From assembly GCA_026025795.1 (NCBI GenBank), contig JAPEUG010000004.1, positions 1 through 64,000 on the forward strand: a stretch of DNA of 64,000 nt. The letters are read 5' to 3'. This DNA is from Thelocarpon superellum. Its lineage: Eukaryota. The notes below the pieces were generated by a model. The model saw nothing but the letters and a program-made list of their open reading frames with translations, did not search any database and was not told where the DNA came from. Made by a program: the position numbers and the translations under genes. Of this stretch, positions 1-64,000 are shown piece by piece. The stretch's first letter is position 1; each line of letters begins with the position of its first letter.

Positions 1-1067
1 GACCTTCACCCATGACCTAGGATGGGCGGACCGAGTGCGAGGGGACGGGTGGCTGGAACGATCATGATGGCTTTCAATCTTTGCTGCGATGTTCGGGGGA
101 ACAAGGACACTGGGGATCGGAGCACTTTCGATTGAATTTTCTCCATGGGTCATGGTTGGGTTTCTCTTTCACTCTTACACACTCTCACCCACTCACCACA
201 TGATGAGATTGCGAAAGATGAAGATCCCACTATTACTGCGCTTGTACATTAATCCGGGGGTCGATCGGGAGGTGGGGTTGATGCAGACGGCGACCGAAGG
301 ATCAATCAATCAATCCAATCATGAATGACGCGTCACATTGTGTGTTATTGTGACTATCGACGCGTCGCAGCAGGGCAGGACTATTCATAGAATGTGGCCG
401 GTCGCGGTCGCGGTCGCGCCCCAGTGTGTTCGTGTTCACTGGGAGGAGGTCATGAGACATGAGGTAATTCCGGGTGTGTAGTTGCCTACGTACCCACCTG
501 AGACGTATGGTATGGCATGTACGTATCTACCGGTGGCTGTGGGCAACCCAAGCTCTACTACTCGTACGTATCTACACTTACCTCGACCATTCGTAGGAGT
601 ACGATAGAAGACGATGGATAGATCGATGGACGGATGGACGGATGAATGGATGGACGGATGAATGGATGGAATCGCTATGGAGTTTCGGCTTGAGTAGTCA
701 CCCCGTCTCATTTATCAACGACGACGCGTACCCCTACCGCTACCGTATGGACGCGAGAGAAAGACAGAAGAACGACAAGAACACGCGTGGCCTAGGAGAG
801 GACGGAAAGGAAAAACCGAAACAGGGAATGGGGAATAGAGAGGGTGGCTGGCTGACGCTTCCTTTTACCCTACCCAACGGGGATCTGGTTGTCCACCTCT
901 CGTCTGATCTCATCTCATCGCATCTTCATTGTCGACCGGACTCGACGCACTGGTGGGATTGGCGGATGGATTGACGGAGTAACCGCAACAGTTTGTCCCA
1001 TGAGTCATGCCTTACGTCCTTCCGCTCGCGCTGGCCCAACCCCAACGTGAAATGCAGGGGTAGGAGT

Positions 1068-4000
1068 CTAAACGGCAGAGTACTTCCCACTGACGAGTCT
1101 CCTGGTCGTCGGCACCGAGATCCACGTGGCGGGGGTGGTGGCGGAGTCGGTGTCTGCGAACGGATCCGTTCCCTGAGCCGTCGCCGCGGAAGCCAAAGGG
1201 CCAGTCGACGCGTTAGTGGTAGCCTGCTGGCTGATTTCGAGACTACTGCCGAGCGTCGCCGGGCCAGAGGCGGCGGCGGCGGCGGCGGCGGACTCGTCGC
1301 CGTTGATTTCCCACCGGGCCTCCGCGGCGCCCGGTTTGGCCTCGGACTCGGTGGTGAAGCGGGCCAGGACCTTGGTGGGCGCCGCGCCGGGCTCGAGCGT
1401 GAGGTCGCCCAGGCGCCAGTAGATCAGGCCGCGTTCTTTGGAAAAGGTGCCGACGGGCTTGGATTGGCATGCCGACGGCTTGGCGCCGTCGAGGGAGACC
1501 AGCACGCTGACGTTGCGGAGCGTGAGGTGCCGGCGTTGCCCCAGCGCAAAGGTGGGATTGAGCGCGTAGGATAAGATGACCGAGGCTTGCTTCGCTTCGA
1601 TCTTCCACGCTGGCATCAGCGTCAGCGGCGCGTGCACCCCAACGGTCGCCTCGTCCAGGTGCACCTGGTACTTGAAGGCGATAGAGGTCCGCGTGATGCT
1701 GGGCAGGCTGACGTGGTATTCGCCTGACCGGTCGGCCAGCTGCGTGATGAAGGTCGGGTTGGGCGCGACTTTCTCGAGCACGGGGAAGTTCTCAAGCCGG
1801 ATGGCTTGCGTGTTGGGGGGTGAGGTGGCGGTGGCGGTGGCCGTGGCGGTGGTAGTGGTGGATGATGCGGTGGCGTCTGGGGCGTTGTAGGCCAGCGCCA
1901 TTTCGCCAATCACGACGGCTTTGCTGATCTGACCATGCTCGAACCACGCGCTGACTGTCTCCACAATGGACGTGTTGAGGCCGGGCTGATGCATGTCGGG
2001 GTGCTTGACCGCGATGTTGGCCAGGCTGGAGAGAGAGCGAGACGAGTGTACCGACTGGGCGTCGGATGCCAGGCCCTCCTCGGACGTGAGCGTCGTCGCT
2101 CTGGTGACCTTGGGAGGTGATGCCTGTGTCTGAGCCGGGAGACCCTCTCCCGCGAGGATATCGGGCGCTTGTCCCGACGGGATGAAGATGGTGTTTCGCA
2201 CGTCTCGCCGACCGCGTACCGTCCCCGTTCGACGCGCCGGTGCTGCCTGCGCGCGTAACGTGCTGGCCACGTTGGCCAGCGCCGTCTCTGCGTCATTAAT
2301 CTCTTCCCTGATGGGGTTCTCTCGAATGTCGAGCTTGAACTGGGGCTGAGCGTCGTCGGGGATGGCTTCTTGCTCTGCCTGCGAGATGGGGTTGTTACTC
2401 GACGTGGGAATGGTGAAGCCGTCGGCGTCGCGTTGGATCTGTGTCTGTGCTTGCGGCGACGACTGCTCGGGTTTCTTGGGATCCTGTTCTGATCAGCTTC
2501 GACCATTCAAGCGCTCAGGGGCTCGTACTGTCGTGGACGCCTCTGGGATATTGAATGGGATGCTGGTGAGATCATGTTGAAGATGCGGGGCCTCGCTGGG
2601 CCCGGTGCCATTCGTCTCCTTGCCGTTCGAGGCTGGGGATGAGGGATTCGAGAGGCCAGCATATCCATTCGACTGATCGCGTGACCGACGACGCGAGCGT
2701 GAGCGTTGCGCGGCCGGTGACGAGTCCAGCTCGCGCGGGGAAAGCCCCTGCTCCCGTCGCGACGTCGACGTCAGACTTGGGGTCGACTCCTCGGGCAAGG
2801 GGAGCGGCGGCACATCTCGGTCGGCTCGGCCAAAGCCTCCAAAGAGCTTGGTGGAGCGGCGGCCCGGCGACGGCGCTCGTCCATATGTACTCTGACGTCG
2901 CTTTCCGATCACGGTGCCTAGTCGCTTCAAGCCACTGAAGCGCTCGGACTGTGATGCTTCGTGCACTGGACGATGTAATTAGCCGGCCGTCGACGGTCAC
3001 GATGATGGTGCCCCACGTACCGTAGCCTGAATCCATCGCATCCGCCGTGTCGGCCGATTGTTGACTCCTCGTCTCCTCGCTGCCCAGCGTCGGGACTGGG
3101 GGCGCCAACGCGGGTCCTCCAAGGGTGCTTCCTCCCAGCGTGTTGCTTCTCGTCCGATCGATTCGCGGCTTGCTAGCGACGGCGCGCGCGGCAAAGGCGC
3201 GAATCTCGACGGCCGTCTCGACATTGAGCAAGGCATTGAGACAGCCCTCGGCGGTGACGCGGTTCCGCTCGACCTGGTCGACCTCATGGGTCTGGAGTTG
3301 GGTGAGGACGTCGCGGAGGTGGTTAAGGCGCGTCTCATCTGCGGCCTGCAGGCTCTCGAAGACAAAGGGAGCTTGCGACTCCCACGAGGAGTTGGCGCCC
3401 TCGACCTCGGCCGTGGCAGCGGCCACCTTCCCGGCCGCGGCCTTGGCGCCCTTCCGCTTCAGCTTGTCGGCCTTGTCCTGAGCACTCTCAATGTCTTTGG
3501 CGATGGCGCCGAGGTTGCCTTGAATGGTGGTCAAGGCCTGCATCTCGCGGTTCTTGGTGGCAAACTCTCGCAACGGCCGCTCCACGTCGACCTCGATCTT
3601 GGCGGCGAGCACTTGGTGCGACTGCGCCAGCGAGTCGGTCGAGCTGACGATCTTCTGCCATGGCGTCTTGAAGATGCTGCGGTCGGTCAGCCTCTGTCCA
3701 ACGGTGCGGGCGCGGGCGCGGGCGCAAGCGCGGGCGCGAGGAATGAGGGGTCATACCCGAGCTCGGACGAGTCGTCGGGAGGTTGCTTGCGCGCGAGCTT
3801 CTTCAATCCTTGCACGTAGATTTCTTCCACCCGTCGGCGTTCCTGTGGTCCGGTCCGTCAGCACGGACGATTCGGAGATGGGACGTGAGGCCACAGTACC
3901 TGCAGCCAGTCGGCCACCTCGGCGTTGATTCTTCCTATCCGCTTGATCCGCTCATTGAGCACGACGATGGCTTGCGCGGGTTGTAATGATGCCTGATGGC

Positions 4001-4102
4001 TGGTTAATCATGGTGCGCGGCGGACGAGAGGATGCGACGGTGACGGTGAGCGACACCTACCAAGATGGCGGGATATTCCTGTCGCGATAGGTCGATGGCC
4101 AT
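1068..4102 (-). CDS. SYP1: Muniscin (F-BAR + C-terminal mu-homology domain) endocytic adaptor, SYP1/FCHo-like; multi-exon
   Basis: Exon 1 reads MAIDLSRQEYPAIL before a GTAGGT donor. F-BAR-like helical region (WESQAPFVFESLQAADETRLNHLRDVLTQ). C-terminal muniscin domain (GLNTSIVETVSAWF, IRLENFPVLEKVAPNP, CQSKPVGTFSKE, RRLVSGKY). Confidence 0.9.
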
Positions 4103-5024
4103 GATGACTCTCTCATCGGCAGTGGTTGGCGAGGCAAGGGGATGGGGAAGGACTGGGCCTCGTCCGCTTCACGAATGACAGAGCGGAGAATGAGCAGAGC
4201 GATCCCCGGGTGGCGACGTCGTCGCGTCCGCGGTCGCAGTGGCAGTGGCAGTGGCAGTGGCAGTGGCCGGCGCCAGGCAAAAGGAATGGTATATGGATTG
4301 CGCAGGTAAGCAGGTCCTATCCGGCTTCCGATGCATAAGTCCAAGTCACGCCGTCGCCGCTCACAGGAACTCAAGTCCGTGTGGTCCTGGTACAGTGAGC
4401 GCGAGTACTCGCACGCACCACGGCGCCTGTTGTTAACTAGCCACGGGCTAGAGCACCCAGCTTCTCCGGACGCGTACGAGTACGGTGTTCGAAGTTAAGG
4501 ACGAGCTTAAGCATGAGTACTCGTACTCGGACAAGCTCCAAGCCTCGTGGACGGTGCCGTCTAGGTCCTTCGCTTCTTCGCTTCTTCGCTTCTTCGCTTC
4601 TCCGCCTCACACGCTCAAAGCAGCGCCTAACGGCAAGCCCGGCGTCGATCCGTCGTTACCGGACGGTGGTCATGCTCGCGAATGCGTCGAGAGTCGACAT
4701 ACTAGGCTCATGAGTGATGTAGGTGACGGGAGCTCAAGGCATGAGGCATGGAAGCAACGTGATGGGAGCGTGATCCTTGGCTGAAGTCTCTCGGTCGGGT
4801 ATGATATCCCCTCGCTCTCGTCTCGTCTCTTCTCGTCTGTTCTCGTCTCTTCTCGCATACGCGAGGGACGTCGGACGCGGAGTGGCCTGTGAGCTGCCAT
4901 CCTCTCTTTGCTCCACCTGATCCTTTGTACCGGAGGACGAGTGCGAGTTCGATTGAGCACTCCGTCGGCCGTCAGCCGTCAGGGAGTACTCTGCACGGAT
5001 GACCCTTTTCTGTGCCCATCCACC

Positions 5025-6587
5025 ATGTCATCTCCTTCTCGCTCGGCGTGGAAGTCGACGCTTGGCTTTGGAGACCGGCTCTCGTCGCTAACGCAGATGC
5101 AAGTCTCTACTTTCTCTCCACCCTTGCGCATCTCTTCCCCTCGTCCTGTCGGCCAATCGTCTCTGATTCAATGGAGGCTTACGGCTCCCCGCATGTAGTA
5201 CCAAGGCGTACCAGCTCGCATATTCGTCGAGTAGTGCATCGCACGCCCACGATGAGGCCAAAGGCATCGAGAATGATGTGTATGACCGGGCAGGCTCACG
5301 CGTGCGTGCCCGCGGAATACCTCGACCTTGTATGGTTGTCTCGAGCGCTGATGGTAGGACAGCAAGAGTACGATCAGTTTTGCGTGCAAATTGTCCAAGA
5401 GCTGTCGTCGAAGATCTCTCGGGTGTCCAGCCCAGACCCACAAGCAGACGTGTCCATCGATGATAGTCCGCTGCCCGTTGGAATCACCCTGGGGCCCTAC
5501 CATCAGGCTCTGCACCATGCTGACGGCCTCTTTTCCACCGTATACAAGGCATCCGATGCCGCAGGTCACGTTGTAGCCTTGAAAGTGACCACGCCTGCGG
5601 CCATGGCACCCCCGCACAACGCCGCCCGTGAAGCCCGGATCCTACGAACGACATCCGATCCTCACGTCATCACGCTCATGGAGACGTTCAATCTGGCCGG
5701 CGGCCGCTTTGCCCTCGTCTTTCCCTTCATGCCTTACGATCTCGAGCAAGTGCTCCAACAGCACCTCGTCTCAACCTCGCAAGTCATCTCGCACCTCTAT
5801 GACCTGTTCAGCGCACTCGAGCATCTCCACAGCCAGGGGATGATCCACCGTGACATCAAGCCAGCCAACCTGCTCTTGCGCTCTCCTTCGGGACCGGCCT
5901 TCCTCGCCGACTTTGGCATCGCGTGGAGCCCGCACGACGCCGAGTCGGAAGCGGCCGCGTCCAAGATCACCGACGTGGGCACGACGTCGTACCGGCCCCC
6001 CGAGCTGCTATTCGGCCACGCCGCCTACGACACCACGCTGGATCTCTGGGCCGCGGGCTGTGTGGCTGCGGAGGCGCTGGGCCCGACGCACCGGCCGCTA
6101 TTCGACTCGGGCCCGCTGGGCAGCGAGCTGGCGCTGATCCAATCCATCTTTGGCGCTCTGGGGACGCCGACGCTGGATGAATGGCCGGTAAGGCGGTTTT
6201 CTTGTTTGTTCTTGCGCTGCTCGCCTCCTCTGTGTGTATTGTAGTGTCCTGCAAAGCTGATGGGATGCGCCGTGTAGGAAGCCGCCCGCTTTCCGGACTG
6301 GGGCAAGATGCAATTTCACCCGTTCCCGCCGCGGCCGTGGTCGGTCTTGCTCCCTGATGCGACTGACGACGCACGGGACCTGGTGAGAAGATTGGTGCGA
6401 TACGAGAGCTCTTCGCGCATGACGGCCGCGGAGGTGAGCGCCTGAGCCGACAGCACCCAGCACCCAGCAACCTGGACAGTGCGTATCGCGCAGAGTTACT
6501 GACGACCCATCTATCCAGGCACGGTGTCACCGGCTCTTTGAGCACTACGGAGCATCGTTGAATATCTCAAACTCGGGTGAAGGATGA
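5025..6587 (+). CDS. CMGC/CDK-like Ser/Thr kinase, Csk1/CAK1-like, with N-terminal helical extension; multi-exon
   Basis: Kinase motifs VALK, HRDIKPANLL, DFG, DVGTTSYRPPELLFG, DLWAAGC. Manual splice model: exons 5025-5098, 5199-5301, 5363-~6187, plus two short 3' exons ending at TGA 6585-6587. Confidence 0.8.
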
Positions 6588-6710
6588 CGATACCAGAGAT
6601 GGCGGAGGTGGGATTGAGATTGCAGACGATGAAGATGGCAAGGGAGCGGACAGATGTACATGGAGATCGCGGAGATGAACTGAAATGAAACGACAACCGT
6701 GTGGCATCGA

Positions 6711-8975
6711 TTACATGCGAGCGGCGCGCGTCGTGCGCTCGTAAAACTCCAAGGTCATGGCGGCCAAGAAACACGGAATCTCCTTGCGCTCCTCGACCCA
6801 GAAGCGAATCAGATCCTTGATCTCACGACGGAAGGCGCTGTCCGGGCCGCCCGACACCTTCATGGTGCCCTGTTCGCCGTCGAAGACGATACTGTTGGCC
6901 TCGCCGTCCGCCCCCCCGTCGCCGTCGCCGCCTGGGTAGAACATGGAGGTCATGCGCACGCGGCCGTTGGGCATAAAGTCCATCTTGAAGCCGAGGATGG
7001 AGGCCACGGCCTCGCGGAACTCGAGCGATTTGGCCGACCAGATCTGCTTCAAGCGCGCCATGCGTTTTTCTTTGTCCGCCACCACCTTCTCCATCTCCTG
7101 TAGGTCGCGCCGTGCATTCTCCAAAGTCGAGATCGGGACCACTTTCGTCGTGAGTTGGCCCTCGACTTGTGCCAATAGCGCCGCGTTCTCCGTCTTCAGC
7201 GCCTCCAGCGTGGACGTCTTGATCGCTACTGCATCCGCTGTGGGGTTCGACCGCAGCTCGAGGATCCGTGTCCGGCTCGTGGCCTGCAGCGACGTCACCT
7301 GTCCGCTGGCCACCTCTAGGTCCTTCTGTAGGAGGCTGTTGGACTGCTGTAGTTTGGAAATCTCTGTGGATGTGTTAGTGGATGAGGGCGGTGTTGTGGC
7401 GCCGACGAGAACTGACCGCTTTGCAGCTTGCGATTCTTGCGCGAGAGCTGTCCCAGTCGCTCGTCGGGCTCTTCGTCGTCCCGCGCCCGCTTGGCTCCGG
7501 TCGGATCCACGGGTGGCTGGTGCTCCCGCTTCACGAGCTCGTCGTTCAGCGTCTGCAGCTCCTGCCGGTACTGGTCGACCAGGCCCTCGAGCGCCTCGAT
7601 GCGCTGCGTCTTTTGTTCGTCGAAATTCTCGGGCTGGAAGGTCGTCTCTTCAACGTCAAACGTTTTCTGGCCTCGTCAGTCGACTGGCTCCCTCGTGGAA
7701 GCCGGTGCGTCACGTACCAATTGGGCGCGCAGGTATTGCACCTCCTTTTCGGCGAGCGTGCGCTGTCGCTCCAGGCGCGTCCGAGCCTTGGAGTCCCCGT
7801 GGCCGCCGGCCCTCAACTTCTCAGCCTCGCGCTGCAGCCGGTCCTTGTCCGCCTCGAGACTCTTGATGATGTCCTCCTTCTCCGCCATCTCGGGATCGAC
7901 GTTCCCCATCTTCTCCACCAGGGCCGCCTTCTCCAGCCGTTCTTGGATCAGCGCCTTGGCGAGCGCTTCGGGCGTGGTGACGTCGTCGAAGCCATTGACG
8001 GATCCTTCGTGTAGTAGATAAGTCGTCCACGATTTCTTCTCGTCCTCGAGGATCTGTCGCTGGAGACGTGCCTCGGCCAGCTCGCGCTGCAGGTCGTCCA
8101 TGCCCCGTAGTTTGCCCTCGAGCACCCGCTTCTCCTCCTCCACCACCTCGACGCCTCTGTGGTGCTTCCGAAAGCGTTTGAGCTCCGTAAGCTGATCGCG
8201 ATTGGCCGCCTCGAGTTTCTTGATGTGCGCCACCTGCTCGGAGAGCTCGTGCTTGATGACGTTGAGGGTGTCGACGTCGCCCGTCTGGGCCTTGAGGCGC
8301 AGCAGCTCGCTCTCGAGTTGTCCGACTTGGTCGTCCCGTTGCGACAGGGTATGCTGGGCGGCCTGCAGGTCGGCCAGATTCTCGCTGAGGCTATCACGCA
8401 GCTCTTTGGCCGTGCGCTGGACTGTGTTGCAGCGCGTCTCGAGTTCGTGGACTTGATGCTTCAGCTGCCGTTCCTGCGCGGCGTGCTCGGCCTCGGCCTC
8501 CTCCTTTTCCTCCTGGGCCGCTTGGTTCCGTTCCTGCGCTAGGCGGAGCTTCTGCTCCAGGTCGGCCTGGACGCCGAGGGCCTGGTCCTGGGCCGCCTTG
8601 AGCTCCCGGGCCAAGGTGTCGTATCGGTGGGAGGCCACATGGCTGTCCGACTCCGAGGCCTGGGCGCGCTTGAAGTCGGCCTCGCCCTTTTTCTGTACCT
8701 CGCGCAGCTCCTTCTCGTGTCGGAGCTCGACCAGTTCCCGTTCCTGCTTGAAGGTCGACAGCTCGTACTGCAGCGCCTTGACCTGGGCCCGGAGATCTTC
8801 ATTGCCGTGATCTGTGACCACGTCAGCGAGTGTGCAAAGAGATGACGGGCCGCGACCGACCTGCTCTGACACCTCGCGACTGCCTTAAGGTGGTCTGCTG
8901 GGCGGCTGGTGGACTTGCACCTCCTGTGAGGAAGTCGTACGTTGGCTGGGTATTGGTATTCCTACTGAGCGCCAT
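6711..8975 (-). CDS. MAD1: Spindle assembly checkpoint protein Mad1; multi-exon
   Basis: Long coiled coil (KARTRLERQRTLAEKEVQYLRAQL) and Mad1 C-terminus (RILELRSNP, RLKQIWSAKSLEFREAVASILGFKMDF, IPCFLAAMTLEFYE). Start inferred at MALSRNTNTQPTYDFLTG. Confidence 0.9.
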
Positions 8976-9155
8976 CCGGTTGGAGCAATTGTCGACCCGA
9001 GCGAGGGTCGATCCGGTGGCGAGACTGTTCAGCAAGGGAAGTATCTATAGTCAAACATGACTCCCTTGATGCCGTGTACAAGTAGACGTCTGCTATCGAC
9101 AGATGCCCTTTGAGGTATTGGGGTCAATCGAAGTTGTGAGTTGGTGGTGAATCGC

Positions 9156-9219
9156 ACGCGTCGATTGTTTGGCACGACGCGATCCCCCCCCACTAAAGAA
9201 CTACACCAGGTCGACGCGT
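9156..9219. promoter_or_regulatory. Cluster of MCB-like elements upstream of MAD1
   Basis: ACGCGT at 9156-9161 and 9214-9219 and ACGCGA at 9177-9182, about 200 bp upstream of the inferred start. The motif is common in GC-rich DNA. Confidence 0.35.
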
Positions 9220-9475
9220 ATGGTGCGAGTAGGTCCTCAACAAGCCCGCACTTTCATGCTCATGTTATATGGCCCACGAGACTCATTCATCTTCCAGGTT
9301 AGAAGAACATTCTGCCAGACGTAGAAGTATTACCGGACGCTTTCACGGTGTCCACTGGCTTCTTGCTTTCTGCTAAGAGCTACGGATTACGATTTCTGTT
9401 CTGGCAACATCACCACATTAAGCGGCACATTGTGGGATGAAAGTCATTGCTTGACCTCATATGCCAGTAACCTCT

Positions 9476-10613
9476 TCAACTTCGAAGAAATTGATTGCTA
9501 TAACGTCCGCCGACACCCTTTTCCCATCCCGGTCGGACGTCGGAGTTAGATCGCGACGAGTGACGAGGCCTCATCCGATGTCGCTCGTGATCGTTGCGAT
9601 CGGATCGCGACCGACGTGGATCCTTTCCATCCCCTGGACTCCGACTCCGGTTCCGGCTTCGGCTCCGACTGCGACGACGACGACGATGGCCAATTCGCCG
9701 TCGCTCAAGGTCAGACTCCTCAAGTTTCAAGTCATCGACGTCATCGTCCGGACGTCGAGCGGTCCGCCTAGGTCGGTGTGATCGCCGCTCTTTTCGGCGA
9801 AGCTCATCCATCTCTCGTTCCCGCTCTTCCGCCCACTTCTTCCGCTCCGCCTCGACCTTGCGCAGGTCCTTTACGCCTCGGCGCATGCTCGCCAATGGGT
9901 CGCTGGAGCTGATCCGCGCACGCTCCCGTTCCTTACGGCCCGGGTCTTCATTGCCCCACACGTTGCGACCGACTTCCTCGGCGACGTCTTCTTTGGCAGA
10001 TCCCGCCGCAGAGGAGTACCAAGGCACGCCTAGTCCCTGCTGGAAGCCCGCCGCGTTGGATAAACGCATCGTGTATTGATCCTCATACTCGCGCTTCTTC
10101 TTCGCCGTCTCCGCTTCGGCCTCTGCATTCTTGGCGACGTGCGCCCGCGAGCCTTCTTCCGGAAAGAGGTTAATGTGCCCATTTCGGTCCGTCAGCGGCG
10201 CGTTGCTCGATGCCTTGCGCGCGGAGCTGACGGTGTCGGCGTTTGTGGTTCGGAGCTGACTCGAATTGTTCCGGGCCAGCCGAATGTCCCGCTCGGTATC
10301 GTCTTCGCCTGCCATCCGCCTCCGCTTCCGCTCCGGGCGGAGTTCCGCCGCCACGCTCGGCACATCTTCAACGGGAGTGCTCACGGTGGGTGGATCAACA
10401 TGCACCCCTCGTAGCAGCTGGATGCGTCGCTCAGCATCGACCTCTTGCATGCGCTGCTCCTCAGCCTCCTCTCGGGCCTTTGCCTCGGCTTCATCTCGCC
10501 GGACTTTGGCGACGTTATCGGCGTTGTAGACATTCCACGACTTCTTGCCAAGGAGGTGACTAGTGACTCGTTAGCCCGTAGAATTTGAAGAAGAATATAA
10601 CTTACAGCGGCAT
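9476..10613 (-). CDS. CIR N-terminal domain (CBF1-interacting corepressor)/LENG1-like protein with RS-rich tail
   Basis: Short exon MPL, an intron, then HLLGKKSWNVYNADNVAKVRRDEAEAKAREE; also GHINLF, DPLASMRRG, an RSRSRS tract and GGRYSNQF at the end. Confidence 0.8.
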
Positions 10614-11024
10614 CTTGCCCGATCACTCCGTGCAACGTACAATGGGCGATGGAAGGTTGTTCAGTGGAAGGGAAGAGCCCAGCAATCGGTCAGATATGAC
10701 AAAACGCATGACACCGGCAAGTTCCGCGTAAGACTGAGCAGGTGCCAGTCTTACGTGGGATCCGGCACGACCTTGGGATGGCCCCCGAGATTGAAAGGAG
10801 CTCCCCTCGATCTATATCGGATTCGAGGAATCGGTCAGCATCGTTCAAATAGCTGATACTGGGGTCACTGCCTCTGCAGAAGAGTCGTGCGGAAGATTAT
10901 CACTCGTGTAAGCCCAATAGCTGCAGGCAGCACTTGAACCTAGAGCTTCATCTCTCGTTCTTTCCGCCACCTGTCCCTCCCTTCATCCCTCACCGCAGCG
11001 CAGGCGTCATCAATTTCCTCTACG

Positions 11025-13752
11025 ATGTTCAACCGGAATAACCTTCCATCGGTTCCGAATCCATTCGGGGCCCGTCCCGATGGCTCCGCCCGGCCCTCGC
11101 CCCGAGACGGCTACGAAAATCCACATCCACCCCCGCCGCCCCCGTCCAAGTACGGACACTCGGATCAGCGGATGGGTGGCTACGAGGACTCAAGAGGACC
11201 CTTGTCATCCCACGGCGGGGGACGAGATGCCTTGATGGGCCAGGCACGGGACTATTCCAGTCCCGCGCGAGTTCCCGTCGGTCGATCCGCTCCGCAGTCT
11301 CGCTCAAGCGGCGGGGGGCGAGTATGGCAGCTCCGACCGACCAAGAGCACCATCAACGAATACACTTTTGGCAACCTGTAAGCTGTCGTGTATCGTGCAA
11401 GATGGTTCTCGCTGACCATAGGACGATTCTAGCGTGGCCGTATCGACCCTTGACTTCCCCCCTACGCACGACGGCGCCGACATCTACTTGCTCGTCAACG
11501 AGAATTTCGTCTTCACTGCACGCCCGCGGAACGGCTTTGAACAGGGATACATCAGTCTGTCGGATCCTCAGCGCACGTGGGCGGGCATCAGCTTGCAAGA
11601 TACGGTCACGGCCCAGATCTACGATCCCTTTCACCAAGGCAGCCAGAGCTATCTCGGCGGCTTGGATCTGGAAGTGGGCTTTGCCGGCCGCAAGACGACG
11701 GAGATCCCCTATGATCAAGATGAGCTCGCCAATCACTTCATCCGGGTAAGGCCCCTCGCCGGAGGAAGGGGACAGATGCTGATCGAGGAACAGAATTACG
11801 AGAACCAGCTGTATGCACCAGGGCAGCGACTGCTCATGGACTACAAGAGTATCCCCTTGCTCCTGCTCGTCCGCTCGCTGCAGTTGATCGATCTGCACTC
11901 GGAGAAGCCGGGGGCATCGTCGGCGCCCACTCTCTCGGACCCTCGCGCGCGCGGCATTCTGACGCGGCATACCCCCATCACCTTCTTCAAGGATGCCAAA
12001 TCGCCCATCAAGCTGAAGGGCTCGAGTAAGCGACCGGCGGCCAACTCCATCATCCAACCCAACTTCAAGTTCGAGGACATGGGCATCGGCGGGCTGGACA
12101 CGGAGTTCAGCGCCATCTTCCGTCGTGCCTTCGCCTCACGGATCTTCCCTCCGGGACTGGTGGAAAAGCTGGGGATCCAGCATGTCAAGGGCATCTTGCT
12201 GTTTGGGCCACCGGGAACGGGAAAGACCTTGATCGCGCGCCAGATCGGCAAGATGCTGAACGCGCGGGAGCCCAAGGTCATCAACGGGCCCGAGGTGTTG
12301 AACAAGTACGTCGGTCAGTCAGAGGAGAACATCCGGAAGCTCTTTGCGGATGCAGAAAAGGAGTACAAGGAGAAGGGGGATGAGAGTGGATTGCATATCA
12401 TCATCTTCGACGAGTTGGACGCAGTGTGCAAGCAACGTGGGAGTGGTGCGGGTGGTGGCACGGGCGTAGGAGATTCCGTGGTGAATCAGTTGCTCTCCAA
12501 GGTACGGGGCGCATGCATTCGGTGTGGTCATGATGGCTGACAGGACACAGCTGGACGGTGTGGACCAACTCAATAACATCCTCCTCATCGGCATGACCAA
12601 TCGCATGGACATGATCGATGATGCCCTGCTCCGTCCTGGTCGATTGGAGGTGCATATGGAGATCTCGTTGCCGGACGAGCACGGCCGGGCGCAGATCCTC
12701 AAAATTCACACCTCCAAGATGCGAGACAACAACGTGATGGACTCGGATGTGGATCTGGCGGAACTGGCGCACCTCACCAAGAACTTTTCGGGGGCGGAGA
12801 TTGGTGGGCTGGTCAAGTCGGCCTCGTCGTTTGCCTTCAACCGCCACGTCAAGGTGGGGACGGTGGCGGGCATCAGCGACGACATTGCCAACATGAAGGT
12901 CAATCGCGAGGACTTTCAGAATGCCCTTGAGGAGGTCAAGCCGGCCTTTGGGGTGTCGGAAGAGGAGTTGGCGACGTGCATCCAAGGCGGCATCATCCAT
13001 TTCTCGGCCTTTATCTCCAATATCCTCGACGAGGGGCGTCTCTTCGTGCAGCAGGTGCGCAAATCCGAGTCGACGCCGTTGGTTTCCGTCTTGCTACATG
13101 GTCCGCCGGGCAGTGGAAAGTCGGCGTTGGCGGCCAAGATCGCCATGGACTCGGAGTTTCCTTTCATCAAGTTGGTCAGCCCCGAGGCGATGGTGGGTTA
13201 CGGCGAGATGCAGAAAGTGCAGCATCTGAACAAGGTGTTTATGGACGCATATCGAAGTCCGCTGAATGTGGTGGTGATTGATAACATCGAGCGGATTGTC
13301 GACTGGGTTCCCATTGGACCTCGGTTCAGCAACGCCGTGTTGCAGGCGTTGATGGTATTGCTCCGCAAGCAGCCGCCAAAGGTGAGTGTCCTCATCACGT
13401 CTAGTGGCCTTTCTCATCGTCTTAGGGTCGTCGTCTCTTGATCATCGCCACGACGACGGAACGGTCCGTCTTGACCCAGTTGGACCTGTTCAATTCCTTC
13501 GACGCCGACATTGCCGTTCCCAACGTCAACACTCACTCCGAACTGGCGCACATTCTCCGCGAGAGCCGTGCGTTCAGCGATCACGACCAGGGTCGAGCGA
13601 TTGGCGAGATTCGCGAGTTGACTCGAAGTGAGGAAGTGGGGGTGGGGGTGAAGAAGATTTTGCTGGGCATCGAGACGGCGCGACAGGATGAGGACATGCC
13701 TGGAAGATTTGCGAGTGTCATTGCTCGACAAGTCGCCGAGAGGAGTTATTAG
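11025..13752 (+). CDS. SEC18: Vesicle-fusing AAA ATPase NSF; 5 exons
   Basis: MGIGGLDTEFSAIFRRAFASRIFPP, Walker A GPPGTGKT, IIFDELDAVCKQRGS, GMTNRMDMIDDALLRPGRLEVH, and second AAA motif GPPGSGKS. Introns near 11378, 11746, 12502 and 13382. Confidence 0.97.
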
Positions 13753-14448
13753 GTGGGTCTGGGGAGAAGTGGTATTGGCAGGGAGCGGTGTAGAGTGACA
13801 GTGGAGTGCTCCACTGAGTCCTCAATCGAGGTTTTGTCAGAGTACATGTATGGTACGAGCACTCTAGAGACTAGAAATCAGCAGCCGATACCTTCCGTTT
13901 TGATGCGTGAAAATCAGGACAATAGAACACTAGGATGTTGTCGATGCTGTCCATGGCAGATACGAGGACAAAGTCGACGGAGTATGATGGGGAAGAGCCT
14001 GAGCGAAGGTTCTGGTGATTGCTTTAACTACTGAACCTTGGCTTTCCGTGGTCTTTGGTCGCTGGTTCGTCGCCAACTCCCGCACACATCAGTAGCCGAG
14101 ACGACGAAGCGTGGAGGCTCAGATACGAAGTTTCATTTTCGTAATCGACGAGGACTTTGGAGTACGTCCGGAGTAGTATAAACACATACTTTTCACAACC
14201 AACGTTCTCTCACCATAACGCCGCAGTGGTACAGAGGTGGGCAGGACTGCGTTCACCATCCTTGCCAACGACGCAACAAATCCCCTTTACCTTTCGCATC
14301 CGAACAAACTGGCGGTCCAGGCGGCAACAATGGTGAAGTTCAAAGCAGATGATCAGGATGGCGACCCTTGTCCACGAAGAGGCCATCAAGCTTCGTCAAA
14401 CAAGACTAGAAAGGCTTCAGGAGACTGAGACACACGCTCCCACTTGCT

Positions 14449-15845
14449 TCACACGCGATCGCTTCCCTCCAGATGCACGACTGTCTCCACATTGATCCCC
14501 TCCGCGGGGAACAATGCGGTGGGATGATCGTCGACATCGACCATAGCCTCCTCCTTTCGTTGAGCCTGCGCAAAGGAACCAAGCCGATCGACGCGGGAGA
14601 CTTGCGGGTCTCGGAATCCAAGGGCAATTGTCGAGCCCTTGAGAGATGGCACCCTGTCTCCTTGATCCGTCTTGGAGTTGTGCTCGCCGGTTTGGCGCAG
14701 GTATCCTCCGGAGTAGGCGGCGGTACTTCTGGGGCTGGACAAACGGCGAAAGAGGATTGGCAAGGTGGCTGAGCAGGCGCACACAATGGCAAGGATAAGT
14801 TCGGACCCCATCCAATAGACGACGTCTGCACTGCTGTCTGTAGCATAAGTTAGCGATGACGGGGTGATAGGACTCGTTGGATACGAAGCCATACAGGTAA
14901 TATCGAACGGGTTCTGGTGGATAGCGTAGTAAAGCCGAATGCACGTTGCCGCAGTGACCCTGTTCGATAGCTTGTCAGCACCAAACAGCCTGACGGAGCG
15001 GAGAGAACCCACACTATGCCAAGACCGAAGAGCAGAGAAAGGCCGAACTTTTGCGAGGCTGGCATATGAAGTCGCCAGACCATCGGTAACGGCATCAACA
15101 GGATGATCAAATCGGTTAGGATGAAGATGGCCGACGCAAACCAGTAGGTGTCGTCGAGGTTGACACATTTGCCTGGCTCAAGGAACTCCCACTGCTTCTG
15201 GATAGGGGTGCATCCAAAGGCATCGACGAGGACCAAGGTCAATGAGAAGGCGCTGAGGAAGCCGATAAGAACATATGATATGATGCGAAAGGTCCGCACG
15301 ATGAAGATGCGGATGTACAGCAGTAGGATGGAGCATTTGATCAGCTGCAAACTGACGTCGTAAAAAATGCCCCAGATGTAGAAGGACTGGACGGGGCCAA
15401 GATTAGACGAGTCAGGGACAGGCGGAAGGCAGGGGCGATGGGTACCTTGAGGGTGTAGGTGACCTCGTCAGGTGTGGTGGCCAGGACGTGTTTTCCAAGA
15501 CCACCATGTGATACTGCCGAGCGTCAGAGGGGTCGGGCGGGCCTCAGGTGTCAGGGGCTGCCCACTTTGCAGAAAGATAGCTATGAACTGCCCATAAACG
15601 AAGGCCTTGACCGGGAATTAGTCTTGAGCGTAAGAGGACGGAGGATGCAGTCTCACGAGAGCGGCGACGATGGTCCAGTCATCGGACCTGAGCGGTGCTT
15701 TGGCGACGAGGCGCGAGGCGAAACGCAAGACCACGAACAAGGTCGAGACCACGAGTCCGACTGTTAGAAAGGCGATGAGGCCAGGAGCCCGGCTGTCGTT
15801 GATGTGGGCAGTCTGATACTGCACTTCTGCTGGAGGGAGACTCAT
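14449..15845 (-). CDS. PTH11-like (fungal rhodopsin-domain) integral membrane protein lacking CFEM; multi-exon
   Basis: INDSRAPG..VVLRFASRL..LRSDDWTIVAAL, KCSILLLYIRIF, CTPIQKQW, DLIILLMPLPMVWRLHMPASQK, ELILAIVCACSATL. Confidence 0.88.
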
Positions 15846-17536
15846 CTTGTCTGGACAAGCAGTCGCGAGGTACAGACGATGTCACAGAAACGAACGGTCA
15901 CACCTATTGCCCTTCGATGACCGTCATCCCATTGATATATACCTTGCGAAGCTGGCTGGTAGCGAGAATGCAGGAGGCTTATCTCGACCAGGACCTGCCA
16001 TCGGCGTCCCTTGAGGCAACACAGATACGACAGGAAGTAGATGGGTGTGGTTTGGCCCACTCTCCTGCAGGTGGCATTATTACGGTTCGCGTAGTGTGTG
16101 GGATTTTAGTGTGCCGCACGGCAAGTCTTCAGGCCAGTGGCTGGCGCTAGGCAGGCCGGCCGCCCCCGACCCGTCCGGTAGCGAGCACTTCCGCTGATTG
16201 GAGACCAGCGGATCCACCTAGTCATCTTGCTCCACAGGCTGCGAATCGGAAGCGGTCCCTGCTTTTCCGTGCCAGGGCGGCCCCCACTACATCACGCCAG
16301 GCGCGGCCAGCAATCGAAGGAGCAAGAGTAGGAGGAGCAGAAGTACGACGGCTCCCAACCCGGTCCTCCTCGTAAGTATGCGAGATTCGCATCTGTATGC
16401 GTGTTATTACGTTTGGGTAATTGGACTTGACTCCAGCAACTTGGACAAAAACGGCGCTACTCATGCGCATGACATCAGGGATAGGAGGAGAATCATGCCG
16501 TAGTCAGAATAGTATTCCCACGCTCCAGTCCGATACTCGGAGCGTGAGAACGAAAGGCTCGCTTGGTTCCTCTCAGAATGAGTTTTCGTACCTTGCGTTC
16601 CTCTCCCTGCGTCGGCTCGTGTCGTTTTGGTGGCGCCGCATGGTAGGTGAAGAGGCCGCTTCATTGTTTCCAGGAGCTATACATTCTATTCGAGAAGTCG
16701 ACCTTGTGCTTCTCTTCGTCCTTCATTCTTCTTGGCGGAGGTTCCGCCATGTCCGGCTCTTGAGTTCTCCGCAAGGGCTACCGACGCTTGACAGTCAAGA
16801 CAGTGCCGCGAAGGGTGTGTCAAGGACCTCACGTCAACAACGCTAGCTGTGTGCACTTGTGGAGGACCGGTTCAGGCGTACGACCCGTAGTGGCTGCCCC
16901 CACTGGCGACCACGAGCCATGTCCATGGGGCCACGGATCCCACGTGGACTACAATAGATCTCATGGCACGTTCGCGCTCACTGGCCTACGGGGAGGCCGT
17001 ACCTTCGTACCGTGGGCAGCAATGAATATCTGTGGCAAGCGTGGCTAGCCCACGTCTCCCATGCACTAGTGACTCTTAGCTTTCGCGCGGCGTACGATAT
17101 CTACTGAGCTGGTCGAGCTCGCTCTGCCGGACGGCCGAGCAGACGCGGCGGCGCAGAGCCGGCCCGTGGATGACATGTCTGCTCGCACCAGCAGAGCCGG
17201 CGGGTTAGTGGATGGCCAGCCTCGTAGACATTAGCGTCTCAAGCGCGCTGCCCGTCTGACACCCGAGGCGCGCCGGTCGAGCTCACGGATAATGGCGCCT
17301 CGTGGACGGACCACAGACGCTCTTGCCAGACGGCATCCATCGCGTCCGCGCAGGCGATATTGGCTCCCGCCGAAAGAACGAGAGCGAGCCAGCCCTTATT
17401 TCTCCAGCATGGCCCCCCAAGCTCGTGAGCCTGTGCCACAGGCGACACAGCCTGCTCTCTTCACAGCCTTCCATCTCTCTCTGCTATCTTCGCGTCCAGC
17501 ATCGCCGCCGTCGTCATCTGCTGCGCGCCCTGCACC

Positions 17537-19407
17537 ATGTCTCTCTCACCCGCCGCCTTCAGCGCCGCCTCGTATGACTATGTCATCGCCGGTGGCGGTA
17601 CTGCTGGGCTCGTGCTCGCCGCGCGGTTGACGGAGAACCCGGCCATCTCTGTGGCCGTGGTTGAAGCCGGCGAGGACCGGTCGGGGGATCTTTCCGTCAA
17701 TGCCTGGGGTCTCACGGCCAGCATGCTGGGCAACCCGCTGTACGACTGGGCCTTTTCAACGACGCCCCAAGTAAGCGCTCCTCACCCAGCTCCGCACTCG
17801 CAGGACGACTGACGACGGTGGGGTCAAAGACGAGCGATGACAACCGCGTCATCACCTGGCCTCGTGGGAAGATGCTGGGTGGCTCCAGTGGGACCAACTT
17901 CTGGTATTGGAACCGGGCATCGCAGGAGGATATCGATGACTTTGCCGAGCTCGGCAATGACGGTTGGACCTGGGCCGACCTGCTCCCGTACTATCTCAAG
18001 TCAGAGAAGTACTTTGCGGCCCCTGCACAACAGGCCAAAGACCTGCAGATCGACTATTTCAACCCCGCCTTGCACGGCACGAGCGGCCCCATCGACACCT
18101 CCTACCCTCCGATATACAATATCATCGGAGAGTCGTGGAATCCAACCTACAAGAACCTTGGCCTGGCCAGCCACGGCGATCCGTACGGTGGCAACACGAC
18201 GGGCAGCTTCACCACGCTGATCTCGCAGAATCTCCAGAATGTGTCGCGGAGCTTTGCGACGACGGGATACTACAAGCCCAACGCCCACAGGCCGAATCTC
18301 AAAGTGCTCACTGGCGCGCTCGTCACCAAGGTGCGCTTTGCCACGCCCAGCTCCAAGGGCGCCCCACTGGTTGCGACCGGGGTGGACTTCACCGTCAACG
18401 GCACCCTCCATACCGTCAAGGCCAAAAAGGAAGTCATCTTGAGCGCCGGAGTGACGCAGTCGCCGCAGCTACTTGAACTCTCCGGTATTGGAGGCGCCGC
18501 GCTGCTCAAATCCTTGGGCATCAAGGTCCTGGTTGCCAATGACAATGTGGGCGAAAACCTGCAGGACCACCAGTTCACCAGCCTGGGTTTCACGGCCAAC
18601 CCTGGCGTACCCACCGCCGACGTCCTCAACGATCCCGCGGTCCTGCAACAAGCCATCACGGATTATACCACGAATCGTACCGGCCTGCTGACCGAAGCGA
18701 CGTGCAGCACCGCCTACTTGTCCTTTGCCCAGCTTCTCGGCCTCTCCTCCACTCCTCCCATGCCCGCGTCGGCCAGTGCGCAATCGGCCAGTGCTCAATT
18801 CGCCGCCCCACCCGGCCGGGCCAAGCAGTACGAGCTGGTGCTCAAGAAGCTGCTCGATCCGCAACAGCCCTTTGCGCAGGAGATCTACACCCCGCAAGGT
18901 CTCAACTTCCCTCCCGTGCCCGGCGCCTTCATCACCTTGTTTGGTCTCCTTAGCCACCCTTTTTCCCGCGGCTCGATCCACATCAACTCGACCGACCCTA
19001 CGGCGTACCCGGTCATCAACCCTCAGTTCCTGTCGAACCCGCTCGACGTTGATATCCTCGGCACCATCGCCCTGCACCTTCAGAAGGTCGCTCGGACGCC
19101 GCCGCTTTCCGACCTGCTGATGGGGAATGGCACTGTCTATGCGCCAGGCTACTCATTCATCACGCCCGCCAACGTTTCGCAGCACGTACGCAATACCTTG
19201 GGCGAGTTCCAGCATCCAACCGGCACATGCGCCATGGAGCCGCAGGATCAGGGCGGTGTCGTGGACCCGCGACTGATAGTGTACGGCACCCAGAACCTTC
19301 GCGTGGTCGACGCCAGTGTCATTCCACTGCAGCCCGTCGGCACCATCCAGAGTCTGGTATACGCCATTGCGGAGAAGGCAGCGGATATCATCAAGCAGGC
19401 TCAGTGA
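17537..19407 (+). CDS. GMC (AA3) FAD-dependent oxidoreductase; start may lie further upstream
   Basis: YDYVIAGGGTAGLVLAARLTE..VAVVEAG, intron near 17771, WPRGKMLGGSSGTN, VGENLQDH, HPTGTCAM, LRVVDASVIP. An in-frame hydrophobic stretch precedes the ATG (LSAIFASSIAAVVICCAPCT), a possible signal peptide. Confidence 0.93.
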
Positions 19408-19489
19408 GATTTGCCATCGCGTCGCCATCAGCGTCCCGAATTGTACTCTTCAGCACCGAAATGTAGCTTTTTAATGTCCAGTACCACTT

Positions 19490-20110
19490 CTAGTCGTAGT
19501 ACCACTTTGAGTCTTCAGAAGCACTCTTGGCTTGATCACACATGCATCGGCCCTTGCCTCATGCCCGCTGGCCTCGTATCAAGGTCGACTCTGGTCTGTA
19601 CTTGTCGATTCTACGTTCAAGCTCCCTGGCCGCGCCCGAGCCCGTCGAGCTCAATCTTCTTCCAGCAGCGGCTTGGACCACTACATCGCAGGGCCCTATA
19701 ACGAGAGCTCCAAGACGCCACGCCTGCGAGAGCGAGCAGCAACGCTGCATGAATGTGACTTTCTTCAACATCAGATCAACGGGCACGCGATTTGGCCGTG
19801 CCGACCGTGCCACGCCGCCGCCGCCGCCGTCCTTCGAGCACCCAGAAGCAGAAGTTGTAAAGGAGGCGGACGGCAAAGGTCTTCAACGCCTCACCTGGGT
19901 CTCGGCGGGTGTGATTGCAGTATCTGCCATCGCCGCAGTTAGGGTCATTCTAAAGCCGCCCGGAGGAGGAAGGGGAGAGGTTATGCAACTCACGCCTCCA
20001 AAGGCCCTTGTAGTCGAACCTGGAGAGCTTGGGGGCCATCGTAGTCGTCTCTCCACGTGCCGTGGAATAGATCAAAGTCCTTCATCATCTGGAGGTGATA
20101 TTCCGGACAT
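19490..20110 (-). pseudogene. Degenerate N-terminal fragment of a DUF3435-type (Starship captain-like) gene
   Basis: Manual translation across an intron at 19924-19993 (GTGAGT..CCCTAAC..CAG): PEYHLQMMKDFD..DDY..|YCNHTRRDPGEALKTFAVRLLYNFCFWVLEGRRRRRRGT, then frameshifted GPMHV and VLLKTQ..TTT. This resembles my recollection of the PEYY/YC..DP/LYNFFDWLL/M.VED N-terminus of DUF3435 proteins. Confidence 0.55.
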
Positions 20111-20625
20111 GATTCGCATCTTCCCTCTGAGTCAGAAGCTCGTCTTGAAAGCCACCTGGATCCTTGCCGACCGACAGTGACGGCGACAGTGCTGTCTCGT
20201 GGTTCATCATGGTGGTGCGTCCGCTAGCAGAGCTTCAAGCCGACGATGGAGGCCTTCAACCAAACGGTGAGGGGCCATGGCGGCGCCAGGGCGCGGGGTG
20301 TACGCCCGCGGGGTAGCCGCGGCGTTGCGCTGACCCGTGGTCCGTCCCCGCGCGCGCTCAGGGCGGCCAGGGGCCGTGTCTGGTGCCGTTGGCCAAAGCC
20401 CGGCGAAAAGCGCGGGGCTGGCTCCTCCACATTCGGCGGTCATCTTGCCGCTCTGTCGACTGAGCTTATCAATCGGAGCATTATGAACACGGGATCAATC
20501 GAGGATCAGTCGTAAGGGAAAGCTCGACTGAAAGTGAATGAATAGTGAGAGATCTTAGATCGGTGCTAATGGTGTACAATGCATTTCTATCATCCCGCAC
20601 GTAAGTTGATCACTATCCGTGAACA

Positions 20626-20666
20626 GTCATCGATGCCATCAGGTCATCGATGCCATCAGGTCATCG
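20626..20666 (+). repeat. 17-bp tandem repeat GTCATCGATGCCATCAG, ~2.4 copies
   Basis: Directly visible. Confidence 0.9.
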
Positions 20667-20781
20667 GCTTCTCTCGTCTCCCTTTCCATCTGTCCACGTT
20701 ATTCGACATCTCGCTAGCACACACCAAACTCTGGATCATTCGGCATTCATAGTCGCCCTTTGTCGACCATGACAACCGAAG

Positions 20782-21618
20782 ATGATTAAAGTTGGCGACG
20801 GCATGCCCATTCTCACCCCCACGACGCCGTCAACAACGAAGAAAGTCATGGAGCACGCAAACGAGACGAACGAGATGAATGAGAACGACGATGGAACCGA
20901 GAAAGTAAACATCGCCGACGCAGACGAGGATGCAGATCAGGATGAAGACGAAGAAGCACAAGCACAAGCACAGGCAGCAATGGCACTCACCATGGGATTT
21001 TCATCATTCGGGCAACCCACCGTGTCTCCATCCTCCGCTGCATCCCGTGATGGCAGTGGAGGTGACAAGAAGCGGAGGAGATATAACGATTATACCTTCG
21101 TTGCCCCCTCGGTCTCTTCTCCTGCGCCTCCTCCCCCCTCTACATCTACGCCTTCGAGCACTCCCGTCGAGCCCACCTCCGTCGACGGAGCGAGGAAGAA
21201 ACACGCCAGACCCGACAACCCCGCGCGCAGCGGAAGCAATGCCATGCCCCTGGGGGGGAGCAAGACGCGGGGTCCGAGTCCACTGGAGGGGGAAGGGGAG
21301 AGGAAGGGGAGTGAAGAAAAGGAAGATCCTCCAGCCTCAGCATCAGAGCCGGCACAAGCGCCAGCGCAACACGGATCGACCAACCAAGTCAACGCAGGAC
21401 CGGCCGCTTCCCTTCCATCCCATCCTCTGCCGCCTCATCCATCTCACGCACCGTCCATGCAATCGCCCCACACACCATCCTCGCGCGTCCTGAATAGACC
21501 CCATCAGCGAAACGGCGTATGGCAAGGCAACGCAGAGCGTGACGACGGCGGGTACTACGATGCTAGCTTTGTGGAAGATCCGTGGCTTTCGTTGCGTGGG
21601 CGTTCGCGTGGCTCTTGA
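20782..21618 (+). CDS. Low-complexity fungal protein with MGFSSFG and YYDASFVEDPW motifs
   Basis: Single 278-aa ORF; acidic N-terminus, AMALTMGFSSFG, Pro/Ser-rich linker, C-terminal GYYDASFVEDPW. Confidence 0.75.
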   Translation: MIKVGDGMPILTPTTPSTTKKVMEHANETNEMNENDDGTEKVNIADADEDADQDEDEEAQAQAQAAMALTMGFSSFGQPTVSPSSAASRDGSGGDKKRRRYNDYTFVAPSVSSPAPPPPSTSTPSSTPVEPTSVDGARKKHARPDNPARSGSNAMPLGGSKTRGPSPLEGEGERKGSEEKEDPPASASEPAQAPAQHGSTNQVNAGPAASLPSHPLPPHPSHAPSMQSPHTPSSRVLNRPHQRNGVWQGNAERDDGGYYDASFVEDPWLSLRGRSRGS

Positions 21619-23004
21619 TCCCTTTTCGCTGCTTGCTGTTGATTCACTTCCGGCGTGCTTGATATTCACTCATCGCCTTCCAAGCACTGCTTGATCAAGG
21701 GGGAAGGATAAAGCTTGGTCCTTCTCTAGTCTCGATACCCTTCCTTCCTGTGTTTCTCTTCAAATCCTCTACGCTTCTATTACATCCACGCCGTGAAGAA
21801 TACACAACTCTCACCTTTTTCCATTGAACTAGTCCATTTCAACTCCTTTCTCAAGCGATCAACCAATGAGAGAAGCTGGGAAGAAAGAAAGAAAAAAGAA
21901 AAGGTAATGGAGATCGAGAAGGTCGACGGCTACCCTATCAACTTCTTTCCCCCCTCCACTCCTGTCTATTCCTCCAATCATTCCACGCCTATTCATGTCT
22001 ACATATACCCTAACCCTGCTCTCGTTCTTACTCATTTTCCTCACTCCCCCCTCCCCCACTCCCCCCCCCGTGACCTTCTTCTCTTAGCATCCTGTTCTCC
22101 CCCCCTCCCGGTCCCGCTCTTCCCAACACGGCTACTCTCTCCACTGGCTTCTTTTCGTTGCCAGCAAAGTTGCCAGGCTCGTAGCTACCCTCCTCTACGA
22201 GCCCCACCTCGCCCCTCGACCGGCCCAATCACTTCCCACCCTCCCTCTACCCCGTCCACGCCCGCTAGCTAGCGTCGCTGCAGAAACACGTGTAAGTGAC
22301 CTACCGACACACACAGAGACTGTTCCCTGCCCCCGGGAGAAGCTAGCTAGGTCGTGACTGGACGCCTGTCGGACGGTACTGCGACGCACCGTGCCGTGGA
22401 TGCGGGTGCCGGCGGAAGTTACGGCAGCTGTAGCCGTGGCGCCCGCCCGCGCACGATTCCCATTCAGAAAGCTGCAGGTCTTGCATCGTAGCGGCGGCAC
22501 CGGGCCGTTAGCCGTCGTTTAGCAAACCCGGTAGAGGTTGCATATGAGGGTCCGTCGTAATCGTGGGGGTGGTGTCAGAGGGGTCGTAAAAGCAGCGAGG
22601 GCGGCGGAACTCGCATCACGATACTTACTACGCTCTCGTCGCTTCGCTTCCGCCCCGCCCCGCCGACATTTCCACTCCGCTCCGCTTTCTCCTCTTCACT
22701 CCACTTGCCACCACCACCACCACCACGACGAGTATTCTCCACACCGGCACAATGGGTCAGTAGGGGAAAATAAAGGTAAAGTGAAATAAATAGATGAATA
22801 ATAGATAGCTCCCCCCTCCATTCCTCCCTCCAAGTCCCCGTCAGACAGTGAATTAAGTACAGAAAAAGGAAATGGACGGGAGAGAAGATCAAGTAAACGA
22901 GAAAGACAAATGCGACAAGGATCATGGCGTCGTAAAGTTGAGCGAGAACCAGAAAATCATCAATCGTGAGTTCATCTCATCATCGACATTTCCTTCTATC
23001 CCCT

Positions 23005-23711
23005 CTAACAGTCGATAGGCGAGGGATAGCGAGCTTTAGCAATGGCGTATTCGACGCCGTGCTTCTTCTGGGCCTTGGATTTGAGAGCCCTGTATGTCCA
23101 GTCAGTCGTGGTAGGCCCATCTTCTCCACGTCCTCCATGGCCCGGACTCACGAAACGCGCTTCTGAGTCCAGTCCAGATCCCGTTTGACCTCCTTGGCCG
23201 CCTTCATGCCCTCGGAGAAATTGGAGCGACTGGCGGCAATTCGCCGTTGAGCTTCGGCTTGCAACGAGAGCAGTTCGCGATGTTTGGCGTTGAGCGCGCC
23301 GGAACTATCGACCCTGTCAATCTCCGTCTGCTCCGCTTCACCTCTTGCGGCCGGCACTCACGTCTGAGCTTGGGTGGCCAGACTGCGGTCCAAGGGCAGC
23401 GGATCAAACGATCCCGTGAGACGATCGGAGAGTAACTCCATCAGGTCGATGCTGGATCCGCCCGACGAACTGGCGCTGTCATACTCGCTGGCGCTGGCGC
23501 TCCCGGCGTAGCTGCTGGAGGTGGCGGAGTTGCCGAAGGATGGGACCCCCGACGACGCCGTCGTGCTGTGGTCGCTTGCTTCGGGCGGAGACACGGACGT
23601 GTTGCGATAGGTGTGGTTCTGCGCCGTGGCCGGGGAGTAATACGCCGACATGGGCTTGGACGACATGTTGATGGGGAGGGTGGTGGAGGTGAAGTACTGG
23701 TGAGAAGCCAT
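23005..23711 (-). CDS. KXD1: KxDL-domain BLOC-1/BORC subunit; 3 exons
   Basis: IDLMELLSDRLTGSFDPLPLDRSLATQAQT|SGALNAKHRELLSLQAEAQRR..KEVKRDLDWTQKRVS|ALKSKAQKKHGVEY; contains the KxDL motif (KRDL). Confidence 0.8.
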
Positions 23712-25412
23712 GGTGACGGTGTTGGTGACGGTGACGATGACGACAGCGACAGCGACAACGACAACGACGACGATGATGATGATGAGGGTACGTGTTCTCA
23801 AACGTTCAAATAACACAAGGCAAGGTCAACTGCGTGCGGGCCGGCAAGGATTGAAGCTTGATAGATCTTTGCTGAGCTGTCAAGACGGCCGGGCCAAGTT
23901 TGTATGAGAAGTAGGTGTCCGTGAAGTTTGTGAAGAAAGGAAGTAGGAACCCTTGGCTCAAGCCGGACATTGACCACCTTTTTATACCCGTCCGGCCCCC
24001 TCCCTTGCACTTCTCACCCCACTCTTCCTCTTATCTCTCCCCCTCCCTCTCATCTGGGATTTGCCACTTGGGGGGAGGGAGGAGGCGGAGTGCTCCACAA
24101 TCATCCCACCATCCCACTCTCCCCCCCAATCAACCCCGCTCCGGATTGACTCTGCTCACCGCGATGGCGTGCGAACTAACGCGTCTGTCGGCCATGGTCA
24201 TCCGCTCATCATCCTGTCAGAAGGCGTAGTGACCCATCGCATCGGGGCAGATCCCTGTCAGGAGCCGGCTCTGGGGCTGACGGGAGCGGCAACCCTTCGA
24301 GGCCGATTGGTCCGAACGCTGCCATAGGCTTACATCTGGGAAGAGGGAGGGGGGAGGCGGAGAGAGGAGACGGGGGAGGATCATAGACCTTGCTTCCTTG
24401 GCTCCTTGGCCCGCCCTTAATCGCCCCCGTCGTAGTCATAGTGGTACATGCCGCAGGCGCAGCGTTGATCTAGTCCCGGCGGAGATTGGCGGGAAAAAAG
24501 CTGCAGATAGTGCGGCGCGTGTGCGTGTGTGCGTGGGCAAAGGGGAGAGGCACGACCGAGCGGACTCCGGAAGTAGGGGGGCGGTGGGCGGTAGGCGGTG
24601 GGCAATTGGTGCATCGGAGGAAGGGAGGGGGTTAAGGGCGGCCAGAGTCATATCGATGATAGCCGATGTCCGTCGTTGCCAAGTCTGGCACTCACGCTCA
24701 TACGCTGGACGAACCATGGCGTAGGTGAGCGGTGGTCGACTGCTTCGGCAGAGCGGCGTGCGGCGGGGCAACGAGAAAATCGAGCGCGCGAACCAAGCGC
24801 GATGACCACTACGACGCTCCTCCCAGCGTCAAACCCCCGTCATCCGTCCGCAAGACGGGGAGATTAGAGCGGCGATGGGCGCGAACCCGGCCTACCAGAC
24901 GACGACTACTAGTCTAGTATGTCACCGTCCTCGTACGTATGAGAGCCAGCCCTTTCCACCTCATCTCATCATCTCCACGCACGCTGCGTCATCCCCACTA
25001 CGCTGACCCCCTACTATGACCCAGACGGGAACGTATGAGGGAATAGCCCCGGAGCGGGCGAGGAAGGGCCGAGGGAGGGAAGGGAGGGGTGGGAGGGGAA
25101 AGGCACAGGAAGTCAATTGGATTGGGCCGATGGGTGATGCGTGTGTGAAGGAACCGTGGATCCGTGGTTGACCAAACCCGCCAGACGACACCGTCGTGTG
25201 TGCCTTGGGCTTAGTGGGATTAGGTGGATTAGTGGATTAGTGGATGATTGCGTGGTTCCATCCGCTGGCAAGGCCAGACAGTCGCTCGGCGGAGCCCGCA
25301 ACAGATTCGCGCCGTGTGGGTGCGCGAGCGCCAGAGCGAGAAGGAGCGCGTGCGCGCAGCCTGCGCTTGTCAAGTGGCATTCTCCACCAGCCCGGGCGAA
25401 GCCGGTGGGTGG

Positions 25413-25433
25413 GTGTGTGTGTGTGTGTGTGTG
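25413..25433 (+). repeat. (GT)n microsatellite
   Basis: About 10 GT units, directly visible. Confidence 0.9.
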
Positions 25434-28081
25434 CATCTGTCTGTATGTGTTGTCATTGCCGCTGCCTGCCCTGGTCTGATGCGCATCGTACATATAGACG
25501 AGAGACCATACGGGAAGGGCGGGGATACCGTACAGGTTGCCGTGACGGTACTCGCCCTGGACATCTACTTACACGGCGAGTGGTTTGCAAGGTGTACGAA
25601 CAGAAGTTTGGCGTAGAGACCCGTCGCTACTTGTCCTGTACTTGCGCGCGCTAGGACAACCTCTTCGTAGGATGGTATCTTCTGTTCATTTCTCCGGGAG
25701 CGCCATCTGTCGTCACAGGACCGCTGGATCGTGCGGGTAATGGTCCTCGTATAACCTACTACAGTAGCGACCAAGATACGGACAAGTCACGTACGACATC
25801 TTGTAGTTCGCCTGTCCGGACCCCGGCATCCACGCTATCATCGACACCGTTGCGCTTAGCGGCCGGCCTCGACCAATCCACTGGTACAGAGCATTGGGCA
25901 AGCAAGGGATTCGTGGCGGGGTGTCGGAAAACCTTCTCGAAGGCCTGGGGAAGTATCGTACCTGGTACTTGTATTCATCGAATAGCAAGTATCTTTTCTG
26001 GCTTGGTCAGATCTCCCGGGTGTGTGATTCTACCCACTGCCCTCGACATGCCCAGGGCCGCGAGGTTCCTGCTGCCTCGTCACTGCCCTTCCATCTGGTC
26101 CAAGCGAAGATGAGACGGTCAGATCTAGCGTTGCGCCCGCGCCGGTCCTTCCATGGCCGTGGCCCATGCACCTCTGCATCTATCAAGAATGGCGAGGCTA
26201 AGGTAGGCAACGACCGAGGCAGCCAGGCAGCCCCGAGGGAGCCGAGCCACCAGCAGCGACAGCAAACCTGGACATGGACGAATCATCCTCGTAGTCGCAT
26301 CATGGTCGGCGTAAGGTTCAAGGTGGCGATGACGATCGACTCCGCAAGCAACGTGGCACTGCAAGGCGGCGCCGACAGGCGAGAGCGAGCACCAGTGAGA
26401 TCGCAGGAGGCAGCGGAGAGGACCAATAATGTGCCTCGCAGGATGATTGTCTGCATCTGAGGGAGGACAATGCTTTATGCCTAGGGAAGAATCTCGACGC
26501 AGGTCACGGCGTACTTTGGACATTGCCTTCGTCCTGAGAGCAGAATTAGCAAAACTTAGTCGGCTTGGCCGGGTCGGTGATGTGCAGCAGGAAAGGGCCG
26601 GCGACTTGATAGGGAATGAGCATGACATGGCATGACATGGACAACAGACGTGTACGTGCGTAGGTGCGTTGGCACGGCCCCTACTTGACCCCACCATGCA
26701 CGCAGGACTTGGGCTAGGGCCAGGGCCAGGGCCAGGGCCACCAGGACCATGACAAACACGCGCACACAAGCCTACGACGAACTACTGCAGCCAGCAGCGG
26801 GGGAACGCGAGAAGCGAATCGAGGTCGAGACTGAGGCTGAAACTCACGACCGAGACCAAGACCGAAATTGAGAGCAAAGAAGGACGTCAACCAGCCTGCC
26901 GCCCTTGTCACGCGGCCGATCCGTCCGTGGTTCGACGCCCGACGAGAAACAAAATCGACGACGGCGACCCGTTACTGCCACTGGCGCCGGTACGGGGGCT
27001 TCGTGCTTGGTGGAAGCGAGGGGGCGCCCTGACAGAGCAGCAACTTCGACTCCTCGACGCCGCGAGCGACTGAGAAATTGAGGCGACGGAAGAATAATGG
27101 CTGTCGACCATCACACACATCCCGAGGTGTGCAAAGTCACGCTAGACCCCTCATCCTTGTCATGTGTTTGGTCTGCATGCCAGCCGGCTGGGATTGACTT
27201 GTTGCGGTGGGCTGAGCTGAGTTGAGCGGGGAAGGGACCGTGCAGAGAGATCTGTCTGCCTATCTGCCTGCCTTGGGTCATGCTAACAAGGATGAAGGGC
27301 AGGAACAGGAAGTACCTAGATGTCTGACAGAAGAGCGCGCTCGTACCTACAGGAATTGGAGCAGTCTGTGCGTGCGTGCACCCTTGCAGCCACGACCATC
27401 AGGCGAGGGCAAGCATGGAAGGACGTCCGGGGGTGTGTGAGTGGATGAGTGACGCAAGGGTCGATTCGCTGCTCCATGCTCTTCTGCTTGTCGCTGCCTG
27501 CTCGTCCCTCCCTGGTCAGACCACACCACATGCTCATGTTAGTCTGCATCTATCGACGTGATGAGGCTGACGGTCGCTATCTGGCGGAGCCCAGTTCTCG
27601 ATCTCCCTGATCTCTGTGGTCATGGCGGGCGATACAACAAGCTTTCGACGGAGACGTCCACATGCGCCCCTCCTACCCATCCACGCCATCAACAGTGTGA
27701 CTCGAATTCGTACTGTATGGTACAACTATGATGCCTTCGTCGCATGGGTCGCGTGCATCAGCGTGTCAAAACGCCGACCGTGCAAGCGGACCATGATGAG
27801 AAGAGAAAAGATACGGGATAAATCCCTCCCGCCCATCCGAGACCGCCGTAGCCCGTGACGATGACAATGATGATGAATCAACTGCAAGGATCATGAAGAC
27901 TCCAACGCCGATGCCGACCGGATCCCACTTGTCTCATCCCATCCCAAACCCGCCCATGAAGATGATGCGCCCCGCGCTGCTCCTGAACCGATCCATGCTC
28001 TTGGTGGTGTTGTTACACATTCCGACCCGCCGTTTCGTCGAGCGAGCGAGCTCGCTCGGCCGCTCGGCCGCTCGCTCGTTC

Positions 28082-31000
28082 CTACTTCCGATGGCGCATC
28101 AATTCCGCCGGCTTGGAGGAATCCATCAATGCCATCATCGCCTTGCTGAGCGCCTTGAAATCCACCGGTTTCGTCACGTAGTCGCTGAAGCCCGCCTCCG
28201 TGCACTTGTCGATCACGTCGGCCATGACGTTGGCCGAGAGGGCGATGATCGGCAGATGCGGGAAGCGCTGCTTGCGCTCCCATCGCCGAATCTCCTTGCA
28301 TGTCTGGTAGCCGTCCTTATTGGGCATGTAAAGATCGCACTGTGCCGCTCAGGATTAGCCATCGACGGTCCGTCGCGAGGACACCGTGCGCGAGCCCACT
28401 CACCAACACGATCGAGTAGTAGTCGTGCGCGTGGCTGAGCACCTTCTCCGTCCCGATATTGCCGTCTAGCGCCGTGTCCACCTCCATACCGATCTTCTGG
28501 AGGAATCGTAGTAAGACCTGGACGTGCCGCTCGTTAGCCAGATGCTCAGATCCCCATCCCCATCGACCGCCGTCGTCAGCACCAACCTTTTGGTTCACCA
28601 GATTGTCCTCCACCAACAGGACCTTGTGGCCCTTGTGGCCCATGTCACGCTCCATGTCCACAAAGGTCTGCCGGCGCTGGTCGGCATGCCGTTCGCTCAA
28701 GGACGAATCGCGACCGGCGTCGGGATTGAAGACCTCAACGAAGCGCGAGGGCTTGATGGGCTTGTGGAGGAACTGGATGCGTCGGCGCTCCCGCTCCAGC
28801 ACCGACGCCCGGCTGGCCTCCGCCATGCGCCGCTTGATCTCGTTCCGCATCCGCGTGTCGGCAATGATGATGGTCGACGCACGCGGATACGGCAGGGACC
28901 CGAAGATCTGGTCGAGCAAGGCCAAGACCTGGTCGGTCTCGCTGAGGTTGAGGACGATGTGCGTGAAGATGACGGGATCCTCGCCGCCAATCATCCGCTG
29001 GCACTCCAAGACGTCGCGGCGCGCCGTGATCTGATGCGGAAGGTGCTTGGGCAGCGACATCTCTATGTGCTTGGTCGTCGCCAGGAGACTAAATGGCTGC
29101 GGACACACGACGAGGATGGAATACATGGGCGGCGGGAGGAAGATGGAGTCTTCCGACGATTCCTTGCGCAACGTCGACGGCGGTCCCGGTGTCACTTCGC
29201 CGTCGAGTTCCTCCCCAGGGAGGGAGAGCTTCATCGCCCGCACCTGCTGCCCGAGCTCATCCCGGGCCGCCGCGGGCACGTCCGGCCACACCGACGACAC
29301 GGACGACCGTTCCGACGGCATGGTCTGCGGGGAAGGAAAGGAACGGACGGACGGAACCGAGTGAACGGAAGGAACCGAGTGAACGGAAGGAACCGAGTGA
29401 ACGGAAGGGATCGATCGGATGGACGGGTCAGAACTGGCCGAGGACGCCAGCTCAGGGGACGGTGCGGCCGGGCCCGTCGCGATCGACGATCCAGGCGAGA
29501 GCGCAGGCGTGAGCACCTGGGTGCGCAAGGCCGCGGGCCGCGCCCCACCCGCGGCCCACCGAACTGGCATCCTCTCAGGCGATCGCGGCTCCGACGCCGA
29601 GGCCGGGCCTGAGTGGGGCTCGCTCATCTCCGCTGGCGGTTGATCCTCCTCGGTCGGCATGCGGAAGACGGCGGTGAAGCGAAAGGTCGAGCCCTGACCG
29701 GGCTTGCTGGTGCCCATCATCGTGCCGCCATGCATCTCGACGAGTTGGCGGGAGATGACCAGGCCCAGGCCGCTGCCGCCGTGCTGGCGTGTGCTGCTCC
29801 CGTCAATCTGGCTGAAGGGCTTGAAGATGCTCGCGGCCTCCTTTTCGCTGAAGCCCGGGCCTGAGTCGACCACCTCAAAGGCCAAGCAGATCTCGTCCGG
29901 GCCCTGCGTGGCCGCCCCGCGCTGGACCTGGCAGTGGGCAAAGACCTCGCCCTGCTTGGTGAACTTGACTGCGTTGCCGAGCACGTTCATGAGGATCTGG
30001 CGCACCCGCACGCGATCCCCCTTGATCGTCTCGGGCACGTCTTCCTCGACGACGTAGTTGAGCTCGAGGCGTTTGTTGATGGCCACGGAGGAGACGGCGT
30101 CGTTGACGGACTCAATCAGGGCGCGGATGTGGAACCAGTCGTACGTCAGACTCATCATGCCCGCCTCGATCTTGGAGAGGTCAAGGATGTCGTTGACGAT
30201 GGAGAGCAAGCCGTCGGAGCTGGACTTGATGGTGTTGCAGAAGTCGCTCTGCTCGGCGTTGAGTACCGTGTCGAACAGGAACTCCACCATACCGGAGATG
30301 CCGATGAGGGGCGTGCGGATCTCATGCGACATGTTGCTGAGAAAGCGCGTCTTGGAATCCATCGTCTCGCGCATCGTCTGCTCCAGCAGCTTGTGGTCGT
30401 TAATATCCGTGCACGTCCCAAACCAGGAGTCGCGATCGCCTGACGCCACGGCCTCGACCAAGATGCAGCGCACCAGGTGCCACCGGTACTCGCCCTCGCG
30501 CGACCGCAGCCGGACCTCCGTCGAGTAGGAGAGCTTCCCATCGGCGTCTTTGGCGGCCTTGAGGATCCCCGCGACCGGAATCTCGGCCAACTCGGGTCGC
30601 GGCGCCTCGAAGACGGTCGCGGTCGCGGTCGCGGTCGCGGTCGCGGTCGCCGACACCGAGCCCGATGAGCTGGACGAGCCGACGCGCGAGGAACGGGCGG
30701 CCCCGGCTACCACGGTCGCCCCTGTCGACGACGTTTCTTCGGACTGGCTCGCCCCCGAGACGTCCGAGGGCGCGCTCGTCCGGCCTAGCGATGCTGGCGA
30801 GGACATGACCGCGGGGCCGTCGGCGGGCACGCCGAGGAATGGTAGCTTGCACCGGGCGAGATCGTCGGGATGGATATGGTCCATGAAGCCCAGACCGAGG
30901 GCGTCCTCGAAGCGCTGGCCAGCGTAGGTCAGCCACTGGTTGTTGGCAAAGGTGACGCCCTCGGGCTCGGTGGCGGCGAAGACGATCTGCGGGCTGGAGT

Positions 31001-34000
31001 TGGCCAGCGAGCGGTATTTGGCCTCGGACGCGGCCGTCTCCTGCTGCCGGGCAGCATTGACCTCGGCCACGTGCTGCTCGTGGATGTCCATCGTCGTCCC
31101 GAACCAGTGCACGGTGCGCCCGCCGGTGTCGCGCAGGGGCGCAGCGCGCACGTAGAACCAGCGATAATGCCCGTCGAAGCGTTGGATGCGCACCTGATAG
31201 GAGAACTGCTCGCCGTTCCGCAACGACCGCTGCCACGCCTCGACGTAGTCGCCCCGTTGCTCCGGGTGGAGATTGCGCCAGGGATCGTCGAGGAAGGCCT
31301 TGGGGGTCTGACCGCGATAGGACAAGAAGCGCGAGTTGACCCAGGTGATGGCACCGTCCTTGGGCCGTGCCGTGAAGATATGGATGGGGACGGCGTCGAT
31401 GATGATGCGCAGGAGCCGCTCGGACGGCGGCGGCATGTCCACCGCCGGCGACACCGTCGTATTGTCTGAGCCACTGCGCCCGTGCGTGCGCGGGATCGAC
31501 GGCGGCGGCTGCGGCTGCGGCTGCTGCGGCAGCGCCGCGGCTGACCCGGTGCTAAGACCTGTCGTCGCGGCCGAGGGGAGGGATTGAAAGGTGGCGGTGA
31601 AGTCGGCTCCATAGGAGTGAAGGAGCGTATGCGTCCGCGGTGGACGTGCGCCCGCGAGGGCGGTCACGCTCGCCGAGGCGGCAAGCACGGGTGCCCCTCG
31701 CTCTCCGCGTGAGGGTGCTCCCCGTTTCGAAGGTGACCGTTCCTCTTGCGGCGACGACGGGAGGTCGTGTGACCGTGGCCGTCCCTCCAGCTCGAGCTCT
31801 GGCGTCGGCCGCTCGTCGGCCTCGGCCGCGCGAGACGGATCACGCAAGAAGGGCTGGACGGAGGTCCGACGCGGGGTGGCATGGGTGGCCGCCACGGTGG
31901 CTCGTGCACCGGGTCCACTGGCCGGGGAACCCGGGCGGTGACGCGCCTGGAAGTAGCCGTCGTTGCTGGAGGGGTCCCACCCCGGGGTCCCGACCAGCGG
32001 CCAGAGAGGGCTGTTCATCGACAGGCGTGAGTGCTCACTGGGGCTGGTGGAGGTGCCGCTGGTGAGCGGGGCCAGGCCGCCATCAGTGCTGCTGGGGGAG
32101 TAGGTCACGTCGAGCTCGGCCAGGTCCTCGAGGTCATGTCCATGGCCAGGGCCGGCCCCGGCGAGCAGGCCAGGCGGGCGGCGATGACGCGCCAAGCTTG
32201 CCGCTTCGGCCTCGAGCGTCGAGTATTGTCGCGCGAGCGAGAAAGAGGTCGCCAGATGCGGCGCCAAGTCCTCGAGGGCGTGCGTGAGGTTAGCCGGGTA
32301 GGGGACGACGGGCGACAGGATGGAGAGGATAGCGACGGGCGTCTTGCGCTCGGGAGCTCCGCCGGGGACGGAGCCCCGCCGGCCGTCGACGATGGTGCGC
32401 GACAAGAGGGGATGGATCAGCGGCACGTGGAGCAACGAGGCGGCACGGTCGAGACCGATGGCCTCGATGGGCTCATTGACCGTGTATGCGTCGGCGGCGC
32501 CAGGGGGATCGAAGGAGTCTTCGTCCACCGTGGCCGCGGCGAAGAAGGGATTCTCCGCCGATTCGTCGCACACTGCCGGCGACGGCGCTGGCGATTGCGA
32601 CCACGGCGCGGCGGCAAGCTGTTCGAACTCCTCGTACGGGGGGGAGCCGGCGCCCAGCGGCGGTGCGCGGGCGGGATCGAAAGGTGGCACGACAGCCTCT
32701 GAACCGCGGTACGAAGGCGGGGCCCGCCCCAGGTCCGACGGGCGCGTCAGCGGGTCCTTGTCCTTGCGGCAGAGCACGACGATGGCGCCGCGTTCCAGGA
32801 CCCGGGTGATGGTGGCGCTGTCGACGAGCGGGTGGGGCTCCTCGTCCAAGGCCTGCAGGACCGGGAGGACGTGGCCGCGGGACTCCCGGACGGCGGCCGG
32901 ATCAAGATCGGCGTATGCAGCGAGATCGTGGGTGGCTTGCCGCTGCAGCGCCTCGGCATTGAGCTCGGCGCGGGGCAGCGTGGCCTCGGTACGGGCCATC
33001 AAGTGGCTCTCCGTGCGATGCACGCCTGGTCGCTCGCCCGCCGGGTGAGCGGCGCGCAGCGGCGGAGTCTGGGGCTTGGCGTCGAAGCCGGAGAAGGAAT
33101 GTCGATCCTGTAGCTTCGGACGACGATCGTGCGGACGCGGCGTCGATAGATGCTCGACGGGTAGGGGGGAATTGGCGGCGTCAAGCGTCAGGCGCTCGGC
33201 CTGGTCGCTGCCCGGGGAGAGACTGCTCCGGTCGAGATAAGTCAGGCTGTTGCGGTCCTTTTCCTCCTCGCGCACATTGTACGTGGCCTTCTGGCCCCAC
33301 GGGACGTTGTCGAGGTCGGTGCCATCGGCGGGCACAGAGAGGGTCATGCGCACGGCGTGGAAGGCGTCATGGCCGATCCGGATCAAGCTCGTCCACCAAG
33401 GGTCGAGGCCGGGCTCGGCGTGAAGCTGCAGCGTGGTCTCATAGAGATTTGGACTGGGGAAGTGCGTGGACGGCTCGGGGCCCTCGGAAGGGCTTGCGGG
33501 CATGAAGGTGGTGGCGGAGGCGGAGGCCGGGGTGAAGGCGTCGGACACGACGCTCTCCCGTCGACCACGTCCGCCTGAGACGGGGCTCCGGGGCGCCGGG
33601 GCCACGGTGGGGGACAGGGCCGTGAAAGGTCGGTGATCGCCGGGGGGGCCATGTCGGGGAGTGAACATGGGCGGGAAGGGATACGCGGGCGTCCGCGGGG
33701 GTGGGTTGACCGGGCTCCGCACATCCGCGGCGCGCGTGGTGCTGTTGGAGTGCGATGACGCCGTGTTCGCCGGTGAGTCGGCAGCCGGGGAGACCCTGCT
33801 TCCTTCCGCGATGGGGGAGCCCCGCGGGCGGAAGGGTAGTGTTGGTCGTTTCCTGTCCATGGCGCTGGGCCTCGCGTCGAGAGACGCTCGTCCCGTCATC
33901 ATCTTCTCTTGCGATCTCCCCGTCTCCCCACCCGACCCGCGCTTCGACCCTGATCCTTCGTCTCGGCGGGCATCGTCGTGGCCGGTCGGTCCGGATGACG

Positions 34001-34331
34001 TCTTACGCTCTGCGGCTGCGGTAGTCGTCGGCCGAGTGTTTTCTGTTGTGGTTGCGGGCCTCGGCGTCGGAGGGACGACGGACGGGGCGGCCGCGAGCGG
34101 GACCGGCACGGCGGGCGGACGGTCGCGGTCGGTAGGGGGCGGGGACGCGTCCTCGGCGGAGGGTGAAAGATGACTTGGACTGGGCGGCGATGGGGCCGAG
34201 GGCGCAGCTTTCATGGCTAGCTGGGCCGTGCGGTCCGCTCCACCTCCGTCCAGGTCGTGGCCGTCTGCCTCGACCTTGACCTCGCCCTGGACAAGAGTCG
34301 ACTGCCGGGCAGGAGGTTGCGAGCGTAGCAA
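28082..34331 (-). CDS. Hybrid histidine kinase: long N-terminus, PAS/PAC x2, HisKA, HATPase, receiver (group V / HHK2 / PhkB-like); start uncertain
   Basis: PAS/PAC (DGHYRWFYVRA..WFGTTMDIHEQ; GEYRWHLVR..WFGTCTDINDHK), H-box FLSNMSHEIRTPL, N-box NVLGNAVKFT, G-boxes DSGPG and GGSGLGL, receiver LLVEDNLVNQ..CDLYMPNKDGY..YVTKP. Two introns near the 3' end. Confidence 0.93.
29340..29410 (-). repeat. 18-bp coding tandem repeat encoding SVPSVH-like units
   Basis: GAACGGAAGGAACCGAGT units; the protein reads SIPSVHSVPSVHSVPSVHSVPSVR. Confidence 0.85.
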
Positions 34332-37300
34332 TCGTGACCTCCGCTCGCGGAGACGTGGCCACGGCGTGATGGAAGCCCGGGAGGTAAGCGGGAGAGCGGT
34401 GGCGCCTCACGTGGCGGAAGAAAGGGCGGTGGGCAGGAGCAGTGGGAAGGGGGAAGGGAAAAGGGCGGTTAGGCCCGGGACATGGCTGGTACCAGGGACA
34501 TCACATCCGCCTACTTGATGTCCGATGGAACAGAAAGAGCGCGCGGATGATGGAGCAAAACGGAGAAGAGGAACGACCTGGCACGCGAGTAGAGCGGCGT
34601 ACACACACCAGAGAGACGGCGAGGGAAACCAACTTGCAGGCACAGAGAGGCCGGAGTCGGTGGTCACGGCTTGGGACATCATCGGTGCGAAGCGAAGGGT
34701 CTAGCGGGCAACCAACAGCCGCCAAGGCGCAAATGACGTCGACGGACATGGATGGGGGGTCTCCAGTTCATTCTGCCTTCTGCCTTTTGCCGGTCGGCCT
34801 GTCCGCCTTTGTGCACACCTCGCTCTCGCTTCGCTTTCGCTCTCACCCTGTCCTCCGCCGCTCCAGTCACCCCCGGATCGCGTCGGCCGCTGATGCACCG
34901 TTTCCGGGGACTGGGGCTGGGTAATGCTGTTGCAGAACCCACAACCTCAGCTCGACGAGCGGCCACACTGACCATTTTACCTTCGGGGCTTAACCCTCCG
35001 TGGTGGATGTTCGGGCGCCGCTTTCTGAGGTGCTGACACTTCGAACGTGGACCTGCGAAAAAAGAGGCATGGAGCAACGCAACCTGATTAGTGCCCGATT
35101 CTACCAGCAACAGGCCAGATGTCAAATGCACCACAGGTGATGCTGCTCGCTACACCGCAAACCTCTGCGAAGTACGACTCACCACATAAGCTAGTGCTAC
35201 TCTCGCAGTCTCGGTTCGTGGAGATGATCGAGAAGTAAGGGAAGTTCACCGACGAACTTCTCGTGACAAAGTGGATACATGTGAAGAGGCTTACCTAGAA
35301 TCTCACGGAGATTCTACCGCCTACCGCCTACCGCCGATGGACCGTGTAAAATGGTCGTGATGATGTTGGGGTGCACATACGCGACGTCGAGATGGTCGAC
35401 CGACAGCCAGTTCGTGCTCATCCGGCGTGTCCTTCAGAGCTCGCAGCAGCTGAGTGATCTGCTCCTGGACCTCGTCGTCATTGGCACACATTCATCTCCC
35501 AGCAGCGCACATTCATGCCCCAACAATGCAAAGCATATCGTAGTCCTTCCCGTGGGTTTTCCACTGCCGTGCCATGGTCAAGGCAACAAATTCCAGTGAG
35601 AATCATATGTCGCATGCCATAAGCACAAAAGACATGAAGAATAACTTGCATTGTGCATGCATACCTGGGCGAGAAACCCCTAAACTCGACCCACATCGAG
35701 AGTGAGTCGAAGCCAGCATGGAACAGCAGCTTCGATCTGTTTGGGCTCCGACGCACCCGGCCGGGCCAAGCCAAGTGATTTCTTCTCACTCTCTGACTCT
35801 GGATATCTCTTGTCCGTCTCCACCCGCCACGTTGACTTCCCGCCGCTCGATGGCAACTTTCCCCCGGCAAAGATGCTCGGCGTCTCATTCTGCGCCGTCG
35901 GCTAACTGGCAGGGACCGTGGCGATTCCCGGAGCCGAGTCGGCTCGTATGAAGTCTCCAAGCCACACCGACAGTAGTCTCGAGCGTGAGTTGTTCTCCGA
36001 ACCTGTATGTCTTCATCCCCTCCAAGAGCGAGCCACACCAGGTCCATCTGAATTTCTGCTGGGTGATCACTCTGGCACAACATGCACAAGGACGTGTCGG
36101 CGTCTACAGAGTCGCACTTGCGTTTGTCTCTATCAATGCTCTGTACTGCTGACACCAGCAAATAGATCTACACCTGTGCGAATCAGCCAGCACCCAGCTG
36201 GTGGGATCTCCAAGGCTTCAACATTCGCCAGCACGCATCGCAGGCGCGTATTAGATCATTGATGTTATGCTGTGATACTTTTAACATGATCATCACGGCA
36301 TTTAGCAAAGGTGAGATCATTGTCAAAGTTGTTGAAGATGGGGTAGCAAACGATGTGGTTCGGGGACAGCGGAGCCTGTGTATGTCATGTACGATTCAGG
36401 CGTGTAGAGCAACACAGTAGTGCGGAGTGCGACTCTGACACCGGCGCTAACCCTAGGGTAATGACGGTCGGGCGTGCGTGTGTGCGTGTGGCAGGCGATG
36501 GAAGAGTCCTCGCTGCACCGACGTCACTGTGGCACCTTGCGCACTCTGTATACCCCCCGTCTCCCAGGGTCACCCACCAGGGCCACTCACGACTTACTAG
36601 ACCACGACTAGTAGAGTCTGATCAGCACAGCACCGTCCTCTTGTCAGCTTCGTAGTCCTCTGTCCTTCGCACACCCGCTTCGCCCTTGTCCGACCAGGAC
36701 CGAGCTATTGCGCGTTTCTGATGCAAATCGCCCATTGGAATTCTTCTCCTTCCATGACGGTCGATTCCGTCCGATCGGATGGATACATCCGTGCTAGTGC
36801 AGCCGCGGTGGGCATCCCCTCGGCGACGGAGCAGCAGGGCCTACCACGGCTCTGAAGCGTCCGCGTCTAGCATTCAGACCAGGGCAGCAGCTGTCCGGGG
36901 TGGCGCGCCGTGCATGGGCGCAGCTACGGAGCTTCCGACCGGCTTTGACCGCATCGACCATCCTCATGGTTGGTCAATTAGTTACCGTAGCGTACGAGTG
37001 CTCGTACATATTATTTAATATTGAGATGATGGCCGTCCGCGAAATTGGACGTGGCCCCGCATCGCTTAGACTTTTTAGTTATCCTTCCGTCTCCGTCCCA
37101 CCACGCGGGTACTTCATCTCCAATCAGCGTCTTCTCAGCACGGTCGGTCGCGGTCAGTTGGTCACCGACCGTGACGTCAGCGAGCGAGCGAGGAGAGTGA
37201 CCCGCCTGCCCATCTCTTACCTCTGTACGACCGCATCGAAGACGCTGACGTGATGACCTGAAGTCGCACCCGGCCACACGTGATGCCACCGATTTGTCGG

Positions 37301-38463
37301 GAGAGGCCTTTTTCCGGGGGAGCACCAAAGTATGGGGCGTGGGCGACTGGTCTCTATAAGATTGATCGTCGGATGGCGCCGTAGCCGCTGCGCTCCTCGG
37401 CTGATCGGCAGACGGGTTTCGGCAACAAGTCCCGTGAGGATCGTAGTTGGGGGAAAAGAGGCGGGAGCGTACCAGATGGTAAGTAAGGGCATGGGCATGG
37501 CGGGTGACTTACTCCCTGCTCCGTTCTCGTACTTTGTTCATTGGGGTCTCATCCGCACTCATCTCGCCTCGAGCCGATCAACGTTGAGGGCTCGCCTCCC
37601 TGCATTAGAGCGAGGTAGAGGTTCCGTTACGAATACGAGTAGTACCCGAACGAGCACCGTATGGTACGGTTTGGAATGTACTGACGATGAGGAGCGAGAA
37701 GAGTAGAGTCATGAAGGAGAAATGTTCCTAGTACAAGAGCAAGGCGAAGCTTCGTCAGCGGCCACGGAGGAACTTCGAACTAACGATGCATGATCTCCGG
37801 ACCCTGAACGCCATGAGCGTGGCGCGGGCGTGGGCGCTACTGCCGCTGCTGGCGCTAGAGGGACAGGCACGTGCTAAACCAGACGAAGACGCGGAACAAA
37901 GCGCCAAATGGTGAACAGGAGAGGAAAGAAAGGGATGTGAGACAAAGACAAGACCAGGATCTATCAGGCAAGGAAACCACTGATGTAACTGGCTCGTAGT
38001 TGTTGGTACTTCGTACTCGAGTACTGACCGAATCTTCCGTCGGAAGCAAACCGTATTCATGCGGAAGGGTGAGCTGGGCCACTTTACTCAAACATCCAAG
38101 TCAAGGCATTGTTCAAAGTCAAGGTGAGTGGCACGAGAGCACTTGATGATGCCGCATGAGCCGAATTGACTCACATCCTCTAGCTTCCTCAAGATTGTTT
38201 GGAACATATTATGCTGCTGTAGGAGCGCGCACGTGATGTGGTCATGCGCACCTTTCAGTGACTATTCTAGCTACGAGGGGGGTTTGCATTCAGCTCTGAC
38301 TCCTGCACCACCAAATATTCCGCATCCTGTTGCCTTGTAAATCTGATCATGTTCCTCCCAAAAACCATACCTACTGTTTACGCTTCTCACCTCGAATCAT
38401 TTCTCGCTACTATCTTTCAGCTCTTCTGCAATTCACCAGCACAATACCGGAAGCGCGAGTAGA

Positions 38464-38991
38464 ATGGCTCGCTTCTTTGCTCTTTTCGCCATGTGTACCA
38501 TCTTTCCCCTTTCTTGCCTCGCCACACCCACAGGCTTAACAACAATCCCTCAGGAAATGTAAGTATCTCGAGAGTCATGGTGTGATAAGTTGCATCATCT
38601 TGAGCTGCTGTACAGTCAATGCCACAGTATCAAAACTGATGGCAGCTGTAAGCGTTGCGTGATTCCTGCGGGAATCTGTAAGGAAGCAGAAAGTGAAGCA
38701 GATTGTGGCCCACAGGGAACACTGTGCCGGAATATGAACACATTGGAAATCCCTTTTCACCTGTTGTATACCTACGATACTGTTCCAACAGTTTGCCGAC
38801 TATCTCGAGACCATACCGGACAGTCAATTCCAATAACGTTAAATCTTCGCGAGATCCTGCCGATAGATTTTATTACCAGCTACTAACGTAATAGCATCTG
38901 CACGATTCAAATTCCAAGTATAGGAACGTGCTGCGATGGCCATCCACCCGGGTGTTGTTGTTGTCATATCGCGATATTTCCATGGTGTTGA
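38464..38991 (+). CDS. Small secreted cysteine-rich protein (~137 aa, 3 predicted exons)
   Basis: Exon 38464-38558 encodes signal-like MARFFALFAMCTIFPLSCLA; intron 38559-38615 (GTAAGT..TACAG); exon 2 QCHSIKTDGSCKRCVIPAGICK..; probable intron 38838-38894 (TACTAAC..TAG, weak donor); exon 3 ICTIQIPSIGTCCDGHPPGCCCCHIAIFPWC*. Without exon 3 the frame stops at 38886. Confidence 0.65.
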
Positions 38992-39127
38992 GTCTTTCTG
39001 ACAGCCCTTGCAGCTCTACCGGTCGCCATCAGCTCCCACCACATCTCCAGCTTGCTTCATCCAACAGGTCTTCAATTCCTCTATACTAAGATTAATACTA
39101 ATGCGTGAATCGTCTACCAGGCCAGGG

Positions 39128-40617
39128 CTACAGACCACTATCGTTGTTGTCGCCCTCCTCATCCTCGTCCTCGTCCTCTTCCTTCCACGCCTCCTCTGTG
39201 AGGTCAATATACTGGGACTGTGGCACCAGCTGCGTCTCCTCCTCCTCCTCCTCCTCCTCCACCATCGCCTTCGCCCGCTTCTGTGCCCGGCACCGTGTCA
39301 TCGCCTCAGCCGCTCGCTTCCGCTTCCATCGTCTCTCCTCTCCCTCTTTCCCCGAGTCCTCCACCAGGACAGGCGGCGACAGTGTCGCTGTCACTGTCGC
39401 TGCTCCAGCACTTGCGACTACGATCGTGACTGCTGTGGCACCAGTCACGGTCGCAGTCGTTGTTGCTGGAGCAGCAGTCGACGACTGTGACCACGTTGCC
39501 GCCTGTCCTTGTCCCACAGCCTTCAGGACTGCAGCCTCCGGTCCTGGTGGCACCATCTTCCGCGGTCGCCATGGCCGCCTCTTCGCTGCTGCTGGTGCGG
39601 TCGCTGGCGGTAGCGCCGTCATCGTCGGCACGATCGCTGGGCTTGCTGGTGGTGCTGATGACAACGGTGGCGCTGGCGCCACCGACCGCGCTGGCAGCTT
39701 CGCCAGCCGCCGCTCCGCCTTCCTCTCCTGTGCCTCCGCAGCCTCGAGAGCTGTCATGGCTCGCTTCCTCGTGGAGCCATGACGCTTGAACTCTATCAGA
39801 CCCTCTAATCGACGGAGCGAACTGGCAGCTACAACGGCAGCTGCGCTCCAGGTCGTCTGACAGCCTGGACGCAGGACCAGGCGGCTACCCTTCAAGAGGC
39901 CACCAGCGCTCTCTGCTGCTCTGAGGAGAGTCCCTCCTGTTCCTTGATAAGCCGGAGCGAGACTGACACAAGATCGCCAGTCGGATCCTCCCACCCAGTT
40001 TCTGCTGTTCGCCGCTCGCTGTCGTCGTCGCCGCCACCGTCGCCACCACGGTCGCGTTCCTGCCCCACCGGTGAAATACCTGGGCTTGTGCCGCTGGCTG
40101 GGCAATAGGCCATGGCCCAGCCAGCTGGCACAACGTCTGGGTCATCCAGCAGCCAGCGGCGATGGACCAAGGAGACCGGATTGGCTGCCGCCTCCCCGCT
40201 ATTGGCAACAGCGATTGGCAGCAAGGTAGGCCATACCGGACTGGCAACTCACACGCTGACTGACACTCGATAGGAGCGCCTTCCTCCATCCTCCTTTCCT
40301 TGTCACCACCATCGCCACTCCCTTGGTCGCGGCGGAAGAGGAAGGTGGCTGGGCGGCTGGGTGGCTCTGGTTGCCTTCCTGCAGCAACCGTGACTGCTGC
40401 CTGGCCTCCCGCGCCTGCTCGTGTTGGACAAGGCTCTTTGCCTTGTCCCATTCTGGAATGAGGAGGTCCAGAGCGTGTAACGTGACCTGGTCAAGGAGGA
40501 GGCGGAAGGCCTCACGGTCAGGCAGCAGCCGCGGAGTGAAGAGACCGCTCTTGGCCTCCTCCTTGGCAAGGTGGTGGCTCGCCTCCTTGAGCTGTCGGTG
40601 ATGGTCCTGGAGCTTAG
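39128..40617 (-). mobile_element. Frameshifted C-terminal part of a Mutator-like (MULE) transposase
   Basis: Split over several frames: AFRLLLDQVTLHALDLLIPEW; SWIM-like CQSACELPVRYGLPCC; SLVHRRWLLD; GSTRKRAMTALEAAE; low-complexity acidic tail. Confidence 0.65.
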
Positions 40618-41359
40618 GCCGTATCGTAGCCCTTTGCCGGTCTTCCTTCTGGCGGATGATTCCAAAAGCTCCCCCACACGGCCTGACGTGTAACAGAAGG
40701 TTCGAAGTGCGGCAGTGAGCCGCACCCGTAATCCTCTTGTTTATATTCGTGCCAGTCATTCTGCCACAGCCGTCGCAGCGTACCGTCCAAGTCTCTGACC
40801 GTGGAGAAATGCTGCCGACGCGTGTCCCTCGTTAGCCCAAGCCTGAGTGCAAGCTCGCCGTCGATGTACTGAGACCGTCAGCTTTGCAGATCAACCGAGA
40901 CCCTTGAGGCATACCTTGAACACCGAGCTGTTCACCGAACTGGGGATAGATGCCCGGCCCTGCTCGGTCGCGCACCGTCGGTTCCAGGAAGAAACGAACT
41001 CTCGCCAGCCTCCGATGACAGCAGAGACTGTCGGTTTCACGCGAGTTCGTCCGTCCATGCCTAGCGCTATGAGCTCAGCAAATTGCTTCGCGGTCTGCAC
41101 GTCGTGCGGGGTGGCATCCGGGTTCTTGAGGGCATATCTGAATCCGGGATGAAACTGTCCGTCTCCGAACAAATCTGGCTCTACGACCGGCGAGGACCTA
41201 CGTTTCCCACAAGGCCCGACGTCGGTCCTGTTTCTCCTGTGTGGACTGCTCGATAGACGAATCGACGATGGCGGCGTCGATGTCGTCCTTCTTCGTCTCG
41301 TCGATTCCCCTCCACCGCGCCTGTTCCAAAACTTCTCCGGCAGACGCCTGCTTCACCAT
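40618..41359 (-). pseudogene. Truncated, frameshifted DUF3435 tyrosine recombinase (Starship captain-like)
   Basis: Exons 41359-41202, 41137-40915 and 40868-~40618 with canonical introns. Protein: MVKQASAGEVLEQAR..ALWET|YALKNPDATPHDVQTAKQFAELIALG..KPTVSAVIGGWREF..IPSSVNSSVFK|YIDGEL..RLWQNDWHEY, then a 1-nt frameshift near 40728, then RVRLTAALRTFCYTSGRVGELLESSARRKTGKGLRYG. Confidence 0.8.
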
Positions 41360-41875
41360 CTCTCGAGGCTCGCGAAGCGCGCAGGAACGGATCCAGGTAC
41401 CGGAGCGTCAGGACCACCGGAGCGACGCCGGAAAGGACGACGATGTTCGACTCCTCGCTGCAAGCTTCACCGAGCGGTCAAACGAACTCGGAATATGATG
41501 TGCGAGACCGGCGACGCACGACGTAAATGTACCCAGGCCGAGGAGCGAGAGAAGAGCGCGGTGGCTGTGGATGGAACGAGAGCGCAACGGCACACGGTGA
41601 GCGCGGACGGCCTGGGTCTCATGGACGTAGTCCCGTGTGGTGTCCGATCCCACCGCTTCAAGGGTCGCGGCACTTCGATGGCCAATGCCAGGCCGGAGCG
41701 TCCGAATTGGAGCCATGCTGGTCGGCAAGACTTGACCAGACGACGTCGCCGAAGGTGAGCAGGTAAGCGGGTGAGCGAGGCGGGTGAGGTGAGGGTCAGG
41801 CGGGGTAAGGAGAGCGGCGAGAGGGTGAGGCTTAACACGGTGGGGGAAGGTCGCGGGCGACGTGCAAAGTACTTC

Positions 41876-41913
41876 GTACAGGTACAGGTCCAGGTACAGG
41901 TCCAGGTACAGGT
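41876..41913 (+). repeat. Hexamer array (GTACAG/GTCCAG)n
   Basis: Directly visible upstream of the captain relic. Confidence 0.8.
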
Positions 41914-42246
41914 GCCATTGATATTCCTTCCTTTATGTACTTGTTGGCTTGGTCGATCTACACACCACCACTACAGTAGTCTCATGGTATTGTGGGTCGC
42001 GCAAGATGACGCCCCAACGCCCACGCTCTCGTGTCCAATACACGTAATGCTCGAGATGGCCAATGTGACAGTGTGACAGTGTGACAACGTGACAACGAGA
42101 GTTCGCCACCAGTCCCGTTCATCCCATCCCGGGCCGCCGTGGAATCGTAAGAGAAAGAAATGCTCAACGCCATCAAAATGCCCTCGCTGTTCCGTCGATA
42201 TATCTACATGTACCGCCCAAGGAGTCTCACGCCCATCTCCTGGTCC

Positions 42247-44473
42247 TCAGGGAGCGAGAGAGCCATTGGGTACGGTGGTTGTTCGGGACGGAGAGCGTCT
42301 GCGCTCCGTCTTCGGTCGCGCCAGGCTTGGTCGCGGGTGATGGGGGAGCGGAGCGGCGGGGCCGTGGGTGGTGGGGGTCTCCTTGCGGCCGACGCCGTCC
42401 GCCGCGGCCGCGTGGCCATGATCCGTCGCCTTCGTCGACCCCGCCCCGTTGCGCGTGGGCAGCGCCGCGTCGGCCGTGGGCAGCGCCACCGGCTGCAGAT
42501 ACTGCTCGAGCATCGTCTGCAGCACGTTGGCCCGCACCGGCTTGGCCAGGTAATTGTTCATGCCCGCCTCGATGCACTTCTCGCGGTCGCCCTGAATCGC
42601 CGAGGCTACGTCCCTAGTTAGCCGTCGTCGCAGAGGAGATCAGAATCAGAGGCAGAATCACGTACCGGTCATGGCGATGACGAGCACCTCGCGCACCGCC
42701 GGCCGCGCGTCCAGGCGGATGGCGCGCGTCGCGTCGTAGCCGTCCAGCTCCGGCATCTGAACGTCCATCAGCACGACATGGTAGGGCCGGCCGTGGTCTG
42801 CCGCCGTGCGCAGCGCCTCGACCGCCTGCTGCCCATTCTCATAGGCGTCGACGGCGTAGCCGAGGCGCTGTACAAATGAGATGGCGATGCGCTGGTTGAT
42901 GGGATTGTCCTCGGCGATGCAGATGCGCAGCTCCGCCCGCGCCACGCGCGACAGGTCCACGAAGCGGCCAGGCGGCGCGCGCAGCGTCGGGCTGGCGCCG
43001 TTTGGCGAGGCCATGGGCACCTTGGCCATCACCTGCGGCCCCACCGCCGCCGCGTCCCGGGGTGCCTTGGTTAGAGTCAAGGTGAAGGAGACGGTGGTGC
43101 CGCGGCCCTGCGCGCTGGTGATCCAGATGTCGCCGCCCATGGCGCCGATCAGGCTCTTGCAGATGCTCAGGCCGAGCCCGCTGCCACCGTAGCGCCGTGC
43201 CGTCGAGCTGTCGGCCTGGCTGAAGGGCATGAACAGCCGCTGGAGCTGCTCGTCGCTGATGCCGATGCCCGTGTCGACCACGTCGCAGCGCAGCCGGATG
43301 GTCTGCCCCGTCTCCTGCTCCACCGACGCGCCCACCGTCACCGTGCCGGCCGGCGTGAACTTGTAGCTGTTGCTGAGCAGGTTCATCAGGATCTGGTGGA
43401 TGCGCACCGGGTCGCCCAGCACCAGCGTCGACGGCAGCGCCAGCCGCTCCACCGTGCGCAGCGTCTTGTCGTGGTGCGTGCGCGCCAGCGCCCGCACCAC
43501 TTCCTCGATGGCCTCGCGCAGGTTGAAGGGGATGGTGACCAGCTGCATCTTGCCCGCCTCGAGCTTGGAGTAGTCGAGGATGTCGTTGATGACGGTGAGC
43601 AGGGTGTCGGCGCAGACGCGGATCGAGTCGGCGTACTCGCCCTGCGTGCGCGTCATCGTCGTCGCCTTGAGCAGCTCCGACATGCCAATGACCCCGTTCA
43701 GCGGCGTACGCAGCTCGTGCGACACGTTGGCCAGGAAGATGCTCTTGGCCTTGGCCGCCTCCTCCTTGAGCCGCAGGTTCTGCACCGCCTCAGCCTCGGC
43801 CTGCTTCGCCTTGGCCTCGGCCGCGCGCGCCTGCGCCAGCGCCCGCCGCTGTGACTCCACCATCGACGCGTTCGCGGCCGACACCTTGCGCAGGCGCTTG
43901 AACAGCAGCGCGTTGGAGATGCTGATGCCCATCTGGTTCACCAGCAGCTGCAGCACCGTCAGGTTCCGGTCCGTGAACGTGTGCGGCGGGCCCTCGAGGT
44001 AGAGCGCGCCCAGCAGCGCGTCGCCGCCATGCAGGATGGGCAGCGCAATCACCGACTTGCCCAGCGGGTTGCGTTGCAGGTACTTCTCCGACACGTGGTT
44101 GAAGCGCTCGTCCGTCAGAAGATTCTGCAGGAACACTGGCTCGCGCGCCCGCAGGCAGTACAGCGCGATCTGCTTCGACACCTGGTCCTCCACCTCCGCC
44201 TGCGCCAGCGGCAGGCCCGGGTTGAAGGCCTCCACCCCGCCGTCCGGGTCGCCGCTGGCCGCCACCGCCCACCCCACTCCCTCCTCTTCCACCAGGATGG
44301 CGGCAAAGTCGGCCGAGTTGCCATCGAGGATGAGTTCGCACATCTTCGGCAGCAGCACGCGCTCGTCGAGCTCCGACGAGATGATTTGGCTCGAGGTCAA
44401 GATGCTCTGCAGGTCAATCACGTCGATGCCGTGCCCCGACACCCCCGCCGTCGCGCCCTCGAGCTTCTCCACC

Positions 44474-44504
<31 letters not shown>

Positions 44505-47500
44505 TCGGGGCCAGCCAATCGCGCGTACGGTCCTGGCTGCTCTCGTCGCCGCTCTCGTGCCGCAGCCGGCGCTCGTTCTCGTCCACCTCGAGCCGAGCGT
44601 ACTGGCCCTGCGCGTTATCCGCCGGCGCGTCGGTCTGGCAGGCCACGTCAGCGGCGTCGGAGGGCAGGTACTCCGTCACCAGCCAGTGGTACTTGTGCAC
44701 CACCTGATCGGCCTTGCCGAACGCGCTGATGCGCCGGTAGCTCGAGATGGCGTCCTTGAGGAAGGCGCGCGCCGCCCGCTTGGCCGTGCGCCGCAGGAAG
44801 AAGCCGGCCATGAGCTCGTGGATCAGGCCCTCCTCGAGCACGAAGTCGTGCGCCTGCGCGTGATCCAGCGCCGCCTCGTACGCGGCGATGGCCTGTCCGT
44901 ACTGCGTCATGACGTCGCACATTTCCGCCGTCAGCAGGCGTGACCACATGCCGTAGTTGGCGTCCTCGACCGCCTCCCACGCCGCGATCTCCCGCTGATA
45001 GCGTCGGACCTGCTCCATCTCCGCTGAATCCTGTCGCGCCGTGCCGTCGCGCCGCATCACCGCCAACAGCGCCAGCGCGGTGTAGAAGCGTAGCAGGCGG
45101 GTGGCGCGCATGGTCCACAGGTCGTCAACGGACGCCATCGTCTGCGCGCTCAGCCGCAGCGCCTCGTCGTACTGCTCGTAGAGGTAGAGGGGGATCATCG
45201 CGAGGCTGTTGTAGAGGTCCAGCGCCCGCGACGGGCTCGACGAGTGGCTGCGGATGTGCTGCAGGTACGCCGCCGAGTCGTGATGCTCGTCCGAGAGCAT
45301 GGCCGCGCCGGCGCGCACCCGCGTCTTGCCCTGCAGCGCCCGCGCCACCTGCCGCACCGACAGGAGCAGGGCGCCGCCGCGGAGGTCGGCACCGAACTCG
45401 CGCACCTCATCCGGCGCCTGGCTGCAGAAGGACTCGATCTCCTGCAGGTCGTGCGAGACGGAGAGGCGCGTCAGGGCGATGGCGCTCATGTTCAAGACGC
45501 TGAGGATCCGGTCGCCCGCGATCACTGGGCTATGCATGCCGCCCTCCAGCGCGGGCAGGCCGGCGCGCAGATGATGCTGCAGGTGGCCCAGCATGAGCCA
45601 GTACGTCGTGTGCCCGCGCCCGAGCGCGTACGTGTCGCGGAGCCGCTCGTTGAGCGCGCGCGACAGGTCGCTGAGCTCGAGGCCGAACGCCACCTGGCCG
45701 TGCCGGCTGACGGCGATGGTGCCCAGGTAGAGGTAGCCGAGGCCGACCTGGGTGAAGGCGCCCGTGTCGAGGTGCAGCTCGACCATCTTGAGCACGGTCT
45801 GGTAGAAGAGCAGGCTATTGCTCCAGAATGCCGCGCTGACCGTCTCCACGAGGATGGCACCCATGGCCACCAGGTCGGGCGCGTCCCGAAGGGGCCACTG
45901 CAGCAGCTCCTCGCGCGTGATCGCCTTGATCCGGTCGCAGAGGCGCCCAAAGTCGGCGTCGCATCGCTCCCACGTCACCTGCTCGGCCAGCTGCAGGCCG
46001 AGCTGCGACAGGGACTGCTTGAGGGCCTGGAAAGCGCCCAAAGGATTGCCCGACTGCGCCAGGATGCGGCTTTGCAACACCCACGACGGCGCCCGGTCGA
46101 CGGGGGAGCGGGCCCGGGTGAGCGCCGTCTGGAGCAGGTCGAGGGCCTCGGTGACGCGCCCCGTCAGCCACAGGCACTCGCTGGCGCGCGTGAAGAGCTG
46201 CAGCGACTCGTCGTAGTACACATCCGGCCCCACGCTCCACGGGTCGGGCTGCAGGAGGGCAAGACAGTTCTGGTAATAGTACAGGGCCGAGGCGCGGGCG
46301 CCGCTCTCGCCCGCCTTCTGGCCGGCCTGGAAGAGCAGCTCGCGGAAGCGGCTACGATGGGCGACGCGGCGCTTGATGAGCTCCACCGACTGACACACGT
46401 GGCTGCTGCGCACGTAGATGTCGCGATCGTCGAGCCCGTGGTATTTCATCATCGTCTGGGCGATCAGGAAGTGCATCTTGGTGATGTTCTGGCACTCGCG
46501 CAGCGACACCGACGCCTGCATGTACCGGTCGTGCGCGAAGCGGAACTGGTCGTCCTCCTCGCCGGGGATGAGGATGTAGGCTTGCAAGGCCGCCTGCAGC
46601 CCGGCGACGGCGTCGGCGCTCCGACTTGACAGCAGCTCGGCCCGCTCGGTGCAGCCGGCGTGCACGTCGTCGTCGGCCTCGCGGTAATCGAACTCGCCCG
46701 TCATGAGCTTCTGCACCAGGCTAAAGGAGAAGGCGACGCCCAAGAGCGACGCCCAGGCCAGGATCGAGCGCGACGCCGGCGGGAGCTCCGTCAGGCGACG
46801 GATGACCATGTTCTTGCTGAAGCTGTCGCCATGGCAATCGGTCTCAAACTCCCGGAAGATACGGTCGAGATCGTAGTGCCAACAGGAGGACTTCCAGTCA
46901 TACCTAGTCCCTCGTCAATACGTCAGCGGGCTCGCCTCGACCCATGGGAATCCGTTGGGGGAGGAGAAGAAAGGGGGGGGGGGAGAGCGAAGAGGAACAG
47001 GGAAGGAGGAAGGGAGAAAAGGAGGGGGAGACGGACCAGAGACAGTTCTTGCGATAGGCCGTGCTGAGCATCTCTCGAATCTCAAAGGGGTTGCCATCCG
47101 TCTTCTCGCGGATGGCGCCGGCGAGCGGGACGACGTACTCGCGCGGGCGATAGAGGGCAGTGGCGACGTAGGCGACAATCTCCTCTTGGCCCAAGGGCGT
47201 CAGCTCGATGCGAGTGATGTTGGCGTGGTCAGACTCGAGCACGGAGCGCACGGTGTGACCCAGCATCTCCTCTTGGCGGTAGGTGGCGATGACGACCAGC
47301 TTGATCCGGGCCGCAACGATGTTGGTCAGCAGCTCGAGGCTCTCCTCATCGGCGAACTGCAGGTCCTCCAAGCAGAGACAGATGAACTTGTGCTGGCTCA
47401 GGAGGCGCAAGACGTCGAGGAAGGTGTTCATGAAGCGGAGCGACTTGGTGGAGGAGCCATCGCGCAGGAAGTCCGCCGTGGACGAGATGTTGGTGGTACG

Positions 47501-49849
47501 GAGGTTGTGGGAGCTGCTCTGGGAGCTGGTCTTGGACGGCACGCCGTCGATCGCGAGGGAGGTGTAGGAGGGGGTGGGCGCGAGATGGGCCGGGGTCATC
47601 GTCGTCGCGGGCAGGGTGGCGGTGGTGCCGAGGAGGTGTTCGGGGATGTCCAACATGACGTGCAGCAAGGGCCAGACGGGCTTGACGGACGATCGGATCA
47701 AGTGATGGAAGTCGGTGGCGATGTCGCTCTCGGAGAAGATCTGGCGGAAGAGCGAGGCCATGAGGCGCAAGACGGGCTCGAAAGGCTGCTTCTTGGCTTG
47801 ATCGAACTTGGTCGAGGCGGTGTAGCCGCAGCGACGGGCGGCCGTCTGCACGCTCTGCACGAGGCACGACTTGCCTAGGCCGGCGGCGCCGGCGATGCTG
47901 ATGACCTCGCAGCGGCCCTTGCGATGCAAGCGGTGCAGGCTCCGCCGCCGCGTGGGTGCCGTCGACCCGTGCGCCGGACTGTCGGAGGAGGCGGCGCGGT
48001 CCTGCGGCGAGCGGTGATCGACGGCGGCTTTTCCGGGCGCATTGGGCCGGTGGTCGGCCGACGCGACGCTCTCCGCGCTTCCGCCCACCCCGGACGAGCG
48101 ACTGGTGAGGTGTGACTGCTGACTGTCGGACGAGTTCTGGTGCACGCCGGCGGCGGCGCCCAGCATCGCGGGCGTGGCGGGCCCGGCGGAATTGGTGCGG
48201 GTGACCTCGTGGGAGCTGGCGCCGTCGCTGGAGCCATCCGCCAGCTCGGCCGCGTCCGCCACGCCTTCCGACACGGAGGAGGAGGCCGTGGAGCCAAAGC
48301 TGTACAGGTGGGCCTTGCGCGGCGTCGTTGAGGGGCCGCCACCGGAGCGCCGCGACACCCTCTCGAGGAGGCGCACGATCTGGTCGTGCTCGGCCTGCCG
48401 GCCAAACATCTGCGTCGGCAGATTCAAGTAGCTGGACACGTCGCGGGTGGCGATCTTGAAGGTCTTGAGGGCCTCGCCATCGCCATCGCCCAGGAACTTT
48501 TGCAGCGCCTGCAGATCATGCTTCAGCCCGGTGGCGGAGTGGTAGCGCTCATCGATCTGCTTCATCGTCATCTTCTGAATGATGGCCGACAGGACGTCGG
48601 GGACATCGAGGCGCTTGGACGTGACGGGCGGGATGCGTCGGCTCAAGATGCCTTGGACCACATCCATGGGCGTCGAGCCATCAAAAGGGAGCTCGGCGGT
48701 GAGCAGACTCCAGCAGAGGACGCCGAGACTGTAGATGTCCGTCCGGCTATCCGGCGCGGCGATCATGCGGCCCGTCTGCTCGGGCGCGACGAACTGCAAC
48801 TTGGTCTTGACCCCAACCTCGCGCGAGAGCGTCGACCAGCGCGCGCTCGTCAAGATGCCGTTCTCGAAGGAGCGCGGTCCGGCGCCGAAGTTGATCAGCT
48901 TGACGAGGCCGGTGTCGACGTTGAAGTGGAAAGCGTCTCCACGCAGTTCGGCATGCACGGTGCGTTGGCCGTGGTGGAGCAGCTCCAAACACTCGCTCGC
49001 ACCAATGGCGAAATCCAAGAAGGGGAGCAAGGCCATGGGCCGGCCGGACGCCTCGTCGCCGCCCACGGTGGACTTGGGCCGCGCCCCCACTGGGGGAGCC
49101 GGGCTGGCCGGGGTGCCGCGATACCAGGCCGGCCCGAAGTTGACCAGGTCCATCAGGTAGTTGCGCCCGGGGGACTCGACGATGGATACGACGATGGGCC
49201 CGCGATCGCCCTGGTGTGGCGCCAGGCGGACGAGCTCGAAGGGGCGCACGACATGTTTGCCCTCCGGATCGGCCGTCTCGAGGAGTGACAGGCAGAGGTA
49301 GTGCTCGCGCTCGAGACGCAAGGCATGGGACGAGATGCGTGCGACGACCCAGGGCGACGGGGTGGTCGGATCGGATCGGGCCGCCCAGGGAGATGAGGGT
49401 ACCGTCTGGTCCGAACGACCCGACCCGTCGCTCCCACCGTCACTGGCGGCACGCGCAGGCGATGGACGAATGGTGGAGCGGGGTGAACTCCGGCTCGAGC
49501 TGGTCTTGCTGTCCGAGGCAGCGGATGGCGATGACGACGCGGACGTAGACACAGACGGCGTCGACGCGGTCCGACGGCCAAAAATGTGCCAATTGCCATA
49601 GCTCTGCGACGCCACGTTAGCACCTGCTCCCTGGTCAAGAGGAAGGCGAGGAAGGGCCATATGCAAGGGTTCGACGAGGACCTCACGCACCGAGTGAAAG
49701 GGTGGGATCGAATCATCCCACATGTATCCCGGGATCTGGCCCAGGCGTTCCAAGAGGCGTGGGAACGAGTCGTCCAGATCTTCGACCCTGGTGTTTGCGA
49801 CAGGATCGAGGCCGTGGCCGTGGCCGTTGCCATTGTTCCGGCCGTCCAT
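42247..49849 (-). CDS. Hybrid histidine kinase: kinase-like + AAA + GAF + HisKA + HATPase + receiver (group X; Chk1/Mak2/PhkA/HHK1-like); multi-exon
   Basis: HAELRGDAF, FVAPEQTGRM, RTDIYSLG; P-loop GAAGLGKS; LEDLQFAD; FRFAHDRY; GAF region; FLANVSHELRTPL, NLLSNSYKFT, GGSGLGL; receiver IAEDNPINQ, LMDVQMPELDGY, YLAKP. Confidence 0.95.
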
Positions 49850-50991
49850 GATAGCTCTGTCACGCACGCTCACAGTTCCCACCACCACAAGGTGCACCCT
49901 CTATACCGGAGGCTGTGGCGGTTAATGGCATGCGATCATCTTCTTGCTCGCGTAGAAACGCTCTTGTGGGCCGCTCGCAATGGCGAAGAGCCCGACGATC
50001 AGCAGATTAGGAGATCATTTGATGATATGCATGAGCTTGATCTGCCTGGATCTGCCTGGATTTGCCCCGGCTGCGTTAATCCACGCATCATTGACGATCA
50101 CGTGGGCGGCGGGACTCGCTACGCCATTGCCCCGCCGCACGCCGCCAACGACGTAGACGTGTAGGAGTACGTGCCACAGCCTCCAAGGTCCACTTCGCTA
50201 CTGTTATGTGGAACGCGCTTCCGTAGAGTCATCCGGCGGCAACACCCGTACATGCTCCCTTACCTACTCGGGGCCGTTGTAGCCGTCAACCTCGCCAGGA
50301 GCATTATAAGCGTCACGAACAAGCAAGCATAGCGTGCTGTAGTTTCAGTTGATGCCCTTTTACACGAGACAGGCTCAATGCGCGCTCGGCGGAGTGCCAC
50401 TTACAGCACGGGAGCTGGATCCAAAAGGCACCAGTTGTTAGGAACCTCCCTCAGCCCGCTCGTGGACGCGCCCGCTTACCGACCAAGTGCGGGTCTACTG
50501 GTCTCAACTTTTGGTCGCCTGGTGTTTTGCGCTCATTTGGTCCATTCAAATGAAAAGACCAAGCAACCAAAAGCCGAGGCCAAACGTCCCGTAACCAACA
50601 TCGCGCTTCTTGGGTCGTTTCAAGGTAAAAAGACCAAGTTACGAAAGCGAGACCACATCGCCTGTAACTGGGATTCTCTACACCGGATCGACGACGGCGA
50701 CGATGGGTCGGGACACGGGCATGGGTAGAGTCGGGGGAGGGAAGAGGAAATAGGAAGAGGAAGACAGCGACGTGGTGTCTACGATTGGTGGCGTGACGTA
50801 GACGGTAGGTGGCAGATGGCCACCGATGTCTTGTGCCGACTCGTCTCGTCTCGTCTCGTCTCGTCTCGCCCTTTGCATGCACGCTATGTAAATCTAGATA
50901 GGGCCGGTGTCCTCCGCGGCTTCCGGCACCAGTCAACAAGGATGGGATATGGACATGTAGCAAGGATGGTATCAACAAAACGCGTATGGAT

Positions 50992-52461
50992 TCAACTCAT
51001 GGCCGCCGCGGTCGCGCCACCGACCCCTCCGCCCCGGCCCCCGTCATCCACACCCTGTGAGGCCGATGCCGATGAGGTAGACCGCTCGAGCGACGGCTCC
51101 ACCGGCGCGGCGGGCAGGTTTTCAATCTGCTTCTGGAGGAAGGCCTTCTCGTCGATGAACTGCTCGTCTTCAAGCCGGTCCTCGAGAAAGCCGGAGAGGA
51201 AGCGGACAAGGCGCGTTCGATTGTTGATGAGGATACGCTGGACCGCGACGGATTTGTGCGGATTGGCGACAAAGACCTGGCTTGGCGCGTAAGTGGACAG
51301 ATGCGCGGCGGGGGCGGGTCCCGGGGACACGCACCTTGAAGACATGAAAACCCTCGTACTGCACCATCTTCCGGTCGTCCTTGAGCAGATTCATGCAGAG
51401 CTTGAGGTTTTCGCCCCGATCGACGTAGGTGGTCATGACCTGGAAATTGGCGCGATCCAAGAGGATCTCCCCCAGCAACTTGATGGACTGCCGTTTGGTC
51501 ACGTAGCTGCTGGATTGGACCAAGATGGAGTTGTAATTGGAGAAGAAGCGGTCAAAGTTGACGCTGAGGTAGTGCGACACGAGCTGCTTGTGCTTCGTCA
51601 AGAGGTCCTAGAGGCATAATGAGCGGGGGCCGACGACGTGGACGGGGCGCAGAAGGGCCATCGGGGGCTCACGCGAAACGTGGTAAAGGCATCGGCGCTG
51701 ACTTCAAAGGCGCCCTTGTCAATCCAATCGAAAAATCGCCAGAAGACGCCGAGTCCGCTCTGTGGCACATCGGGATTGATGGCGGGAAGATCCCATCCGT
51801 CGGCGCCCGCCGGGCCGCCCTGTGGCTCGTCGTAGAGGATCATGGCGGTGATGGCGTCGTGCTTGAGGATCTCCCGCAGTACGGTCCCGCACGGCATGGC
51901 GCTCTCGCGGTAATCGTAGCCGCGGCAGAGGGCGATGATGACCTCCGGACGATGGTTGATGACATAGTTCAGCGCCAAGGGCTCGGCCGTGGCTTGGCTG
52001 TTGGGCGGCGTGAAGCGGAAGATGTAGGAGAAGATGACCTGGCTGTCCTTGCGACTCTCAAACGGGAGCTGGTGGATGGCCGTGGCCAGGTGGATCAGCA
52101 CGTCTTCTTGGACGAGGGCCGACACCAGCTGGGAGGACTGTTCCGGGCTGCTGTCGGTGTCTGCGCCGCCGTCCTGATCAGCAGCGGTCTCCCTCCTGTC
52201 CGGCGCCGGTCGGCGAGATCGGTCCGACACGTACCGTGTGTGCCTTGCAAGATGAATTTCATCTGCGACAGCACCTTGGCCAATTCCTCTGCCTAGGTCC
52301 CATGCATCAGCGCCCGAGCTCGGCGCGCGTGTCTGCAGCGGGGAGGGGGACGATACCTTTTGCGGGCCGCCCGGACCTTTCAATCGGGGGACCAACTCTT
52401 TGATGAGCCGAGGCAAGTCCGAGGAGCGGTTCTGCCGACTGCGTCCAAAGAGAAAGGCCAT
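50992..52461 (-). CDS. hymA: Mo25-family RAM-network scaffold; multi-exon
   Basis: [87 protein letters not shown]. Confidence 0.95.
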
Positions 52462-53905
52462 GTTGACCGGGCGGGTGCGGTGAGAGACCCGGTCCCGATC
52501 ACGACCTCGACTGTGCTGTGACGCGGGGTGTGCGGAGGGCGTGGATGACCTAGCGATCGCGCGATCTCATGATCCTCGTGGGCGCCTGCGTCGGCCGCGG
52601 CTGAAGCTATGCTACCATTCGGGACGAGGATGAGGACGGAGACTACTGGAAGAGAGCGAGGATGGTACATGTACGAGAGACCAGGGCGTGCGGTCCACGG
52701 GCGTCTGGCCGACCCGTTCAGGGCTCAGAGACTCTCTGGCGAGTCAAATGATGCTCTAGCGGTTGGTGCGGGACAACCAGCAGTGTGGCTATTGTTTTCG
52801 TCGGGGGTTTCCCCCACTCTAGCCCCTGGCCCCTCGTCCTTTGCCCCAGTCGCTTGTCCTGGTGGTACCAGTCGGTGCCCATTGGTGGAACAGATGCAAT
52901 GCCCCCGTCTCCCCAAGCGAGCATTGCAATTGGCACCGGAAGTCCTGCTCGGAAGATGCCGTCATGTGCACGACATCCAGGACGAGTAAACAGAGCACGG
53001 AGCGCGGAGCGTAGGGCACAGACCAAGCGTGGGAGCGCCTCGGCAAGCCTCGAAGACGAGTAGGCGGACGAGCAGGCGGACACGGACGAGGACGAGGACG
53101 AGGATGCCACGGCTTGCGGAGTGCAGTTGGTGGCCCCGGTGTGAAGTCTTGCTGGTCGGGAATGCCATCAGACCAATTCCTGCGCACGGCGACCGCGGAG
53201 CTACGGTGCAGCGCCATGTTCGCCGGGTCTCGTACAGGTGAAACGGGACAAACCGGAAGGGTCGACGAGACGCGCACAACACGGCGTGTCGGGTCCTCAC
53301 TGAGACCTCATCGGACCCCGGCCCACGAGAAGTGGTCGATTCTACATGATAGCAGGGAGATCCATCCGGCGCGTTCTGGTAGGCGCCATTCGACGCATGG
53401 TACCTGCATCGGGAGGCATGTTGTACGTAGGTCTCGCGTGAAGTCTATAAGAGGGCGCTGGAGGTCGTCGACGTGCACCTCACCTCATCCACTTCGCCCG
53501 GACAAGTGACTGCCACGCCGCGACGGATGGCGGGAATCAGATTACATTCGTCCAGATCCTCGTGAGCTATCGAGAAGTGCGCCGAAAATCTTCTCCTTCG
53601 ACGATCCATGGTGCGTGATATCTTACAAAGCACACGAAACAGCAATGCATTTCCACGCCTGCGCGATGCGATCGGCACCAGACGACGTGGTCCGGCCGTG
53701 GGGAGGGAACATGGGAAGGGGCCGTCAAGCACGTGAGGACCATGAGGGCAGGTGACATCTCGCTAGATCGCAGGACCAAATGACCAAAAAGTAAAGCGGC
53801 AAAACGGCAAAGCAGCAGAACGACAAGACGACAAGGACGCAGAGGGATCGAGGCACGGATCGGGTCGGGCCGGGCTGGGCTGGGCAGGGTTGACCTCGCG
53901 CTCGG

Positions 53906-56900
53906 TCAGCGGATCGTCTTGCTCAACGCGCGAATCTCGGGATCCGGCAGCGCCGCCATCCAGAGACATCGGTCGATCAAGCCGTCGATCGGCGGGAAGT
54001 TATACTTGGTGCTTCCCTCGATCAATCGCAAGAGGTTCTTGACGACCGACGCCGTGGTGCGGTAGCGTTCGAAGTTGACCAGGCTCTCCGTCCCGCCCGC
54101 GCCGGCGACACGCGATGGCCGGTGCGAGTTGAAGACGAGGTCATGGGTGTAGATACCTAGGCGCACCAAACCCCGTTAGTCTCACCCGCCTCCAACGAGG
54201 CACGCGCCGCATGCAGGGCGCGGAACTCAGGACTCAGGACTCAGGACTCACCGAGGAAAGGGATGCAGCCTTCTTCCGCCGTGCCTGTCTCCATCTCTAC
54301 GCGCAGATTGTGGAAGTTGCGCACGGGCTGGATCAGGTTCTCAAGCACCTTCAGCGCCCGCACATCCACCGCCGGCACCAGCTTCCACGTCTCCGTCAGC
54401 CGCGAGCAGTCAGTCGAGAGGAGCGCCACTGTGAGCTGGTACATGGTCGCATAGTTGCGATAGCGGCGCGCGTGCTTGGCAATCTGGATGAACTTGGACA
54501 GCGTGCGCGCGCGCTCGTGCACCTCGCGCGTCATCACAATCTCGGACAGCGCCCACTTGACCATGACGTTGAACCGCGCAATCACCAGCTCGACGCCGCG
54601 CGGCTCCTGCGCCTTGAGATACTCCACCCAATTGTGCACCGGCGGAAGCGTCTGCCGCCATCGCAGCTCCACCAGGTCCCGCCAGTCGATCTCGCTCAGG
54701 GCATCCTTCTCGCACAAGGTGAGCTGCTGCGCCACTACCTCCGCCTCGTACCCGAGGATGAAGGGGATGTGCACCACCACCGCCCGCGCGCTCCCCGCCG
54801 GCCCCCACCCCCGTCCCGGCTCGGCGTGATCCGCGTAGCCGGGCGACGGCGACCGATGGCGGTCCAGGCCACGCGACAGTGCATGGTCGACGGGCGAAGC
54901 CTCCGGCGTCAAGGGCGGGTTCAGGAAGCGGCTGGGCTTGGACGCCATGTTCACCGGCGCCGTCGGTTCCGCCGACGGCGGTGGCGACGGTGGATGCCGC
55001 AATGGATGCGCCGTCAGCCCGTGGTCCGATAGCATCGTCTCGGCCTCGGGCGGAAAGGAGGTCGAACTGGCGCTCTTGACGTTGATCTCGGGGATGCCGT
55101 CGAGGGAAAGCTCCGAGGAGAGATCGCTCAGGTCCTCGTCCTCGTCCAAAAGGAAGGATTCACGCGGATCATCCTCATCCAAGAGAAAAGATTCGTGCCC
55201 GCTCTGGGGCCGCGGTTGCGCGAGCCCGTCGAGTGTCCGGCGCGGTCGCCGCCGACTCGGCGACTCGAGCGTCTGGACCGAGGGGTGCGGGACCTGGGCT
55301 GTGCTGGCCCGCGGGGTCGACAACGACGAACAGGCGTGGCTTCGTCCATCCTCGTCGACAAAGGGTTCCGAAAGCCCTCGCTCCAAGAGTGGAATGGACG
55401 AGTACGATTCCTCGGATAGGACCGACGGGCTGTGCGGCACGGGCCGCGTGGCGCTTGCGCCCGGTGTGGTTGGACGGTCAGGGCCCGGTGCCGTGCCGGG
55501 CCGGCTGCTGCTCGCGGGCATGGAGTAGTCGGGGGGAGATTCGTCCGATCCCCGTCGCTGAAAGCGTCCTTCCAGCTTGAGCAAGGTCGACTCGATCCCG
55601 CCATCGTCGTCCTCGTCTGGGAGACGAGCGAGTTTGGCCACCTCGGCCTCAAACGAGGCTCGCAGGTTGGGCTGAGACGAGTGTGTATGCATCAACGACA
55701 ACTTCTCATCTCCCACCTCCGCCAAGGCACCCAGAGAGAATCGTCGGCGCTGCTCACGCCCGACCTCGCTCTCCGTACCGCCCGTCGCCACGCTCCCCGA
55801 CATGCGCAAGATGGAGCTGCCGATCGACGTCGAGCGCGTGGTGAAGAGCGAGCCTGCGGATCGCGGTCGCCCCTCCACGCCGAGCTCGGTGATCTTGTGC
55901 GCCGCGCGCAAATCACCACCGGGTCGTCGTCGGAGCTGGCGCACGGGCGCCCCGCCAAGATACTCGGCGGATCCATCGAGGTCGGAACCCGTCAGCGTCG
56001 TGGTGTCGAAGCTTCGCAGGGTGTCGTGCCGCCGCACGCTGCCTTGGAAGGACGCGTACTTGCGGAGCGACACGGAACGCGTGGACTTGAACGATCGCCC
56101 GCGGGACCGGGAGGACGGCGGATAGGTGCTTTCGGGATGTTGCGGTGGCGTGGCCGGATGTTGGCGAGCGCCGGCTGTGATCCCCCGTGACGGGGTCTGG
56201 TCGACCGAAAGCGAGCGGCGGCCGGATGCGCCCACGGGATGGCTCTCGGGCATGTCCGGTTGCGCCGGAGACAACGACTGGATGGGTTTCACGGGGAGGG
56301 GAAGCCCCTCGGCCGACCTCCACGTCTCCAATGCGGTGGGACCCTCAACGGCTGGCAGCGGCAGCGGCAGCGGCGGCGGTGGCGGTGCCGTGTCGTTGAC
56401 GATCACGATGGACTTGCTACCCATCGACACGCCCGACACGTCTCGCTCCGTCGCTGGAAGATCGTGTAGGGGGTCGTGTCGGAGCGCGCCCGCTCCCTCC
56501 TCCACCTCGGCATGCAGCTGTTCCCAAAGGAATTGGAGACGGTGATCCATATGGCCCGCGGCCCGCAGCTGCTCTTTGGAGATCTGGCGAAAGGACTCGT
56601 AGACCTTCTCATGCAACAGATCTATTCGGACCGGCGCGACGGACGGCGTGGAGGGCTGCTTCACGTGGCCCTTGGCGAGGTTCAATCTCGACGTGGGCGA
56701 GTACCGTCGCTCGGTGTGAGTCATAGGTGCAGCGTAGCCCGCCATGGGGGGCGTATCCATCACCCAGCCATTCTTGGTGCTGAGGGCCCGACGCACGGTC
56801 CCGAGCAGCTTCCTCATCCCTGGACCGGACCCCCCGTTCGGCTTCGGCTCGGCCTCAAGATCCGGATCGGCCTCGTGGGTGGCGCCCGGCGATCGGGATT

Positions 56901-59063
56901 GGGGCTCGTGGGCAAACACCCGGACGACGATGGGCCGCACGAGCAGCTGCGACGGCGCGATAAGACTGCCACGAATCAAGGACCCCGGCGGAAGCGTCGC
57001 GATCGACTCGGAGGATGGATCGCGATCGGACGCCGGCCGCGCGCGGGAGGGCTGCTGACGACGCGGCGCATCCGAGAAGCTGCCGCTCCGTTCGAGGGAG
57101 TAGAAGAGTGGCGGATTCGCCGGGACGGAGGCGCTGGCCATCGATGCGGATGCGTCCATGGCCGGATCGATTTCAATTGGATGCGCGGTGGGGGCCCCTA
57201 GGAGGACGGCATCGACGTTTTTGTAGGACTTGGTGGGCAGTGAGCACGACAGCGCATGCATGCTGCTCTCGCTCGCGCCAGACAGGGCTCGCGGCGCGGC
57301 CATAGGTACGGCCTTGGTTACCGCTGCCGCCGCCGTCGTCGCCTTGCCGGGCTGGGGTGTCAACGGCGGGTGCACCCGTTGGCTCGGGATGGGAAAGGGC
57401 GAGGCGGCATCCGGGCCGGGGCGTGGCTCGCCTTGAGGAAGCACTGGGTTCGCGACGGGGCGCGTGCTGAAGTCGCCCGGAGTCTCCATCAGATCCTCGG
57501 GAGAGCCGGTCGGTCCGCCGGGGCGGATGTCCTCGTGCGCGGCCAGTTCTTGGTCGATCTTGGGCCCGTCCCAGTAGAGGTCACACGTTCGGCGCCAACA
57601 CTTCTTCAGCTCACCGATGAGTTTGAAATCCGACATGCCGTGATCGGGTCGCGCCTCTAGGGCATCGCACACCTCGCGGAGGAGGGCGCAAAAGCGCGTG
57701 CGCAGGGCGCGGTTGGGGACGAAATCGTCGACGAAGTAGTTGAGGACCCAGTGGCGGAGGGCGACAAAGGTGCGGACCTTGACGATCTTGCCCACGTCGT
57801 CGCGGCGATCGACCGCCCACTGCAGACGGGCCATGAGGTAGGCCAGCAGGTCGGCGGCGGGCATGAAGGAGCGGAAGGTGAGGAAGAAATCGGACAGGAG
57901 GTCGTAGTCGAGGAAGTTGGGAGAAGTGATCTGGGCGATTAAGCGCGGGGGGGTGGCGGCGGCGATGCCGCCGTTTGCGGGGGAATAGCGCACGATGGAC
58001 GGATGCTCGGACATGGGGGGAAAGGTGAGGTAATCGAAGATGCGCGGATCGACGGGTTCGCCCGCGCGATGGTGGACGCCCGGATGTGGCCGATGCATGG
58101 CGACGTGAGCGGCGGTGCGAAAGGGGTCCGGGTCGAGCCGAGCACCGTGCGAGGCGCGTGGCATGCCGGGCGGTAAGGGATAGACTTGGTCGTAGTCGCC
58201 ATCGGAGAAGGCGGATGCCCGGAGGCCGTCGGTGGTGGAGGTGCGGGTGTAGACGGAACTGCGGAGGATGGCGGTGCCACGGGCACTGAAGCGGGGTGAA
58301 CCCAACCGATAGTTGGGGATCGCAACTTCGAGCATGGGACCGGCAAGCTGGTCGGCCGTACGCGGTCGATTCTTCTCTGGCGAATTGATGATGACGCGCA
58401 CGCCCCCGCCGTCGGCCTCGTGCGAGCGTGTCTTCTCGCTGAGGGTGGAGAAGGAGTGGGCGCGTTGGTGCTGAGGGTGCAGGCGAGGGACGGGCGGCGA
58501 GTCGAGATCAGACGGGGTCCGGCCGGCCGAGCGTCGGGAGGACCGTGTGGGTGTGCGGGGCGAGTGCGGCGTGGCGAGGCCCGACCAGAGATTGTCGCCG
58601 GCGAGGTCGCTGGACCGGCGTCTCGCGGCATTGGGCGCGCCGGAGGGGGAGGGGCCGTGGGCGGGGAACAACATGGCCGGCGGTTTGAGGGGAGGTGGGC
58701 GAATGACGGGCCTAGAGCGGGGGCAAGGGTCAGTCCACCAGGTCGACGATCAAGCTTTCGCCCACCGCGGGGGCTGTGGACAACTTGCCTGAGGAAGATC
58801 ATGCCATTGGTTCCAACGTTGGCCACGGTGAACTGTCGGCCCTCGCGTGCGGTGGATGGGGCCTCGGTGGGGCCATGATTGCTACCGGCGGAGTTCATCC
58901 GTCGATGCGTCAGCTCGACACTGTTGGCCCGGCGCAAGGACGGTTGTCGCTCATGCCGCTTCGTGCCAGCCTTCTGCGGCGGTGCTGCGGCGGCGGCTAT
59001 CCTCCCGACCGCGTCGTCCCCTTGCACGCTGGGGAGGGCGACGGCGACGGCGACGGTGGCCAT
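53906..59063 (-). CDS. LTE1: RasGEF (RasGEF_N + CDC25 domain), LTE1-like; start uncertain
   Basis: REGRQFTVANVGTNGMIFLR; DYDLLSDFFLTFRSF..RTFVALRHWVLNYFVDDF; HIPFILGYEAEVVAQQLTL..IDWRDL; GCIPFLG|IYTHDL..LVNFERYR. Confidence 0.85.
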
Positions 59064-59425
59064 GGCGGTCGTGTTGGCGGCCCGTCGTTCGAGGCGGCGC
59101 GATGATGACGACCAACGGCGATGGTGGAGTTGCAGCCTCCGACGAGGCAGACGAGGTCGTGGGCAACGTCGTACTTATTCGCGATGTCGGGCCATTCCTC
59201 AAGTCCGCGCGACAACGAGACACAGGGAGCGTTCCTGGTCGGTGTGCGCAAGCGAGCCCACGCTGATGAGTGGCCCGGCCGCGGTCGCTCACAACGTGTC
59301 GGACTCGCGTGACGGTGAGGCCAAGTTCGGGGGATGAGCGGGGGGGGGAATGCGTGGGTGGTGGTATGAGGCACTGCAGATGGACGTCGCAATGAAGGGC
59401 GCTGATGGCGGTGATGGAGTTTGAG

Positions 59426-59506
59426 GCGGAGGAGGTGGTGGTCGTGGTGGTGGTCGTGGTGGTGGTCGTGGTGGTGGAGGCGGCGGTGGTGGTCCGTCGT
59501 GGTGGT
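59426..59506 (+). repeat. Imperfect (GGT/CGT)n trinucleotide repeat
   Basis: Directly visible upstream of the RasGEF gene. Confidence 0.8.
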
Positions 59507-61713
59507 GAGGGTACCCAGTCGGCCTACCAGCACACACCAACGGAGGAGGTATCCCTGCCACGGGCGGACTGAACGGCCACCGGGCCCGGTTAAGTGGCCC
59601 GGCGGTGGGTAGGGGCGGCCAATGGGCGAGCGAGGGGAGCGCGGACTGGTGGAAAGAGCGAATCAGCGCGGCGAGGCTAGCAATGCTTAGGCGATGGGCC
59701 GAGACGGGCAGGGATGGGCGCACGATCCGGACGTGCCCAGCCACTATCACCTCCCGACCCAGCGTCAACATGATCCTACGCCCGGACGGTGCTACGCGAA
59801 CCTACCACTTCCCGACCACTTGGTCGATCACGGACAGATGCGAGCAACGTGCGACCGACGGCCACCGTCGAAACTCTCCAACCTTAGCATCGAGCCCGTG
59901 GTGGTGGAGCTCTACTGCCTGCCCCAGCTACTTGTACATCATGCCAGGTGGTCGTGCGGGCCTACGATCCTCGACGCGCGACTACGCAGCTTTCCAAGGG
60001 CATTCGCGGTGCACCCCGCACTCGTGTCATCTACAAGTATCGAGCCGAGGGCTCTGGGCAAGCGCCGCATATAGTACGAGCACGCGGGCCGCATGTGAGG
60101 CACTCCGGAGGTGTGAACAGGCCGGCGAGAGTGACGAGACGAACGCGCCCCTGGACGTCGCCAGCCTCTTTATCTCCAAAGGGCGTGGAAGGAGTTAGCT
60201 CGTACCGTAGTCTGGTCCCCGGTCGTCATCGTCGTTTCCCATACCAGAGTTGTATGACCCTTCACGCTGGGTCGGGGAGGGGCTCTACTCGTAGTTCGCC
60301 GCGCGGCTCATGATCCTACTGGCTGGACGAGAGCTGAAGCTTGGCGACGGCGTGACCCCATTATTCATCCACCGTCCAGACCGGCTGGCACTTTGGGTTG
60401 GTAGCTCTGGGGCCCTTGCCCCAAGGCGTTCACCAACCGAGTCCGCTCGGGTAGTCGGGTAGTCGGGGGCCTGGGCCCACCCTAGTTATTGGCGGACCGC
60501 ACGCTCCGTCCGAGCTCCACGAACGTCGCCGCTGGACAGGATGACTCGACCACAAGCTCCCCAGCTCCACCCAGAGGGCTCGGCAGCCTCCGAAGACGAT
60601 AGTCAGGATACTGCACTGGCCAGGTGAGCTATCGTAAGACGCTCGGAGCTACTTGCGCCGTATCCGGAGCTCCGACTTTGCCGCCGAAAGGTTCAGAGCG
60701 CTCCAGTGACGATTCAGTACCAAACTGCGCCCGTAGCTCTGACGACTTTGTCCGCCGAAATTGGCTCTGTCCACGGGAGGCCCCCTTGCCTGCCCAGTAG
60801 CGCGTCGGCTGCCCAACGCGATGCTACGCGTATGTTACCAGCACGGCATAGACGTAGCGGCGGCTCCGGGGTCGACGGCGACGGGCGCCATTCTAGAAGA
60901 TCCCGTCCGTAAAGGTGCCGTTGACTCTGGGCCAGGTTCGTCAAAGCGACGCTGCTACGGCTTTGCGAGTGATGGAAAGGTACGCATATGTGGTACGAGT
61001 ACGCGAAGCTAAATATCGTCATCCTGCCCAGTGCTGGCTGGTCAGGCCGTGCTATGGCATGAATGCGCATCATCCGAGCCGCGCCGAGCCCTTCCGCCAC
61101 CCGGGGTTGGTCTGCGGGAGGCTCCTGCACGCGGTGCCGACATCGTTCGGTCATTGGCTCCTCTGGCTGCGTGGAAGCGGACATGCTGAAGCTCGCCAGG
61201 GTGTCGGCGGCAGTAGTGATCGTGGAGCTCGATCTTATGCGCGGCGTAACGTGACCCTTAGGCGGCTACACCGCTCGTTGATGCTCGCCATGCTCCACCA
61301 CCTGATCGCTGGCGAGGCCGGAGCGACGACGACAGAAAGCATGAGCACCTAGTCAGCAATGTTCCACAGCTGCTGACACCAACTGCCAGACATAGTCGAT
61401 GATGCCAGTGATGATCATCTTGCCCAAGCTATAATCGACCGTCGCACAGCTGTAGATCAACGGCTGTCCGGTGCTACCTTGGGCATATGACGTAGCCCGA
61501 AAGGATCGCACGTTGTAACCAAGTTCCATCCTCGGCAAATCATCCATCCTCACCGATCCGCCCCGTAGATCACGACGAATCTAGGAGCTGCTCCGCGACT
61601 CGCGACCCGCAACCCGTGAGCCCGCGACCTCGTTACCCTCCCAATCACCATTCCTAACGGTCGAGCGGTGAATGGCACAAGATCTCTTTACTGACCAATG
61701 CTAAATCGTAAAC

Positions 61714-62969
61714 ATGGATACCCAAGCTCTATCACCAGAAACGATCCAGGATATCGTCCACGAGAATAGCCCCGCGAGCTCTATTCGGTCCATTCCCCCG
61801 GCCGCTATCGACGAGACTTTTAGTTCGACTTGCATCGGCACGCCCCCCCTCCCCATCCCTCCTCCTGCTTCTGCACCTCCTCCTCCTTCTGCTCTTGGCT
61901 CATTGTCGTCTGGGATTCGATAGACCTCGCCTCGGCCTCGCTCTCTTCCACCATCGTCTCGACATCCGACGAATTCTTTGCCCCCGCGTCCTCGCTCCTC
62001 TCGCCCCTAGCGCCGATCCAGAAATCCAATACCTACGTACCCACCGGAGCATGGTACGACGGGTGGGAAACGCGACGGCACAATCCTGACCCGCCGGACT
62101 GGGTCATCGTCCAGCTGGGCGTCGGTGCCGGCCATGTCGTCGGGTTCGAAGTCGACACGGCCTTCTTCGCCGGCAACCACGCGGAGAAAGTAGCCGTGCA
62201 AGGGGCGCGTGCTGCACTGGGGGCTGCCCCGGGGCAGCTCCATTGGGAGCCCATCCTCCCACCACAGCCATGTGGGCCCAGCGCCCGCCATGCCTGGTTG
62301 CTAGCTCAGCCGACCGGCACCGCGTACACGCACCTTCGCCTGCAGATGTTCCCAGACGGCGGCATTGCCCGATTTCGGGCGTACGGCCGGGCGTCGCCCA
62401 TCTTCCCCGCCGACAGCTCGACGGCCATCGACCTCGCCGCTGCACGCAACGGGGCGCGCGCCGTGGCCTGGTCAAACCAGCGCTTTGGTCGCGCGTCGAA
62501 CTTGCTCCTACCGGGCCGTGGTCACGACATGGGCGACGGATGGGAGACCAGCCGCAGCCGGGGCGCAGGCCATGAAGACTGGGTCATCGTCAAGCTTGGC
62601 GCGCCCGCCGCCGGCATCAGCTCCGTCGTGGTCGACACGGCCTTTTTCAGGGGCAACTTCCCCCAGAGCGTACGTGTCGAAGCCCTCGACTTCCGGAAGT
62701 CTCCCTCCTTCTCCTCGTTCTTGGACCAGCCACGGCGGCAAGAAGAGGAGGAACATGTCCCCGCGGCCGACGATCCGCGGTGGCATGTCCTCGTGCCCTC
62801 GGCGCCGTGTGGAGCTGACCGCGAGCACCTCTTCGACTTCACCACGGCGCCGTCCTCTGCAGAGCCAGAGAAACGAGTGGCCAGCCAAGTAACCACGCAC
62901 GTCAAGCTGGTCATGGTTCCCGATGGCGGTGTGAAGCGGCTACGGGTGTTTGGCCGGCGCAACACATGA
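61714..62969 (+). CDS. DAL2: Allantoicase; 2 exons
   Basis: SDEFFAPAS, WYDGWETRRHN, VDTAFFAGN, MFPDGGIARFRAYG, DMGDGWETSRSR, PDGGVKRLRVFG. Intron 61838-61923. Confidence 0.95.
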
Positions 62970-63312
62970 CGCCATTGCTAGACTATTGTGATTGCAGATC
63001 TAGTCGGTAGGGTGACAACGTAAACGAATTGAGATCTCGTGCCGTCCTTGATTCATGCAGAAATGGTTCTCCCCCTCCCGGTCGTGTGTCGACCGACGGC
63101 ATCGGATCGCGTCGCACCGCCACCATCATCGAACACCATCACACCATCGCACCGTGAAAGAGCACAATCCCACCATCCCAACATTCATCGTCATCCGTAT
63201 TCATGTGTCCCTATCATGACACCAGATCACTCTCGAAAAGGAACGCGCTCGTAGCTGCCGCTCCTCGCTCAAAGCATCTCCGCCCCTTCTTTTGTCCATG
63301 AGCATCAAGACC

Positions 63313-64000
63313 TCAAGGAGCATCCGGGTCATCGTCCTCGTCGTCGAATTTGACCCCTTCGTAGGCGCTTCCATTCTTACTGCCGTTGCCGCTGCCGCTG
63401 ACGTCTAGCTTGGCGAGGAATTCGGGCGGCACGGTGGGGATGTAGCGTCGTTCGCGGTCGCGATTGAGTCCGCCGAAGCCCGCGCCGTAGCTGACCAGCA
63501 TGTCGGTGGAGGTCGGTAGCGAGAAGGGCAACATCAATGCCGGGTCGAGCAGGAGGTGTTCGGGCGCGGCCTCGTCGTCGGAGCCCCCGTCGTGGTGGGA
63601 TGTGGGATTCCGCATGGAGGATGGTGAGGATGGCGAGGTCACCGGCGAGGCTAAAGTGGACTTGACCGGCGCTTCGGTTGAACCATCGCCCTTCATCCCG
63701 CGCGCCAGGTCTGGAGAGGAGTCGGAGCCGGCCTTGCGCTGGTTCTCGCGTCGGAGGGATGTCTCGCGCTGCAGCTCCAGCAGATATCGCATGGCGCTCT
63801 TGGGGAGGCCCTTTTCGCCCACCTCGGGCCGGTACTGCTTCACGGCGTGGATGAGTTGTTGCGGACTGAGCCGCGGCAGTTGCTGGATCGTCCCCACCAG
63901 CGACTCGAAATCTTCCCCGAGCGACGAGAAGCACTGCAGCCACTGCAGCAGCTGGATGACGGGCGCGAGGTGACGCCGAGCCGAGTCCACCGTGTTGTCG
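63313..64000 (-). CDS. C-terminus of a DIL (dilute)-domain protein; runs off the window
   Basis: HLAPVIQLLQWLQCFSSLG..LSPQQLIHAVKQYRPEVGE; LLLDPALMLPFSLPTSTDML. Confidence 0.8.
   Translation of the reverse strand, partial: DNTVDSARRHLAPVIQLLQWLQCFSSLGEDFESLVGTIQQLPRLSPQQLIHAVKQYRPEVGEKGLPKSAMRYLLELQRETSLRRENQRKAGSDSSPDLARGMKGDGSTEAPVKSTLASPVTSPSSPSSMRNPTSHHDGGSDDEAAPEHLLLDPALMLPFSLPTSTDMLVSYGAGFGGLNRDRERRYIPTVPPEFLAKLDVSGSGNGSKNGSAYEGVKFDDEDDDPDAP

Follow-up and report, generated by a model that had tools for sequence, protein, structure and literature searches.

A probable dead remnant of a captain-type DUF3435 tyrosine-recombinase gene between two histidine-kinase genes of Thelocarpon superellum

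Starships are defined by target-site duplications together with a DUF3435 gene at the 5' end, and a region is termed Starship-like when a DUF3435 gene occurs together with accessory genes (PMC9156397). Captains, the DUF3435 tyrosine recombinases of these elements, need an R-K-H-R-Y pentad; for the captain HhpA, mutants with a frameshift or an altered Tyr are described as losing activity (PMC10104507). From the 10,771 Starship YRs predicted in PMC11162782, 2,402 were discarded because they represented fragments or pseudogenes, and its authors state that many predicted YRs may be pseudogenes. As incomplete captain genes have already proved to be common, the remnant described here does not change the general picture.

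The window analyzed in this study is a stretch of 64 kb from the fungus Thelocarpon superellum (contig JAPEUG010000004.1, positions 1 to 64,000). We consider it likely, with a probability of roughly 0.85, that positions 41359-40618 on its minus strand represent the 5' third of a dead DUF3435 tyrosine-recombinase gene of the Starship-captain type, the rest of which has been lost from intron 3 onward. The remnant is located in the 8-kb spacer which separates two histidine-kinase genes, both also on the minus strand. The upstream neighbor (42247..49900) codes for a hybrid histidine kinase with Pkinase, AAA_16, GAF, HisKA, HATPase_c, and Response_reg domains, the end of the receiver domain being situated in its last ORF (42250-42639). 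The downstream neighbor (28317..34406) codes for a histidine kinase with PAS, HisKA, and HATPase_c domains. Short tandem arrays of the (GTACAGGTCCAG)n and (GTGACA) types are found at 41866-41913 and 42060-42095, between the ATG of the remnant and the stop codon of the upstream kinase, and one contig from a moss metagenome (X3, see below) shows a six-base length difference at position 42049 in this part of the spacer.

The comparison was based on a family HMM of 579 positions, built from ten full-length fungal DUF3435 (PF11917) proteins. Four minus-strand ORF pieces match it in collinear order (hmm 1-52, E 1.3e-4; hmm 54-125, E 1.9e-15; hmm 124-169, E 4.5e-9; hmm 170-223, E 4.5e-11), and the runner-up among the 1,848 six-frame pieces from the window reaches only E 0.72. 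The four matching pieces overlap, extend from stop to stop between 41407 and 40306, and turn into one frame after splicing. According to the computed splice model, the remnant (41359-40618, minus strand) consists of three exons. Exon 1 (41202..41359) starts with the ATG at 41359, from which Met the match of the ORF piece 41201-41407 begins, and its final two bases belong to a split codon. Intron 1 (41138..41201) is 64 nt long (GTAGGT...CAG); it contains an in-frame TAG, which is spliced out, and a clear branch-site consensus is absent from its 64 nt. Removal of this intron generates ALWETYALKNP, which aligns without gaps to elWdeyekrnP of the family. Exon 2 (40915..41137), corresponding to the second piece, codes for part of the core-binding-type N-terminal region and is followed by intron 2 (40869..40914; 46 nt, GTATGC..GCTGAC..CAG). 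Exon 3 (40618..40868) is represented by the last two ORF pieces, holds a frameshift, and ends with ...SGRVGELLESSARRKTGKGLRY(G).

When the spliced peptide, with an X at the frameshift, was aligned to hmm 1-223, the match proved to be end-to-end with 191 bits and showed no gap at either splice junction. Of the 14 residues in this range which are invariant in the family, the remnant retains 13, and it has 28-41% sequence identity to the ten family members. In tblastn, ten near-full-length proteins of the PF11917 family match the window only at 41220-40510 on the minus strand (E 0.002 to 1e-18), all remaining matches having an E-value of at least 0.19. A preliminary description of the locus had proposed a spliced, frameshifted, and truncated DUF3435 tyrosine-recombinase pseudogene, with three exons joined by GT-AG introns of 64 and 46 nt into one frame which the ORF track shows only as scattered pieces. 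The splice model, the ordered match of the four pieces, the tblastn results, and the end-to-end alignment of the spliced and frameshift-corrected peptide to the family HMM bear this out. A check named in that description, a direct match to the Pfam DUF3435 model, gave a negative result: run on single ORF pieces, none of six reached the gathering score of PF11917 or matched it even at E 10. This is explained by the last ~55 residues of the remnant covering only about the first 50 of the 418 model positions, as mapped in the relatives.

The link to PF11917 was thus built via full-length relatives which bear this domain. A phmmer search with exon 2 (P0001, 90 aa) against 1.8 billion representatives resulted in 16 matches at E <= 1e-3. 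Eleven of these are short fungal-type fragments of 72-161 aa (best E 6.4e-11), which share the motif RY.K.P.A.PHD..TAKHF.EF...W..F...W.RR; the other five (636-2182 aa) were judged spurious, being proteins with bacterial-type repeat domains in which several short stretches had matched. A word-indexed search of longer proteins with exon 2 alone yielded none among 88 candidates. With a profile of 12 sequences, a single match was obtained among 7,556 candidates of the longer proteins, namely P0018 (443 aa, E 2.2e-20), which bears PF11917 (33.6 bits, with a cut-off of 25.8). A search with P0018 retrieved 36 relatives from Lecanoromycetes, Geoglossomycetes, Eurotiomycetes, Leotiomycetes, and Dothideomycetes (names as given by the sources), and PF11917 is present in 8 of the 12 relatives which were scanned.

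Several of the database entries are affected by gene prediction at intron 2. Many of the eleven short proteins turn to junk exactly where intron 2 starts in the window, and these short "proteins", found among P0002-P0017, comprise little beyond exon 2 running into the intron. Intron 2 is also mis-handled in the public gene models of P0018 and P0019, where it is read through as coding sequence.

The family alignment shows two invariant residues, R206 and Y399 (P0019 numbering), and three near-invariant ones, H363, R366, and H389. The set R206, H363-x-x-R366, H389, and Y399 fits the R-K-H-R-Y pentad of captains as described in PMC10104507. The Arg of SGRVGE, which had been taken as the first catalytic Arg, indeed aligns with the invariant R206, and it is the only one of the conserved catalytic residues kept by the remnant; H363, R366, H389, and Y399 belong to exons 5-6 and are downstream in the relatives. 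Through exons 1-3, the remnant is predicted to retain a core-binding-type region at the N-terminus, followed by the beginning of the catalytic domain including the first active-site Arg. Since exons 4-6 with the His-x-x-Arg, the His, and the nucleophilic Tyr are missing, its product would be unable to cut and rejoin DNA. Judged by its sequence, the remnant is a member of the DUF3435 family by descent and not a working enzyme. For relative P0019, the AlphaFold model is poor (mean pLDDT 55), and no PDB entry was matched by Foldseek at E <= 0.001. Its top-ranking rows are tyrosine recombinases throughout (Cre, Tn1549 integrase, XerH; E 0.012-0.1), which is a weak hint at a tyrosine-recombinase fold. 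A profile search of solved structures returned nothing at E 1.

The frameshift was located at 40737..40742 (minus strand), where one base was lost or two were gained in ...TAT AAA CAA G.... The frame slips by one base right after ...LWQNDWHEYK and resumes as (T)RGLRVRLTAALRTFCYTSGRVGELLESSARRKTGKGLRY, which ends at 40621. With one X inserted at this position, the spacing from WHEY to SGRVGE is the same as in the family. Public sequencing data were compared over 33-46 kb: run X1, DNA which covers the whole window, and the runs X2 and X3, moss metagenomes from another study which hold about one quarter of the words of the window. The X1 contig spanning 40475-41196 has no gaps relative to the window. 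An X2/X3 contig covering ~40682-40878, a range deduced from SNP rows at 40723-40831 and the distances to the contig ends, differs by four substitutions. No insertion or deletion at the frameshift is listed in the contigs of X1, X2, and X3. Because contigs from X1 and X2/X3 cross the site without an indel, an assembly error in the window does not account for the frameshift, and the single-base frameshift which had been noted after WQNDWHEY holds.

A near-identical wild strain, represented in the moss metagenomes X2/X3, carries the same relic. Within the remnant, it differs by six substitutions, three synonymous and three non-synonymous, a number so small that neither neutrality nor constraint can be inferred. 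At position 40953, in exon 2, the X1 contig has a T where the window has a C, which is a non-synonymous difference. The 209 codons of the remnant are devoid of stops apart from the one frameshift. Together with the retained invariant residues, this indicates slight decay, compatible with recent inactivation or with some retained use. AT-rich decay of the RIP type is not seen, the GC content being 0.57-0.60 in the remnant, with a nearby minimum of 0.46 at 38.4-39.1 kb.

The exon structure of the relatives was deduced from 34 loci with genomic DNA, which were retrieved from metagenomes by means of the family alignment; the HMM was mapped onto their plus-strand ORF pieces. A scan with exon 2 alone had given 584 pattern matches, none of which was confirmed. 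The piece map indicates six exons for the gene of the relatives. A piece boundary at hmm ~53 occurs in all 26 covering loci and matches intron 1 of the window, a boundary at hmm ~124/125 (24 of 28 loci) matches intron 2, and a boundary at hmm ~209 (27 of 32 loci) matches the position where homology stops in the window; the loci counted are partly non-independent, since one element family contributed several copies. Further boundaries are seen at hmm ~242 and ~356. In the 12 loci of relatives whose junctions were compared with the window, exon 3 ends with a Tyr and one additional codon, followed by GTGAGT or GTAAGC. At the corresponding place, the window reads TAC GGC CTAAGC, and this CTAAGC (40612..40617, minus strand) possibly marks the onset of intron 3, the donor of which would have mutated.

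The end of homology at GKGLRY (hmm 208/209), which was seen as had been described, coincides with the end of exon 3 in the relatives and is not an arbitrary breakpoint. For hmm 224-579, neither tblastn nor the family HMM over six-frame pieces gave a match anywhere in the 64-kb window, and exons 4-6 are thus absent on both sides of the remnant, over at least 40 kb in the downstream and 23 kb in the upstream direction. Concerning the earlier statement that the rest of the catalytic domain was deleted, the absence has been found, and deletion as its cause is an interpretation. Most likely, the remainder of the gene was lost through a deletion or rearrangement which started within intron 3 or immediately behind it. 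The same event would have taken away whatever element had been driven by the recombinase, an element presumably once present here, and would have left the relic on its own between the histidine-kinase genes.

The intact relatives allow some insight into such elements. They are the first genes of their elements in metagenome contigs, facing inward at a distance of ~0.45-0.55 kb from a conserved element end. In 12 of 13 loci compared, a sharply conserved terminus (…TATATAG..TCCCCGAACCCAGGCCAACACGTGACC…) is found ~544 nt upstream of the ATG, and outside this terminus there are nine unrelated upstream flanks, which are often rich in (TA)n. Some copies of this element family (L002-L018 and L028; e.g., L002:9457-15027) contain insertions of 1.7-3.3 kb. 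Two copies (L007:9460-22062 and L008:9419-22019) are 99% identical over 12.6 kb, from the terminus to the end of the DNA compared, and differ upstream of it. The part which they have in common includes an ORF with a FAD_binding_8 domain (20932-21645 in L007), so that at least one element of a relative has at least 12.6 kb and carries an ORF of the ferric-reductase type. FAD_binding_8 is one of several ferric-reductase domains in the list of conserved Starship genes (Table 2 of PMC9156397). A second subgroup (L027, L029, L030) has a conserved terminus of its own (GTTTTTTAAYCCGAATATGTACGT) ~440 nt before the ATG (near L027:9079, L029:9073, and L030:2800), with three different AT-rich flanks. In L027, a Peptidase_C12 ORF and an ankyrin-repeat ORF are encoded 7-8 kb downstream. 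The position of the relatives as first genes at a conserved mobile-element end agrees with the general statement in the preliminary description that the captain is the first gene of its element, and makes "captain-type" a fair term for the remnant.

That description had gone further and considered the locus an immobilized Starship. This over-reaches, as neither element ends nor a target-site duplication, cargo, or accessory genes were seen in the window. In a related reading, a large degraded Starship would still have its 5' end marked by the remnant, with the leftward genes at ~14-41 kb as cargo (the PAS histidine kinase, unannotated ORFs, a GMC oxidoreductase, and a protein with a fungal-rhodopsin domain). 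The captain points leftward into this region, as in the Starships of PMC9156397; the relatives are first genes of elements of at least 12.6 kb; and 34.4-40.6 kb is devoid of recognizable genes. The accessory genes typical of Starships include GMC oxidoreductase and rhodopsin-domain genes, both of which are present in the proposed cargo. Nevertheless, we regard a degraded Starship as unlikely. Genes for DUF3723, ferric reductase, patatin, NLR, or Myb were not found among the large ORFs and 126 of the 200 ORFs of at least 120 aa, the other 74 being omitted as they overlap large genes already scanned. Terminal inverted or direct repeats are only of chance size (14-38 nt, 61-93% identity), and none could be placed as element ends. 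An element boundary was not recognizable by repeat and terminal-motif searches within 41360-42246; the terminal motifs of the relatives, sought upstream of the ATG, gave one CCCGAA, which is inside the kinase gene and uninformative. A 5S rDNA or tRNA target was not found in the Rfam searches, which returned nothing at gathering score for the full 64 kb and, at E <= 1 for 34.3-42.4 kb, only sub-threshold matches to microRNA models (the hairpin repeats at 39.36-39.70 kb and one match at 40073-40147). When eight element interiors of relatives were compared to the window by tblastx, the captain exons alone matched. Core genes such as those for MAD1 and an AAA ATPase are found further left, and the strain from the moss metagenomes has the same arrangement where covered, so that no presence/absence polymorphism was seen. 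Beyond those already mentioned, the genes identified in the window code for muniscin, a protein kinase, CIR, Mo25, RasGEF, allantoicase, and a myosin-tail (DIL) protein, and the identifiable neighbors of the remnant are ordinary non-Starship genes. By the published definitions, the locus is neither a Starship nor Starship-like, being a solo captain fragment, and it should not be counted as a Starship.

Two other alternatives concern the sequence directly after the break. A stretch at 40253..40620 (minus strand), in a third frame, has a coding-like GC distribution over codon positions 1/2/3 (0.68/0.46/0.72) and is followed by a candidate intron (GTGAGT...TAG). A truncated gene might still be in use, with the front half of a Starship recombinase kept either as a gene of its own (a DNA-binding, core-binding-type half of ~212 codons) or as promoter and first exons of a chimeric gene which includes this stretch; if true, this would be a domesticated captain fragment between two signaling kinases. 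Such use would fit the 13 of 14 invariant residues retained, the frame, which is open from the ATG through exons 1-3 to the TAA at 40614-40616, and the coding-like signal with the candidate intron behind it. Against this, the frame of the stretch differs from both frames of the remnant, the stretch has neither a Pfam match nor a usable protein match in the Atlas, and the few SNPs give no signal of purifying selection. The stretch is not demonstrably part of the recombinase as far as homology goes, and we consider retained use very unlikely. Even less credible is an internal deletion in place of a 3' truncation, by which the stretch would be the diverged C-terminal tail of the recombinase. By eye, LFTPRLLPDREAFRLLLD from the downstream ORF resembles the C-terminal F.RVR.L.P.RDRLASSLFL of the family. 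Two sub-HMMs do not bear this resemblance out: a C-terminal one gave -3.9 bits on the stretch (E 1600, rank 1481 among the six-frame pieces), and an exon-6 HMM from sequences of 16 relatives gave E 460; Pfam was empty for the stretch as well. We thus retain the reading as a dead captain-type gene truncated from intron 3 onward.

Further downstream, from the remnant to the PAS histidine kinase (34400-40600), ~6 kb are devoid of Pfam-recognizable ORFs, which is an unusually long spacer for such a gene-dense window. It includes a stretch of lower GC content (0.46-0.49 at 37.9-39.1 kb). At 39363-39550, nested imperfect inverted repeats with arms of 37, 30, and 23 nt are found in a GC-rich stretch of low complexity; the microRNA-model matches which they draw remain below threshold (36 bits compared to a gathering score of 110).

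A single pseudogene, and not several small genes, should be annotated for the scattered ORFs at 40.6-41.4 kb. The remnant is a clean example of the death of a captain gene, with everything past exon 3 lost and one frameshift, and it points to a captain-type recombinase having once been hosted by the fungal lineage of Thelocarpon superellum.

Among known systems, the remnant is most readily compared to the Starship captains, e.g., HhpA of Hephaestus and Kirc of Enterprise (PMC9156397, PMC10104507, PMC11162782). It resembles them in its homology to fungal proteins bearing PF11917 and in its N-terminal region with the first catalytic Arg, and its relatives share the inward-facing position as first gene close to an element end and, in one case, the combination of a large element with a ferric-reductase-type ORF. 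In contrast to captains, it is restricted to hmm 1-~209 of 579, has one frameshift, and lacks the HxxR, His, and Tyr; unlike in Starships, no element ends or cargo are recognizable in the window. The relatives, with ~560-760 aa, are also shorter than the median of 812 aa reported for Starship YRs. Pseudogenized captains have been described, such as that of Wallaby, which has many premature stops (PMC11162782). Both are disabled DUF3435 genes in a fungal genome, whereas the remnant shows a clean loss past exon 3 and a single frameshift, with neither scattered stops nor a surrounding element. The "derelict" degraded Starship regions of Macrophomina (PMC9156397) are likewise relics of past Starship activity, and the situation is reversed: as described there, they retain cargo (FRE, DUF3723, OCH1) without DUF3435, while the locus described here has a piece of DUF3435 and no cargo. 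Finally, the Crypton DNA transposons of fungi are also DNA elements which code for a tyrosine recombinase. Their recombinases are placed outside the DUF3435 clade according to PMC9156397 and PMC11162782, and the relatives of the remnant would be set apart from them by PF11917 and by their larger elements.
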